A stretch of DNA of 64,000 nucleotides from Klebsormidium nitens (Eukaryota > Plantae > Klebsormidiophyceae), in the NCBI GenBank assembly GCA_000708835.1, contig DF237025.1, forward strand, positions 93,667 through 157,666, written 5' to 3'. The position numbers and the translations under genes were made by a program. This document shows, piece by piece, positions 1 to 64,000 of the stretch (positions are counted from its first letter, which is position 1; each line of letters opens with the position of its first letter). The notes under the pieces were generated by a model that saw nothing but the letters and a program-made list of their open reading frames with translations, searched no databases and had not been told where the DNA came from.

Positions 1-790
1 TTCGCCTCCGGTTTAAAGCCAAGGCGCCCTGTGTAGAGTCCCAATGGCAGCGTACAGTCTCTCCGGGCATCATAGGTACCGAAAGTGTGTACGAAGCTGT
101 CAGCGTGCATGAGAGGACAACGCACAGGGTCGAACGAGACAAAAGGTTTCGCGCCGAAGACATACGTTCACTGCTCACGTCAGCATTTTGCACGACGACC
201 CACCAGACGCGTGCGCTCGGCAGTCGCCCTCCAACGTCACTTTGGAGCTTGGAACGTCACTTGGTCAACGACCAGTATGCATGTCAACCGTGGTCTCACC
301 AGCTTGAGAATTCCGAAACGCCGCGCCGCGTCTCACAGCCTCGTAGGACAAGACGGTAAAAGAGAGGAAGCACTCTACCAACGTCTCGCAACAGCCTGGC
401 ATTGGCAAGAAACGGAATGGCTGCTTTCTCGTCGAGAGCTTTGATCTCTCCTCTGAGATTGGTGGAGGGGAGATTCTGCAGCAACGCCAGGTTACTTACG
501 TGCGCCCGTTGACGTGCGCCTTTGCTTATCAATACTGACTGCGCTGAGGTGATCCAGGCTGCACAAGATCAATCCGAAGAAAGATACTCTAGTTTGGGGG
601 ATTTGCACCTCTTCCTTCCCGCAAAAATGCTCTCGAGGCTCATCGAAGCTGTCCGATCCGTTTCTCAAAGGTAGCCTGCTGCAAAGGATCTTTTTTCCGT
701 CTCCTTCTGGCGCATCTAACTCTCTACGCCTTCTGAGCTGACAGCTGGCACGCATTACATTCCTGTCTGCGCGCGCGCACGATCCCAGCC

Positions 791-3700
791 ATGTCGGCCC
801 CGCCGCCCGGGTCGTTCCTCGACACCGGCGACAACGCGTGGCAGCTGACGTCAGCCACGCTAGTGGGCCTACAGACTATGGTGGGGTTAGTCATGATCTA
901 CGGTGGGGTGGTCAAAAAGAAGTGGGCGATCAACTCCGCATTCATGGTCATGTACGCATACGCGGCAGTTATGCTGGTGTGGGTCATCTGCGGCTACCGC
1001 TTCTCCTTCGGGAAATGGCTCATTCCGTTCTGGGGCCGCCCCGGAACGACGCTCGGCGCCGGATTCGAGTCCACCCAGGCGAATCTGTACGCGGCTTACA
1101 TCACCCCGGCCTACGGAATGGCGACCATGGTCTTCTTCCAAGGGGTGTTTGCGGCCATCACGGTCGCCCTCATCGCGGGGGCGCTCCTCGGGAGAATGAG
1201 CTTCCTGGCGTGGATGTTGTTCGTGCCCTTATGGCTTGTGTGCTCTTATTCGGTCTGCGCGTTCTCGATCTGGGGGGGAGGGTTCCTGTACAAGTGGGGC
1301 GTGCTGGACTACTCCGGGGGCTACGTCATCCACGTGTCGTCCGGGACGGCGGGACACGTGGCAGCCGCGTGGGTGAGCTCCAGTTATCCCTCTGCTTCCT
1401 GCGGTTCTGATCCAATTGCCTCAATAAGGGATCGCCCTAACAGTTCGCTTTAGGGGCCGCTCTGACTAAATGAATGTGAAGGACTCCTTTGCCGTTCAAA
1501 ACAAAAGATGTTGCTACCGCTAGAATCCTGAAGCCCTGATAATCAACGAATTGCAGTCGCAAAAATGCTTTTGGAGCAACGAAATCTCGCTCTTCAACGA
1601 AAGTGATCACCGCTACTTCTACGATACAGCCCATCGAAAACATATCCGTCTCACTTGCTTCGCAGCTCGGGCCCCGTCTCCTGCGTGACCGCGAGCGCTT
1701 CCCCCCCAACAACGTCATCTTCGTTATGGCGGGCGCCGGCATGCTCTGGCTCGGCTGGAACGGCTTCAACGGGGGCGACCCTTACTCGGCAAACGTCGAC
1801 GCGGGGGTCGCCGTTCTTAACGTGAGCGTCGCTCAGCGGAGCTCCTATTTCCCTTAAGTTCACTTGACCTCTCAGTCTCCGTCGGTCTCGGGGACACGCG
1901 TCCTCGAGAAAAACTTCCTCGGTCGCTAAACTTTGACAGACCGGTGATGCGTTCTGGAATTTCGCACATTATATTGGCCAGGGTTTCAACAGTAGAATTT
2001 GTTTTGAAGACGGGAAACCTCTCGGTCCTTTCCGATGTGCGGCGATTTCAAAAAACACGGCAAAAGCTAGGATTGGGAAGCTGAAAAGCGTCTCTCAGAT
2101 GCGTCAAACAAGATTATACGTTTAAGGCCCTGCTCTGATGCCTGACGCGTCTTCCCCGAGAAGCGCGCTCCGCTTTCTTTCGCTCCAAGAGATCAATGCG
2201 GACTCAAAACAGCTGACGCCTCTCGTGGTCGCCCTTTTTGCCCCGCAGACCAACATTGCAGCGGCGACCAGCATGCTCGTGTGGATCCTCCTCGACTACG
2301 TCTTCTTCGGAAAGCCGTCCGTCATTGGCGCCGTGCAGGGCATCATCACCGGGCTTGTTGTTATCACTCCGGGGGCCGGTAAGCTTTCTCGCTCTGGTTC
2401 TGCTCTGGAGAGTGCACGGGAAAGCTGAATCGTTCTCGGGGTCACGCAACTAATTGAAGATAACCGCCAGAAACAAGTAACGCAACGTTCTCTTGACCGG
2501 CGGACATGCGATTCTGCTTGGCCCATGTTTTGCAAGGTTTTCTGTCGTTCATTCCGCTGCCGTCCTGATCTGTGTCCGTCTGAAACGCCGATCGTAAAGA
2601 GTTACTAAGGATGTCACATCTCTGCCGAGTAGATTGAGCTCTGAAGCGCTTTCTATACACCTCGGACGTTACTAAACAACCCGCTTTTCCGCAGGCTTAA
2701 GCAATTCAACACTGCTAACCCCACTCCTAACCCGGTTTTCCGCAGGCTTCTACGACCCAAAACTGTTAACCAACTTCTAAACCCGCTTTTCCGCAGGCTT
2801 CATCCCCGGGTGGGCCGCGATCGTGGAGGGTGTCTGTTCCGGTTCCGTTCCGTGGTTTACCATGATGGTGCTCGCGCGCAAAGTGCCCCTCTTCAAGATC
2901 GTGGATGACGTATTAGGAGTTGTTCACACTCACGCTGTCACCGGGCTCTTGGGGGGCATTCTCACCGGCGTGTTCACACTGCGCGATCTGGCCGCGTCGT
3001 TCCCGACGTTCCGGCCGTCCAACGGGCTTGTCCAGGGAGGCGGTGGGCAGGTGTGAAAACTCTCGGTCTCTTCGTCTTCAATGTTCTCCGATGCGGGACC
3101 CAGAAGTTGAGAGTTCTCTTCCGTGCAGATGCTACGCTTGACACTTCGTTTACCGACTGAAGATTTTATGCCGGCGTCGAGCACGCTCTGCGAAGTCGAC
3201 TTCCGTTGCGCACTGGACCTGCCAACTAATGTGCATCTGGTCCCTTCTGGTTCTCCTGCAAAGAATAGAATCTTCTGCCAGGCCTCTTGCCCATGCGAAT
3301 ACCGTTTTATCAGTTTCTCGCTGTTCCTGTCGCTTTGTACGCCTCGCAACACCACATCTTCGACAAACGCACTTCTCCACTGACTGTCAAAACTTTTTCA
3401 AGGAAAGTCGTCCTTCCCTTCTTCACACCCCATGTTTGCCAAGAACTTCTCACGGTGTCAACACCCTCTCTGTTTTCCCCTCCCGCAGTTCGGCAAGCAG
3501 ATCGTGGGCGGCCTCTTCGTCGTCGGCTGGAACATCGTGCTGACGTCGCTCATCATGCTCTTCCTCAAGCTGATCGTCCCGCTGCGGATGTCCGACGCGC
3601 ATCTGGAGATTGGAGATGACGCGGCGCACGGGGAGGAGGCATATGCCCTTTGGGGGGAGGGGATGACGTACGACGAGTCGCAGCACGGATGGAGCGGGCC

Positions 3701-3809
3701 CGAGGAGAAGAGCGCTCACGCGGAGAGGGTGGTCAAAGAGGGGGGATCCCCCGAGGGAATGGCGGCAGGCGGGGAACATACGCGGCTCAAAAGTGCCGCG
3801 ATGGTGTGA
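791..3809 (+). CDS. AMT2: Ammonium transporter, plant AMT2/MEP-type (copy 1), 5 exons, ~480 aa
   Basis: Exons 791-1372, 1666-1821, 2249-2378, 2797-3050, 3489-3809 join in frame with GT-AG boundaries. Motifs: [58 protein letters not shown]-terminal HGEEAY. Confidence 0.96.
2671..2800 (+). repeat. Triplicated 3' splice-site unit (ccg(c/g)ttttccgcag|gctt), 51-nt period, AMT2 copy 1 intron 3
   Basis: AG at 2693-2694, 2744-2745 and 2795-2796 (real); each is preceded by a ctaa(a)c branch-like motif and followed by gctt. Confidence 0.9.
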
Positions 3810-4816
3810 TCGAAGAGAACTCGATCGAGGAGGGGGCGCTTGCGAAAAGACCCTTCAAGAAAAACGCACAATAAGTGCATTCTGTGGACGACATTTATAA
3901 GGGCTAAGAGAGGACACTACGATTCCTTTGCGCGGAAGCATAGGCACTACGTACTCATAGCGTAGATCGAAGATTCAAGGCGTATTTGGATGCCTTGTAA
4001 AGCAGACAGTCACGTATGGTTCATTAATCCCGGATCGCCGAGTTTGTTTGTTGGTTTATCAGGTCAAGAAGCATTCTAAAACATGAAGTTGCACAAGGTA
4101 TACTCACATCATGCATGGTGGCATTATAAATCGAGTTTTTGGGCGGCCTGATTCCCGTGGGATTTTGTCGAAACTTGAACATGCCCGCGGACCTTCTTAT
4201 TTACGCGTTAATCAAATGCCAGTGCGTTATTTGTAACTCATGTGGACTTCAAACGAACAAGGAGAACGGATACCTCCAAGGTGCAGCCCATGACCGGGCA
4301 TATGCAGTTCGCGGATCGAGCGCAATACGGCATGCTGCATGAGTACGGTATGTTTCACTCGTTAATATTCTACCCAGCCGTTGCGCGCATTATTTTCGCA
4401 AAGAGACAGTAATCGCATTCAAAAAAGGTAACCCTGTAGCTTTCCTTTCGCAATCATGCCACATAGAAAAGGTGCCTTATGCAATCAACGTATGGTACGT
4501 TTTAGTCCAAGGAAACATTGAATCCAGGCTCGGTAAACATTCATCAATAGCGGGCTTTCAGAGTAAGTATACAATTACGAAACCAAGCAGCCAGCGGACC
4601 AGACTCCACTACCAGCACTTGCTCAAAAGACAGTAAAGCGTGCGAAAACTGGACCATGTTTTACACGACTGGAGCCGATTCGCAGGTCTAAAAATGATGC
4701 CCCACGCATATCAACCCAAACTCTATCGGGCTCACTAGACGTTCACATTGAAGCAAACTACGGATTTTGTATACAGGATATCTACACCAAAGGGCCCAAA
4801 TCAAAGAAATTGCTTT

Positions 4817-7115
4817 TTACAAAAGTGGATACACCTGCGCCTTTTCCTCTTCCTTTCCTACTGCTTCGCCCTCCTTCGACGCCACAACCCAAGCCGCCCC
4901 ATCTGGACCGTACACGGCCGCCGGTACGTACCCCTCTGCGGACACCCCTTCTATGCGGTTCATCTTAAGAGGATCATACGCGTACTGAGCACTCTCTTGG
5001 GCTCGAGCACCCCCCAGAACATATCCAGGGGGGTACAGCAGCCGGACCCCCACGCCCATCTGCCCAATCTCGGTACCCCCGGGCGCAACGACCACCCGCT
5101 TTCTGCTGCACCGCTCGCCCCCCTCTGACACCCGAAACTGCGCCGCGAGCGTCCGGGACTCCCCGTCCAGACAATCTGCTAGGTTTACTCTGGCGTGCCC
5201 AAGCAAAACGACTTTTTTGATCTTGCCAGTGATGCTGCCCTTCCGGCAGCCGTAGAGCTCGAGCAGCAGGTCCCCGGTTGTGAAGCTACCGGAAGCGGTT
5301 TGGGGAAGGGCGAAAGAGAGGTGAGGACCCGTGCCCCAGGAAAGGTTGAGAGCGTCGGTGCTGGACCGGTGGAGCATGGTCAGCCGATGCGTAGTGTCGT
5401 TAAGCTGCGACAAAACGCGGACTTGATTAGAAAACACGAGCGGGTATTTGGCTGGTGGCATGTCGTAACCACATGGAAATCAAGTGTGAAGGGTTATTGA
5501 GGACGGAGCCTGGTCCAGCAACATGTGGCTTGTTTGATGATGCGCGGTGTCACTACAGTAACCAGTACAGATTCCGAAAGTGGGCAATACTATATACTTC
5601 TGCAAAAGAAATCGCCACCAACCGCTCGAAAGAGGAATATGCTGAGATCGAGACCAACGGCAGAGTCCTAAACTCCTACACAAATAAAGGTGAAACGACG
5701 CTTTTTCTACATGCTGAAAACAAATTCGGAACGAAGGGGATGTCCTGTACAAACAACGGCGAAATGTCCCTTTTCCGGAGCATGAAGGGAGAGAAAGGAG
5801 ACCTCTTAGTGCTACACAAAAACACAAACCATAGCAGAATCACACATGTGCTTGTCGTATAACCGAATTGAGTGACCAGCGCTGCAGATTTCTGCCCAAG
5901 CATCAACAGAATCTATTCCTTGTGCCGGCACCATTCGAAGTGCTGAGAAGCGCAGCGACCATTTAAAAAAGGTTTCAGCACCAAAACTTGCTCGTATCTA
6001 AAGTCTGAAAGAGACTAGAGCTTCTGATTGGTTAGTCAATTGTATGTTTAGTAGCTACTTCTGCAAAATGGAAGCCCAGTGACTAAAAAGAACTACACAG
6101 CGGGATGTCAACCCCTGAAAGGACATTCTTTGAGATTACAAGCGCCTTGAAGGAGGTTCAAGATAGACACAGGCTCCGTCAAAAGCCTGCTTATCAAAAA
6201 GCATGTCAACCTCTGTCAGTCAACTGCTTACCGTGGCACTCAAGAAGTAGGCCTCTGGCACATAGACCTTTCTCTTCCTCCGCTTGGACACCGAAACCAG
6301 TGGGCCCGAGAAGTCGCCAAGCGATAACTGTGGGAAAAAGAGGCAAGATCGTAAGGGCTTGAGAGACAGACTTCCATCAGCATCGGAGAAAACCGATGCC
6401 ACTGATTGATCTCTGTCGCTTGACTTCCCAGTTAGACCTGAACTCACTCCAACAGTAAGCAGCTTTTAAGTACAGGTAGTTTGCCTGGACTTTGTGGGCT
6501 TAGTTACCTCTGTACAGGACCATAAAAATGCAAAGAAGAAGAGAGGGACAATTTTGGACAAGTTAAGGACCGCCACAGCACAGCTCAAGTCGCCAGCGCA
6601 GCACACACAGTGAAACAACAAACCGAGTTCAATTTGATGCCTCAGTAATGCAATTTAAGCCCTGAATCGCATGACGACTGATTACAAGGACCACCTTTGC
6701 AGACAAGGCCAGAGTTCTAAAGCAAGTTGGCCAACTCTATGAAACATCACATGCTCCACCCAAAAGCACGGGGCCCCGGCAAAGTCTTCCTTGTAAGCGC
6801 CGCAATAGAATTTCCTCACAGAACACACATTTCCACCTCAAGAAGTCCTGGCTGCCTTTCCCTCAGCTTGCGTCAATCAGGTCCTTAAGAAGTTTCCTAA
6901 GTCTGAGCTCTCACCTGCACCGTAACACCGGAAGCTCTAGGGGTACTCCCCGGAATTGAGTACCGCTGCCCAACATATCCGTGAGCCCGCCTTTGATTGC
7001 GCATGCGATCTTTGTTGGCGCTGACGAGTATCGCGACCCCGACGAACACTGGGATCAGGAGGAACAACATAGAGAGCGGGTTTGAGCACAACCGAAGTTC
7101 TGATTGAGATGGTTT
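4817..7115 (-). CDS. Putative transmembrane + C2-domain protein; 5' end unresolved
   Basis: Exons 7115-6915 (201 nt), 6327-6232 (96 nt) and 5404-4817 (588 nt) are all phase 0 with canonical GT-AG. Product has hydrophobic LSMLFLLIPVFVGVAILVS, then C2-like strands VTVQLSLG..YFLSATL..STDALNLSW..LLLELYG..LLGHARVNLADCL. Confidence 0.6.
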
Positions 7116-7721
7116 CTGAAAGAGCAAAAACCGTTGACAACACCTTGTGTCCTCTGAACTGTAGATACTGCTGTCCCCTGGTTGCCAATGACAAGTAGTT
7201 GCAAGGAGATTGTTCCTCTATTGTGCGTCCACCACTGTACGAAAACGACAAGGCCGATGCTTCACGTGCAGAATGCACTCTCCAGCTTCCTAATCGCTTT
7301 CCAGCTTTTAAACAGACCCTTGCAGCAGCGCTCTCCTGAGCCCAGAATCGGCTCGTTTCAATCCAGACGCCAGGACTCGGGAGTTCAACGAAGCACACCG
7401 CAGAGGTGCCCAGAGTTGGATAGGGGCCGCTATGGCGCCAAGCAACTGCCGTGCACACGCTGCTAATAGAATCGTGAGGTCCTGCAGAACCTGTGCCCCA
7501 GCTACGCAGAACCTTCAGAAGCTCCATATGCATGCAAAATTGGGTGCCTTTCGAAGTTTCGAAGCTCAATCCTGCATGACGTCACACCTGTGGTCGTCAT
7601 TCCGGGATACCCGGTTCCCCGGTAAGGTGGTACCAGGTGGTACCCGGCCTGCAGGCCGCGGCCCGGTGAAGCGAAGCCGCAGACTGCACAATGAGCGCTA
7701 GCCGATCTACCTGGATCTACC

Positions 7722-7769
7722 GACGCGGGTCACCGATGTGCACCGGACGCGGGTCACCGATGTGCACCG
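7722..7769. repeat. Perfect 24-nt tandem duplication (gacgcgggtcaccgatgtgcaccg x2)
   Basis: Read directly: 7722-7745 and 7746-7769. Confidence 0.9.
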
Positions 7770-8657
7770 GGTACCGTATATTTCCAGACAGCTCGATCCG
7801 TACGTACCGCGCCCGCGCTGCCCTTGATGCCCACGGGGTGCACGTGGGCCATTTTGGCTCATCCCATAGGCTGAAACTTTGCTTACTACCTAATTGATCT
7901 AGGTATGGTGGTCATGCAGTCATGTACCGTGTGTAGCTCTTGTCCAACCGAACGTTCCACGGTCCACCTCAGAATCACTGAGGGATAATTCAATACTTCC
8001 ATTTTTGTGTGCAATCTGATGGATTGTTAACTTTCAATCTGATTGAAACGGCCAACTTTGTTACCCAATTGTACATCCATCCGTAGTCACCTTTAATAAA
8101 GAAAAATTCACATAGAGGAAAGCCCAAAAGCAATACGTAGATAACGATCCCCCCAGGTTTTGTATCAACTGTGCAAGCTTATTAAGGCCGGAGTGTATAC
8201 TTAAAATCCACCTTAATCACCATCAGAAGGCTCTAATCTAGCAATTTTGAATCGTACACATGCTCTCATGCAGCACAACACGGCAACCTGGCCGGCTCCA
8301 ATCCATCGATCTCTTGTGCCAACAACTGCATATGACGAAGTAACCCGGCAAACTTTGTGACTCCAAACGAACATACCGTATCTTGAATATGATCTCGCCG
8401 GCGAAGTTGCAAGCTCATGTAGAGTGGTGCTAGCTAGTCCATGTTACATGCCCGGTTGCCTGACCTACATTATTTTCTACAAACATGTATGACTACATAC
8501 AATGACAGGTTGAACATGAAGTTCGCCAACAACTTTCACCGAGGCGTTCAATACGTCTCAGCTCGGAGCAATAAAATGATTCTTATTCAGCCCTAGCTCC
8601 TTCCTTCCTTTTGCAAAGCTCCCGCTGTAAGTCGTTGCAAAGGCGGATGTCTTAGTC

Positions 8658-10342
8658 CTAGATACTACCTTTTAGGATTCGGAATGAAAACATTTCGCTT
8701 GCTGTACTCGCACGCGTGCTATACGAGGGTTTGAGCAGAACGACGTCCTCGCCACTCCATCGCCGAAATACTTCATCAAATTCGGCTGCCGCCGCCACAA
8801 TGTACCTAGTCAGGTCAATCGAGAAGCACTCGTCAAATCTACAGGTGGAACTTCCGCTTCCAAAGAAGATCATATCAGACATAGCTTCCTGAGGCTAAAC
8901 GCGTCATCTCACCTCAACTAAAGGCGGTGAAACACGACCTTACTCGATAAACTGATTGTAAAAGAAAGTATCTAATGACTCAATCTGGACTCTACAATCA
9001 GGAGAGCTGAAGATCGGCCAAGGCGATAGTGCAATCTGCCTGAATAGAGTAGCAAGATGAGACGGCAAAAAATTGCTTTCTCAGTTTCTGTTACCCTAAA
9101 AGCATTGTTCTTTCCCGATCCTGACTTTTGAACTCGATGTGTGAAATTGCTAACCTGACTTGCGAAGACTGAGTTCTCTCTGAGATACTTCAAAAAGGAC
9201 TTGCGCATAATGTGAGGTGCAATTCCAGCCCGACTTGTGAACTTTGCGATAATGCCTGATTTGCAAACCTTGCGATAATCTGAGATACCTTCAAAACCTT
9301 GCCGAGATTGTGAAAAGGATCCTCTGACAGCGTGACACGGCACTTAGCCCTTGTATCATGGATGCTCCTGATAAAAGCATCTTGATTGTCTGAGAGAAGG
9401 CACCATCTAAGAAGCAACAGATGTCTAAAAACTTTTGACTCATTTCCACAACCTCTTATAGATACAGTGATCCTTCTTCCCCTAAGGTAGAAATTTTCGC
9501 CGTTCTCAAAATAACACCATCTATTAGATACTCGAACCAAGTCCAGCAAACACTCACTTGAACCCCATGTGAACGTCCTGCTCCTCCCAAACGATTACGC
9601 TCGCTCCGAGCCCCGCAACAAAACCCCCCAACATGGCCATCAAGACCATCGCCAGAAGTATGAATGGCCAGATGATGGAGAAGAAGACGGCCCCTTTCCT
9701 TGACAGAATCCCCTCCGATGACCAGGTTCTCCTTAGATTGAACCAAAGAATGGGGAAGAAGGACCTCAAGGCAAGCGCTGTGACCAGTGTCCCGTCCACA
9801 AGCATGCCTAGCACACCTGCGAAGATACACTCTGCCAAGTGGAGCAAGCTAATGTCATACGGCTTCTCGACCGCCCGCTCACGAAACTCCCGCAGGTATC
9901 CAAAGTAGTTGTCATAGTTCCAGCTTGCGAAGTCCTTGATGCATTCGAGGGCACTTAGGAGAATTGGCCGCCTCTGGAAGGCGTCTCCATATACCACCTG
10001 ACCAAATATGACCAGAACGGGGCCTCCAATCACACTCGCAGTCAGGACAGCGAAAGGCCAGGCGACTAGAGGTACTAGCAACAGAAGCAGGGCCAGGATT
10101 TTGACATTTCTCCCAAGGACTCGCGTCCTAACAAGCGTCCAGTAAGTGATGACCGCATCATGTGGCAGCAGCGCAACTGCGACCAGAAGGTTTCCAATGG
10201 ACAATGTGACCGATGCAACAAGAGACCGGCAGAGCCGAACTAGGACATATACCACTCCCTGAAAAGTCCACACTACAAATGCACTGAGGCTTCTCTGCCT
10301 GAATTCAGTCACAATAGAACGCTCGCCACTGCCGCGCAACAT
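8658..10342 (-). CDS. Plant membrane protein, At3g27390/At4g12680-like family; both ends uncertain
   Basis: ORF 9554-10342 carries family-like segments SIGNLLVAVALLPH..YWTLVRTRVLG..VKILALLLLLVPLVAWP..ASVIGG, KPYDISLLHL, GVLGMLVDG. Donor after 9558 joins acceptor at 8805 to give GFK|YIVAAAAEFDE, resembling the family motif GLCYIVASVSIYDEY (recalled). Confidence 0.75.
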
Positions 10343-11046
10343 GACAAACAGAGAGTGGACGCACTGATGTTTCCATCCACTCTTTCATGAGCTGCATGCA
10401 GTGCTGAAGGAACCTGTTGAGGATGTTGCAGAAGTACCAAGGGAGCAGTCTGTGAGGTGCTCAGCCTGTTGACGACCAGACATTTGAAAGTGTCCGCGCA
10501 CTCAATGTCATTCAGGCTCTGGCTCTGCCCCCTCCTCTGGCTCTGCCTCCGAGTCGTTCTCAGCCTCACAGATCGTTGAACACCTTACTCAGAAAACTCG
10601 GATCTCCAGCGACAAGATCTGACACAGAACTGCCACCGCTGGTCTGATGGATAAGTAAAAATTTGTCGTCGTAAACATATGGTGTCAAGTTCTTGCGCCA
10701 GATCGCCCTACCACCGTAACAGTTGCCCCACAACTGCCCACGAGGTTCAGTCCAACTCAGTACGGTGCGTCCATCCGACTCATGTGAACTCCAGCTGTGG
10801 CAAGAACTCGGAGTCGGAGTTGAAGGTGGTTGAAGGATTGCTGGTTGCTGGTCAAAAGCTGGAAAAGTGTCACTGTTGTGGTGGCGCTCACGAAGTGTGG
10901 CAGGGGGCAAGCAAAAGTTTTGAGTGTCTCGGATAGCTACCATCTTTTCAAGGAAAGAGGCAACCAAGCATTGCGAGGGAATGCATTGCGAGGCAACGTA
11001 TTGATTAATTTGCCGCGTCACAGCAAAACCCACATCTGCAATCAAC

Positions 11047-14000
11047 ATGGATTCTTCCGATGATGTTGGAAGCATCAAGGCATTCCTGCAAAACTGCAGT
11101 GAGTCAGCCGGGCAGGTAAGTCAAATCATGTTCCTGACAAATCAAAGAGTGACCTTTGACCTACATTCTTGTGCAACGCCTGTGCTATGTAGGTCCAGCT
11201 TTTCCAAATGTGCCCCTTCTGCCTCATATGAATGCCGTCGTTCTAGCTTGAGCGTGCGCCTGTTTGAGGACGGCAGCTGTGATTGCCAAATCAATCAATG
11301 GATTGTGACAACCATAGATTGAAGTAACTTTTGTTTGACAAACCAATAAGGAGCTGCTCCATGTAGCCAATCGTCTGTGTTTCGGTGTCTGGTGGTTCGC
11401 TAGAATGAAGTTGGCACTTCTCTCTCGGTCAAGTAGTCAAGGTTGTTGAGGTTGTCCAGGATGATGTGGTGTCCGTAGGATCATGCTTCTGCCTTTCCCA
11501 TTCAGAACGTCCAATTCAGAAACATTTCAAGCCTGCTCCATCAAGGAATGTCTGACTTGGCCGCCAAGGGCCGCACCTGCACATTTGACATCCTTGACAT
11601 CGTTGATGCAGGCCTACAACAACTTCAAAGGTCTCCTGCAAAAGCTGGAGGATCCTCAATCCAGAGTTGCGACCCGAGTCTTCCTGGATGCAGTATACAA
11701 GTATGTGCAGAAAGAGGAGGCTGGGATTGACAGCCTCGCTAAGTACCACTTCAGGCTCCATGAGCTGGCCCTCTGCTATGAGGGTAGGCCGCTCCGCCTT
11801 CGGCTCTTTGGATTTCCGCAAACTGATTGATGGGACATACATCATCAGCTGTTGCCTGGTAGCTTTGAATTAGGCGGACCGGTTGTTGCCTTAGCACAAC
11901 TTCTGTGAGTTTCTGAGATGACTGCTTCCACACAGGGCATTGTATTTGCTGCCCGCTCAAAAGCAATGTGAAGATTCTGGAGGAGTGAACTTCTCTACAA
12001 GATTGTGACAGGGCCTCGCTGTTCAGTGGCGTTTGGTGCAGAGAAATCAGCTTGGTGCAGACTCGATGAGGTTTCAGCTCTTTTCGAACATTATCCTCTG
12101 ACTTATGATCAACGCAGTGAGTTTAATAATCGAAGACTGAGAGGAAAGTATGACGATCTTTCACGCATGTTTCAGGTTGGGAGCATGAAGCTGAAAGGCA
12201 GAAGTTGCAGCTGCTGGAGCTCCCTGGAATCTTCATCCCAGAGGAGTGGTCCTTCACCTTCTTTGAGGGGTAAGGAGGGGCGCTCAGGCTACAGTTGTAA
12301 CCTTGGCGACTCACCTGCGGACGCTGGTCAAGGCTTCAAGGTTCCAGCACTACAATACGCGACACTGTATCGCAATTGTTTTCCGTCTGGCCTTCTATGT
12401 AAGTGCCTCTGAATGTAAGCAGATGGGTGTGCCTGCAAAAAGCTTGTCGAAGCTGGATCCAGCACGCCTCCCATTTCACAATATCAGGTCATCAGAAGTT
12501 TGGTTTTGTTGCAGGCTTTCGCGCTACCCTGAGAGCGAGTTCCGGGACAGAGACGTCTGCGAACTCGGGTGTGGCAATGGCTGGGTCAGTCTGGCCCTAG
12601 CTGAGCGGTGGTCCCCCAGGAAGGTGCGGGCAACAACTTAGCTCAGATCTCCTTTTCCGCTACCATGTCCAGCGGTGCACACCAGTTTGCATTTTGTGTC
12701 ATAGGGACAAGCGACCCCTGATACTCCTGTCTCAATCTGTCCATGTCTTAGCAAGAGCGGGCTTGTGAGAACTGTATCGCCCTTCGCTCTTGCTTCAGAT
12801 TGGATAAACTCTGCTGCCCCGGCCAGTGAAGGAGCAGAAACCACAAAATCCTTACTTCTTCTTGATGTCTCATCCAACGTCCAGGTTATTGGCCTGGATA
12901 TCAACCCGCGCGCCATCAAGTGCGCTCAAATCAACCTGTTCCTCAACGCACTGAACCCTGACGGCAGCCCCTGCCTCGACTCCGAGGGCAAGTCCCTGCT
13001 GGACCGCGTCGAGTTCCACGTCAGCGACCTGCTGGCTCACTGCATTGAGAACAAGATCGTCCTGGACCGGATCGTTGGTTGCATCCCTCAAGTAAGGCTG
13101 AAGAAAGCAGGGTTATGGTTTCCGGTTTGGTCTGCTCGAGGAGACATTGCAAAGAGGTTGGTCTAGGCTAGCTTTAAAATCCCGTACTCTTCACGCTTCA
13201 GCTCATCCGATGTTAAGAGAGCTTACTCTGCTGGAAAGGCTCGTCGCGCATATTTATCCAGCATTCCAGATTGTTCTGTGCTTGGCAGAGGACAAGCCAA
13301 TGATTGGTATGAGCAACTTTCTAGCTTCACCGTTTCTGCCCACAGCTTGCTAGGAAGCTATAAAAATCCTGAGCGGATGCTTTCTCGTGACAGATCTTGA
13401 ACCCCGATCCGGCCGCAATGTCGAAGTTGGTCGTTGAGAACGCGAGCGAGGAGTTCCTCTACTCCCTCAGCAACTACTGCAGTATGCAGGTGACATGCCA
13501 CGATTTGTCTAGATGACATCTGGTTTGATTCGCCATTTGATGCATTTTTTGCTTGTGATTCAATGCTTTTCGCTTCTCTTTCCATGATGCATAGTTCCTC
13601 AGAAGATTATGGCGGTTCTGCAAGCTTCAGAAGAATCCGAAAGTCGCCCTGGATTGCTCCGAGTAGGAACTGTTTCGGCGACTTCGATGCCGTCTGGAAT
13701 TCGAAAACGGACGCCCTCGTACAGAACCCTCTGCTAACCGTCTCCTCTTCCGCCAACCGTCTCATCTTGGGCTCTCTTGCACTTCTCACAGGGGTTCGTG
13801 GAGGACCAGTTTGGTCTCGGGCTGATTGCCCGCGCCTTGGAGGAGTCGATCCAGGTAATCAAGCCGGCAGGCTCCATCATAATGAACATGGGCGGCCGAC
13901 CGGGGCAAGCGGTCCTAGAGCGGCTCTACCGGCGCAGGGGGTTCAACATACGCAAGGTGCGCGGACTCGTTTCATGACATTTGACTACTGCCTTGTGATA

Positions 14001-17000
14001 AGCCGGCAAAATTTCTTCGATCGTCTCTGAGGTTTGCCGTGATGCGGCTCGTATCGTACTCCAGCAGAATCTCCCAATTGCGCCATCGCTGAATCATAAC
14101 CTGGTCGCTTACAAGCATCACTTCTGTAATAAGCCGAATTGAAAGGTGGAGTGGAGTTCCATCATCCCCTCTGCACTTGGAACCCTTCTTGTCGAGCTTG
14201 AGAGCCTTGCTTCGAGACGGAAAGCATTTTCGGTCTTCCGCAAATTTTGGGATGTGAAATAGGTCGGTCAAGCTCGAATCTCCTGTGCTTCTTTTTCCAG
14301 GTCTGGCAAACCCGCGTAGGCCAGGCGGCTGACACCGACATCCTGGCGCTGGTAGAGATCGAGCGCAACAGCCGCCACAAGTTCGAGTTCTTCATGGGCC
14401 CCGTGGGGGTGGACCAGCCAATCAGCGCCAAGACGGCATATGCCTTTGCAAAGTCCGGGGGCAAGATCTACCACGGTCTCAGCGTGTTCGAGGCGAGGAT
14501 GCGTCAGCCCAACCAGGTAAACAAGCCGCACAGGTGTTCATGTCGAGTCTCGTTGAGGACAGAAGGTGGTGGACTTGCCCAGTTTGTGCTTTCTGTTTCG
14601 GCTTGCTCTGTAATTTTAGCCGTACTGTGCGCAGAAGTGACATGCTCGCTCCCGCTTCTCTTTTCTGCTCGTTGCTAGGGCTCGTTTGTAACGTTCCTTC
14701 GATCACAAAGTCCAGGCTTTCTGTCGGTGGTCCATCCAAGCAGGAAAGTTTCCCGTTTCTCCCTTGGGTCGAATATTCAGAAAACGGCATCCAACGTTCG
14801 AGCAAACTCTGCTACCAGTAGGATGTCTCTGTGGCCCATTGACTCCACTTTATTCTGCTCTGCCCACAGGTGAAGCGCATCTTCCAGTTCCTGTCCGACC
14901 CCGACTTCTCGGACACCCGCAGCGCGCTCGACCTGTCTTTCTCGTCCGAAGCCGTCGCGGACGAGAAGATTGCGTTCCTCGCGCACCTCGCCAAGTACCT
15001 CCAAACCTCTCCAAACTTCCCGTACGAACAGGCCGCGGGGTCCGACACGTTCCGGAACCACCTCGCGACCTTCCTCCGCCTCTACTTCCGGGTTCCGCTA
15101 ACCCAGGATAACCTGGTTATCGCCCCTTCCCGGCCGGTGCTAATCGAAAACGTGATTACGATTTACGCGCCAAGGTTGGCGCTCGTTGACGCGAGTTTGA
15201 CGGCGGGCCTGCCGCGGAAGTGGCTCGCGACCGAGCCGCCAAAGGAGGGCGGGGCAAGGCAGAGTCTAGAATCGGGCCCGGTCGTGATTGAGGCGCCCTC
15301 CAGGGCGGACCTGGTTCTGAAGCTCGTCAAGGCGCTGAAGCCGGAGCTGGTGGTCGTGGCACTCCCCGAGTTCGAGGTGAGGAGCGATTCGTTGGGGTTC
15401 CGCTCATCAACGCAACCGATTTGCGCTTTCTTTACTGCCAGCTCGTACCGGCAGTGATTTTTCTTGTCAAATTAGTAAATGCCTCGACACTACAGACATG
15501 CGGACATGTCGCAGCTCTGAACCGTGTCGCCGACAGGTTGTTTGTGTGGATCTAACTGTGACAGGCGATTGCGCTTTTTGTAACAAGGTCGCATCTCAAA
15601 ATACACTTGCACGAACCTCTTTTCCTGCCTGGTAATGCGTCCCCTGTCAGCGTGCAGTCTTCCTCGTCTCCACCTTCGTTTCTCGAGTTGCCATTCCGTC
15701 CTCTTCTCACGCACCCCAGGTAGTCGGCCAAAATCTTCGAGTAGCATTTTGGACGTGACTGCTTCTTTGCAGTGAAGTCGTGGGCGATCTTTCAATTACT
15801 GCTCCTGCATATCTTTCACTCCCTTTTTTTTAAAAGCAGCGTGTCCACGATCATGCTACACGTTCAGCTCACATCAAATCCTCATCTCGCGTTGTCCAGG
15901 TTCGGACGGCGACCGCGTTCGAGCAGCTTTTGGACGCATTCACGGACGTGGGCGCCCGATTGATGGTCGACCTGAGTGACCATTCAGACCTGTCCAGTGT
16001 CCTTTAAGTTCCACCTTTGCTCCGTTTTCGAGTGCACGATCTAACGGAAACTCGTTTTGTCCAGGTTCGGACGGCGACCGCGTTCGAGCAGCTTTTGGAC
16101 GCGACTGCGGACGTGGGCGCCCGGTTGATGGTCGACTTGAGCGACCACTTGGACCTCTCCAGTCTCCCTGGGGCCAACGGCGTGCTCGAGTTTATGGCCT
16201 CGAAGCCGCTACCTGCACATGCCGCCATCATTTGCGGCCTGGTCAAGAACCAGGTGAGAGATCCTGTTTAGTGACCTGTCGAGCGTCGATGAGGCATCTC
16301 TTTGTGTTTGCATTCTTGAAGCTGACGTGCTTCGTGGCTAAATGTTCTGCATGCTTCCAATCACCCCACGCAGTTGTATTACGAGTGTCTTAGACCTGCG
16401 ACAGCCTGCGGTTTGGAAGTTGCTGAACTTGTGGAAGTTCTAACTAAGAAGTTCGGCATCTAGAAAAGCCTGTTGCCGACTTTGCAAGTGCGAATTGAGA
16501 ACAAACATATGATGACGCGCCCCGCTGACACTTTCGGACGGACTCAAACGAACTTGGACGCATTTACTTCAGGTGTACTCGGACCTCCGTGTTGCTTTCG
16601 CCATCTCCGAGAACCTCGACTTCCTGAAGGGCCTCACCTGTGCTGGCGAGCTGACCTTCAACCGATCGCCCATTTTGGCGCAGCTGTATTACCAGGTACG
16701 GATCTCCATTACAATGCCACGTTTTCCAGTAGAGTGCATTTGCAAGAGTTGACCAAGTCCAAGGCTTTGTGACGCTTGCAATGTCCTTCTTATTTTCACA
16801 AGGCTGATTTGATTAGTCTTCAGGTCACGTTGAGTACTTTTGAGCTGTGGACAGACGCAATCCGTTCAACTAGTCTCCTTGTCGCCACCACCCCAAGCTC
16901 ATTCGTGTTCTCTCTTAAAAAGCGCCAAGCCTTTCACGGAGTTGGCAACAACCCAGCTAAGCAAGCATAAGTCCTTTCATTCCCGGCAGCCCATATTTCT

Positions 17001-19449
17001 CCCCGCTCTCGTTCTCTTCAGGACCTCCTCCACGAGCTGCTCGCCTTCCAGATCCCCGACCGCCGCTCCCTCCACGTCCGGCCCCCAGCCCCTGAGTCCG
17101 ACGCCGTCCGATCCCAATTCATCGGCTTCACCGCCAGCGCCCTCCGCGCCTTTTCACACCCGTCGCTCCAGCACCTGGAGCCTCTTCCCACCCTCGAACC
17201 CGTGCCCATGAACATGGGTGAGAACCGGCTCCCGACGCCGACGCCCGTGAAGCGCTTCGCGTTCGAGAGCTTCGCCCGGCAGAACATCTCGGACGCGGAG
17301 TCGGACCCGCGGCCGGAGATTTTGGCGATCCTGCTGCAGCGGTTGGGTGCGCGCCCTGAGCACGCCTACGAGGTGCATCTCGGGGACGGAGTCGCGCCTC
17401 TAGTTGCGCGGCTGCTGGCGGCGTGCGCGGAGGAGGGCGGGACGCTCTTGTACCCCAGGTGGGCTGCCGACAAGTTTAGTTAAGCCGCCTTGATACAACT
17501 CGTTCCCTTTGAAAGCAGTCATAAAGCAAAGGGCCAGCTATGTAGCTGAAGATAGCACTCCCCCTACTTGACAATCGCTCCAGCATTGAGCCCTCAGGTA
17601 AGCATGTGACAGAGTTGAGGTCGAAACCGCCAGCTTCCGACCTTCGTAACATCAGTTCAAGTTCAAGTTGCAGACAACCAGGGTGCGAGCGGAGGTGACT
17701 CGCTGCGGCCCTCTTTACTGGTCTTCAACAGAAACTCAAGCGAAGTGAATTGAAAACTTCGCACGAACAAATCTACCTCGTTCTTCGATCCTCACCCGAG
17801 TCGTCGTTCCTTTCTTGGCAGTGGCATGTATGGAGCCCTCACTGCTACGGCTCAGCTGTACAACGCGAAGGCATCGGCGATCAAAACGGACGTCGCCGAC
17901 CTTTTCAAGCTCACCCCGGACCAACTCCGCTCAGCCCTCGCCACGCACCACCACAAACCCTGGCTCGCTCTAGTTGCCCCGACCGTGAACCCCACGGGGG
18001 CGATTTACACCCCCTTGGAGCTGCTCGAGATACTGACAGTGGCCAAGGCGCACGGCGTCAAGGTGCTTATTGACACCACCTTCTCCGGGCTGAATTTCGA
18101 GCCTGCCGTGAGCACGCCCCGGGGGCCTGGGGCTGGTGTGAACGCGGCCCTTGGGCTGGGGGCGCTTTTGGAGCCGGCGGGAGGGTATGCGGTCGCAGTG
18201 CTGGGGGGCATTGCGAAGGAGTTCTCGGCGGGTGGATTGAGGTGAGGGACTGTTTAGCCGCTTGATAGGATACATGTTCCATAGCGATTCCACATGAGTC
18301 GGCTTTCTGAAAGTGGTGCACTCTGGTAGCTGGAGGAAGCGGCCGTTCTATTTGGTTTACGACTTATCAACTCTGAAGTAGAACCACGTTACGATAGGTG
18401 GATAAGTGGGCAGAGCCACCGACGTTTTTTGTGGGCGCCTTTGCCCATGTGCTCTTCGAGAATACACCGCCGGTCGACGCCGCAAAGAAAGCGATTGCAG
18501 CTGCGAAATTGCATCTCGAGAACATTCTTCTCAATTTGGCATCAATCGCTGAACACGATTTGAGTAGGAACATCCCCGCCTCTAGACTAAGGTGTTTCTC
18601 CGGCTCTTCTTGCGCATCATTAGTTGCAGCTGACTCACTTTTGTTGCTTGCCAGGTTTGGCTACGCCGTGACGCAGGACCCTTTCCTGTCGGACGCCCTG
18701 AAACAGGGCGTTCAAAGCAGCCCCCATCAGACGCTTCTCTACGCTGCCAAGAAAATCCTGGCTGCCCGCGTGAATGCGGATGAGCCCATCACGAGCCAAT
18801 TGGCACAGCAAAGGCGGCTTCTGCAGGTGAGGTTCTCTCCCCTTGCGGAGCGCAAGTGGAAAAGTCAGTGTTGACCGTTTGGTCTCTACGTTCCTCTCTG
18901 CGGTCCTGCTGTATAAAGGCAAGCAGACTTCGATTGGCTTTTTGGTACTGGAATACAGATGCAGGCTCGATAAGCCCTGCCAACCTAATCTGAGAGGCGG
19001 CCGGCGGCTCGGGGGCTTTCTTGCAAGCTTCGCGTGCGCTTTGTCTTGGCATGTGTCGACTGCCCTTTCGGACATGCCTTGAGCTTGAGCTCGGAGTTGG
19101 AAACGGACTTCGCTGCACTTTTTTGCAGGAGCGAGTTCAGAAATTCTCCCAGCTACTGACCAAGTCCGGATGGGAGGTCCTACTTCCGCACGGGGGCCTC
19201 TTCTTGATTGCCAAGCCGGCAGCCCACCTCGGGAAACCGTTCTCATACAAGACGCCGACCGGCGTCAAGACTGTACAACTAGACGCGGACAACATCCGAG
19301 AGGCCCTGTACTATACGACCGGCATCCTAGTCAATAGCAGCTCGTGGATGAGCCTCGACAATTACTGTAGGTTCGTGCTGAGCATAGAGGAGGAGAAGTT
19401 CCAGCGGGTCGCCGGGCTCATGGAGAAGTTTGTATCGTGTAAAGAATGA
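11047..19449 (+). CDS. MMT: Methionine S-methyltransferase (SMM synthase): SAM-methyltransferase + PLP aminotransferase-like domain, 15 exons, ~1098 aa
   Basis: Exons 11047-11115, 11612-11783, 12176-12269, 12515-12623, 12885-13091, 13394-13489, 13792-13956, 14301-14516, 14870-15376, 16065-16253, 16573-16695, 17022-17458, 17822-18241, 18655-18826, 19129-19449 total 3297 nt in frame. Motifs: IFIPEEWSFTFFEG, ELGCGNGW, GLDINPRA, LDRVEFHVSDLL, GFVEDQFGLGLIARA, NMGGRPGQ, AAIICGLVKNQVYSDL, FESFARQNI. Confidence 0.97.
15720..16007 (+). repeat. Degenerate intronic copies of the acceptor + 5' end of MMT exon 10
   Basis: 15900-16007 = ccag|gttcggacggcgaccgcgttcgagcagcttttggacgc..., near-identical to the exon at 16065 and ending in an in-frame TAA. 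An older copy at ~15720-15790 reads ttcgagtagcattttggacgtgactgc. Confidence 0.88.
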
Positions 19450-20703
19450 GCACTTCCAACTTGCGGCACTTGCTCGATCATGAACACCGCCGACTGATTG
19501 GTAGAACGGAATCGCTGGCCGGAAGGAGGAGTGAACTTGATTGGAGGCTCTGGCTCGAATCTTTTATCCAGGCACTGTTGCAGGTACTTCGGAGGATATG
19601 CCCAAGAGGGCACACTTTATATTCTGTTGGCTTCGACCAACTCAACGGTGTCACTTCTCTATCCTCTGATGCACAACCCTCTGGTGTGGCAGCTTACTAT
19701 CACACATGCGACATATCATGCAGTAAGCACAAACAAATGCCGCATATCGAGGCACGAACTTACTGGTGTTTTGCGGAGTGCTGAGCATATCGACCTTCAA
19801 CTACAGCTAGGTACGGTACGGTAGTTTCGAATGCACGCCCTTCCAAATGGTGAGATTGCTCCATCCAATATCGAGCTGTTATGTTGAAAAGTGGTATGCT
19901 TCACAGTCCATAACCACGTCTAGGGCTGCCCAGAAGAATCTCAGCAAGCCATCATTGTGCGCAATCAATTTCTCAAGTCTTCGTTGTATCATGTTTTAGC
20001 CCCGGGGGCGGTTGAGTTGGAGTCGGCCCGGGCCCGGAATGGCGATCACGTTGGTGGCCCATGCATATGTGGCTACGGCGTCTGAAAAGAGAACATCACG
20101 GAAAAAAGACAACAGTGACCGATGCATGTGCAAAACCGGCCCCGCTTCTATCCAAATGAAAGGGCGACCCAAGCCCAGTTTTGCGAAGTACATCTGCCAG
20201 TGCCACCCACAGTAAAGGTTGTACTGTTTATCTCCTACTTTAGAGCAGCCGCCGACAATTGCATTGGCGATAGTACACAGCGGGGGCTAAGATACAAATC
20301 TCGTAAACCGCGGCGGCTGTGAACTTTTGACTTGGACTCCTACACGCTTCAATCGACTCCTAAACCGCATTCAAGTAGTTGCTTACGAGCTGATCCAATG
20401 CTCCGTCAGGCGCTTCCACGCGCGCGCCATATATGTAAGAAAACAGTCTAAATCCTTGCGCAACGTCGGCTCAACGGCGCAGTAGTAAAGCGATCCGCTG
20501 CCAACGGTCCGTCTTTGGGCGACTCAAACGCCGTACACATCTGGCAATTTCCGCCCCGCGTTTGGTCGCCCTTTTCAATAAGCTATCGCATCCCCGAGAC
20601 CCTTTCCTGTCCCCACACTTCTGCTCTCCTGCTCACCAACACGTACTCCGTTCCGATCTCTTACCCTCCTGAGCGCCCATCCCACCGCCGCACGCGTGTC
20701 AAT

Positions 20704-23700
20704 CTACACCATCGCCTTGGCCCCTTTTCCGTTTCCGTCCTCCACCCCCCCGGGCGTGCCCGGCTCCGTTCCGCCGATCTTCCGCTCGCCGTGCGTGGTC
20801 CGGTCGTATCCGTACCACCCGTGCACGGACTCGTCATACGTGAGGCCCTCTCCCCAGAGGGCATATGCCTCCTCCCCGTGCGCCGCGTCGTCGCCGATCT
20901 CCAGGTGCTCGTCCGACATCCGGATGGGCACGACCAGCTTCAGGAACAGCATGATGAGTGACGTCATCACGATGTTCCAGCCGACGATGAACATCGCGCC
21001 CGCGAGCTGCTTGCCGACCTGCGCCGGGGGGGAGGGGCGGTGTGACTGAGTCTGGTGGGAAGGTCCAGAAGCTTGAAAGGTTCGTTTTTCCTACATGGAA
21101 ACTATCAAAATCGTTGCAAGAAGACGAGCGCGGTCTACATCGTGATCCGCGCAGCCGGGAATAGTGGGGGTGTGAAGCAGAGTTTGCGAGTGGGCAACTA
21201 GAGGCAGAGGCAGAAAGCTTGCTCGATCGACCCACGAGAAGAAGAAGCGCCGAACAAGGACATTTTCTCCCAAAAACGTGCCTCATGGCATTCCAACATG
21301 GAGACGGGAAGATATTTCTCTCGCGGACCGTCCCCGCAACTGGCACACATCTGCACCATCTCATCCGTCAATTAAAGCACCCACTAAAGTCGGCTTCTGC
21401 GGCTACTCACCGGCGAACACATCGGCTGCGTGTTTTTCCAGAACCTCAGCACCGAAGCACATCCACGGAAAGCGACGAGGACAAGCCGAGGATCACAGAA
21501 GTAGCAAAAAAACGACATATTGGGAGACGGGAAACGAAGGACCCACCTGCCCGATTCCTCCCTGGACGAGCCCATTAGACGGCAGGCACGTCGGAAATGA
21601 CGCCGCCAGGTCGCGGTTTGTACGGATCTACCGCTTCAACACAACGGCTCGCTGTCTATCCGGATTCTCAGAAGGGATCAGCACCGAAAAGCGATGAAAT
21701 AATCTGATGGCGCATGATCATTAAGCATACTAGAGAAAAAGTATACGCGCGACGAGAAGAAGAAGATACTAACCTGCCCAATACCGCCCTGGATGAGCCC
21801 ATTCGACGGCAGATACGTCGGAAACGACGCCGCAAGATCGCGCGTCGTAAATACCCCGGTGAGGAAACCCCCCAAGATGCCGGTAACGCAGTGCGTGTGC
21901 ACCACGCCGAGCGTGTCGTCGATGTGCTTCAGGAGGGGCACTTTGCGCGCGAGCACCATCATGGTGAACCAGGGGACGGAGCCGGAGAACATGCCCTCCA
22001 CGATCGCGGCCCACCCGGGGATGAAGCCTGCGGGTTAAGAGAGGGTTAAGCGTGGGTTAGCAATGTGAACTCTTGGATGCTTCTGTGAACTTTACCGTTC
22101 GTAGTACCATTTCATTAGTCAGGGTCGAGGGTTCAGAGCNNNNNNNNNNNNNNNNNNNNNNNNNNNNNNNNNNNNNNNNNNNNNNNNNNNNNNNNNNNNN
22201 NNNNNNNNNNNNNNNNNNNNNNNNNNNNNNNNNNNNNNNNNNNNNNNNNNNNNNNNNNNNNNNNNNNNNNNNNNNNNNNNNNNNNNNNNNNNNNNNNNNN
22301 NNNNNNNNNNNNNNNNNNNNNNNNNNNNNNNNNNNNNNNNNNNNNNNNNNNNNNNNNNNNNNNNNNNNNNNNNNNNNNNNNNNNNNNNNNNNNNNNNNNN
22401 NNNNNNNNNNNNNNNNNNNNNNNNNNNNNNNNNNNNNNNNNNNNNNNNNNNNNNNNNNNNNNNNNNNNNNNNNNNNNNNNNNNNNNNNNNNNNNNNNNNN
22501 NNNNNNNNNNNNNNNNNNNNNNNNNNNNNNNNNNNNNNNNNNNNNNNNNNNNNNNNNNNNNNNNNNNNNNNNNNNNNNNNNNNNNNNNNNNNNNNNNNNN
22601 NNNNNNNNNNNNNNNNNNNNNNNNNNNNNNNNNNNNNNNNNNNNNNNNNNNNNNNNNNNNNNNNNNNNNNNNNNNNNNNNNNNNNNNNNNNNNNNNNNNN
22701 NNNNNNNNNNNNNNNNNNNNNNNNNNNNNNNNNNNNNNNNNNNNNNNNNNNNNNNNNNNNNNNNNNNNNNNNNNNNNNNNNNNNNNNNNNNNNNNNNNNN
22801 NNGGTAGATGCCCCCACTATCGCGGCCCCCCCCGGGGATGAAGCCTGCGGGTTAAGAATCAGTTAAGGGTGGGTCAGCCGGTTCGGATCTTAAGAACTCT
22901 GAGAAGACGAATCTGGTGCCACCAAGAACTTTGCAAGCAGGGGTGGAGCCGAGAATATGCCCTCCACGATCGCGGCCCACCCGGGGATGAAGCCTGCGGG
23001 TTAAAATTCAGTCAACTTAACTCGCCGGTTTGGATCTTGAAATCAGTGGGAAGACGATTCTGGTGCCACCAAGAACTTTGCCAAGCAGGGACTGAGTCGG
23101 AGGAGACGGCCTCCACAATCGCGGCCCACCCGCGGAGAAGTCTGCGGGGAAACGCGGGTTAAGGGTGAGCTAACATTTCAAATCTTCGAACGCGGTGTGA
23201 AGACGTTCTTTATGGAATCTGTTTAAATCAGGTTTGCAATTTCAGAGGCGTATCTACTATCGCGGTAAACAACCCAGGTGAAGCCTGCGGAACTGCTGGT
23301 TTTGAGAGTGGATTAGCAAATCTGGCTCAGAAAAGCGTTTGAAAAGACTTTTTCTTTGCTATGAAGTTGGGCGCCATGAATAACAACCCTTTTTCCCCAG
23401 AAGGAACAAGTACGTTAGGATTGGGTTAGCAGGTTCGAATCGAGAAAGCGTTCTTTGCACGTCGTCAGTGCCTCGATCGGGGGTTGGCGGTTCAAGCCGT
23501 AAATTGGCGGCCCACAAGAAGATGAGGCCTGCACAAAGATGACTGGCACAAAATTGTCGCCCTCGTCTTTAAGAAAGGTATGATTACACCTCTACCGTCG
23601 ACCTTCCGCTAAATGGAACCTGCCACGAAAACGAACCGCCATTGAGAAGATTTTTCTGATCGACCTTTTACAAACTTTGCCGACGGTGGACCGGGATCAC

Positions 23701-26700
23701 TGATGGACTGAGTATCAAACGAGCGCATTGCAGATTTCTTCTCTGCCGGACGTGAGACTGTACTATCGCTACGAGCAGGACAATCGCGTCCACTTTTTCT
23801 CCGAGCGTCAGTTTAACTACCAGTATAAACCGAATCAAAACTCGTCTTTAACTCTTCTCGGGAAGCAAAGGAAGAGACATCCGCCACAGACTAAACAAGG
23901 TCGCCCTCGATGTTATATAAAGGGACCCTCGAGGAGCACCTGTTTGGGAGTGCGAAGACTGGATTGTTTTGGGATTGCGTGTTTCCGTCTACACTCCGAC
24001 GGGTTTGGATTGCGAGCTGGGAGATAAAGTGTTCAAGACGCATTTCTGATAGTAAGCTGGCAGCTCCGAACATCTGACCACGAGATTGGGCACAAAATAG
24101 CTCATGACCAGTACGACCGGAAACCGACAACCTCTGGTTTTTGAGTTAGATCCCAGGTCCAGATGTGACAAGAAACGCTTTGCGGTTGGACCTTTGGCGT
24201 TGCGTGAAGAGCACAGGTGCTTCTTTTGCCTTCAGATGCCCTTATGAGTCGGAGCAAACAAACTCGCGACTCCGTTCGAAAAGCGACCGGGAAACAACCC
24301 TCTCCCGGTGGATTCTGGGCGGAATCTGCTGCTTACCGGCGCCTGGTGTGATGACAACTAGGCCGGTGATGATGCCCTGCACGGCGCCGATCACGGATGG
24401 CTTCCCGAAAAAGGCGTAGTCGAGGCACGTCCACACGAGCATGCTGGCGGCGGTGGCGAGATTGGTCTGCAAACCCAAAGTGGAAGTTAACGTCGATTTT
24501 CAAAAGGTGGTTGGTTGGTAACCAAGGTTCGTTGAGCGAGGATTGGTCAACAAAGGGGTTCTCTGATTGTGAGTTTTCTGGAAAGTCCTCGTCTGACTAA
24601 GTGAGAATTCTTAATGGAACCGGGGCTCGTTGAGCGAAGATTGGTCAAGAATGGGGTTTCATCAAACCTGGTTGAGCGCGGTGGCTGTGGTTTCATAGGG
24701 CGGCTTTGAGGTTCTTTCGGAGCTATGTCAGTCGCTTCATGAACCTCGATGTCGTCAGCCACTGCAAATAGAAACTTCATTGCTTGACGGGAAGACTTCG
24801 TCGAGCTCCTAAATAAGTCAGATAATGACTTTCGGAAAGGAAGTCAGAGTCTGAAAAAGGCTCAACAGCATGGCACCCGAAACTATTGGCGCACGAGTTA
24901 AAAACAGCCTGACTGACCGTACTTCGAGACATGATGCAGCCTACTGCACAGACGTCCAGAACAACCGACAAGCTGCGATTGACACCAGAGATGCAATATA
25001 CTCAAGCTCACGTTCAGGACGGCGATGCCGGCGTCAACGCTGGCAGTGTACGGATCTCCTCCGTTGAAGCCGTTCCAGCCGAGCCAAAGCATGCCGGCGC
25101 CCGCAAGAACGAAGATGATGTTGTTGGGGGGAAAGCGCTCGCGGTCACGCAGGAGACGGGGGCCGAGCTGCAGAATGAGGTCGAGTTAGTGGATAGAGTA
25201 ACAACAACAAGCTCGACGAAGAAGTTCACGATGTAATCAGAAACGGGTCAAGAGGGGATAACAAGAAACCCGATGACAGTACTGACAACTGGGCCCCTGA
25301 GCTTGGTAAGAGGTGGAATTCAAAATGAACAGGGTTACAGATCTTGAGGCAATGTGGACGAGTGATCAAGCTCAGCAGTTATCTTTATTCGAGGACTCCT
25401 GGTGGGGTGAACTTAATCCTGGTTAACTTGGAACTTTGCATATATGTCACTCGTCAGGGAGCCCCACTTAGCTGCCCTTTGCTGTGACAAACTGGAAGTA
25501 TCTGCGTCACAGATGTAATGCCAAATTAAGTGCTTATAAGATGTAAAAATGGCCCTCTAGTTGAAATAAAGAGACGTTTAAACGGGTTGTTGAGTCCCCG
25601 TTTCGTTTTGGTTGAAATCTGCTGTATGGATAATGTGACGACCCACTGTAATGACTGACCAATCTCAGGGCGGCCTCAGGTTTCACTCAGTCAATATTGA
25701 CCTGTGTCTTGGGCTCTCAGCATTCTGCGTTCATTTTCTTTTCTACTACTTTACATGTTAGCATAAAAGGATCTGACAAAGACCAGTATAAGCTGCTTGA
25801 GCCCCTCACTACTGCAGTAGAATTGAATCTTACGAAGCCAGTGGCGTTTTGTTTCAACCACTACATCACACAATTGAATGCATCTTAAAATTCCAAAGGA
25901 AAGGAACTATGAGTCTGGGCAGGTGCACCAGCACGCCAAGCGCTCAGCTGAGGACAGCAGCTCCTTTTCAGGCTGGCAGTTGATAGTTCTTGCTGCTAAC
26001 TTTTCTTTTACAAGTAGGTGGGAAGGCAGAAGCAGAGTGACTGAGAACTAGACAGCAGGCTGAGCTTCGGCTAAAGAGGCTTTACATGAGAGAGTCGAAG
26101 GATAAGTTTCACAATGGAAATATTTGCTGTTCCTGAATCTGTACTAACAACTTACATTGCCCCACTAGATAAAGAAGTAGAACCAGGTCGATTGAAAGCG
26201 CTTCTTACCCAGAATGCAGCGACGTAGCCCGCAGTCCCAGACGACACGTGGATGACATACCCCCCCGAGTAGTCCAGCACGCCCCACTTGAACAAGAACC
26301 CGCCCCCCCAGACAGAGAACGCGCCGACCGAGTACGAGAGCACTACCCACAGGGGCACAAACAGCATCCACGCCAGGAAGTTCATCCTCCCCAGTAGCGA
26401 CCCCGCAATCAGCGCGAGCGTGATCGCCGCAAAGACGCCCTGGAAGTAAACCATCGTCGCCATTCCGTAGGCCGCGGTGACATGTGCAGTGTACAGATCT
26501 GCCTGGACTGACTCAAAGCCCCCCCCGAGAGTTGTCCCCGGACGCCCCCAAAAGGGCAGCATGTACTTCCCGAAGGAGAAGCGGTAGCCGCAGATGGACC
26601 ACGTGAGGAGCACTGCAGAATACGCGTACATGACCATGAACGCGGAGTTGATCGCCCACTTTTTTTTGACCACCCCGCCGTACATCATCACCAGGCCCAC

Positions 26701-26826
26701 CATCGTCTGGAGCCCGACCAACGTCGCTGACGTCAGCTGCCACGAGTTGTCGCCGTTGTTGAGAAAGGAGACAGGGGTCACGGCGGCCATGTCCGGGGCC
26801 GGGGCGGGAGCCGAGACGTTGGCCAT
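20704..26826 (-). CDS. AMT2: Ammonium transporter, AMT2-type (copy 2), 5 exons, ~490 aa; intron 3 contains the assembly gap
   Basis: Exons 26826-26209, 25167-25012, 24466-24337, 22027-21774, 21018-20704. Internal exon sizes 156/130/254 nt are identical to copy 1, with the same motifs. Confidence 0.95.
21547..21627 (-). repeat. 81-nt intronic copy of the 3' end of AMT2 copy 2 exon 4, flanked by AG and GT
   Basis: Minus strand reads tag|atccgtacaaaccgcgacctggcggcgtca...ggaatcgggcag|gtgggt = [27 protein letters not shown], versus exon 4 end [26 protein letters not shown]. Confidence 0.85.
22140..22802. other. Assembly gap (663 N)
   Basis: Run of N between the real exon-4 acceptor and an array of its copies. 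Confidence 1.
22816..23532 (-). repeat. Tandem array (~143-149 nt unit) of the AMT2 copy 2 exon-4 acceptor + exon start
   Basis: Minus-strand AGs (ct on plus) at 22845, 22994, 23142, 23285, 23529, each followed by variants of gcttcatccccgggtgggccgcgat. The spacer tctggtgccaccaagaactttgc is repeated. Confidence 0.88.
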
Positions 26827-29011
26827 TGTTGCGGCGGGAACAAAAGTGAGCGCGGGTGCTGCCAACTGGCTCCCGAGAATCAGAGGCGGGAGAAAAGGGG
26901 CGGGGGCAACTGGTTTGAGCTGCCTAGCTCCAGCTGAGAGAAAGAGAGACACAGTACTGCCGGTGCCTAGTAGAGGGCGTATCGCGCACAGCTGACTCCA
27001 AGCTAGAGCAGTACTGGCGATCATTCGCAGACGAAGAGCTAGCTCAGGAATTGCTGATTGGAGCATGCAGGCGGACCGACGGAAGGAGGAAGATGATATC
27101 CCAAGCCAACACATGCATCGCCGGCATTCAAGACAGAAGGGTGCGACGCGGAAGCTTCATGATTAGAGCAAAGGGCATAAAGTCGCAGCTCAGATGCTTC
27201 GGATGCCTCGTCTTTACTCTTCGCTGCCTTCTTTGGCGGGCCAAGATCTAGGAAACTGTGGTCGGCATTGCACATGTGCCATTGGGCTTGCAGCCGTCTT
27301 CCTTACTGAAGACAAGCTGGACGTACCGATTCGACGTGTGTGCTGAGAAAGTTTGTGTCGTTTGACAAATGGACTTAAAAATTTCCCGGTTATCTCTCAA
27401 GTTGTTGACTCACGTCATTTTACTTGGCACTCGTTTAATACTTGCGGAAACTAGCATCAAACTACTCCCGACAAAAAAATGGAAGCTAAACGGGTGGTAT
27501 ATGCGCGTGGATCAAGCCATATTAAGTTATTAACCCACCAACTTTCAAGCAGCTCGCTTCGTTGTCGAAGCACTTGGGATGCGGCGACAAGAACTGCAAC
27601 CACGTGGAGGGAATCGAGGGAACCGAGGAGAAAGTAAAGATTAGGCAATGATGACGCCGCCGGAAGTTACGTCATTGATGGCGAGCACTTCCGAGCTTGC
27701 CCATATGCACACAGGCGGCCACACGGACTCCATATACACGTGCGGTAATTGTGTGGACATATGGCAGCTTGAAAGCAAAAGCTCCAAGATTCGTTGAAAG
27801 CCGTCCGATGAAAACCTCAGCGGTCACGATCAAGCCAAGAAACTACAAATCTTCGTAAAATCTGGAAGATTGTCAAGCTTTCTGTAGACTGTGACTGCAC
27901 GAGGGCTGCCACCTGCTGCCACGGATCGGGACTCGGGAGCACATTGAGGTTGCCTACGTTTTGACAAGGATGAGAACACGATGAGAACTACCGTAGATAG
28001 CCTGGGGCCCAGGCTGCTTCAGTATGTCGAAAGCATGTTACACTGCATGTGCCAGTGCCGAGCACTGAGGTCCCAAATGCATACGCTGCTGTACCTTAGT
28101 GCCGACGCAGAGCTTGCGATTGTAACCTACATGCGAATTTGAGTTGGCTTGGCCAACGCCTGTTGTGTTCTTGGTATTGTTGTTTCTATGTTGTAATTGC
28201 ATTGAATCACAAGTTCAGTCTGTCATCGACTGCGAGCATTCGAAGCGACTGCATGCGCACCTAATGATTAATTGTGGTAGACCCCGGCGGGCCCGCAATG
28301 GACAATGGCTATGCCGCGCTGGGCCCTGCATTCGCTCAGTGCAGCTCATTGAGCTAGTGACCCCTGTTTAATTGCTGCACCCGGATTGTCATACCGAATA
28401 CATCAACGGTATGTACGTTGTCGATCGGATGTACTGTAAAGTGCAATTTAAGAGAATATCGATTGAACGAAAAGCCCAGTGTTCTTGAAATGTATGATGG
28501 TACGGATAGTGACACGCGTACTTCTACACATTTTTCAAAAGAGTTGCTGCTTGTCGTCGATGTCGGATAAAGCTGCTATGTCGTCGTTTGACGGGCCCCA
28601 TATCAAAAAAATGGTTGGATGCAAACCAAAGCCATTTGCATGTCTTTGGTTGCCTTCATTGGAAAGGCCCCACTCACTACCATATTATCAGCGCTCCACT
28701 TGGTTTGCCTTCTACGTATTACAGCATGTAAGATGTGCTCGGAGGAATGTTCGGACACTTGCAATTGTATAGACCTTAAGAAAGGTCCAATCAAGAACGA
28801 GGGGCCCACTGAGGCGCTCATACCGCCTGTAGGACTTCCAATTAACATCCTCAAAATTTTCGAGTTTACAGCAAGGGAGAGCGCAAGTGCCATCTGGAAG
28901 CGACAGGTGCACTTCGGCCAGGTAGACCAGCTATGAAAAGCACCACTTCCCGAGCCGAAGAACACAATCACTGGCTTCGAGATTTCTGAACCACCTCGAT
29001 TAGCAAAGCTC

Positions 29012-30423
29012 CTAACCTGAGACGCGCCTAATGCCGTACTGGATCCGCTTTTCAACTTGTGGTAGACTCTTCAGTTGCTGATCGACGCATCTATTTACAC
29101 AGCTTTGCAAATCGCCTTGGAGTGCTGCCTTTCTGTCCGCTGACAGGTTGCCATCGGGTGGCACTTGCAGCTTTGCTTGGTCCTGACACTGATTTGCGCA
29201 TCTTTGCAAGCGGTTCTGCAGGCATCAACGAATTCATTTCGAAATCGTCTCAGGATAAGAGGAAGGGAATCAATCGTCGATGCTCTTGATCCAATTCGAA
29301 AGAAATCAGATACGCACTGAGTGCGAAGGAAGTCTGAGCAGTTGCAGAGGCCTTTCTCAGCGTGTGCTGACCAACTTTACAATCAAATCTATTTGCATTG
29401 ATTTGCGGAAGAGGCCACTGTCCTTCAAGAGAGAACCAACAGATCCGTTTTCCAAATTCCTTAACAAAATGACTTGGTCAGAACGGCGCATTTGACATCT
29501 AGGCTGTTGCAAAGAGAGTGAACTTCAACGCACAATCAACCACGACGTTCTGGATTTGACAGGGCGGTGGTCAACAAGGACTATATCCAAGGAGATCTGC
29601 CACTAATACAAAGTTTCACAACCAACTGCAGTCTGGAGAAATGGACTTCAGGAGCTAACCTGCAGCTCTGCTAGTTCCTGATTCACCACTTCCTCAATTC
29701 GTTGCATGCCATCTGTACAGGACGTCAGGCAGTTTTGCAGCTCAATCTGCCGTAAGGAGTCGTCCTTGCAGCAGTCTATGCAGCACTCAAAGGTCTTGAT
29801 CTGCAGGAAGACCAGAACTGCAATGGGAAAGGTGAAACTGCAGCCACTCTGTTTCAACACATTCGAAGGCAAGGCAATCACCCCAGAGAAGATCTGCAGA
29901 AAATCTGGTGAAACCATGCTGATCTCAATCGTGCTTCCATCCTGGCTTATTAGCAAAGTCAAACTCGACCAAGCAATCTGCCTGTGCGCTCAATCGAAAA
30001 CAAATATGTTTAAATGAGCCCTACAAGATGTGCGAGAAGAAAAGAGCTTCGTACCCATTGGTGGTATAAAATACCGCGATGCATACTGAGCCAGCACAAG
30101 CAGTTATCAAACCAATGGACCACCCTCATACCACCACTGCAGCAATGCAAGCGATCCAAGAATAGGATTCCTGAACTGGTTCTGCAACTTGAAGAAAGCG
30201 GGGCTCTCCGCACCACCAAAAGAGGCTTGATCTTTCATTCAACACAGCATTCAGAAAGTATGCATAACACGGTCGCTCTGCGCCAGCATGATGGCAATGC
30301 TGCTGAGAAAATGGTGCCGGATGTGACTGGGGAGGATGGTCAGAAGTGTTGCAAACTTCCACTCACCCTCTCCGGCCGAATGAACTGACGTTCGATCTTT
30401 TCAACCAGGTTTTCCACTCCGTC
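29012..30423 (-). CDS. FAM136A: FAM136A / DUF842 family twin-Cys helical protein; first exon not resolved
   Basis: Exons 30423-30367, 29800-29660, 29215-29012 are all phase 0: DGVENLVEKIERQFIRPER|IKTFECCIDCCKD..LQNCLTSC..VVNQELAELQ|NRLQRCANQCQD..LQSCVNRCVDQQLKSLP, matching the family Cys spacing. Confidence 0.82.
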
Positions 30424-31624
30424 CTGCAGATGTTGCATCCGCGCCGCTTCATCTCTACTCATTTTCCTAGCCAGCTAGTGAAAGCGCAATCAAGTTGCAC
30501 CACCTTTTTCAAAGCCCAGGAGCCGGCAAACGATCAAGCCGTGCTGCACCTAACTCATCAAAGCCCTAGCGCTATCCAACAAACTTGCAATGAAAAGTAC
30601 ATGAATGTCTACCGAGCTTCAGCCTAATAAGAAACGTAAGAAGTACGTCCAGACGGCAAAGCGAAGAAGCCAAAGAAAACCTTGGACCAGAGCTGGCGCA
30701 GGGCGCCACTCTTCTAAGTTCTGAAGTTGAGAGGAGAGGAGGGATAAGATCTTACTTTCCAGCTTTAGTTTCAATACCGTAATCGCAGATTTCTTGCAGC
30801 GGCCCTGCAGCAGGCCTGAGGCGGGCTTATTCACTCACGTCGATATGGCCGGTCAAGCTCAGTCGTTTTGAGAACCGGCATGAAACTTTCCATCCACCCT
30901 GTCGGTTGCCTTCGCGCAAGCTGCCACCCGGCAACAAAGCCGTTTGATTGTGTGCTTCACCTACTGATTTCAGAACGTCTTGCCGACGGTTGTGCGCGAG
31001 TGCCAATCCACGGTCAATTGGACGCTTGATGTGGACTCGACGGCCCATATTGCACCTGTAGCCTGTAGCCTAATAGGCCATAGAATGCTACAGTTTCTCG
31101 ATAGAGTATGGTACATACCTACCCAGCTCACCATGCTGAAGTCGTCAAGACACGCTAGGTATCTAGAGCCTATACTCGCTAGAACCCCTCTCAAATCATT
31201 GCAAGTCGGAGAAAGAGCTCAACTCTATAGCTGAGCTGCACATGCAAGGAACCCTATTGGCATAAGTCCTGACCTTCTTTGAGCTGAGCTGACCTGCCTG
31301 TGCATACTGAGCTGGGGTTTGAAACTTTCTCAAGTTTCTGTCGGGGGGAAAGTGGCTGGATGCTGGTGCAGGTTGGCAAGATGAACAATCAGAGTTCCAG
31401 CAAAGTCGCAGATCTCAATTAGAACTCCAATTTCCAACCTGCCTTCTGTGGACTAGGTATTTGCACAAAGGGTAGAAAAGCTAAAATTCTGGCCTAGCCG
31501 GCTGCTCAAGCTCTTCCGTATTGAGACCTTTGATTCTGCGGGCCGAATAATGCCTGCCTTTGAACATGTAAACGGCAGTTTCTTACTGGCCAGCTGATAG
31601 TCGCTCGTTCGTCTTGGTAACACC

Positions 31625-34600
31625 ATGTATCGCTCCTATGAAACGGCTGGCGCGAATGGTGCAAGCAGCACGACTGAAGAGGATGACGACTTGTACTCAG
31701 GGTATAACAACGCAAACGAGGACGAGGTGGTTTATGGGAACGTGAGTGGTGCAAATTCCCTCTCACTGCTATCAGAAACAATTGAACAGGCTGTCTGGGT
31801 GAGATCTATTATTACCCCAGGTAAGAGAATCTTGTTCGTGCTCAAGGGTATGTCACTTGAAGCACTACGCTGACATTTTCATTCCAATGTCAGGGTCTTC
31901 CCTTACTTATGAAGCTCTCAGTACTGATTACGCCTGGAATTCTGGCTGCTGTGCAGTATGCAGACTTTTCTGGAGAGGGGCCGAATGGTGCTTTTGAGGA
32001 GCTAGTCGTCGGCACATATGATGACCGAGGATCTCGAGGTAGTTCGCAGGTCAGCGCTCAAAGCATTCTGAGCTCACTGTCTCCCCCCCTTTTCCTTTTT
32101 TCCCCCCCTTTTTCCTCGCCAGTCTCGAGTTCACAGTGATATCAGGCAATCATACGGAGCTATCTAATGCAACTTTCCAATATCTCTTCAAAACACTGTG
32201 AGCTCTAACTTGCTGTCCAGGTATGGACCACCATTCAACCCCTGTGCTAACTCTTCTCATTCATGTGCACACGTTCCCAGGTTTTACCACACACAGTCTT
32301 CATCGCTGCTCATACCACCTCCAATTACCCCTCTCCCTTTTTCAGGGCATGGTCCCCCCTGGCAAGGCTGCCCGCACATCGACCGCCAGCACGCGAGGGG
32401 GGGGCAGCCTCAGACCCCTCGCCAGCTCTTCGGGGCGCCCCCCCGGGACAGCGATGCTGCGCGTCCCCATGACCGCTAGCAGGCCAATGACTGGCTCCGA
32501 CCCAAACGCGCGACCGATGACGTCGATGAAAGGGGCGGGATTCTCGTCGCAACCGCGGCCGAACAGCACGGGGCGGTTCGATCCGCTGAACCAGGCGGCG
32601 AAGGGCCCTGCGCCTGCGCTGCAGAAGAAGAGCGAGGCAAGCCCGGAAGAGCAGTGCCGGGAGATGGAGAGGAAGGTGAATCGGCTGCTGGAGGAGAGCG
32701 CGGAACTGAGTTTGGCGGTAAGTCGATTGGGAGGGCTCGTGCGATCTGGAGCGGAGATTTGTTTGGACGGGTGTTGGAAGGACGGGCCGTTCCCTTGATG
32801 TGGAAGTGGCGTGCTTCTTGCGCGTGTGCGGTTCTAGGACTGACTGAAAGTGTGCTTTTAGTTGGAGTTGGTGTGGTAATATCTCCACAAGTCAGGAGGA
32901 GAGTCTCAGAGTCAAGCTTTGCTTAATCTCATGATGGCACAAGCTAGGTAAGTTAGTTAGGGGACGGAGCAGAGTCAAGGGTAGGCAGTCAAAAAATGGG
33001 ACGTTGAGGAAGGTCCAGAAGGCCAGGAAGACTTTATCCCGAACACTGATGCCAGGAACCCCTTTCCTGCTTCTCACCACGTCAGGTTAAGTCCGCAATT
33101 TTACTGAAGCAGAGTACCCACTCTGCAGGGTGAGCCCGCTTGGTGAGGTAAAACTGAAGGGGGCTTGCTAATGATCAGACACTTATTCGGCTCCGCCAAG
33201 AGTCCATCTTTCAGTAACAGCCCTGACGAAGTTCCTTACCAGAAAAACACCAAGCTTTCCCGGATCCTCCACTTCAAAGGGACAACGGCGGGGCCTAGGA
33301 AGGATCAGGAGGCTGGAAACAGTTCAACCAGACACAGGTCCGGCTGTATTCACTTTTCATTCTCATATGCATGAGCCCTTTGCTAGATCCGAACTAAAGG
33401 CGATCAACGGGGCACTGAAGAAGGTCAAGCCGGCTGGAGGCGCTTCCCAACCACTGACCTCCTCGTCAACCCTGGCTGACCCCAACGATTCTCGGCTTAC
33501 CCCATCACCCCGGACTTTTCTTGGTGACCCCAACGGGGCTTTGGAGAAGGCCAAAGGCGGTTGAAAGCGCTTGCCAGCCACTGCCTACATCGGATGACCT
33601 TGACTAACCCTATTACATCCCGTGCTTTTAAGGCGACCACGACCGGGGTATTATTGGAGGCCAAGGAGGCCGGCACGTGCGAGCGGCCGCTGTGCAAGCG
33701 GCGGGAGCCAGGCGAATCTAGCGGACTAAACCCTGGCTAACCCCAACTTTCACAATCCGCTAACCCTGGTAAAAACCTCTTTTCTTTAGGCGACCACGAT
33801 GGGGCATTGGAGAAGACGAAGGAGGCCGGCAAGCGTGAGCGGCTGCTGTGCAAGCAGCGGGAACAGGCGAACCTAGCGGACTAAACCCTGGCTAACCCCT
33901 GGCTAACTCCTCTCTTTCTAGTGCGACCACGACGATTAATCCCAGCTGTTATTGGCTAACCCCGTTAAAACCCTCTCTTCTCAGGGCGACCACGACGGGG
34001 CGTTGGAGAAGGCTAAGGAGGCCGGCAAGCGCGAGCGGCTGCTGTGCAAGCAGCGGGAGCAGGCGAACCTAGCGGACCAGATCAATGGGGACCTGACGTT
34101 TGCGGTGTGCTTCAATCTGGCGCATCAATACCACCAGAACAAGCTGTACTCGGAGGCGCTCGACGCGTACACGCAGGTCGTCAAGAACAAGCAGGCAAGC
34201 GGCGGGGGAGAAGTGAAGACCGAGCAATCTTGAAACTTTACAGAGTCTGGTTGAAGTGACTGGATAGAAACGACGAGTGGGTGTCTCAGTCTCCTACTGC
34301 TTGTGTTGAAATCTCGCTCTGGACCGAGCGTCGAGCGCCAGGTGGCAGTCACGCTTTTCTTGTGCGTTGCTGGATGCTTCTCAAAATGAGGAATGAGTAT
34401 AGGCAGGAGGGAAAGAGAAGGCAGTGGGAAAGAGAAGCAGGGAAGAAAGGGTGTCTTCGAGATACGAAGATTGGATAATAGAGAGTCCGCTTGCTCGATG
34501 CAGACTCTTCCACATACACCCTGATGGTAATTTCTCAGTCCTTTTCCCACTTTCTTACGAGTATCCTTCCCCCTTTCGAGATGATCAAACGGCGTAACGC

Positions 34601-37600
34601 ACAGTTTCCGGTCGCTTGATGCAGACGTCTTCTTCTTACACTACTTGCACTAAATCCACATAAAAATATAAGAATGTCTCCGCCTTTTCCGTGTCCGATA
34701 CTCCTGCTCGAACAGTACCCCCAAGCGGGCCGGCTGCACGTGAACCTGGGCAACACCCACTGCAACCTTTCGCTCGCTCAGTAAATAGTTCATGTACATA
34801 GTGTCTCGGTTCTCTCCCGCTTTACTCACAACAATATCTCCCCCGCGCACTTCCGTCAGGCGGGCCGGCTGCGCGTGAACATGGGCAACATACATTGCAA
34901 GCGGCGCAAAGTGTTCAATAAAACCCCAAAATCGCAAAACTTCGAAAAGTTACCCCTTGTGATCCCCCCCGGTGCAGTTCCCTCAGGCAGGCCGGCTATT
35001 CGTAAACATGGGCAACGTCTACTGCGAGCAGCGCAAGGCCTTATAATAACGAATACATAATAGTTCTACAAACTTAACGCCTTGAACCTTGGAACCTCCC
35101 CCCCCCGGTGCAGTTCCCCCAGGCGGGCCGGCTGCGCGTGAACATGGGCAACATTTACTGCGAGCAGCGCAAGTACCCGCAGGCGATCAAGATGTACCGC
35201 ATGGCGCTGGACCAGCTGCCCGCCACGCAGAAGGAGACGCGCTACAAGATCATGCGCAACATCGGCGTCGCCTTCATGCGCCTCGGCCAGTACCAGGTGA
35301 CGTGTCCGTTCTCGTCGCTGACGACAGTCGGTCTCCTTGAGAACTCAAATTGAGTTTCTAGCACTTTACACGGTCCGGCATAACTTTGGGGTCACCTTCA
35401 TGCGCCTTCGGCACTACCAGGTGACGTTGCGGCGTCATCTGCTGACGGCTTCTGGTGTTGTATTGCAAGCAGAGCGGGGATTGACCGCTTGGGTTTCTAC
35501 TGATTGGAGCCACTTGTTCCTCGCTGCCTCTTAGAGCCTGACTAAAAGAGTGTGGCGAATTCTCGGAATTATGCCGGATTCCCCTTCCGGTCTGCAGGGA
35601 GTCCGCCGATGCCCTTTTGTCAAAAGCAACATCCCGAAATGGGTGTCAAGGTTGACGCATGAGGAAACGAGGCGTTACAAAAATTTGGAGGTCTGTTCTT
35701 GAACTTTGCGACGTTCACATACTTCAACCCCAACCGTCTCAGAACCCCATGAGGCTTACCTGTTCTAACGCCCCCCCAGAGACGAGCTTCGAAGCCCCTC
35801 GCAGGACGCGCTGCAGTCGTTCGAGGCGATCATGGACGGGAGCCCCGACTACCAGTCGGGGTTCAACCTGGTGCTGTGTTACTTTGCGCTGGGCGACCGC
35901 GAGAAGATGAAGCGGGCCTTCTCCCGACTGCTCGCCATCAAAAAGTACGAAGTCGACTCGGACGAAGAGCTGGACGCGGCCGCGGAGGCGGCACTCCCGG
36001 TGAGGGTTTGGAGAGGGCGGGTTGAGGCGCTAACCGTGATCAGGAAGGCTGCAGTTGACACATAGTAATGATCTGTATATTCTTTCTGGAAAGAAGATTC
36101 CGACAGATAGGCAAGCTTGTACTTTGACTTTGACGAAGAGCTGGACGTGACCATTGGTGAGCAATGCGGTCGTCAGCGCTTGAATCGAGTTTGCGCGTTG
36201 ACAAACTTGGTAAGCGAGCTCGTTCTCATTACGTCTGCAGATATGTTGACGAGCTCGTGAGGAACGCTTGTGAGTCGCGCGATCGATCTATTCACGATGA
36301 TGTGGCCGGCCGAAGTCACTTGTTACAATCAGGCTTCCAACTTGGGGTTTATAATACTTCTTATTCATCCGCTTCCTACTTTTCCAGATGTTTCATTATT
36401 ATTATTTTTGGGTTTTGCCCTGCTTTCCGCTCTTTCGATGTAGATTCCTCTTCAGGAATAATCGCGATGCTGTTTTTTTCCAAAACCCCAGGATGTGAAT
36501 TGCCCAGATGCTAAACGACGGCCGCCTTTCTCACCCCCGTCCATTTCTGCTCCCAGAGCGACGGCCTCAAGGAAGAGCTCCTCGCGCGCCAGAAGCGCGC
36601 GCACCGCGCGCTGCTGACGTCAGCCCAGCTCATCGCCCCCGTGATCGGCGACACGCTCGCGGAGGGCTTCCAGTGGGCGACCGACGCGGTGCGCGCGAGC
36701 GGGCGGGGCGTGCTCGCGCAAGAACTAGGTATGGCTTACCAATGAGGCGGTCTGCACCCACAATTGCATGCGATACCAAAACTGGTATCCAGGTTTTCTT
36801 CCTGAGACTTGAACTCGGACTTGGCTTTCAGAATGACGCGACCCCCTCTTACACTCTCCTCTTACACTTTTTCCGCCTGATCAGAACGAGCTCTAACACT
36901 TTTGATCGGAGCTCCAGTTGTGACCGTGCTGTTGATACCTGATGGAATGGTCTTTTAAAGTTGCTCATATCAGCGTCTACACGACTGTGCATCTTAAGTA
37001 GGGTGTCCGAATTTGACAGAGGTCACATTCAAACGCTTATCAACCCACATCCGGCTGGCAATTTTACGAGAATCTTCGCACCATACAACCACAGACGGAC
37101 GCAAACGTCTTAAGGCTTGCTAAGTACAACGCACATCCGGAACATGCCGACGACTCTACTCTCCTTCGAACCTGATACCATTTATGATTTTTTTGGGCGA
37201 TCGTTTCCCATTTTCCTTCAGACATGGCCCGCGCGGTGCAGCACCTGCAGCGGCGCGATTTCGGCGCGGCCATCGGCGTACTGAAAGACTTCGAGCGGAA
37301 GGAGCCCGCGCTGCGCGCGCGCGCCGCGCTCACGCTGAGCGCGCTCTACTTCTGGGAGGGCGACCTCGCGGCCGCGGACAAGTACGCGGAGATGGCCGTC
37401 AAAGTGGAGCGCTACAACGCGCGCGCGCTCGTCAATAAGGGGAACTGCCTGTATGTGAAGGTGAGGGGAGGCGGACGGGGATTTGCATCCTTTCCTTACG
37501 TTGGGAATGGATTGCACCGAGATCGAGGCTGTTTTGGTGAAGGGCACCTTTTGTATTGCGGGACGTATGCACGCCGAGGCATACGAACTTAGGTAAACTG

Positions 37601-40600
37601 CAACAGGAGAAGAGTCGTAGGCTTTGCCTCATATCGACTACCAACACCGCACCAAGATCTCACAAGGACCCTCCGATGTAATTGACGATCCTCGTGATGG
37701 TGACGTCAGCGGCATGGTGGCTCTGTATCCAAAGCATTCTCGATGCGAGAGAAATGCGTGAAAGTGTCGTTTGAATTTTGGCAAAGCTTGAAAACCTCCG
37801 CTGAAATTCTCCAGGCTTCCGCGAACCTTCTGCTAGACTCGCAATGATCCTCTTGACGTCAGGGTGACGTCAGCGGCGCGACGGCGCTGTACCAGGAGGC
37901 GCTCGGCGTGGAGGCGGACTGCGTGGAGGCGATGTACAACCTGGGGCTAGCCCAGAAGCGGTCCGGGCAATCTCCCGAGAGCCTGGCCACGTTCAAGAAG
38001 CTGCACGCTATGCTGCCGGACAGCCCGGAGGTCATGTACCAGGTACGATTCGATGCGCCACGTTTGCCACCCTCTTGTCCATCTTTGAGGCACGGCCAGC
38101 AATCTTGAGCCGTGAGATGCTCTTCAATCGCGGGTTGAAGTTCAAGAAGGCTCTGAGTTTTTCAGAACCGGGGGCAAGTCTGACGGAAGCAGCTGTACGT
38201 GAACGGTGGTAGGGTGCTTCGCGGGAGGTCCGGCAGGGGTTTCGTTAACAGCCATCACTGGATTGCTAGGAAATGAGAGAAGGTCGCCATCCTCCATTCA
38301 CCGACACCGCTAAATCTACATCATTCGACAGCATTGTATTTCATGTAGCAGACTTCACGGAGGTCTAGTTCTGTTTGAGAAGGTCACAAAATGGCTGAGA
38401 TAAACCGTCTCTCTTGGACAGCATGTAGCCTTTTCTGATTCTTTCAATAATTGCACTTTCCATGTCACTATATATGCAGATCACAAACCACCGCTCAATA
38501 TTGCCTTTGAAGGGGCCTGCCTCTTCTGACATTCTTATCATCACACTATACTTGGCGAACACAGGTACCCGTGTATCAGGGTACCGGCCTCCCGAGCAGG
38601 CCATCAAGTGGCTGAAGATGTTGCGATAGAGCTCAGTATCGGTTGTTATGTTAGATTCATTTCCTTACTTTGTTGGTCTTAAACCAAACCCCGACTTACC
38701 GCACATTCTGACCACTTTCTCCGATCAGATCGCGAGCCTGTACGAGGTCACCGGTCCCCCGAAGCAGGCCATCAAGTGGCTGGAGATGCTGCACACCCGA
38801 GTGCTGCACGACCCCGGCGTGCTCGCGCGGTTAGGCGCGGTCCACAGCAAGCACGACGACGAGGCCAAGGCGCTGCACTACTTCTCCGAGGCGCACCGAG
38901 TCTACCCGGTGAGTTGCCCCGGCTGTTCATCTTTTTTGAGTGTACAATCTGAGCATACCCTTTGTGGACTGATAGTTCCGGTTGCTCAACGGTCGAGTTA
39001 TAGGGGCCGGGTCCGAATATCCTTAGTTTGTTACACGAAAGCGAGAGACTGTCGTAAAGTGCCGCACGGAAGGTTAGATGCTAGAAAGCTGATCAGGACC
39101 AGAGTGCGAAGTGATGGCCCGGAAATTGGTTGAAGGCACTCGGATTCTGCGTGAGCATGCCGATGTAGAAGAACGTCAAGTATGCCATATGGCTCGTACC
39201 AGAGTGACATCAAGTTTCATCCGTTGGTACTTATGCTATCCCTCCAGTCTGCGCTTCAAAATAGAGGACACTTATGAAGAACTTTCCCGTTCATTCAAAT
39301 TTCCAAATAGCCAGGGGTTAGCTTCCCAATCTATCCCGCACATCAGGATCTAAACCAACTCGCCATTCGCACGGACAACAAGCCTGAATTTTTACGACTT
39401 CTGTGGTACCGCTCCAGAGCCCTGACACGTGCCTCGCTGTGATTGGCCCAGGTGGATATGGACGTCATCTCGTGGCTGGGGGCCTTCCACGTGAAGAACG
39501 AGGTGTATGAGAAGGCGATGCCCTTCTTCGACCTGGCCGCCAAGATCCAGCCGTCGGAAGTTAAGTGGCAGCTCATGGTCGCCTCCTGCTATCGGCGGAT
39601 CGGGGCCTACCCGCAAGCGTTGGCGACGGTAAGGAGGCACGCATTAGCACTCCATTGTCTCTCGAATGATGTGTCCTGTGCTTTTATGAGAATCAGCACA
39701 GTCTCGTGATGCGGGTCGTCGCAGATTCGTCTTGCAGTTGTTAAGGTTCCAAATCCGGTCTGTGGAAGTTGCCGATACCTTGCGCCGGATCAGGTGGTTG
39801 GTAAGGGAGTGGCTTAACGCTTCCCTTAGACGAAGAATAGGTTCAGCTACTCAATTAGGATGCACGGGAGATTCAGTACGATCAGCGAACGAACCTGGAG
39901 ATTCCGGCTTCAAGGACGAAGCCTCTGTAATCTAGAATTTCATGGCAAAAGAAGGGACTCTCTTCTCACTCTTCACTAAGTAATCTCAAGACAATTCGGC
40001 GGTTGCGGCTGCTTAAAATCATCAGAAGTGATGTGTGAAGCGGAACTGCGAGTGGAAGTTTTCTCTCTTCTTGGCGTTATTGCACTTTGAATTGTTGTAC
40101 TTTCATTCTTTGTGGTTTTATGCTTTGTACTTTCGATCTTTATACTTCTGATATAAACGACTGCGAGCCCTTTATGAAGGCACGCGTCGAGTCTAGGAGT
40201 CCGGAGACCTAGAGCACACGGTTGACTTCAGATACCGACTGCTTTCTTAATTCCCTGATTTAGGAAAGATCCGTTATCAACGAACCGGCTTCTAGAGAGT
40301 TGGAGAACCAACGAAAGAGTACAAACCCCCGTAATACTTTTCCTGGCAGTACAAGGAGATTCACCGCGCGCACCCCGAGAACATCGAGTGCCTGCGCTAC
40401 CTGGTCCACATCTGCACCGACCTGGGCCACAAAGAGGAGATCCAAGACTACGCGGTCCAGCTCCGAAAAGCCGAGCGCGCGGCCGCGCAGGCGCAGGAGG
40501 CGGCGGCGAAGGCGCAAGTCTACGCCGCCGCCGAGGAGCCGGCCGCGAGCGTCCCGGTAAGTATGGTCGGGAAAGCGGCGCGACCGAGCAGCGGGGCGGC

Positions 40601-40775
40601 CGCGGTGCGGCAAGAGCGCGTCGGGGAGGAGGCGGCCGCGGTGTTCGCACCGGCCGCGGTACTGCCGCCGCGGCCGGGGACCGCGGGACGGAAGGTGAAG
40701 ATGGGCGTGAAAGAGAAGAGCGTGGAGGATGAGTGGGGGAGTGAGGAGCTAGGAGACGACTTGTTGCCAATGTAG
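31625..40775 (+). CDS. IFT88: Intraflagellar transport protein 88 (TPR protein), 12 exons, ~847 aa
   Basis: Exons 31625-31741, 31957-32049 (less certain), 32346-32717, 33985-34194, 35114-35296, 35805-35999, 36557-36728, 37222-37460, 37863-38042, 38729-38908, 39452-39628, 40350-40775. Motifs: DDDLYSGYN, RPMTS..GAGF, GRLRVNMGNIY..AIKMYRMALDQ, YNARALVNKGN, VISWLGAFHVKNEVYEKA, VKWQLMVASCYRRIG, C-terminal DEWGSEELGDDLLPM*. Intron 4 is GC-AG. Confidence 0.97.
33283..33984 (+). repeat. Decaying tandem array of the IFT88 exon-4 acceptor + exon start (~6 copies)
   Basis: Copies of ggcgaccacgacggggcgttggagaaggctaaggaggccggc begin near 33283, 33399, 33533, 33633, 33790, 33922 (short). Real exon starts at 33985. 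Confidence 0.88.
34716..35113 (+). repeat. Tandem array of the IFT88 exon-5 acceptor + exon start (3 copies, ~130-nt period)
   Basis: Variants of cag|ttcccccaggcgggccggctgcgcgtgaacatgggcaac at 34716, 34851, 34978; real exon at 35114. Confidence 0.9.
35376..35450 (+). repeat. Copy of IFT88 exon-5 3' end + donor in intron 5
   Basis: gtcaccttcatgcgccttcggcactaccag|gtgacgt (GT at 35421) versus real gtcgccttcatgcgcctcggccagtaccag|gtgacgt (GT at 35297). Confidence 0.85.
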
Positions 40776-41810
40776 ATGCGTTTGAGTAAGACGAAGATGG
40801 ATGCCGCCAAACTCAAAATCAAGTTCTAGGGGAAAACATTGATTCGTGTGCATGTGAAATCGGGTTGTCGCTGATCAACCATCTTTTGCTGGCGGGGCAG
40901 CGCTTCAAACGCGTCTATGTTTCGGTCCGCTGGTCTTCGTTTCAAATTCTAGACTGTCACTCCATCGAGGCGCCTCCGTGGGCCGCATTCTTGCCACCTA
41001 GTTGGGCTGGTGGTAATCGCGCGGATTGGCCAACGACAAAACCCCATTGCGCACCCACATGGTTCTGCGGCCTTTGCACATGAGCTGCATGTTCGCCAAA
41101 CCATTGCTCATACAGGTGCAGTTGTAGTCCATGTCATGTACACTCTACGTTTACTCGGTTCGTTGACCGACATTGCATGATACATCGTTGTACTTGAACG
41201 ACTGTGAGTCTTTAGGCAAATAGCATATAGCCGCCTTTTATATGCGCACTTGAACTCGACAACCAATAACCTTCACATGCTGCTTTATAGAGTGCATTTG
41301 CAGTTAGGCATCCAATACCTGGATATGCATTCAATTGGATTGTAGATGGAACTCTATGTTGCTAAATCGTACTGCAGCCAAGGTTGGCAGTGAGCTTATA
41401 TGCTTTTCTATAAGTACTGGTGCTACCCGACCCAGCTCAAAATTTGGAGCCTCATCTGAACCTTATTTACGACAGAAACACTCTGTATCGATGAGAAAGA
41501 GCGGGCCGATCCTCTGACACGGGACGTTTGTAAAAGTGAGATCTGGTCAGCCACTTCCAGAGCAAGGTGGCCATCCGATGAACGAAGAGTCTAGCAGGAA
41601 AGCTCGAGTAGCTTGCAAGACTGCACTAAATAATCACAATCTATTCGAGCATGTAGCTTCTGGAAAGTTCATTTGCATCATTCAGAACAAATCTGCATAC
41701 GGAGGAACGGAAGACTATACGAACTCAGACTTCTGCAAGCTGCCTTGTTGGTAATGCAGAAGAATAAAGTACTTAAAAAACCTTAACGATTACTCATCAT
41801 TGATAGATCA

Positions 41811-42749
41811 TTAGCCTGAATTTTGTCCACTGCGGTCTCTTTTGCGCTTTTGCTCGCGAAGCTGCTTGAGTTTGTCTGCATCGCTTTGCATCCTTGCTTC
41901 ATAGAAAAGTTCTTCGAAACCTCCCTTCCCAAGCGTGCACCACTCCAAAAAAGCTTCGCGATCCGGCACTTCTGCAATGGTCTGAAGACTACACATGGTT
42001 TTGATGAGGCCCTCTTCTCCCATCTTGTTGGCAATCTCCGCCAGGCTTTGGACGACGCTTTTCCTCCACTTCAGTGTTGCTATGTCGAGCTTGCCTTGAC
42101 CGTAGACGATCTCCCTGTACCAGAGAACTGCTTCCTGGGAGAACTCCTTCAGGGATGTCACGAGAGACTTGGAACCATCCTGGTTCTTGCACAGTGGCGT
42201 GGTCCCGTCAAAAATTCGCTGCCATTCCGTCCCTTCTCGAGTTTCTAGCATTACCCTGTGAAAAAGGACCTCTCCATTGTTACTAGTCCGGACAACGCAG
42301 TCTGCGGACCTTAGTCCGGATTCCGTAAGGAACGACAGGTTACTGGAAGAAGTCAAGGCAGTTCCCTCGCTAATTATCACGTGACCTTGGATGACGGCTT
42401 TCTCTAATCCCGCTTTAGGGATTTTCCTCCAATTGAAAGCCTGGCTTGTGTTCGGCAGGTTGACAGCTTTTCCATCTACTAGGAAGTTGTGATGAAACAT
42501 GGCGGACACCCCGGGACTTTTCTGCCAAGAGTACTCGTCCCATTCTTCCGCAACCTGCCCATCCAAGCAAATAAGAAGCTCAAGCTTGAAATCATTATCA
42601 AAATACTTTCTGGCGCGAAGCTTCACAGTGGGGTTGGCGCTAATGATGCACACAACCGGCTTGGCGGAGTCTGCTTCGATGGTGAAGGGGACCAGTCCGC
42701 AGCTGGCTGCAGCCAGCGGCATGAGCCGCAAGGCTCTCTGGCTCTCCAT
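41811..42749 (-). CDS. Intronless divergent BTB/POZ protein with N-terminal beta-rich (MATH-like?) domain, paralog A, ~312 aa
   Basis: Long ORF; first ATG at 42749 (the track start 42779 is GTG). BTB-like segment SADCVVRTSNNGEVLFHRVMLETR..FSQEAVLWYREIVYGQGKL..VQSLAEIANKMGEEGLIKTMC; C-terminal KRKR. Coding status is supported by the paralog at 44239-45162; the domain call is by eye. Confidence 0.7.
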   Translation of the reverse strand: MESQRALRLMPLAAASCGLVPFTIEADSAKPVVCIISANPTVKLRARKYFDNDFKLELLICLDGQVAEEWDEYSWQKSPGVSAMFHHNFLVDGKAVNLPNTSQAFNWRKIPKAGLEKAVIQGHVIISEGTALTSSSNLSFLTESGLRSADCVVRTSNNGEVLFHRVMLETREGTEWQRIFDGTTPLCKNQDGSKSLVTSLKEFSQEAVLWYREIVYGQGKLDIATLKWRKSVVQSLAEIANKMGEEGLIKTMCSLQTIAEVPDREAFLEWCTLGKGGFEELFYEARMQSDADKLKQLREQKRKRDRSGQNSG

Positions 42750-44238
42750 GGCTTTGTTCAAGAATGTTGCCTTCGACACAAATCATGTCAAATGGTTCGC
42801 GGCAGGTGATCCCTTCTGGGGATCGTGCAAATGATTCGATGTGAGCCGTTCGATCAGCCAGACGCCATCGGACGGCCCAGATTCCCCAACAAAGATGTCG
42901 CGGGGATACTGCGGCTCCTCGTAGCGTGCAAGCGTTGGTCGCGGGGCTTCGCAGGCGCGATGTTTTGAGAATTTGGATGGTTTCCTGACTTGGACTGCAA
43001 GACGAGCTCAATTAGTCTTTGTAGCCGGAAGTAGAACTGATACTCGACGAACTCGATGGTTTCCACGAGCATGACATATTTTGATACTCGACGAACTTCG
43101 AGGTTTTCACCAGCACAACGTTTCTAAGACTACATAATTTCTTCGAAGATTACAATCTCCTTCAAGATGTTTGAACAAGGTGAATCGAAAGAACTGAAAG
43201 CATGTCCAATACTTGATCCGACATGAACCCCGACGCTGAGAATTTCCTCATTTGTTGTGTTTCATGAATTGAAAGATCAACGCAGGCAATTCCTGAGTTC
43301 CGATAGTATATACGAAAGTATTGACGTGGCGTGTCTTCCTGTCTTCTTAGTTTCAGACTGGGTATCAAGCGTAGGGGATATGTCAGTACCAGCGCTTGAG
43401 TTGGGTGTTGATTTGAGGGTTTTGGGTCGACCAGAAGCGAAAGACCTATTGTCACAGCTCTGAGGCTGGGCTTATAAGGGTCGGTCAGAATGCGGAACGT
43501 TCACATGTATTATATCCTTGACGGCTCTGAGGATTACAGAGTATCGTACTACATAGATTGGTCGAGGAGCGAGAATCAAGATTAGTAAAGGGAACCGCAG
43601 TGGCCTTCGAAGCATGGTGATGAGTCTTGCTTTTATTGACGTTTCTTGACACTTTGGATGCTAGTTGTCATGTGATGCACTCCCGCACCAGATGTTGCGG
43701 CTATTCGAGCATCGGTCAGACAGTTGAAGAGACAACCATGTCAACGGTCTGGTCGAAGATGAGCAAGGACATCGTGGTGGCAGACTGTTAGTCTGCTGTT
43801 TGCATCTGGCAGGTCCTCCACCAAAAACGCAACATAGGTCAAGCTGGACGCAAAATCCATCAGATAGGCACCTACTTTAAAAACCACAGCAGGTTACCAG
43901 AGCCACGAGCAGGTTTAAGAGACCGAATCTGCAAGGGTTTGATGCTCGGTGATGGGGAAGTAATCAAGCTATATATGATGGGGCTTTGCACCAGCGACGT
44001 CTATACACAATGGCAGTGCACACGCACAATACCTTCAACCTGAGAGTTGAAAAGTTGAAAGTCAATTGTCGAAGTAAGTCAGACCATATTGCTATCCTTA
44101 GCCCAACACTCTGAAGTGAGAAAACAGCACGAAAACACTAAGGACGCCACCGTAAGTTCTAGAACTCCGCCACCATTCTCCATTTAGCAAACCTAAGCTG
44201 TTGAATTCTTGCTCCCTCCGCTGATCAGCAGAATTGTT

Positions 44239-45162
44239 TCATCTTTTGCGTTTCAAGCCTCTGCGAAGTTCCTTCAGCTTGTCGGTGTCGCTACGCGTCC
44301 TTGCTTCGTAAAAGAGCTCTTCAAAACCTCCCTTCCCCTCTGTATACCAGTTGAGAAAAGCCTCGCGATCTGGCACCTCTTCGATGGTCTGAAGCTGACT
44401 CAACGTTGCGATGAGCCCCTCTTCGGCCATCTTGTTGGCTATGTCTGCGAGGTTCTGAACGGTGCTCTCTCTCCAGCGAATGTTTGCCATGTTCAGTCTA
44501 CCTGTATAGATCACTTCCCTGTACCACAAGATAGCATCGCGCTGGAACTCGTTTAGACAGCCTAACACAATCCTGGAGCCATCCTCGATTTTTATGAGTG
44601 ACGTTGTCCCATCAAAGATGCGCTGCCATTCAGTCCCTGCTCTTGTCTCCAGCATCAGCCGATGGAAGAGAACTCCCTGCCCGTCCTTTGGGATTACAAC
44701 ACAATCCGCAGATCGCAGTCCAGAGGCTGTTAGAAACGACTGACGGGCAGGAGGAGTCAAAGGAGTCGTTTCGTTGATGATCACGTGACCCTGAATACTT
44801 TGTTTGTTTGCAAGCACTCGAGGGACTCTCCTTGCATAGTAGTCTCCTTCGTGACTTGGCAGGTGTACAGGCTCCCCATCGACAAGAAAGTCGTCATGAA
44901 ACATGACCGATGCCACTGGTCTATCTGACCACTTCTTCCAATTCTCTGGGATGCCAGGGATTGAAATGACACATTGGAGATTGTACTCGTCATCTTCACT
45001 CAACAACTCTACTTGGAGCTTGACTGTGGGGTTGAAGCTGATTGTGCGCACAACGGCACCGCAAGGGTCCGCCTCAATCGTAAAAGGTACCAGAGAAACG
45101 CCAGCTTGCGGACCAACAAACAATGGCACATTATCAGATGAGGCCTTCATGGCTTTGGTCAT
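44239..45162 (-). CDS. Intronless divergent BTB/POZ protein, paralog B, ~307 aa
   Basis: First ATG at 45162 (the track start is GTG). Collinear with paralog A: LVPFTIEAD, NPTVKL, FLVDG, IQGHVII, SGLRSADCVV, GTEWQRIFDGTT, VPDREAFL, GKGGFEELFYEAR, KRKR. Confidence 0.7.
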   Translation of the reverse strand: MTKAMKASSDNVPLFVGPQAGVSLVPFTIEADPCGAVVRTISFNPTVKLQVELLSEDDEYNLQCVISIPGIPENWKKWSDRPVASVMFHDDFLVDGEPVHLPSHEGDYYARRVPRVLANKQSIQGHVIINETTPLTPPARQSFLTASGLRSADCVVIPKDGQGVLFHRLMLETRAGTEWQRIFDGTTSLIKIEDGSRIVLGCLNEFQRDAILWYREVIYTGRLNMANIRWRESTVQNLADIANKMAEEGLIATLSQLQTIEEVPDREAFLNWYTEGKGGFEELFYEARTRSDTDKLKELRRGLKRKR

Positions 45163-46259
45163 TGATTTAGGCCGGTACCAAGATTTGTTTTGCAGGCGGC
45201 AAAATCCTCCCCAAAAGAGGGAAGCAGGAGTCTTCACGCAAGACTTGATTCCTCTTTCCTCTCTTCTCTTGCGCCGGTGCCGCACACGCGCCGCACACTT
45301 GAAGTTGTGGGCATTTGCTCCTGCCTTGCTCGCCCTTGCTCGAAAGCTTGCTTGTTGAAGAAGCTTGCTCGTTGAACAAAGTTCGCTGGCAATATGTGGC
45401 GGCAGCTAGCTGGCTGATCAATGAGGAGGAAAGCCGCGCGGCGCGGCCGGCCGCGCACGTCCGACGTCGCTGGCCGGGCGCGGCCGCCGAGGTTCCGAGG
45501 TTTGGCAAGGTCGGATTCACTAAACGGGCGCGCGGCCGCGCGGCGCTCTCAGATATTCGGATGACCGGACTATTGCCCGGCCGGGCTCCTATATACCGTA
45601 GTGTCGGTCGGACCTGCTGCAGCATGCAGCTAGCACCGTAATTGTGACTGGGCGCCCCGCGCGCGGCCAGCAGGTATCCGACAGGGCCGCCTAGCTTGTG
45701 TCAAAACCCTCAGGCTAAAGCCTGGCCCTATTATTAGCCAGCACGGGAAGTCAGATTTGAAGGAATTCTGCTACAAGCTGAGGTTGTGTGCAGGGACGCT
45801 GATGACCCTCTTGCTGCACACCCAGTGTACAGGGCTGAGAATTGCAGGCATGCTGAAGGTTTGCGAGGAGCAAAAACCAACGAATAGACTCAACGGTCAA
45901 GGATCTAGGGAGTTCTGATCCATCTCAGAAACTTTGGAGCACGATTAAATGGGCAACAGGCATTCAAATGGACAGGCCTGATCACACCAAACTGTGAATG
46001 GGTAAAATCCTCTATGATGTTTCGCAGTGTTTCCACATCTTGATCTCTTGATTACAAGTTTAAAGCAGATAAAGCTGCAACATAAAAAACATGTTTCAAT
46101 GATGGACAGAGTTCAGAAAGGAAGAGAGGTCTGCTTCTTCTATGCCCTAGTGCTGAAGCAACCACCATTTGTCTTGGTAAACTGGCAGTAGGGGAAAACC
46201 AGGTACCAAAAGGGGGTCCAGACCTTAGCCAGCTGTTCTGTCAGCAGGCCTGAGAAGTC

Positions 46260-49200
46260 ATGACATGGCAGGGAAAGATGATCTGGGAAGCGCTCCCGTC
46301 CCCTACGACACTGCCCCCTCGCTTGGGCCACACCGCCACTCTGGTGGGAGAGAAAACCCTTTATGTCATGGGGGGCAGAGAGGGCGAAACTTTCATGAAT
46401 GACGTTTGGACGTTTGACTGTGAGGTAACATGTGCAACGGTGCCCCTAAGAGGAGGAATTGCTGCTCGCCTATAAAAGTTGAACCTTGACCCCACAGCTT
46501 GGCTCTCCAGCTTACTGATCCCTGCACATTCCCAAAGAAGTCTTATACAACATAGTTAGCAGCTTGAAGGCAACAGAGAGGTGGTTACCCCAACTGTTGA
46601 TTACATTACTTGTGAGGAAAGGGGGAGGGAGGCTGGTCCATCACTCAATTGTGTTCTGGTAGTATCCTAGATATGACAATTTTTTCCGATAACAAGTACT
46701 TTAAACAGGGCTTGTCTTCTTCGCATCAGACAATCCTGGTCTATCTCTAACATGTTCTTGCTGTGCAGAGCGAGGAGTGGACATGCTTGACAAAACATGC
46801 CCCGTTCACCCCCCGCGCCTACTCCACCGCCACGCTCATCAAGGGCCGCTACATCTGGGTGGTCGGAGGCAGCAATCAATCGGACCTCTTTTGGTGGGAT
46901 CTGGAGCCCCTGTAGATAGCCGGCAAATAGTTACATCAAAAACTGGGCAAAGGCTAACCGTCTGCGCATTCAATCGATAGACCTGAAAGCCAGGATGCGC
47001 ACAGAACATCTTGTTACTTCTCTGCGTCAATCTCATCAAGCGAAGCAGTCAACATTGAGCGCCAGGATCCAGAAGCAATCGCATTTCGTCCAGGCTTTCT
47101 CAAATGTTTACCCCCCCGGTGCTTTTTCTTGACCACTCTTGAAGTTCCTTTTGTCTCTTTAACCAACCATCAATCTTACATTGATTGCAGCGACATCCAC
47201 GTCCTCGACACCCGCAACCACACGTGGAGCATCCCTCCTCTCCAGGGTGAGCCAATGGAGATCGCAGCGCATGGCGCAGTACCGCACTCCCTCATCCCCG
47301 ACGCAATCCTCCTTTTCGGGGGGTACGCCCGAGTCCGAGAAGACGAGAACGACTTCACCAACAAAGTCTTTGTGCTCCATACCCATACCCCCCGCTACGA
47401 AAAGCTCACGCCCACGGGCCCCTCGCCGCACAAGCTGGGGTACCACACGTTTACGATTCTTGGGAATCGGGTGTTTTCGTTTGGGGGGAAGAACAAGGGG
47501 GGGAAGCTGAAAGACCGGCTGCTGTCAGTATATGATGTGGCCATGAATGCTTGGTTGGACGTTAAGGTGAAGGGGCTCGGGCCAGTGTCGAGATCGGGGC
47601 ATTCGGCGATGGCGGTGGGGGGAGGAAGTGTTCTGGTGTATGGGGGCCGTAGCGGCGCACAGAGGCTGGCGGACTTCAGTTTGCTACAGGTGAGTCCCTC
47701 TTCTTCGGTGTGAATGCGATGTCGGCATCTGAAAAGTGAGTTGATAGATGTTGAAGCTTCTTCGTGCTGGGCTTTCTGGGGAACTCTTGCCGACCTAAGA
47801 TTTGAAGCTTCAATACCACTGTCTTCTCGTGATTTCCGCTTCTGCAAAAAGAACAGCACCACAAGCAGTAGTTTTCAAAGGCCATCGTCTACCGTAATCG
47901 ATTCACTGTCTTTGTCAATCTGGTGTCCTCCTACTGATGCCTGAATTTTTGACTCATTACCCACCTGCCAGGTCCTCTCGTCCGACAATGACCACAAATG
48001 CACCGTCCAATGGCACCCCCTCCCTGGCACCGCGTGCAACTCTTCCGAACCCACAGACTCTCACCCGGGAGCTCGCTCCGCTCACACACTAATCGCCCGC
48101 AGACGCTCCCTTTACGTTTTTGGGGGGTACGGCGGGGATAAGCTGACATACGCCAATCCTTACGTCCTGCGTTACTTGCCGGCGCTTGACTCTTCAGAGG
48201 ATTTGGCCCGCACACCCCCCCCCCGAGTGTCTCCGACGCTGGGGCGGAGGACCCCCCCGAAACGAGTAGGAGTGGAAGCGGGGGTGGAGGAGGGGGCCGG
48301 TTGGCGCAGCTCCAAAAGGGCGGAGATCAGAAAGGCGGTGCTTGCGGCAACGAAACCGGTGGCGTCGGTGGTGGGGGATAGTCAGCCGGGGGGCCCTGAT
48401 GACGAACTAATGAGTCCTCATAAAGGACCCGAGCTGAGGAACGCCGCTGACCTGCGGGGGGGCAGAGCGGGGGGAAAGAGGGGCGCGGTTGAGACGGAGG
48501 GGGAGCCAGCGAAGAAACGGCAAAAGGGCGGGCCGAGTGCGAGGGCGGCGGCAGCGGAGGGGGTTGCAAGAAAGGAGGCCGGCGGGGGGGGGAGAACGAG
48601 GGTTGCGCGTAGGGGGGGGCCTCCGGAGACCAGTAGCAGTGGGGAGGGAGAGGAGTCGCTCGAGCATGCGGATGTGACGGAAACGCAAAGTGCGGCGGAA
48701 CGGGGGGGAACGGGGCAACGGTTCGGGGGGGTCAGCGGAAGGGGTTGGCAGGCCCCCCACGGAAGGAGCCAGCATGGGGGGGGGGCAGAAAAAGGCGGAA
48801 GGGGGATTGGGGGAACGGAGAAAAGAAACGCAGGTGCAGAGGGGGCTCAAGAAAGGGGGGATGAGGAGGAGGGCTTAGAAGCGCACCCAGCGGGGGCGTT
48901 CGCATTTGAGCACGAGTCGGAAGAAGAGAGTCCGAAAGGCGCGCGGCGGAGTAAACGCAAGGGGGGGGCCGCTCGAGCTGCGAGGGACCCCCCTGGGGAG
49001 GGCCGTTTCGACAAACCGCAAGCAAAAGGGATGGTGCCGGTGGGGAAGTCGACGGGACTAGCGGACTTCGAGCGGGAGCATTATGCAAAGACCGTGCAGA
49101 AGCTCGAGCAAGAAAAGGACGCGCTAGAGGGGCTGTTGCAAGATAAGGTGGCGGCGGTCGCGCACCTAAGCGCAGAAAAGAAAGGCCTTGTCGGGGAGAA

Positions 49201-52200
49201 GGATGGGCTGGCGCAGCAGGTGGTGCAGGCGGAGCAGCGGTGGGCCGCAGCCCGGGATGAGGCCTCGAGAGTCAAGGAGGAGCGGGGGGCGTTGCAGCGG
49301 GAGCTGGATGAGGTCAAAAAGTGAGCCTTAGAGTTCCCGAAACCCCCAGGTCTGCGAGGAAATGGATGTCGAGAGTAGGCTGGGAAAGGAGTCGAAGCTA
49401 TTCTGGTTTCTTCGACAAGTTAATGCCGACTGAGTTTTGTCACAATAGGACCCGGGAGCCGCAGTAATGGTGGCAAGCGCTTCCGCTAGCTTTTCGGGTA
49501 GGTCAATCAGTCGTCGCGCCCCGCTCACGCTACCTGAGTGACCCGTTTTCTTGACGAACTCGTGACGTGGTGAGTTTCCTACTCTAGTTGCTGTAGAAAT
49601 TGAGACGGGTTGCGAGCGTTCCGCTTGTCGAACATAGCTCCATCCGTCAGCCTGCTGCCGAAGAGAGAAGATGTGCGTCTCTTGATGTGTTCTGCGTGTC
49701 GAGCCCACTGTTCCTTCAGTATCTTCCGCGCGAGACTTAGACTTTCTTACTCTCCAACCTTCTCTCGGTTTCCAGGCGGCTGAACCAGTCCGAACGCCAG
49801 CGGACGTCCGCCGAGGCGGAGCTGCGGACGGCAACGGCGAAATTGGACGAGGCTTCAGCGCGGCTCTCGGAGACATCGCTGCGGCGGGAAGCTCTCGAGG
49901 GGACGGCGCGGCGACTGGAAGAGGAACTAGAGAAGGAGCAGCAGCGGGCCGCGGAGTCGCGGCAGAGTCACGAGCGGGAACGGAACACGCTGAATCAAGT
50001 ACGGGGGTCTGGATCAATTGTTGTTTGGGATTGAGACGAGGCTCTTAGAATTTGATGCGATCCTGAGTGTGGTAATTGTTGAAATTCAAAAGACGTGCAA
50101 CGCGCAAGAACGTGGACAGGAGTGAGCTGAGACAGGTTGGAACGCAAAGATGAATGCTGTCTGTTACAACTCAATTGGGGCGGGCTCAAGCGCATTGGGG
50201 TTGGACGACTTTGTGCGCAACGATTGAGATGGCGTTCTGTCGCCGACTTCCCTGAAGAGACGTGTTGAGAAATTGGTCAACGTGGTTGCAGGAGGCGACA
50301 CAGACCACTAACAGGAGAACCATCAGGTCGCCGCGGCTTTACAGGTGTTACCCTCAGAAAAACGAACCGCAACGTTTTGAATACTTATAACCCCAATAAT
50401 TGTCATTGCAGGTGACACACGAGCCCGCGACGGAAAGAATAGGCTCCCTGAAACTAGAGATGATAGTGGCAGAACGCCGGATATACGCAAACCTCAAAGC
50501 ATGCTTTACTAAAAGATTTCAAAAACTGTGGAACCCGGTCGATTCAGGTGGCCCACGAGCGCGTCGCTGCCGGTGAAGCTGGAGAGGACGGTCGGAGTGC
50601 AGTGCCAAAAATTTGGAACCTTGAGAGGTTGTTGATTGAGAATCTAAATCGGAAGATTTTAACCCCTTGACTCGAACACCATGAAAGAAGGGAGCGTCAA
50701 TTCTTTCAGGTGGCCCACGAGCGCGTGCCGAGAAGGAGGCGCTGCGGGAGAAGCTGGAGGCGACGGCGGAGTGTGATCCAGAGGTCTCAATTATTTTGAC
50801 ATCGTAATCCAAAGAGTCATTCCAGGATCACAGAGCATGCTGAGAAGAATATCCTGAAATACTGACGTCGTCGTTCCAGGTGGCCCATGAGCGCGCGGCG
50901 GAGAAGGAGGCGCTGTGGGTGAAGCTGGAGGCGACGGGCACGCGCAACTCCAAACGTCCACAATTTCCAAAGCCTCTTAACTCGGATCCCTGAGTTTTTG
51001 GAAAGACCAAAACCTTATGGTTTTAGGTGGCCCACGAGCGTGCGGCGGAGAAGGAGGCGCTGCGGGTGAAGCTGGAGGCAACAGCGCAATGCCAGACCCA
51101 AAGCTCAAGACATGCTAATCGACCTTCTACATCCCACAACGCAAATCATGTTCTTGAATTGCATAAATCCAACTCGTTCAGGTGGCCCACGAGCGCGCGG
51201 CAGAGAAGGAGGCGCTGCGGGTGAAGCTGGAGGCGACGGGCGCGCGCAACGACCAGCTGCAGGAGACCGTGAGCACGCTGACGCGCGAGCTCGCGGACAG
51301 CCGCGCGCAGGTCGACGACGCGCGCGCGCAGGGGGAGAGCCACCGGGCCGCACTGACGCAGGCCAAGACGGAGAAGGTGCAGGTAAGGGGCAGAGAGTTA
51401 GGAAAACGTGACATCTAGCGGCGCTCGTGTTGCTTGACTAAGGGGGTGGTGGAATGCGCTTGCTGTAAATACCCTGTCCAGCTTTCGCGCGGATGATTGT
51501 TAGCGGACTGAGCACGTGATTGTATTTGATTCGATGGTGAAGGTGAAGGGATGCGTGGGTCGTAGCGTGCAGGAACTAGAGGAGCGAGTTCGTTGTCGTC
51601 AGGTGTTTCTCCGAACCCAGGGCCTTGCCGAGGGCCGGGCAGCCCGGTAAAGCGCAAGTGGTTGGTCTAGTTTTGTCGGCCATCTTACACAGCCCAGAAG
51701 TCGCCCGACTACGGAGGTCTCAAATATGAAAAGAGCTACCCAACTTTGAAACAAAAGTCTCCAGTCCGAGAACGAACCAACGCATCCGTCCAGTCAAAAC
51801 AGATCAATCGGTTTCTCGAAAGTCCAACGAACCAGAGCAGTCCAAACATCGAAGGTCCGAACCATCGAAAATCTCAGTTCCGGCCAAATGAAAGCAATTC
51901 AAATTTCGAAAGTCCAAACCCGCGAAAAGCTCAATTTCCTGAACTCGGTGTTATTTCTGCCCGTGCAGCTGGAGGCCGCCAAGGACGCCGCCGAGAAGAC
52001 GTGCGCGGCGCTCTCCGCGGAGGTCGGGCGCCTGCGCGCGCACAGCGACAAGATCGAGGCGGAGGAGGGGCGGCTCCGCACTGCGCTGGTGCAGGCGCAG
52101 GGCCAAAATGAGTCGCTCCAAGTCGAGCTGCGACGCGCGCAGTCGGACGCGGCGCGGTTCAAGGACGAGACGGAGCGGCTGCGGTCGGACGTCCGAGAGC

Positions 52201-52609
52201 ATCAGGTTTGTGGCAAGCCTAATTGTTCGAGACCATATCATGGGGTCGTTGATGCTAGAGTTTAACGATGTGGATACGGGTTTGGAAGCAGGTTGAGGTG
52301 CTGAACGTAGCGCGTTCTATTGTTCATTCGTTTTCTCAGAGCTTGTTCCTGCGCACCGGGGTAACAGGCCGTAGGACGTATTGTCAACTTCAGCCAATGC
52401 CATGACGTCCCTTGAAAAGGTCACACAGAAGCTTTTTGGTATTAACGTTCTCAAAGCCTTCGGATCGGATACAGGAGATGGCGCAGAAGGTGGAGGGGGA
52501 GGCGCGCCAGCTGGCGGAGCATGCGGCCCAGATTCGGGCACTGGCGAACCGGCAGCTGCGTCTGCAGCCCCGCGATCCGGGACTGGGACGGATGTCGGAA
52601 CATGGATAG
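46260..52609 (+). CDS. Kelch-repeat beta-propeller + low-complexity linker + coiled-coil protein, 8 exons, ~977 aa; start uncertain
   Basis: Exons 46260-46424, 46769-46893, 47191-47689, 47972-49320, 49776-49998, 51182-51382, 51969-52205, 52475-52609 join in frame. Six kelch blades: RLGHTAT..YVMGG, RAYSTAT..WVVGG, AAHGA..LLFGG, LGYHTFT..FSFGG, RSGHSA..LVYGG, RSAHTL..YVFGG. Heptad-rich C-terminus. Confidence 0.85.
50412..51181 (+). repeat. Decaying tandem array of the kelch-gene exon-6 acceptor + exon start (5 copies, possibly a 6th at ~50292)
   Basis: Variants of ag|gtggcccacgagcgcgcggcagagaaggaggcgctgcgggtgaagctggaggcgacgg start at 50412, 50548, 50710, 50880, 51027; real exon at 51182. Confidence 0.92.
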
Positions 52610-53655
52610 GCGGGAAGAAAGGAGGGGGGATATGCAGTCTTAGTTGCCGATATTGAAAGACTTCTGTACGTCCTGGAGATGCTTGGTGTGCATGCAGCAT
52701 GTCAAGGTATTTCAGTCGACTTGGGCATGGTCCCATAACTGCTGCAGGTATACTTCAGTTCAAAACTCTATTATGAAACCTCGGATCGAGTTGGTAGATA
52801 TCGAGGTACTTTTTGGACATTGACATTGACACTACGTTATGCTTTGACTATGCATTGGTCGGGATTGGAAACTGCACTATCCACGTAAGTCTGGCTGGGT
52901 TATGAAAGATTGGTGGGCGTCAAAAGCTCTTTCGTTGAGGGTTTGAGACCCGACTCCCTTGGTATTTGAACCCAGTGCGATCCAGTACAAAAGACTCGTT
53001 CCTCGATCTGGTTACGTATAGGACCTTCAATGGTCCAGAACGTGACCCCAGGATTGTGATCACGGCGGAGCCCGAAAAATCTCGGGTATAAAATGACCAA
53101 CTCATGCTTGAGGGGATTTAACATGATTGTCAAGGTCGAGATGACCTGGCACACCTCTTTACATCCCTATAGCATGTGACTTAACCTGTTTCAATAATCA
53201 ACTCAAAGTGCGCTGCGTAAAAAAGTATGCGTGGCACATGGACACTAAAATCTAGTGCCTTTGTTCTCCGGCAATCATATGACCTCTACTCAAAGGGCTT
53301 AACATATGACACATGAGTGGCAAAAGTAGCCTGTTAAATCTTGAGCTTGATCTGCTCATTTTGGATCGGCCCACCTGACCATCGTGACTGTGATGGTCTC
53401 CTTTCCAACGCCGTAGGCCATAGGCCATATAAAAGCTTCCAGAGCCTGAGTGCCCTCAGCCCTGTGCAGGGCCGGATGGTCTCTTTCCGTACGCCATGAT
53501 GGGTACTTCCACCTGGTACTTATTACAGACTTTACACGTGGTAACACTTCCTTGTGACAATTGGCATCGGCGTACGGCATTTGACTCGTCGCCAACAAAA
53601 GCCCGGCGACAGCTGATGATGATCAGCAGTTGCCAGCCCGGCGGCCCCGGCCCAG

Positions 53656-53730
53656 CCCTGGCCCGGGGCCTGGGCCTGAGCCCTCTACAGACTACAATGT
53701 AGAAACCTAGGCCCAGGGCCAGGGCCAGGG
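53656..53730. repeat. Imperfect GC-rich inverted repeat / hairpin
   Basis: Left arm ccctggcccggggcctgggcctgag (53656-53680) versus reverse complement of 53707-53730 ccctggccctggccctgggcctag. Inner tctaca/tgtaga pair at 53684-53689 and 53698-53703. Confidence 0.75.
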
Positions 53731-54245
53731 ATACCGTATCCTACTGCTCAAAGGGAGAGAGTCACCAGACTGATGTGAGGCTGCCTGGCCCGCGCTGGAG
53801 TCTACCTACCACAGAACTGCTACAGCGAGGTCTACATTTTACAGGGACTCGGATGTCTTGGACATTGTATAGAAGTCCTTCAACCGAGAAAGTGGTCCTG
53901 TAAGTTTCAAGAGCCGCAGAAGGAAGCTAGCTTGAAGTAGGAAGAGTCGAACGTATTCGGCTTAGCACAGGAGAAGCATTGAATGCCAGACAATATTAGA
54001 TTCTTGCAATTTCAGAAAGACTCAGGGCAGTCTCAATCAGTCAGTTGTATGCAGGGGCCACTGGCCAGCCCGGCGCAAAGACTGTGCGCACAAGAAAGAA
54101 AGCCAAAGGATGCAAAGGAGGGACTGTAATAAGCTTTGCTAAATCTGCAATGCTGCCCAGGTCACTCAGCTAGGATGGTCATGAGCTCCCTATTAGCACA
54201 TATGTGACTACGTCCTGGCTATATGGCAACTTGCGCTGCAGGTGT

Positions 54246-56054
54246 TTAACTTGGTGACTCATCAATGTCTTGGAGCCTTTTGTAAGACGCGATCATGCTG
54301 CTGGCCGCAATGCTGCAATCCAAGACCAGCTTGCAGCCGCTGGTAGTAATGATGCTGATGTGGCTGGCATGTTGTGCCCTCCTCCCAACACAGGCGCAAG
54401 GTAATCCAACCGCCCTGATCTTACAGTCTTTCGTGCATATCCAACCACAAGTCACAGCAAATCCTATCCTTACCAGCTCGTCCCAGACAAGCACCAACAG
54501 TGATGCAGTGAGGTATTTGCCATTCGACCTTGCATCCTCCTTGAAGGCTTTCTCTTTCTTTGGACATCCATCTGCTTTCACTTTTTCGTCGAAGTCTATC
54601 CCGTCTATTAGGTATTTCTCACGTTTTTTCGTCGAAGTCTGTATCTGGCTTATTCGCTCATCTAAATGAGAGACCAGGCTATGTATAGATGGCATGTAAT
54701 ATCTGCATCAGATTGATTATTCTTAACCCATTCTTAAACTCTCACCATGATGAGGCTGGATTGTTAAGCACATGCCTCTTCAGATATGAGTCACTTGCCC
54801 TTTCTTTCTTTGAACGGTAGTGCGATTGCATGCTCCCTCTCGGGAGTTTGGAATCTTCTGTCTCTTTCTCACTGATCTCTAAAAACTTATTATAAACTGA
54901 CTTCTTAAGATGAGTGTGGAACTGTATATCTTGCGTTGTTCCAGAAAAACCCTCTAAGAAAGTGCATTTTCGTTTGTAGCACAAGTGCTTCTAGATGACC
55001 AAGGGTCCTTGTGCCCCTTACTCTTGAAGTCCAGCGACATAAACGACACTGTCATAGCTTGTGCTAGAGGTAAGTTGTCCTATCAATTACCATGCATTCC
55101 TAGTAAGGGGCTGAAGGAGAGCACTGTTTGCCGCTCCTTGGTGCGTGACGGTATAGCTACATTCCGGAAGAAATGTTTGCATCGTCCCATGTTTCCAAAA
55201 GGTCACCTCATGCTTCCGATGTTTGATGCATATGTAAGGTCACTCTATCTATATTGGAAAAATCCATCTCTGATCAGGGAAAGAACACTTCAAAGACCGT
55301 GATACTTTCCCAACTTCTCAAAGGGAGTACTAGTAGGCTTTTGGCTTGTTTCTGAAGTCCATCTCGGGCCTGGTGGCTTGTGACAAGGCAAGTACAAGCA
55401 ATAGTCAGGAGTATAACTTTTCCGAGATCCAAGGGAAGAGCAGAATTTTCTTAGTGCACTTGGAGGCAACGCTTATATCAACACTGATTTAGCTGAGCTG
55501 AGCTTTTGCACCATGAAAATGAAAGAGAGGTTCCTTGAGCCCAGGCCGTTTCCTTTCAATTGTCTCAAAGGTTGACATAAAGGTCTCAACTGAGTACATG
55601 TTCCTTAAAGCTTGCCAATGTATTGGACAATCTTCCTAGGAATCTCTTTGGCTGGACCTTGCAGGGAGCGATCCCAGCAGCTTGGTCTACAATGTTCCTT
55701 GCTGCACGCGGGTTGCTGGTCTACTGTATCAAAGCTGGGTAAGACGAAATCTTACTGGAAGTCTCTCAGAAGCTTGTTGCATCAAACTCTTGACGTTGAA
55801 AGTACGAGCGGTCAGACTGCTTCTCAAAACGGATGATGCTTAGTTGCTCGTCAGTGCTGTTGTTAATCTTGTGACTTGATTCGCAGGTCCGTTGGGCAAA
55901 CACTACTGATCAGCTCCTTATGACCCAAGAAGCAGCTTTGCAATGCACTGAGGTCAGTTTCTTGAACGCTTCTATGAACCGGAATTTGGGACTGTCCAAA
56001 TAACTGAGTCATCCTGTGTCCATCAAATAGAGAGAGTCGGTAATTGTTTTTCAT
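54246..56054 (-). mobile_element. Decayed Mutator-like (MULE) transposase remnant
   Basis: Ordered minus-strand motifs with stops and frameshifts: MDFRNKPKAY*YSL*EVGKV (~55362; cf. MULE MDxTYKTNxYxxPLxEIVGV), MVIDR (~55090; cf. IVTDR), RLCRW (~55040; cf. LLCxWH), CKIRAVGLPCAC (~54400; cf. SWIM-like GLPCAC). Spacing is compatible with a MULE transposase. No TIRs found; boundaries approximate. Confidence 0.55.
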
Positions 56055-56423
56055 GGGGAAGCCGCCTAGATTTGTTCCACCAGAAGTAAAGTGGAGATGA
56101 GCTTGCTATTTTTGGGATGCTCCGTGCGACACCAAACCCTCCAGATTGAAGCTTAGCTTCTGAGTCCTACATTCTGGAGGCTTCAACAGTCATTCTGAAA
56201 CTTGCTACGAGAGTGCTACTTCTTGGATTCATGTTTCTGTGGCTTTTGGCAGATTGAAAAGTTGACCGAGACTCCAAGCACAGTGACCATCCACAGGAGT
56301 TGCAGCACTCTGTTGCAGCACTTTTACAAAGTAGGTCCGTCCTCAGATCGTCACGATGTCAGATCGAACATATTCACGAGCGAGCTTGGCCAGCGAAAAT
56401 GGATATTTTGAAACATTTTGCAG

Positions 56424-57076
56424 CTTCTTACGACAACGCTCATGAGGGCCGGCATACTGCCCAGTCAACTCGCAAAATGCAACAATAAGACGCTGAGCCT
56501 GTACCGCCAGTCTTGCGGAGAGAACTTGACCACGGTAGAAGCTTTCAAGCGTGCTGCAAATTACTCATATCCAGGTGAGGTTGACGACTGGGTTGGAAGC
56601 CTGTGCAAGATGACGTTTATGAATACCTCTTGCACGCCAAAATCGTTCGATATACCATCCGCGAAGGCTTATTCGGCTCATAGTAACCTACTCTTTGTTC
56701 CAAGATTTTCGGGCATCAGCGTACTAAAAATTTCTGTCAAGAAAGAAAATGTTAGACGGAAGCCTTAAAGCGTAGAACTTCGCTTACTGCTTGCAGCTAC
56801 TAGGAGATTCGATGAGTGCTGCCGCACTTCTGCTTGAATTGCACGAATTGGCTTCGATGCTGGTTCCCTCTGCCACGGATATGGTGACTAAGTGGATCTG
56901 CTGGGAACAGGCTAAGGTTCAACTGAACGTGTCTTGCTTTATAGGGGCTGCGGTGGCAGCATGCTGGAATCAGCCGGATTGCACGGGCTGTAAGGTTGCA
57001 ATGACCAACAAAATAGCTTCTCTGAGTCGAAGCGCCAGCATCAATGGGTCCCTCATCGCGACAGACGAATGTCAAG
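56424..57076 (+). CDS. Upstream exons encoding the C-terminal part of a first SPARK-like Cys-rich domain, in frame with the RLK
   Basis: Exon ending 56574 (ccag|gtgagg) and exon 56945-57076 (ctgaac..gtcttgctttatag| to caag|gtacac) splice in phase 1 to the acceptor at 57526. Joined product: [51 protein letters not shown]. The part 5' of 56424 is not resolvable. Confidence 0.6.
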
Positions 57077-57503
57077 GTACACTTCTGGTCATTTCCAGCT
57101 CATCCAAGTTTTGTCACTACCAATCATCGGCCTTCGACCCTAGCCTGGAACCTGCAAGTTGAAAGGAAACAATCGATTGACGTCTCTTTAATCCAGCAGA
57201 AATAAGCTCCAGCAAAAGTACGCTCCTACACTAACACTGAAAACCTAACCCACATAATTACCTGCTCCGCACTAGTACCCACCCTCAACCCCCCCAGCTT
57301 ATCTAACCCGTCCCAGGCTGGTCTGCTTGCTATTGCTGAAGCTTACTTTTGCTAAATGGAAGTTTCGTGTCGGATTGTTCTTGATGATGAAAAGGCGCTT
57401 GCATCAGATAATTTACGCCAAACTGGCAACGAAGTGGCATCTGAAGATTCGGGTTTTCTTGACTGGATTTATCAGTGACTTTGACCTCGAAGTTTGAGAT
57501 GTA

Positions 57504-60500
57504 ATGCTTGTTTGCAGTCTTGCAGAGCTAGCTTCGGTGGCGTTGGTGGCCGCCGCATACCCGCTCGTTCTTGCAAACAGTATAGCGCAGTGTCTCTGGA
57601 ACAGCCCCGTTGATTACCTCCCACAATCAACCACCTGTACAACCCAGGACTTCTTCAACGTGGATTACACAGCAGCTTACAAGTGCGTTGTTCCCGCTCC
57701 CTTGCTCTTCCTTCGCCCTCGTGCTTTTGGAATCACGTAATGCCGATCATAAAACTCGGCTTTCTTGGCAGGAGCGCCTGTTTTGTCCACTCACGACAAA
57801 CGGGAGCTGGGTTCGGCTCCTCGTAACGAAGTTGCATTTGGTTAGATCTATCTTAGACGTGCTGAGCTTTGATTAAGGGGACCTCCAAGCAAGCCGTTTT
57901 CTGCTCATTGAGAAGGATACTTTTCGGTGCATTCAAATAATCGGGGACTTGAGCGGGGGTGAATCTTCGAAGGGCTGGAACCGCTCCCTTTCCTGCTTTC
58001 GCGGGACTGTCATGTGCTTATGAAGTGCATTTCCATGCCTTCCCATGTAAAGTGCAATTGCAGACGGGGTAAGCAGATTAGTTCAGAACCTCCTTGCTTG
58101 TTGTGTTGCAGGGCTTGCGGGGCACCAAAAGTTCATGGTGATCGATGCTGTGATATACTTTTTGCAATGCAAGGCCAGGTCTTCTACGCATGGTCGAATA
58201 AGACAGGCCTGATTGAATATCAGGCAAGCATCGGATCCAATCCTGTTCTGTCAAGTCTCTCTTGATCTTTGATATCGAGTAGATCTCAGACACTTTTCTT
58301 CACTTTCACTCCTTTATATTACCTACCAGCCAGATTGACCCCACGGAAACTTTCTAACAGAATGAAAGGCTTGCAACTTCGCTGTTGAAGGCCCGGACAC
58401 TACGTATTAGCCGAAATGCAGAAGACCATTGATCTGGCGGACAACTTGCTTATAAGGCGTTCAGTAGGGGACTCGTCCGATACCTGCAGATTCAATGCAT
58501 TGTTGCCCTGAATTTGATCAATCGAGTGCACGACATCGAAATCAATAAGAAGCAAATGCCTAGGCTTGCAGATTCTGAGTAATCTCATTGCGCAAGGCTC
58601 TAAAATTGGTTTACCTTTGCAGACTGAGGTGGACGCCTGCATCGCATCATATCGAGTCGCACTGGCCGTACACGGTCTTCCCGGCTCTCTTATCGACCAG
58701 TGCAAAATATCTAGTTTCATTCCGTTGCTTGCGTTGAGGTGCAGCAATTACACGAGAACTCTCCCAAAAGAAGCTCTGGATCGGACAGAGGCTGCCTGCG
58801 CACCGGGTCACTGTAACATGGCAGGAGACTGCACGGACGTCCTTCTTCAGACTTCGCAAGCGTTGAGGAAGCTAGAAGGCAGCGAGTCCCCACTCGATCA
58901 ATTGACATGCATCCTCTTCCTGACGTCCGTCGCTTGGCCGCAGTATGGCTCACAAGGGGCCGTTGATAGACTCAACTGTTATTACGACCTTCCGCCAGAA
59001 ATACAAGTCGCTTTAGCGCCGGTTTCTGTAAATCAAACCGTGGGGATGACAATAGTGCAGCCCGGCAAGAGAAAAGAGTCTAGCAAAGTGCCGCTTATCG
59101 TTTCGCTGGTGGCAGGCGTAGTGGTGCTGATCATGGTCCTCGGTTGCGCCTGGTGGTTTTGCCGGATCAGAAGCTCCGTTCGAAAGTCCCATGAGCGCGA
59201 GCTGTTTGCAGCTCGAGCTGCTTCGCTCGGAGGCACCGAGCAGGTGACCTGGTTTTCCTTCTCGGAGCTGCGCACTGCGACCCAAAACTTCTCTGACAAG
59301 CAGTTGCTTGGAAGAGGGGGCTCGGGCAAGGTCTATCTGGGTAGGCTTTCAAGCGGACTTTTAGTCGCCGTAAAGGACATCATGAAACCGTCCAAGCCGG
59401 GGGCAGTAGAGGTGAGCAAAAGAGCATGGCTTCAAGTACAGAACTTCGCTTTGTCCTTGCCGGAAGCACCTCAGCTCCGTTTTCTGCTGAGTGTCATTGC
59501 AGAACAACAGAGAACGAAGGTTCCAAACTCAGGTTCAGCTTTGCATGGCTTTCGTGGTAGGCTTCTGATGTGACACCTGTTTTGTGAAGAGAAGTAGAAC
59601 GGGCAAACCTTTTGTGCACAACATGTGTGGGATCGAGGTCAAGAATTTCGATGCTTCCAAGTGCGATAACAGGCTGGACACTTGTCAGCACTAGCTTCAT
59701 GATTGCCAAAACTTAGCGGCCTTTTTTAGGGTTTTAGGTTTTACGCTTTTAGGTTTTAGGTTGTCCCTATCTGTCACCCCTTTGCTGGCACGTACTGACA
59801 ACGCATTGCATTCTCAGTTCGAGTTGCGGGTAAGACACTCCAATCAACTTATGCAGGAGTTTATAACGGAGGTCGTCTCTATGGTTTCCTGTCGCCATCG
59901 TCACATCGTCGCTCCGAGGGGCGTTCATGCCTCGGAAGACCGCTGCATGCTAGTGTACGAGTACGTGCCAAAGGGTTCTCTCGAAGATCACCTGTTTCCG
60001 CCGCGAGGTGACAGCGTTTTCAAATCCCAAGCGAGGATCTTCTTAGGCTGGCCACAGCGGATTAGAATAGCGGTTGGGACTGCAAAGGGACTGGCATTTT
60101 TGCACGAGGTGAGCCTCATTCTGCTTGCATTGGTATGCATTGCGCTGGTCGTCGAAAGAACGTGTTTTCCACAAATCCTTCACTGTGCGAGCTTAGGTCA
60201 GTAAGTTCAATGTCTGAGCCACGTTTCCTCACGCCCTACGAGTTACACCGCCTGCTGATTCCATCGCTCGAGCATCGTTGGTTGTCCGTTTGAGTTGTTT
60301 GCGAAATCGACCAACTGAGTCATTGTGGCTTTCTTTTCCAGGACTGCAATCCTAGGATAATACACAGGTGAGGCTGTCAATCAACCTCCTTTGAACCATT
60401 TCATCAAGAAGGAATCTGAACCTATAGCTTGATCTTTGGGGTGAAGTGCTTTGCAAATGTCAGACTGCGAGCAACATAGTGTAAGACGAGAATTAATTGA

Positions 60501-61941
60501 TGCCTCTGCTCTGCTTTCAGAGATGTGAAGCCGTCGAACATTCTTTTGGACGACGAGCTGGAGGCGAAAGTAGCCGACTTTGGCCTGGCGAAGTTCTCGA
60601 AAGAAGACGAGACACACATATCGACAGGTAAAGTGCCTTCTAGCTAAGGCTATTCATAGTTTCTGTTGGCTCAACCCCTTCCGCTGTAGGATGTATCGCC
60701 TACTTTTGTATATCATGCTTTTATTCCGCTCATTACGACCTGTCTGCTTTCACATCTGGATTGCGAGTAGCTCTCTAGCACTTGCTGCTATTTCCTAACG
60801 TGGCCGCTTCGATTTGCAGGGGTCCGCGGCACTTGGGGCTATATAAGTCCCGAGTACGTCAGCACGGGGCAAGTCACTGATAAGAGTGACGTGTATAGCT
60901 TTGGAGTTGTGCTGCTGTCGCTTGTAACGGGACGGCGGCCAATGGACACTACGGAGAGGTCAAACGAGCCGGTGAGCATGGGATTAGAACGTATATCCTT
61001 TGTCTTACGAGCTTTGCCGCGCTTCAATTAATCTCTTTGCTATTGCAACTTCTGCAGATCCGACTGCAAGGCTTTTCTCAACACATGATTGTAGCAGTCA
61101 GAAGAGGATTATATTCTTACGCCTGGCTTTCGGAGCCAGGACCTCTAAAAAGGATTCAAAAGCTGCATTCGTTCATCACCGCGGGTCAATTTCCGGACGG
61201 CACTCCACTTCGCCAACGTTTTTTAAGCAAGCAGGAAAACACCGTTGTCACTGCTGCAGACGTTTCTGACCGAGTGGGCCTGGGACATGGCTGAGATGGG
61301 TAGCTACCTATCGTTGGTGGACCCAGGCCTGGCACAAGACCTGCCCGAACACGAAGCAAGCATACTTGTAGCCATCAAGGTGAGCAATTTTGGGTGATCT
61401 TTGAGAAAGAAGGAGCAACGGCACTTTACGGTCTAGCCCTGAGCTCTTTGGAAAGCAGTACTTGCTTGGTCTCTACCACTCGATGATCCACGCTAGAAGC
61501 GAAGTCATGGAGTGGCAGGCTTGAAGACCTGATCGAAATTGTCGAAAAGCAGCTTTTGAAGACCATGAATTGGCTAGGGCTTTCAGTAATGTGCCGACGT
61601 TTAGCATCGGCCGTATGTCGAGCATGTTCAACGAACCCCTTGCGTAAGACTCTGCTGCGCCGTTTACCCAAGGTACGGCCAACGATCAGGCCATCACGTG
61701 TTTGCAGGTTGGCTTAATGTGCGTCCACACAGTGATAAGCCAAAGGCCAAGCATGCAAGAGTGCGTCGCAATGTTGTCGATGCAAGCCAGGGTCCCTGAG
61801 TTGCCAAGAAGACCCCTCACATTCTTTTCGTCTCAGTCGGAAAGGACGGATGAAGCAGGCTCTTTCGTAAGCTTAGCTACTAGAGGCTCTACGAGTCGAA
61901 GCGACTCCACGCCTTCATGGCTGGAATTGAGCTTGTCGTGA
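57504..61941 (+). CDS. Receptor-like Ser/Thr kinase (RLK/Pelle) with 12-Cys SPARK-like ectodomain and one TM helix
   Basis: Exons 57526 (or ATG 57504)-57682, 58112-58223 (GC donor), 58623-59411, 59857-60108, 60342-60367 (26-nt micro-exon), 60521-60627, 60820-60971, 61260-61379, 61708-61941 are in frame. TM: [25 protein letters not shown]. Kinase motifs: [66 protein letters not shown]. Confidence 0.93.
59724..59760 (+). repeat. Short interstitial telomere-like (TTTTAGG/TTTTAGGG) array in an RLK intron
   Basis: Sequence ttttagggttttaggttttacgcttttaggttttagg. Confidence 0.75.
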
Positions 61942-64000
61942 AGGCGCAACGAAGCGGCCGCGAGCTGGTAAGGGAGCTTGACTTCTGCAGGTAGGACGCG
62001 GTGCTTGCTCCCGTAGCGTGAAGGTACGAAAGGTGATTGCTTGCCTCAGCAGGTATGCTTTGACAGAACGTTCGATTGCGCTAGATCTAGGACATCGACA
62101 ACTGGTTGTTATATTGAGAAAGGAAGACAAAAGGATTGCTTGGTACCGATTGGTACCGATCGAAATATGTGTACATCAGCAAGGTTTTGACTTCACCATT
62201 AAACAGAAATCTACCCTTTGGAGCTTTGCGAAGCCTCCATGAATCAACGTTGGTGCACAAGATACACAAAACGCCTCACAGCGCCATTGCTGTATAGCGC
62301 CAGCGCGTGTGGCCAAGATACGATGATTGTGGTTCACATGTTTGATCGACGGTGAGCTGTGTGCTTGCTAGCTGCTAGTCGAGATCGGATAGAATGATGA
62401 CTCCAGTTTGTTAATCGTTGGAATTCTACATACGTGCTCATGTCAGTGCATACGTATCACCAATAGCGCCCCTGAAACTTCACATGCGGCCTTGCTTACT
62501 CAAGGTTTATAGGTTATGCATGTATCCGCAAAGCCCGGAGCTAGATCTGGAACATGGTTTCTCTGTGGCCGCTTGTTGTGCACTAGTCGATCAGCATGGA
62601 CGCAGATCAATCCTGACATTCTTGGTGACGTATACTTCGATGACACGCGCCCACGCACCGCGAGCTAGTTCATGCACGCTAGGTCCTTTGCTAGCTCATG
62701 TTGGATCCTAGTATTGCAATATATATTTCAGAGTCGTTTCTGCTGCTATCAGCATGTACAAGTGCAGTGATCAGATTAGCGTTGACCGACCGTCCTGCAT
62801 GCATGACATCCAATACTGTCGGTCAAAATTCGAATCGTGATCAACAGGTCTGGCGAACATGCTATGATGCATTCAAGCTCGTTGCATTCATCCGGCTACC
62901 GCAACAAGTCGAGCTCGGACCTAGGATGGCCAGGCAGCCCCACGCTCCATGCAATTGGTGAGCGGGCCTGCCCTACAGACTGTGCACCCCATACGTGCTG
63001 ACCCACCATCAATGGTAAGCTTTGGTCAAAGTCGGGCCCTTAATCTTTTGCAGGACGTACCAGGGGGGACTTTTCCCACTGTTTCAACATGCATTATGAG
63101 GGGCTTTGACATAGAGGATCGAGTGAGGGGCTTTGATATACATGGAAAATCGACAAAGACGGATTTTAGGTTGACATTGATTCAGCAGATCCTTGAGGTT
63201 GTTCAATCGTCAGCAGAGTGTCTACGTAAGTACAACTCTGCTTTCTTAGCAAGCAAATATTGACTGGTTGACCTACTTGCTCCTTATGCGATAATAAGAC
63301 AAGCTCAGCTCGACAAAGCAATAGGCAAAGCGCCAAGGTGGATTGGTAACGATATATATATTGAAGCCCAGTGTACACTACTTATCCTTGCTTTGAATTA
63401 ACTTATGCGGCTCGATCGAGTCGCAAAAGCGATAATCGTCGGCACTAGCCGTTCACTTTGTGAAGTCAAAGAGAGATTGACACGTCAACCATCACCGCTT
63501 CTTTCTCAACTTGGACCGTTCATACGACATGCTCCGGATGACGTACGCTCGGGCCCAGCTCTCTGAGGCGCCTTGCGTCACCAGCGCCTACGGAGGCCAG
63601 AAAATAGCGTATGTTATTATACGAGCAAGAAGAGTAGACAAGAGACCATATCTTCCCCGCAGTCAGCAATTTCCCAGCAGCTTTTCAGAGAAGAGGTTTT
63701 CGAATCTGACCAGGCTTCATGAGTTGAGACAATCCAGTAAGCAGAACCTTCCGAAAAATGCGTCGAGGACACGAGAAGCCCCGCCGGTTTGGGGAGCCAG
63801 TCAAATCTGGGAGCCAGTCAGAGAAACTACTGTAGTCACGAGGTATCATGCCTGTTACACGACCCTCACAAAAACAATGATCTAGGAACAGATTGTTCAG
63901 AGAACAACCTTGTGAGCTTTTGACTAATTCGGTCAGCGAATCAGACAGAAGGAAAACATTCAGCAGAATTTGGAGCAAGGAACGACCCTGCTCACGGCGA

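Follow-up and report, generated by a model that had tools for sequence, protein, structure and literature searches.

The C-terminal domain of the methionine S-methyltransferase (MMT) of Klebsormidium nitens is probably a class-I (fold-type I) aminotransferase domain in its ancestral, cofactor-competent state, most likely binding PLP and with a probable second reaction, a function that appears to have been abandoned toward the land plants. It retains the Schiff-base Lys, the Asp of the pyridine nitrogen, the Asn of NPTG, the Tyr that stacks on the ring, the phosphate Arg together with a Gly loop, and the Arg for the α-carboxylate. Since identical residues are present in all full-length bacterial-type homologues, the Klebsormidium domain most likely binds PLP. 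Its second reaction would act on an amino acid tied to the methyltransferase step, that is, SMM, Met or the keto acid of Met. Toward land plants, substitutions removed the Lys, the stacking Tyr, the Gly loop and the phosphate Arg, and the remainder of the domain was kept, which would leave a pseudo-enzyme domain. We infer PLP binding, catalysis and substrate. The enzyme has been described as bipartite, and we know of no job assigned to its large aminotransferase-like part; a literature search on Klebsormidium MMT or on PLP in MMT returned no relevant paper.

The MMT gene occupies positions 11047..19449 on the + strand of the window, i.e. the whole 64,000-nucleotide stretch of DNA analyzed here. 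A neighboring AMT exon, 100% identical to the NCBI protein, identifies the genome as that of K. nitens. The MMT gene has about 15 exons, with the ATG at 11047, where the open reading frame of the first exon starts, and the stop codon TGA at 19447-19449. Full-length MMTs match the window by tblastn in 13-15 collinear in-frame pieces with 0 internal stops. These pieces span residues 25-1083 of the Selaginella MMT, with the middle region and the C-terminal PF00155 domain collinear in one gene. The exons of the N-terminal SAM-dependent methyltransferase domain lie at 11609..14522 on the + strand (matched pieces 11609-11773, 12193-12270, 12516-12626, 12882-13094, 13391-13504, 13789-13959, and 14298-14522), and the GxGxG motif of this domain reads ELGCGNGW in exon 12516-12626. 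The MMT-specific middle region follows at 14867..16692 (+ strand; exons 14867-15391, 16062-16256, and 16570-16692), and its exons give 0 matches to Pfam.

The aminotransferase-like domain, also on the + strand, begins with the exon 17025..17458, in which the G-E-N loop occupies codons 17217-17225 and the phosphate-loop Gly of GDGVAPL lies at 17388-17390; a donor GT follows at 17459. The core exon, 17822..18241, has its acceptor AG at 17820-17821 and by itself matches Pfam PF00155 with an E-value of 8.7e-12 and 45.3 bits (cut-off 19.7). The region singled out in the preliminary description, 17822-19449, consists of the last three of the 15 MMT exons, from the first base of the core exon to the last base of the TGA. 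The break in GGLR|FGY corresponds to a genuine intron of phase 2, with a donor GT at 18242-18243 and an acceptor AG at 18653-18654, followed by G TTT GGC TAC. Because one exon ends at 18241 with AG and the next starts at 18655 with G, the Arg266 codon is split AG|G (18240-18241 + 18655). GGLRFGY is uninterrupted in homologues, and the gene of a second Klebsormidium-like species (L002) has the identical split. The exon that finishes this codon and continues FGYAVTQD spans 18655..18826 (donor GT at 18827), and the last exon, 19129..19449, contains the α-carboxylate Arg of YCRF (19369-19371) and ends with the stop codon.

Direct reading places VNPTG, LIDTTF, GGIAKEFSAGGLR|FGY, and YCRF in + strand reading frames where the preliminary description had located them, including the Lys codon AAG at 18216-18218 within GGIAKEFSAGGLR. 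These motifs align to Asn194, Asp222, Lys258, Arg266, and Arg386 of true class-I aminotransferases. Of these, Asp222 pairs with the pyridine nitrogen, Arg266 binds the phosphate, and Arg386 binds the α-carboxylate of the substrate. Multiple alignments place the Klebsormidium Lys in the column that holds the SK..G.R.G lysine in six true aminotransferases, bearing out its identification as the Schiff-base position, and a profile alignment sets the Arg of YCRF on the RISY/RFVL arginine of solved aminotransferases. Column alignment locates the other core-exon contacts at 17829-17831 (stacking Tyr), 17988-17990 (Asn of VNPTG), and 18072-18074 (Asp of LIDTTF). Judged from the Pfam match of the core exon and from these alignments, the motif set in Klebsormidium MMT is more than chance.

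To call this set full, as had been done at the outset, is slightly overstated. The Lys, the Asp, the Asn, and both Arg are there; the Tyr225 position is Phe (18081-18083), the Ser255 position is Ala (18213-18215), and an equivalent of Tyr70 is absent. Tyr225 makes a hydrogen bond to O3' of PLP, Ser255 contacts the phosphate, and Tyr70 comes from the partner subunit. Phe at the Tyr225 position is a family trait, shared by 33 of 34 bacterial-type homologues, and Ala at the Ser255 position recurs in 3 of the 34 as well as in aminotransferase-like matches. The residue at the Tyr70 position is Tyr in 6/6 true aminotransferases and Asp in the window, and Tyr is not among the five commonest residues in this column of the bacterial-type MMTs; none of the MMTs has a Tyr70 equivalent. 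A 4-residue deletion adjoins the position.

The bacterial-type set consists of 34 full-length, Lys-bearing MMT-like representatives, which are bacterial wherever a source or context is named and have 36-45% pairwise identity to P0004. The Gly loop, the stacking Tyr, the Asn, the Asp, the Lys, Arg266, and Arg386 are invariant in all 34, and the window matches every one. Among 50 columns that are near-invariant in these homologues, the window keeps 8/8 cofactor or substrate contacts and 35/42 others; the seven positions that have changed include the R-x-D-Y that precedes the G-E-N loop, which is invariant in the bacterial proteins. The bacterial "plant-like" full-length MMTs share both the two-domain fusion and the active-site set with Klebsormidium, down to the family-specific G-E-N loop and the Phe at Tyr225. 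Their identity to the window is 28-39% in the aminotransferase-like exons and at best 45% overall (P0004). Such proteins have been noted in Myxococcales, Moorena MAGs and others (PMC9135737).

Comparison with known enzymes places the domain near active transaminases. A profile built from 20 bacterial-type MMT C-terminal domains matches solved aminotransferases in the PDB with an E-value of 4.6e-27, aligning SKE..GGLRFG with SK..TGWR.G, NPTG with NPTG, D..F with D..Y, and CRF with the carboxylate Arg. The class-I aspartate, aromatic, and prephenate aminotransferases (PDB 4MY5, 6F77, 1DJU/1GD9, and 1BJW) share the fold, and their Lys, Asp, Asn, both Arg, and stacking aromatic residue are aligned with those of MMT. 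The MMT domain differs from them in its identity of only 15-20%, its fusion behind a methyltransferase, G-E-N in place of G-E-P, Phe for Tyr225, and the missing Tyr70 equivalent. ACC synthase and GntC, class-I fold enzymes that act at the γ carbon, also match the MMT profile (E-values of about 5e-17 and 1e-16, respectively), but more weakly than true transaminases and not across the loop. The substrate of ACC synthase, SAM, is a sulfonium compound, and where MMT has G-E-N this enzyme has an A-E-N loop. A family name for the domain was sought in NCBIfam, where the best model is GntC with 63-73 bits against a cut-off of 415; with a score so far under the cut-off, the domain is not a member of that model. 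The N-terminal methyltransferase domain has its own bacterial homologue in MmtN, which catalyzes the same reaction, Met to SMM, but, unlike Klebsormidium MMT, lacks any aminotransferase-like domain. In bacteria, MmtN is the methionine S-methyltransferase that functions in DMSP synthesis (PMC9135737).

Land-plant MMT (EC 2.1.1.12; Marchantia, Selaginella, rice) is orthologous to the Klebsormidium protein, with an overall identity of 50-54% and the same three parts: an N-terminal SAM methyltransferase, a middle region, and a C-terminal PF00155 domain. Klebsormidium MMT keeps the Lys, Arg266, the stacking Tyr, and the phosphate-loop Gly, whereas most land-plant MMTs are without them. The Schiff-base Lys is found in 0 of 119 land-plant MMTs, a sample of mosses, liverworts, lycophytes, ferns, one conifer, and angiosperms. 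The Lys is thus far from equally conserved in land plants, and the statement in the preliminary description that angiosperm MMTs lack it is borne out; one plant fragment reads GCLSLNLLSGALKLGF, nearly the string given there. The column of the Lys is occupied by Leu (60 sequences), Phe (38), Ser (7), Thr (4), Pro (4), Gln (2), Met (2), or Cys (1). Within the same 119 proteins, Arg266 is kept in 8, the stacking Tyr is Asn in 113, and the phosphate-loop Gly is kept in none. Of the cofactor and substrate contacts, land plants retain 35%, compared with 74% at the remaining invariant positions; loss has therefore fallen disproportionately on the contacts (Fisher p of 0.004-0.04 per species). With the Lys gone from 119/119 sequences, the plant domain looks like the decayed relic of a second enzymatic activity.

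The Klebsormidium exons were searched, aligned, and placed singly, in exon-by-exon FastTree trees with SH-like supports. One tree set puts Klebsormidium inside the streptophyte MMT clade (0.95-0.996), and a second set makes it mostly sister to Zygnematophyceae plus embryophytes (0.82-0.99). The tree of the 175-residue middle-region exon joins it to embryophytes and streptophyte algae (0.99). Placement of the Klebsormidium gene within the streptophyte clade argues that the intact site is ancestral. The idea of an ancestral state, raised in the preliminary description, is therefore supported: the site is common to the 34 bacterial-type homologues and to several other streptophyte algae. The accompanying idea of a loss in flowering plants did not survive, because the Lys is missing from every embryophyte sampled, the mosses Physcomitrium and Ceratodon among them. 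On the sequences sampled, its loss dates to the common ancestor of these land plants or earlier. The Lys was also lost separately in Closterium and in Mesotaenium, and is retained in other zygnematophyte-like sequences; in Spirogloea, P0396, and P0397, the Lys is present and other contacts are gone. Independent losses in several streptophyte lineages suggest that the second activity was already dispensable.

An intact site could also have arrived from outside, if Klebsormidium MMT or its C-terminal half had been acquired separately from a bacterium. The last three exons have a median identity of 38% to bacterial-type sequences and 34% to land-plant ones, and the last-exon tree groups Klebsormidium with two bacterial-type sequences. 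The decayed plant domain has diverged faster, however, which accounts for this pattern of similarity, and the remaining exons tell against acquisition. Streptophyte placement is found in 7 of 8 exon trees, including that of the first aminotransferase-like exon (SH-like 0.99), and exons 1-11 have a median identity of about 70% to land-plant MMTs versus 55% to bacterial-type ones. The six methyltransferase pieces from 12193 onward have a best land-plant identity of 74-85% and medians of 68-77% to land plants and 44-61% to bacterial-type sequences. The less conserved piece 11609-11773 gives 53%, 42%, and 27%, respectively, and the best land-plant identity of the middle-region exons is 54-72%. Moreover, the gene has many introns; the three nearest the 3' end, which were the ones read, have canonical GT-AG borders, and the exon pattern is identical to that of L002, whereas the bacterial full-length genes are intronless and lie among bacterial genes. 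Acquisition is consequently very improbable. A domain that is native but already inactive, binding no PLP and with its Lys and partners lingering through slow decay or for structural reasons, is a rather unlikely alternative. It would account for the Ala at Ser255 and the replaced R-x-D-Y, and every stage of decay is seen among related algae (Spirogloea, P0396, and P0397 have the Lys without other contacts). In addition, with 43 of the 50 invariant positions kept overall, retention of 8/8 contacts is not statistically unusual (Fisher p of 0.58). Yet those eight contacts have survived a very long separation from bacteria, and they persist in L002 as well, at a dS of about 0.75, while each lineage that lost the function dropped several of them; the Ala, as noted, is shared with some bacterial-type MMTs and aminotransferase-like matches. 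L002 has the identical exon structure and all of the motifs. Between the two species, dN/dS is 0.14 for the aminotransferase-like domain and 0.035 for the methyltransferase domain; the former thus evolves four times faster, and it is under purifying selection.

A role that requires no metabolism has more in its favor, and is still unlikely. The domain would then bind PLP, or an amino-acid ligand through PLP, as a sensor or oligomerization module that regulates the methyltransferase, by analogy with the aminotransferase-like domains of the MocR/GabR regulators. Indeed, in land plants the domain remains under constraint despite the missing Lys, keeping 74% of the non-contact invariant positions, which points to some role independent of catalysis. 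The weak NCBIfam matches to the MMT C-terminal domain include a MocR-like model, and no partner gene hinting at a reaction is common to the five bacterial gene neighborhoods compared. On the other hand, 34/34 bacterial-type proteins have the α-carboxylate Arg and every other contact unchanged, which exceeds what anchoring a cofactor needs, and the closest relatives by sequence and by fold are active transaminases. The fold comparison comes from the equivalent domain of a zygnematophyte-like homologue, whose predicted structure (pLDDT 88.8) best matches the Pyrococcus aromatic, the prephenate, and the Thermus aspartate aminotransferases (TM 0.73-0.86).

If the Klebsormidium domain does catalyze a second reaction, transamination is the first guess, because its nearest relatives in sequence and structure are aspartate, aromatic, and prephenate aminotransferases. 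A γ-elimination on SMM, suggested by analogy with ACC synthase and GntC, is only a lead. A broader and more doubtful proposal is that the full-length MMTs of bacteria (Myxococcota, cyanobacteria, and others) and of early-diverging streptophyte algae may be bifunctional. The methyltransferase would make SMM and the fused PLP domain would convert it at once, either to 4-dimethylsulfonio-2-oxobutyrate, toward DMSP, or by γ-elimination to DMS and a C4 product; alternatively, the PLP domain would supply Met from its keto acid. The SMM cycle of land plants might then have originated from an older two-step pathway whose second half was put out of action.

The presence of MMT in Klebsormidium corrects the statement that algae have no MMT (PMC6284425). 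The comparison also presents the plant domain as the decayed form of one that is strictly conserved, to every cofactor contact, in bacteria and Klebsormidium. The loss falls between the split of Zygnematophyceae from embryophytes and the common ancestor of the land plants sampled here; some Zygnematophyceae underwent losses in parallel. An old question, the reason for the fusion of a methyltransferase with a PLP-fold domain, thus becomes testable, with land-plant MMT as a natural negative control beside the Klebsormidium and bacterial proteins. Should the second activity act on SMM, an unrecognized route to DMSP or DMS could come to light in microbes of soil and fresh water.

The Klebsormidium methionine S-methyltransferase (MMT) gene is a spliced gene on the + strand, at about 11047-19449, whose in-frame pieces are collinear with full-length MMTs, contain no internal stops, and span residues 25-1083 of Selaginella MMT. 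The interval 17822-19449 corresponds precisely to its three 3'-most exons, with the preceding exon stopping at 17458. These are the core exon of the aminotransferase-like domain (17822-18241), the second-last exon (18655-18826), and the last exon (19129-19449), which ends with the TGA stop at 19447-19449. All three introns between 17458 and 19129 have GT-AG borders, and the junctions rest on these borders, on unbroken reading in homologues, and on conservation in a second species (discussed later). The gene was searched, aligned, and placed in trees one exon at a time.

All four motifs of the preliminary description (VNPTG, LIDTTF, GGIAKEFSAGGLR, and YCRF) occur in the sequence, and the codon that description assigned to the Schiff-base Lys, 18216-18218, is AAG. 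A phase-2 intron interrupts the Arg codon of the third motif, leaving AG at 18240-18241 and G at 18655, and thus the spliced protein reads GGLRFGY, a stretch that is also unbroken in intronless homologues.

Alignment, profile matching, and the fold of a homologue all place this Lys at the Schiff-base position. The core exon by itself matches Pfam PF00155 (E 8.7e-12). A scan of this exon against 1.84 billion representatives yielded 103 proteins, and in their alignment the window Lys shares a column with the SK..TGWR.G lysine of ordinary 390-residue aminotransferases. A profile built from 20 bacterial-type MMT C-terminal domains matches solved aminotransferases (4MY5, 6F77, 1DJU, and Thermus AspAT; E 4.6e-27), with NPTG on NPTG, D..F on D..Y, SKE..GGLRFG on SK..TGWR.G, and CRF on the carboxylate-binding Arg. 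The equivalent domain of a close algal homologue, rather than the Klebsormidium protein itself, was modeled with high confidence (pLDDT 88.8), and its closest structures are the Pyrococcus aromatic, prephenate, and Thermus aspartate aminotransferases (TM 0.73-0.86).

Ten features were tabulated by their AspAT equivalents: the Gly38 loop, the phosphate-loop Gly, the stacking aromatic, Asn194, Asp222, Tyr225, Ser255, Lys258, Arg266, and Arg386. The Gly loop, stacking Tyr, Asn, Asp, Lys, and both Arg residues are invariant in all 34 full-length, Lys-bearing bacterial-type representatives; where their source or context is named, it is bacterial (a Myxococcales MAG, a Moorena MAG, and a MAG contig on which the adjacent genes are bacterial). 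The window agrees with this set at every tabulated position save Ser255, where it has Ala, as do 3 of the 34. The earlier claim of a full motif set is slightly overstated, with exceptions at the Tyr225, Ser255, and Tyr70 positions. Phe at Tyr225 is a family trait (33/34 bacterial-type homologues), and the Tyr70 equivalent is missing in every MMT, next to a short deletion. In addition, an R-x-D-Y stretch before the G-E-N loop, invariant in bacterial-type MMTs, is P-M-N-M in Klebsormidium. Two of six true aminotransferases have R-L-D here and the other four do not; R-x-D-Y is therefore no general catalytic requirement. The cofactor pocket of the Klebsormidium MMT is kept intact.

Among 119 land-plant MMTs, none has the Lys, as the preliminary description stated for angiosperms; the column holds Leu (60), Phe (38), Ser (7), Thr (4), Pro (4), Gln (2), Met (2), or Cys (1). 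Of these proteins, 8 still have Arg266, 113 have Asn in place of the stacking Tyr, and none retains the phosphate-loop Gly. This set takes in liverworts, lycophytes, a fern, a conifer, Amborella, Nymphaea, and grasses, together with two sequences assigned by cluster to the mosses Physcomitrium and Ceratodon. The window covers 50 columns near-invariant among the bacterial-type homologues, and in these Klebsormidium keeps 8/8 contacts and 35/42 other positions. Land plants keep 35% of contacts versus 74% of other positions; in their domain, a conserved fold has thus been selectively disarmed.

The MMT orthologue of another Klebsormidium-like species lies on a 115-kb eukaryotic contig (L002; JGI metagenome 3300060285). 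Its exon pattern matches that of the window gene, all its motifs are identical, and protein identity per exon is 81-97%. Synonymous divergence from the window is close to saturation (dS 0.75-1.0), and dN/dS is 0.035 for the methyltransferase exons, 0.09 for the middle region, and 0.14 for the aminotransferase-like exons.

Elsewhere in the window, an ammonium-transporter exon of 320 residues at 26152-27114 (-) matches NCBI "ammonium transporter 2 [Klebsormidium nitens]" with 100% identity, which establishes that the genome is that of K. nitens. An assembly gap (N run) at 22100-22800, which gives long X stretches in two ORFs, adjoins further exons of this type at about 21678-22049 (-). Two long neighbouring ORFs, 41811-42779 (-) and 44239-45285 (-), encode clearly related proteins sharing LVPFTIEAD, GLRSADCVV, and TEWQRIFDGTT, and look like a tandem duplicate.

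Is the intact site ancestral? Overall, the window gene is 53.6% identical to Calypogeia, 51.5% to Closterium, 49.5% to Selaginella, and 44.6% to the best bacterial-type protein. For exons 1-11, median identity is about 70% to land plants versus 55% to the bacterial type; for the last three exons it is 34% versus 38%, as expected if the plant domain accelerated once its function was lost. In single-exon trees (FastTree SH-like supports), the window groups with embryophytes and streptophyte algae, apart from every bacterial-type sequence (0.95-0.996, four exons). With added algae, it is sister to Zygnematophyceae plus embryophytes in four exons (0.82-0.99), which is the place of Klebsormidium in the species tree. 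In the full-length protein tree, a streptophyte clade (1.0) is nested within the bacterial-type sequences, and in it an algal (zygnematophyte) clade is sister to embryophytes. Within this algal clade, transcript contigs P0394 and P0395 keep the full set and have Tyr even at the Tyr225 position; Spirogloea retains Lys and Arg266 but lacks other contacts; P0396 and P0397 have Lys without Arg266; and the Lys is replaced by Asn in Mesotaenium and by Pro in three Closterium strains. (Closterium models, P0037 and related, run to 1300-2100 residues with an additional N-terminal PF02575 match, and may be fused gene models or genuine extensions.) The ancestor shared by Zygnematophyceae and embryophytes therefore had the Lys. 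Together, exon identities and trees indicate that the intact site is ancestral, as first proposed. Its loss does not date to flowering plants: the Lys disappeared once on the land-plant line, no later than the last common ancestor of the land plants sampled, and independently in some Zygnematophyceae. In this sampling, the land plants run from mosses and liverworts to angiosperms, and the streptophyte algae are Klebsormidium and the zygnematophyte clade.

From these residues we infer that the domain probably binds PLP and catalyzes a second reaction. Transamination would be the first guess because the closest relatives are transaminases, and it could take the form either of SMM transamination, towards a DMSP-aldehyde route, or of Met formation from 4-methylthio-2-oxobutanoate; structural matches of the homologue's model include a Thermus glutamine aminotransferase solved with the latter compound. 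A gamma elimination on SMM, releasing DMS, is in play because SMM carries an excellent gamma leaving group. ACC synthases and GntC, which act at the gamma carbon, match the MMT domain more weakly than transaminases do. This elimination is a lead, not a result.

A search of five bacterial MMT neighbourhoods for conserved partner genes found none. In loci L005 and L006 (7001-12237), from one bacterial lineage, the stop of a full-length MMT and the start of an acetyl-CoA-synthetase-like gene (ACAS_N plus AMP-binding) overlap, suggesting that an acyl-CoA ligase is co-translated with MMT. In another bacterium (L004, 42-10219), MMT lies downstream of, and on the same strand as, a dnaK-grpE-dnaJ-merR-hsp20-lon heat-shock cluster. 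Genes for OsmC, glutaredoxin, AhpC, and LEA_2 occur in further contexts, and MMT is in this sense loosely associated with stress genes.

Bacterial "plant-like" MMTs that share the two-domain architecture have been described (PMC9135737), in an account where the PLP residues go unmentioned, and a literature search found nothing connecting Klebsormidium with MMT. According to a published survey (PMC6284425), algae lack MMT genes, which originated in the land-plant ancestor. The genes of Klebsormidium, Spirogloea, Mesotaenium, and Closterium contradict this; MMT is older than the land-plant ancestor.
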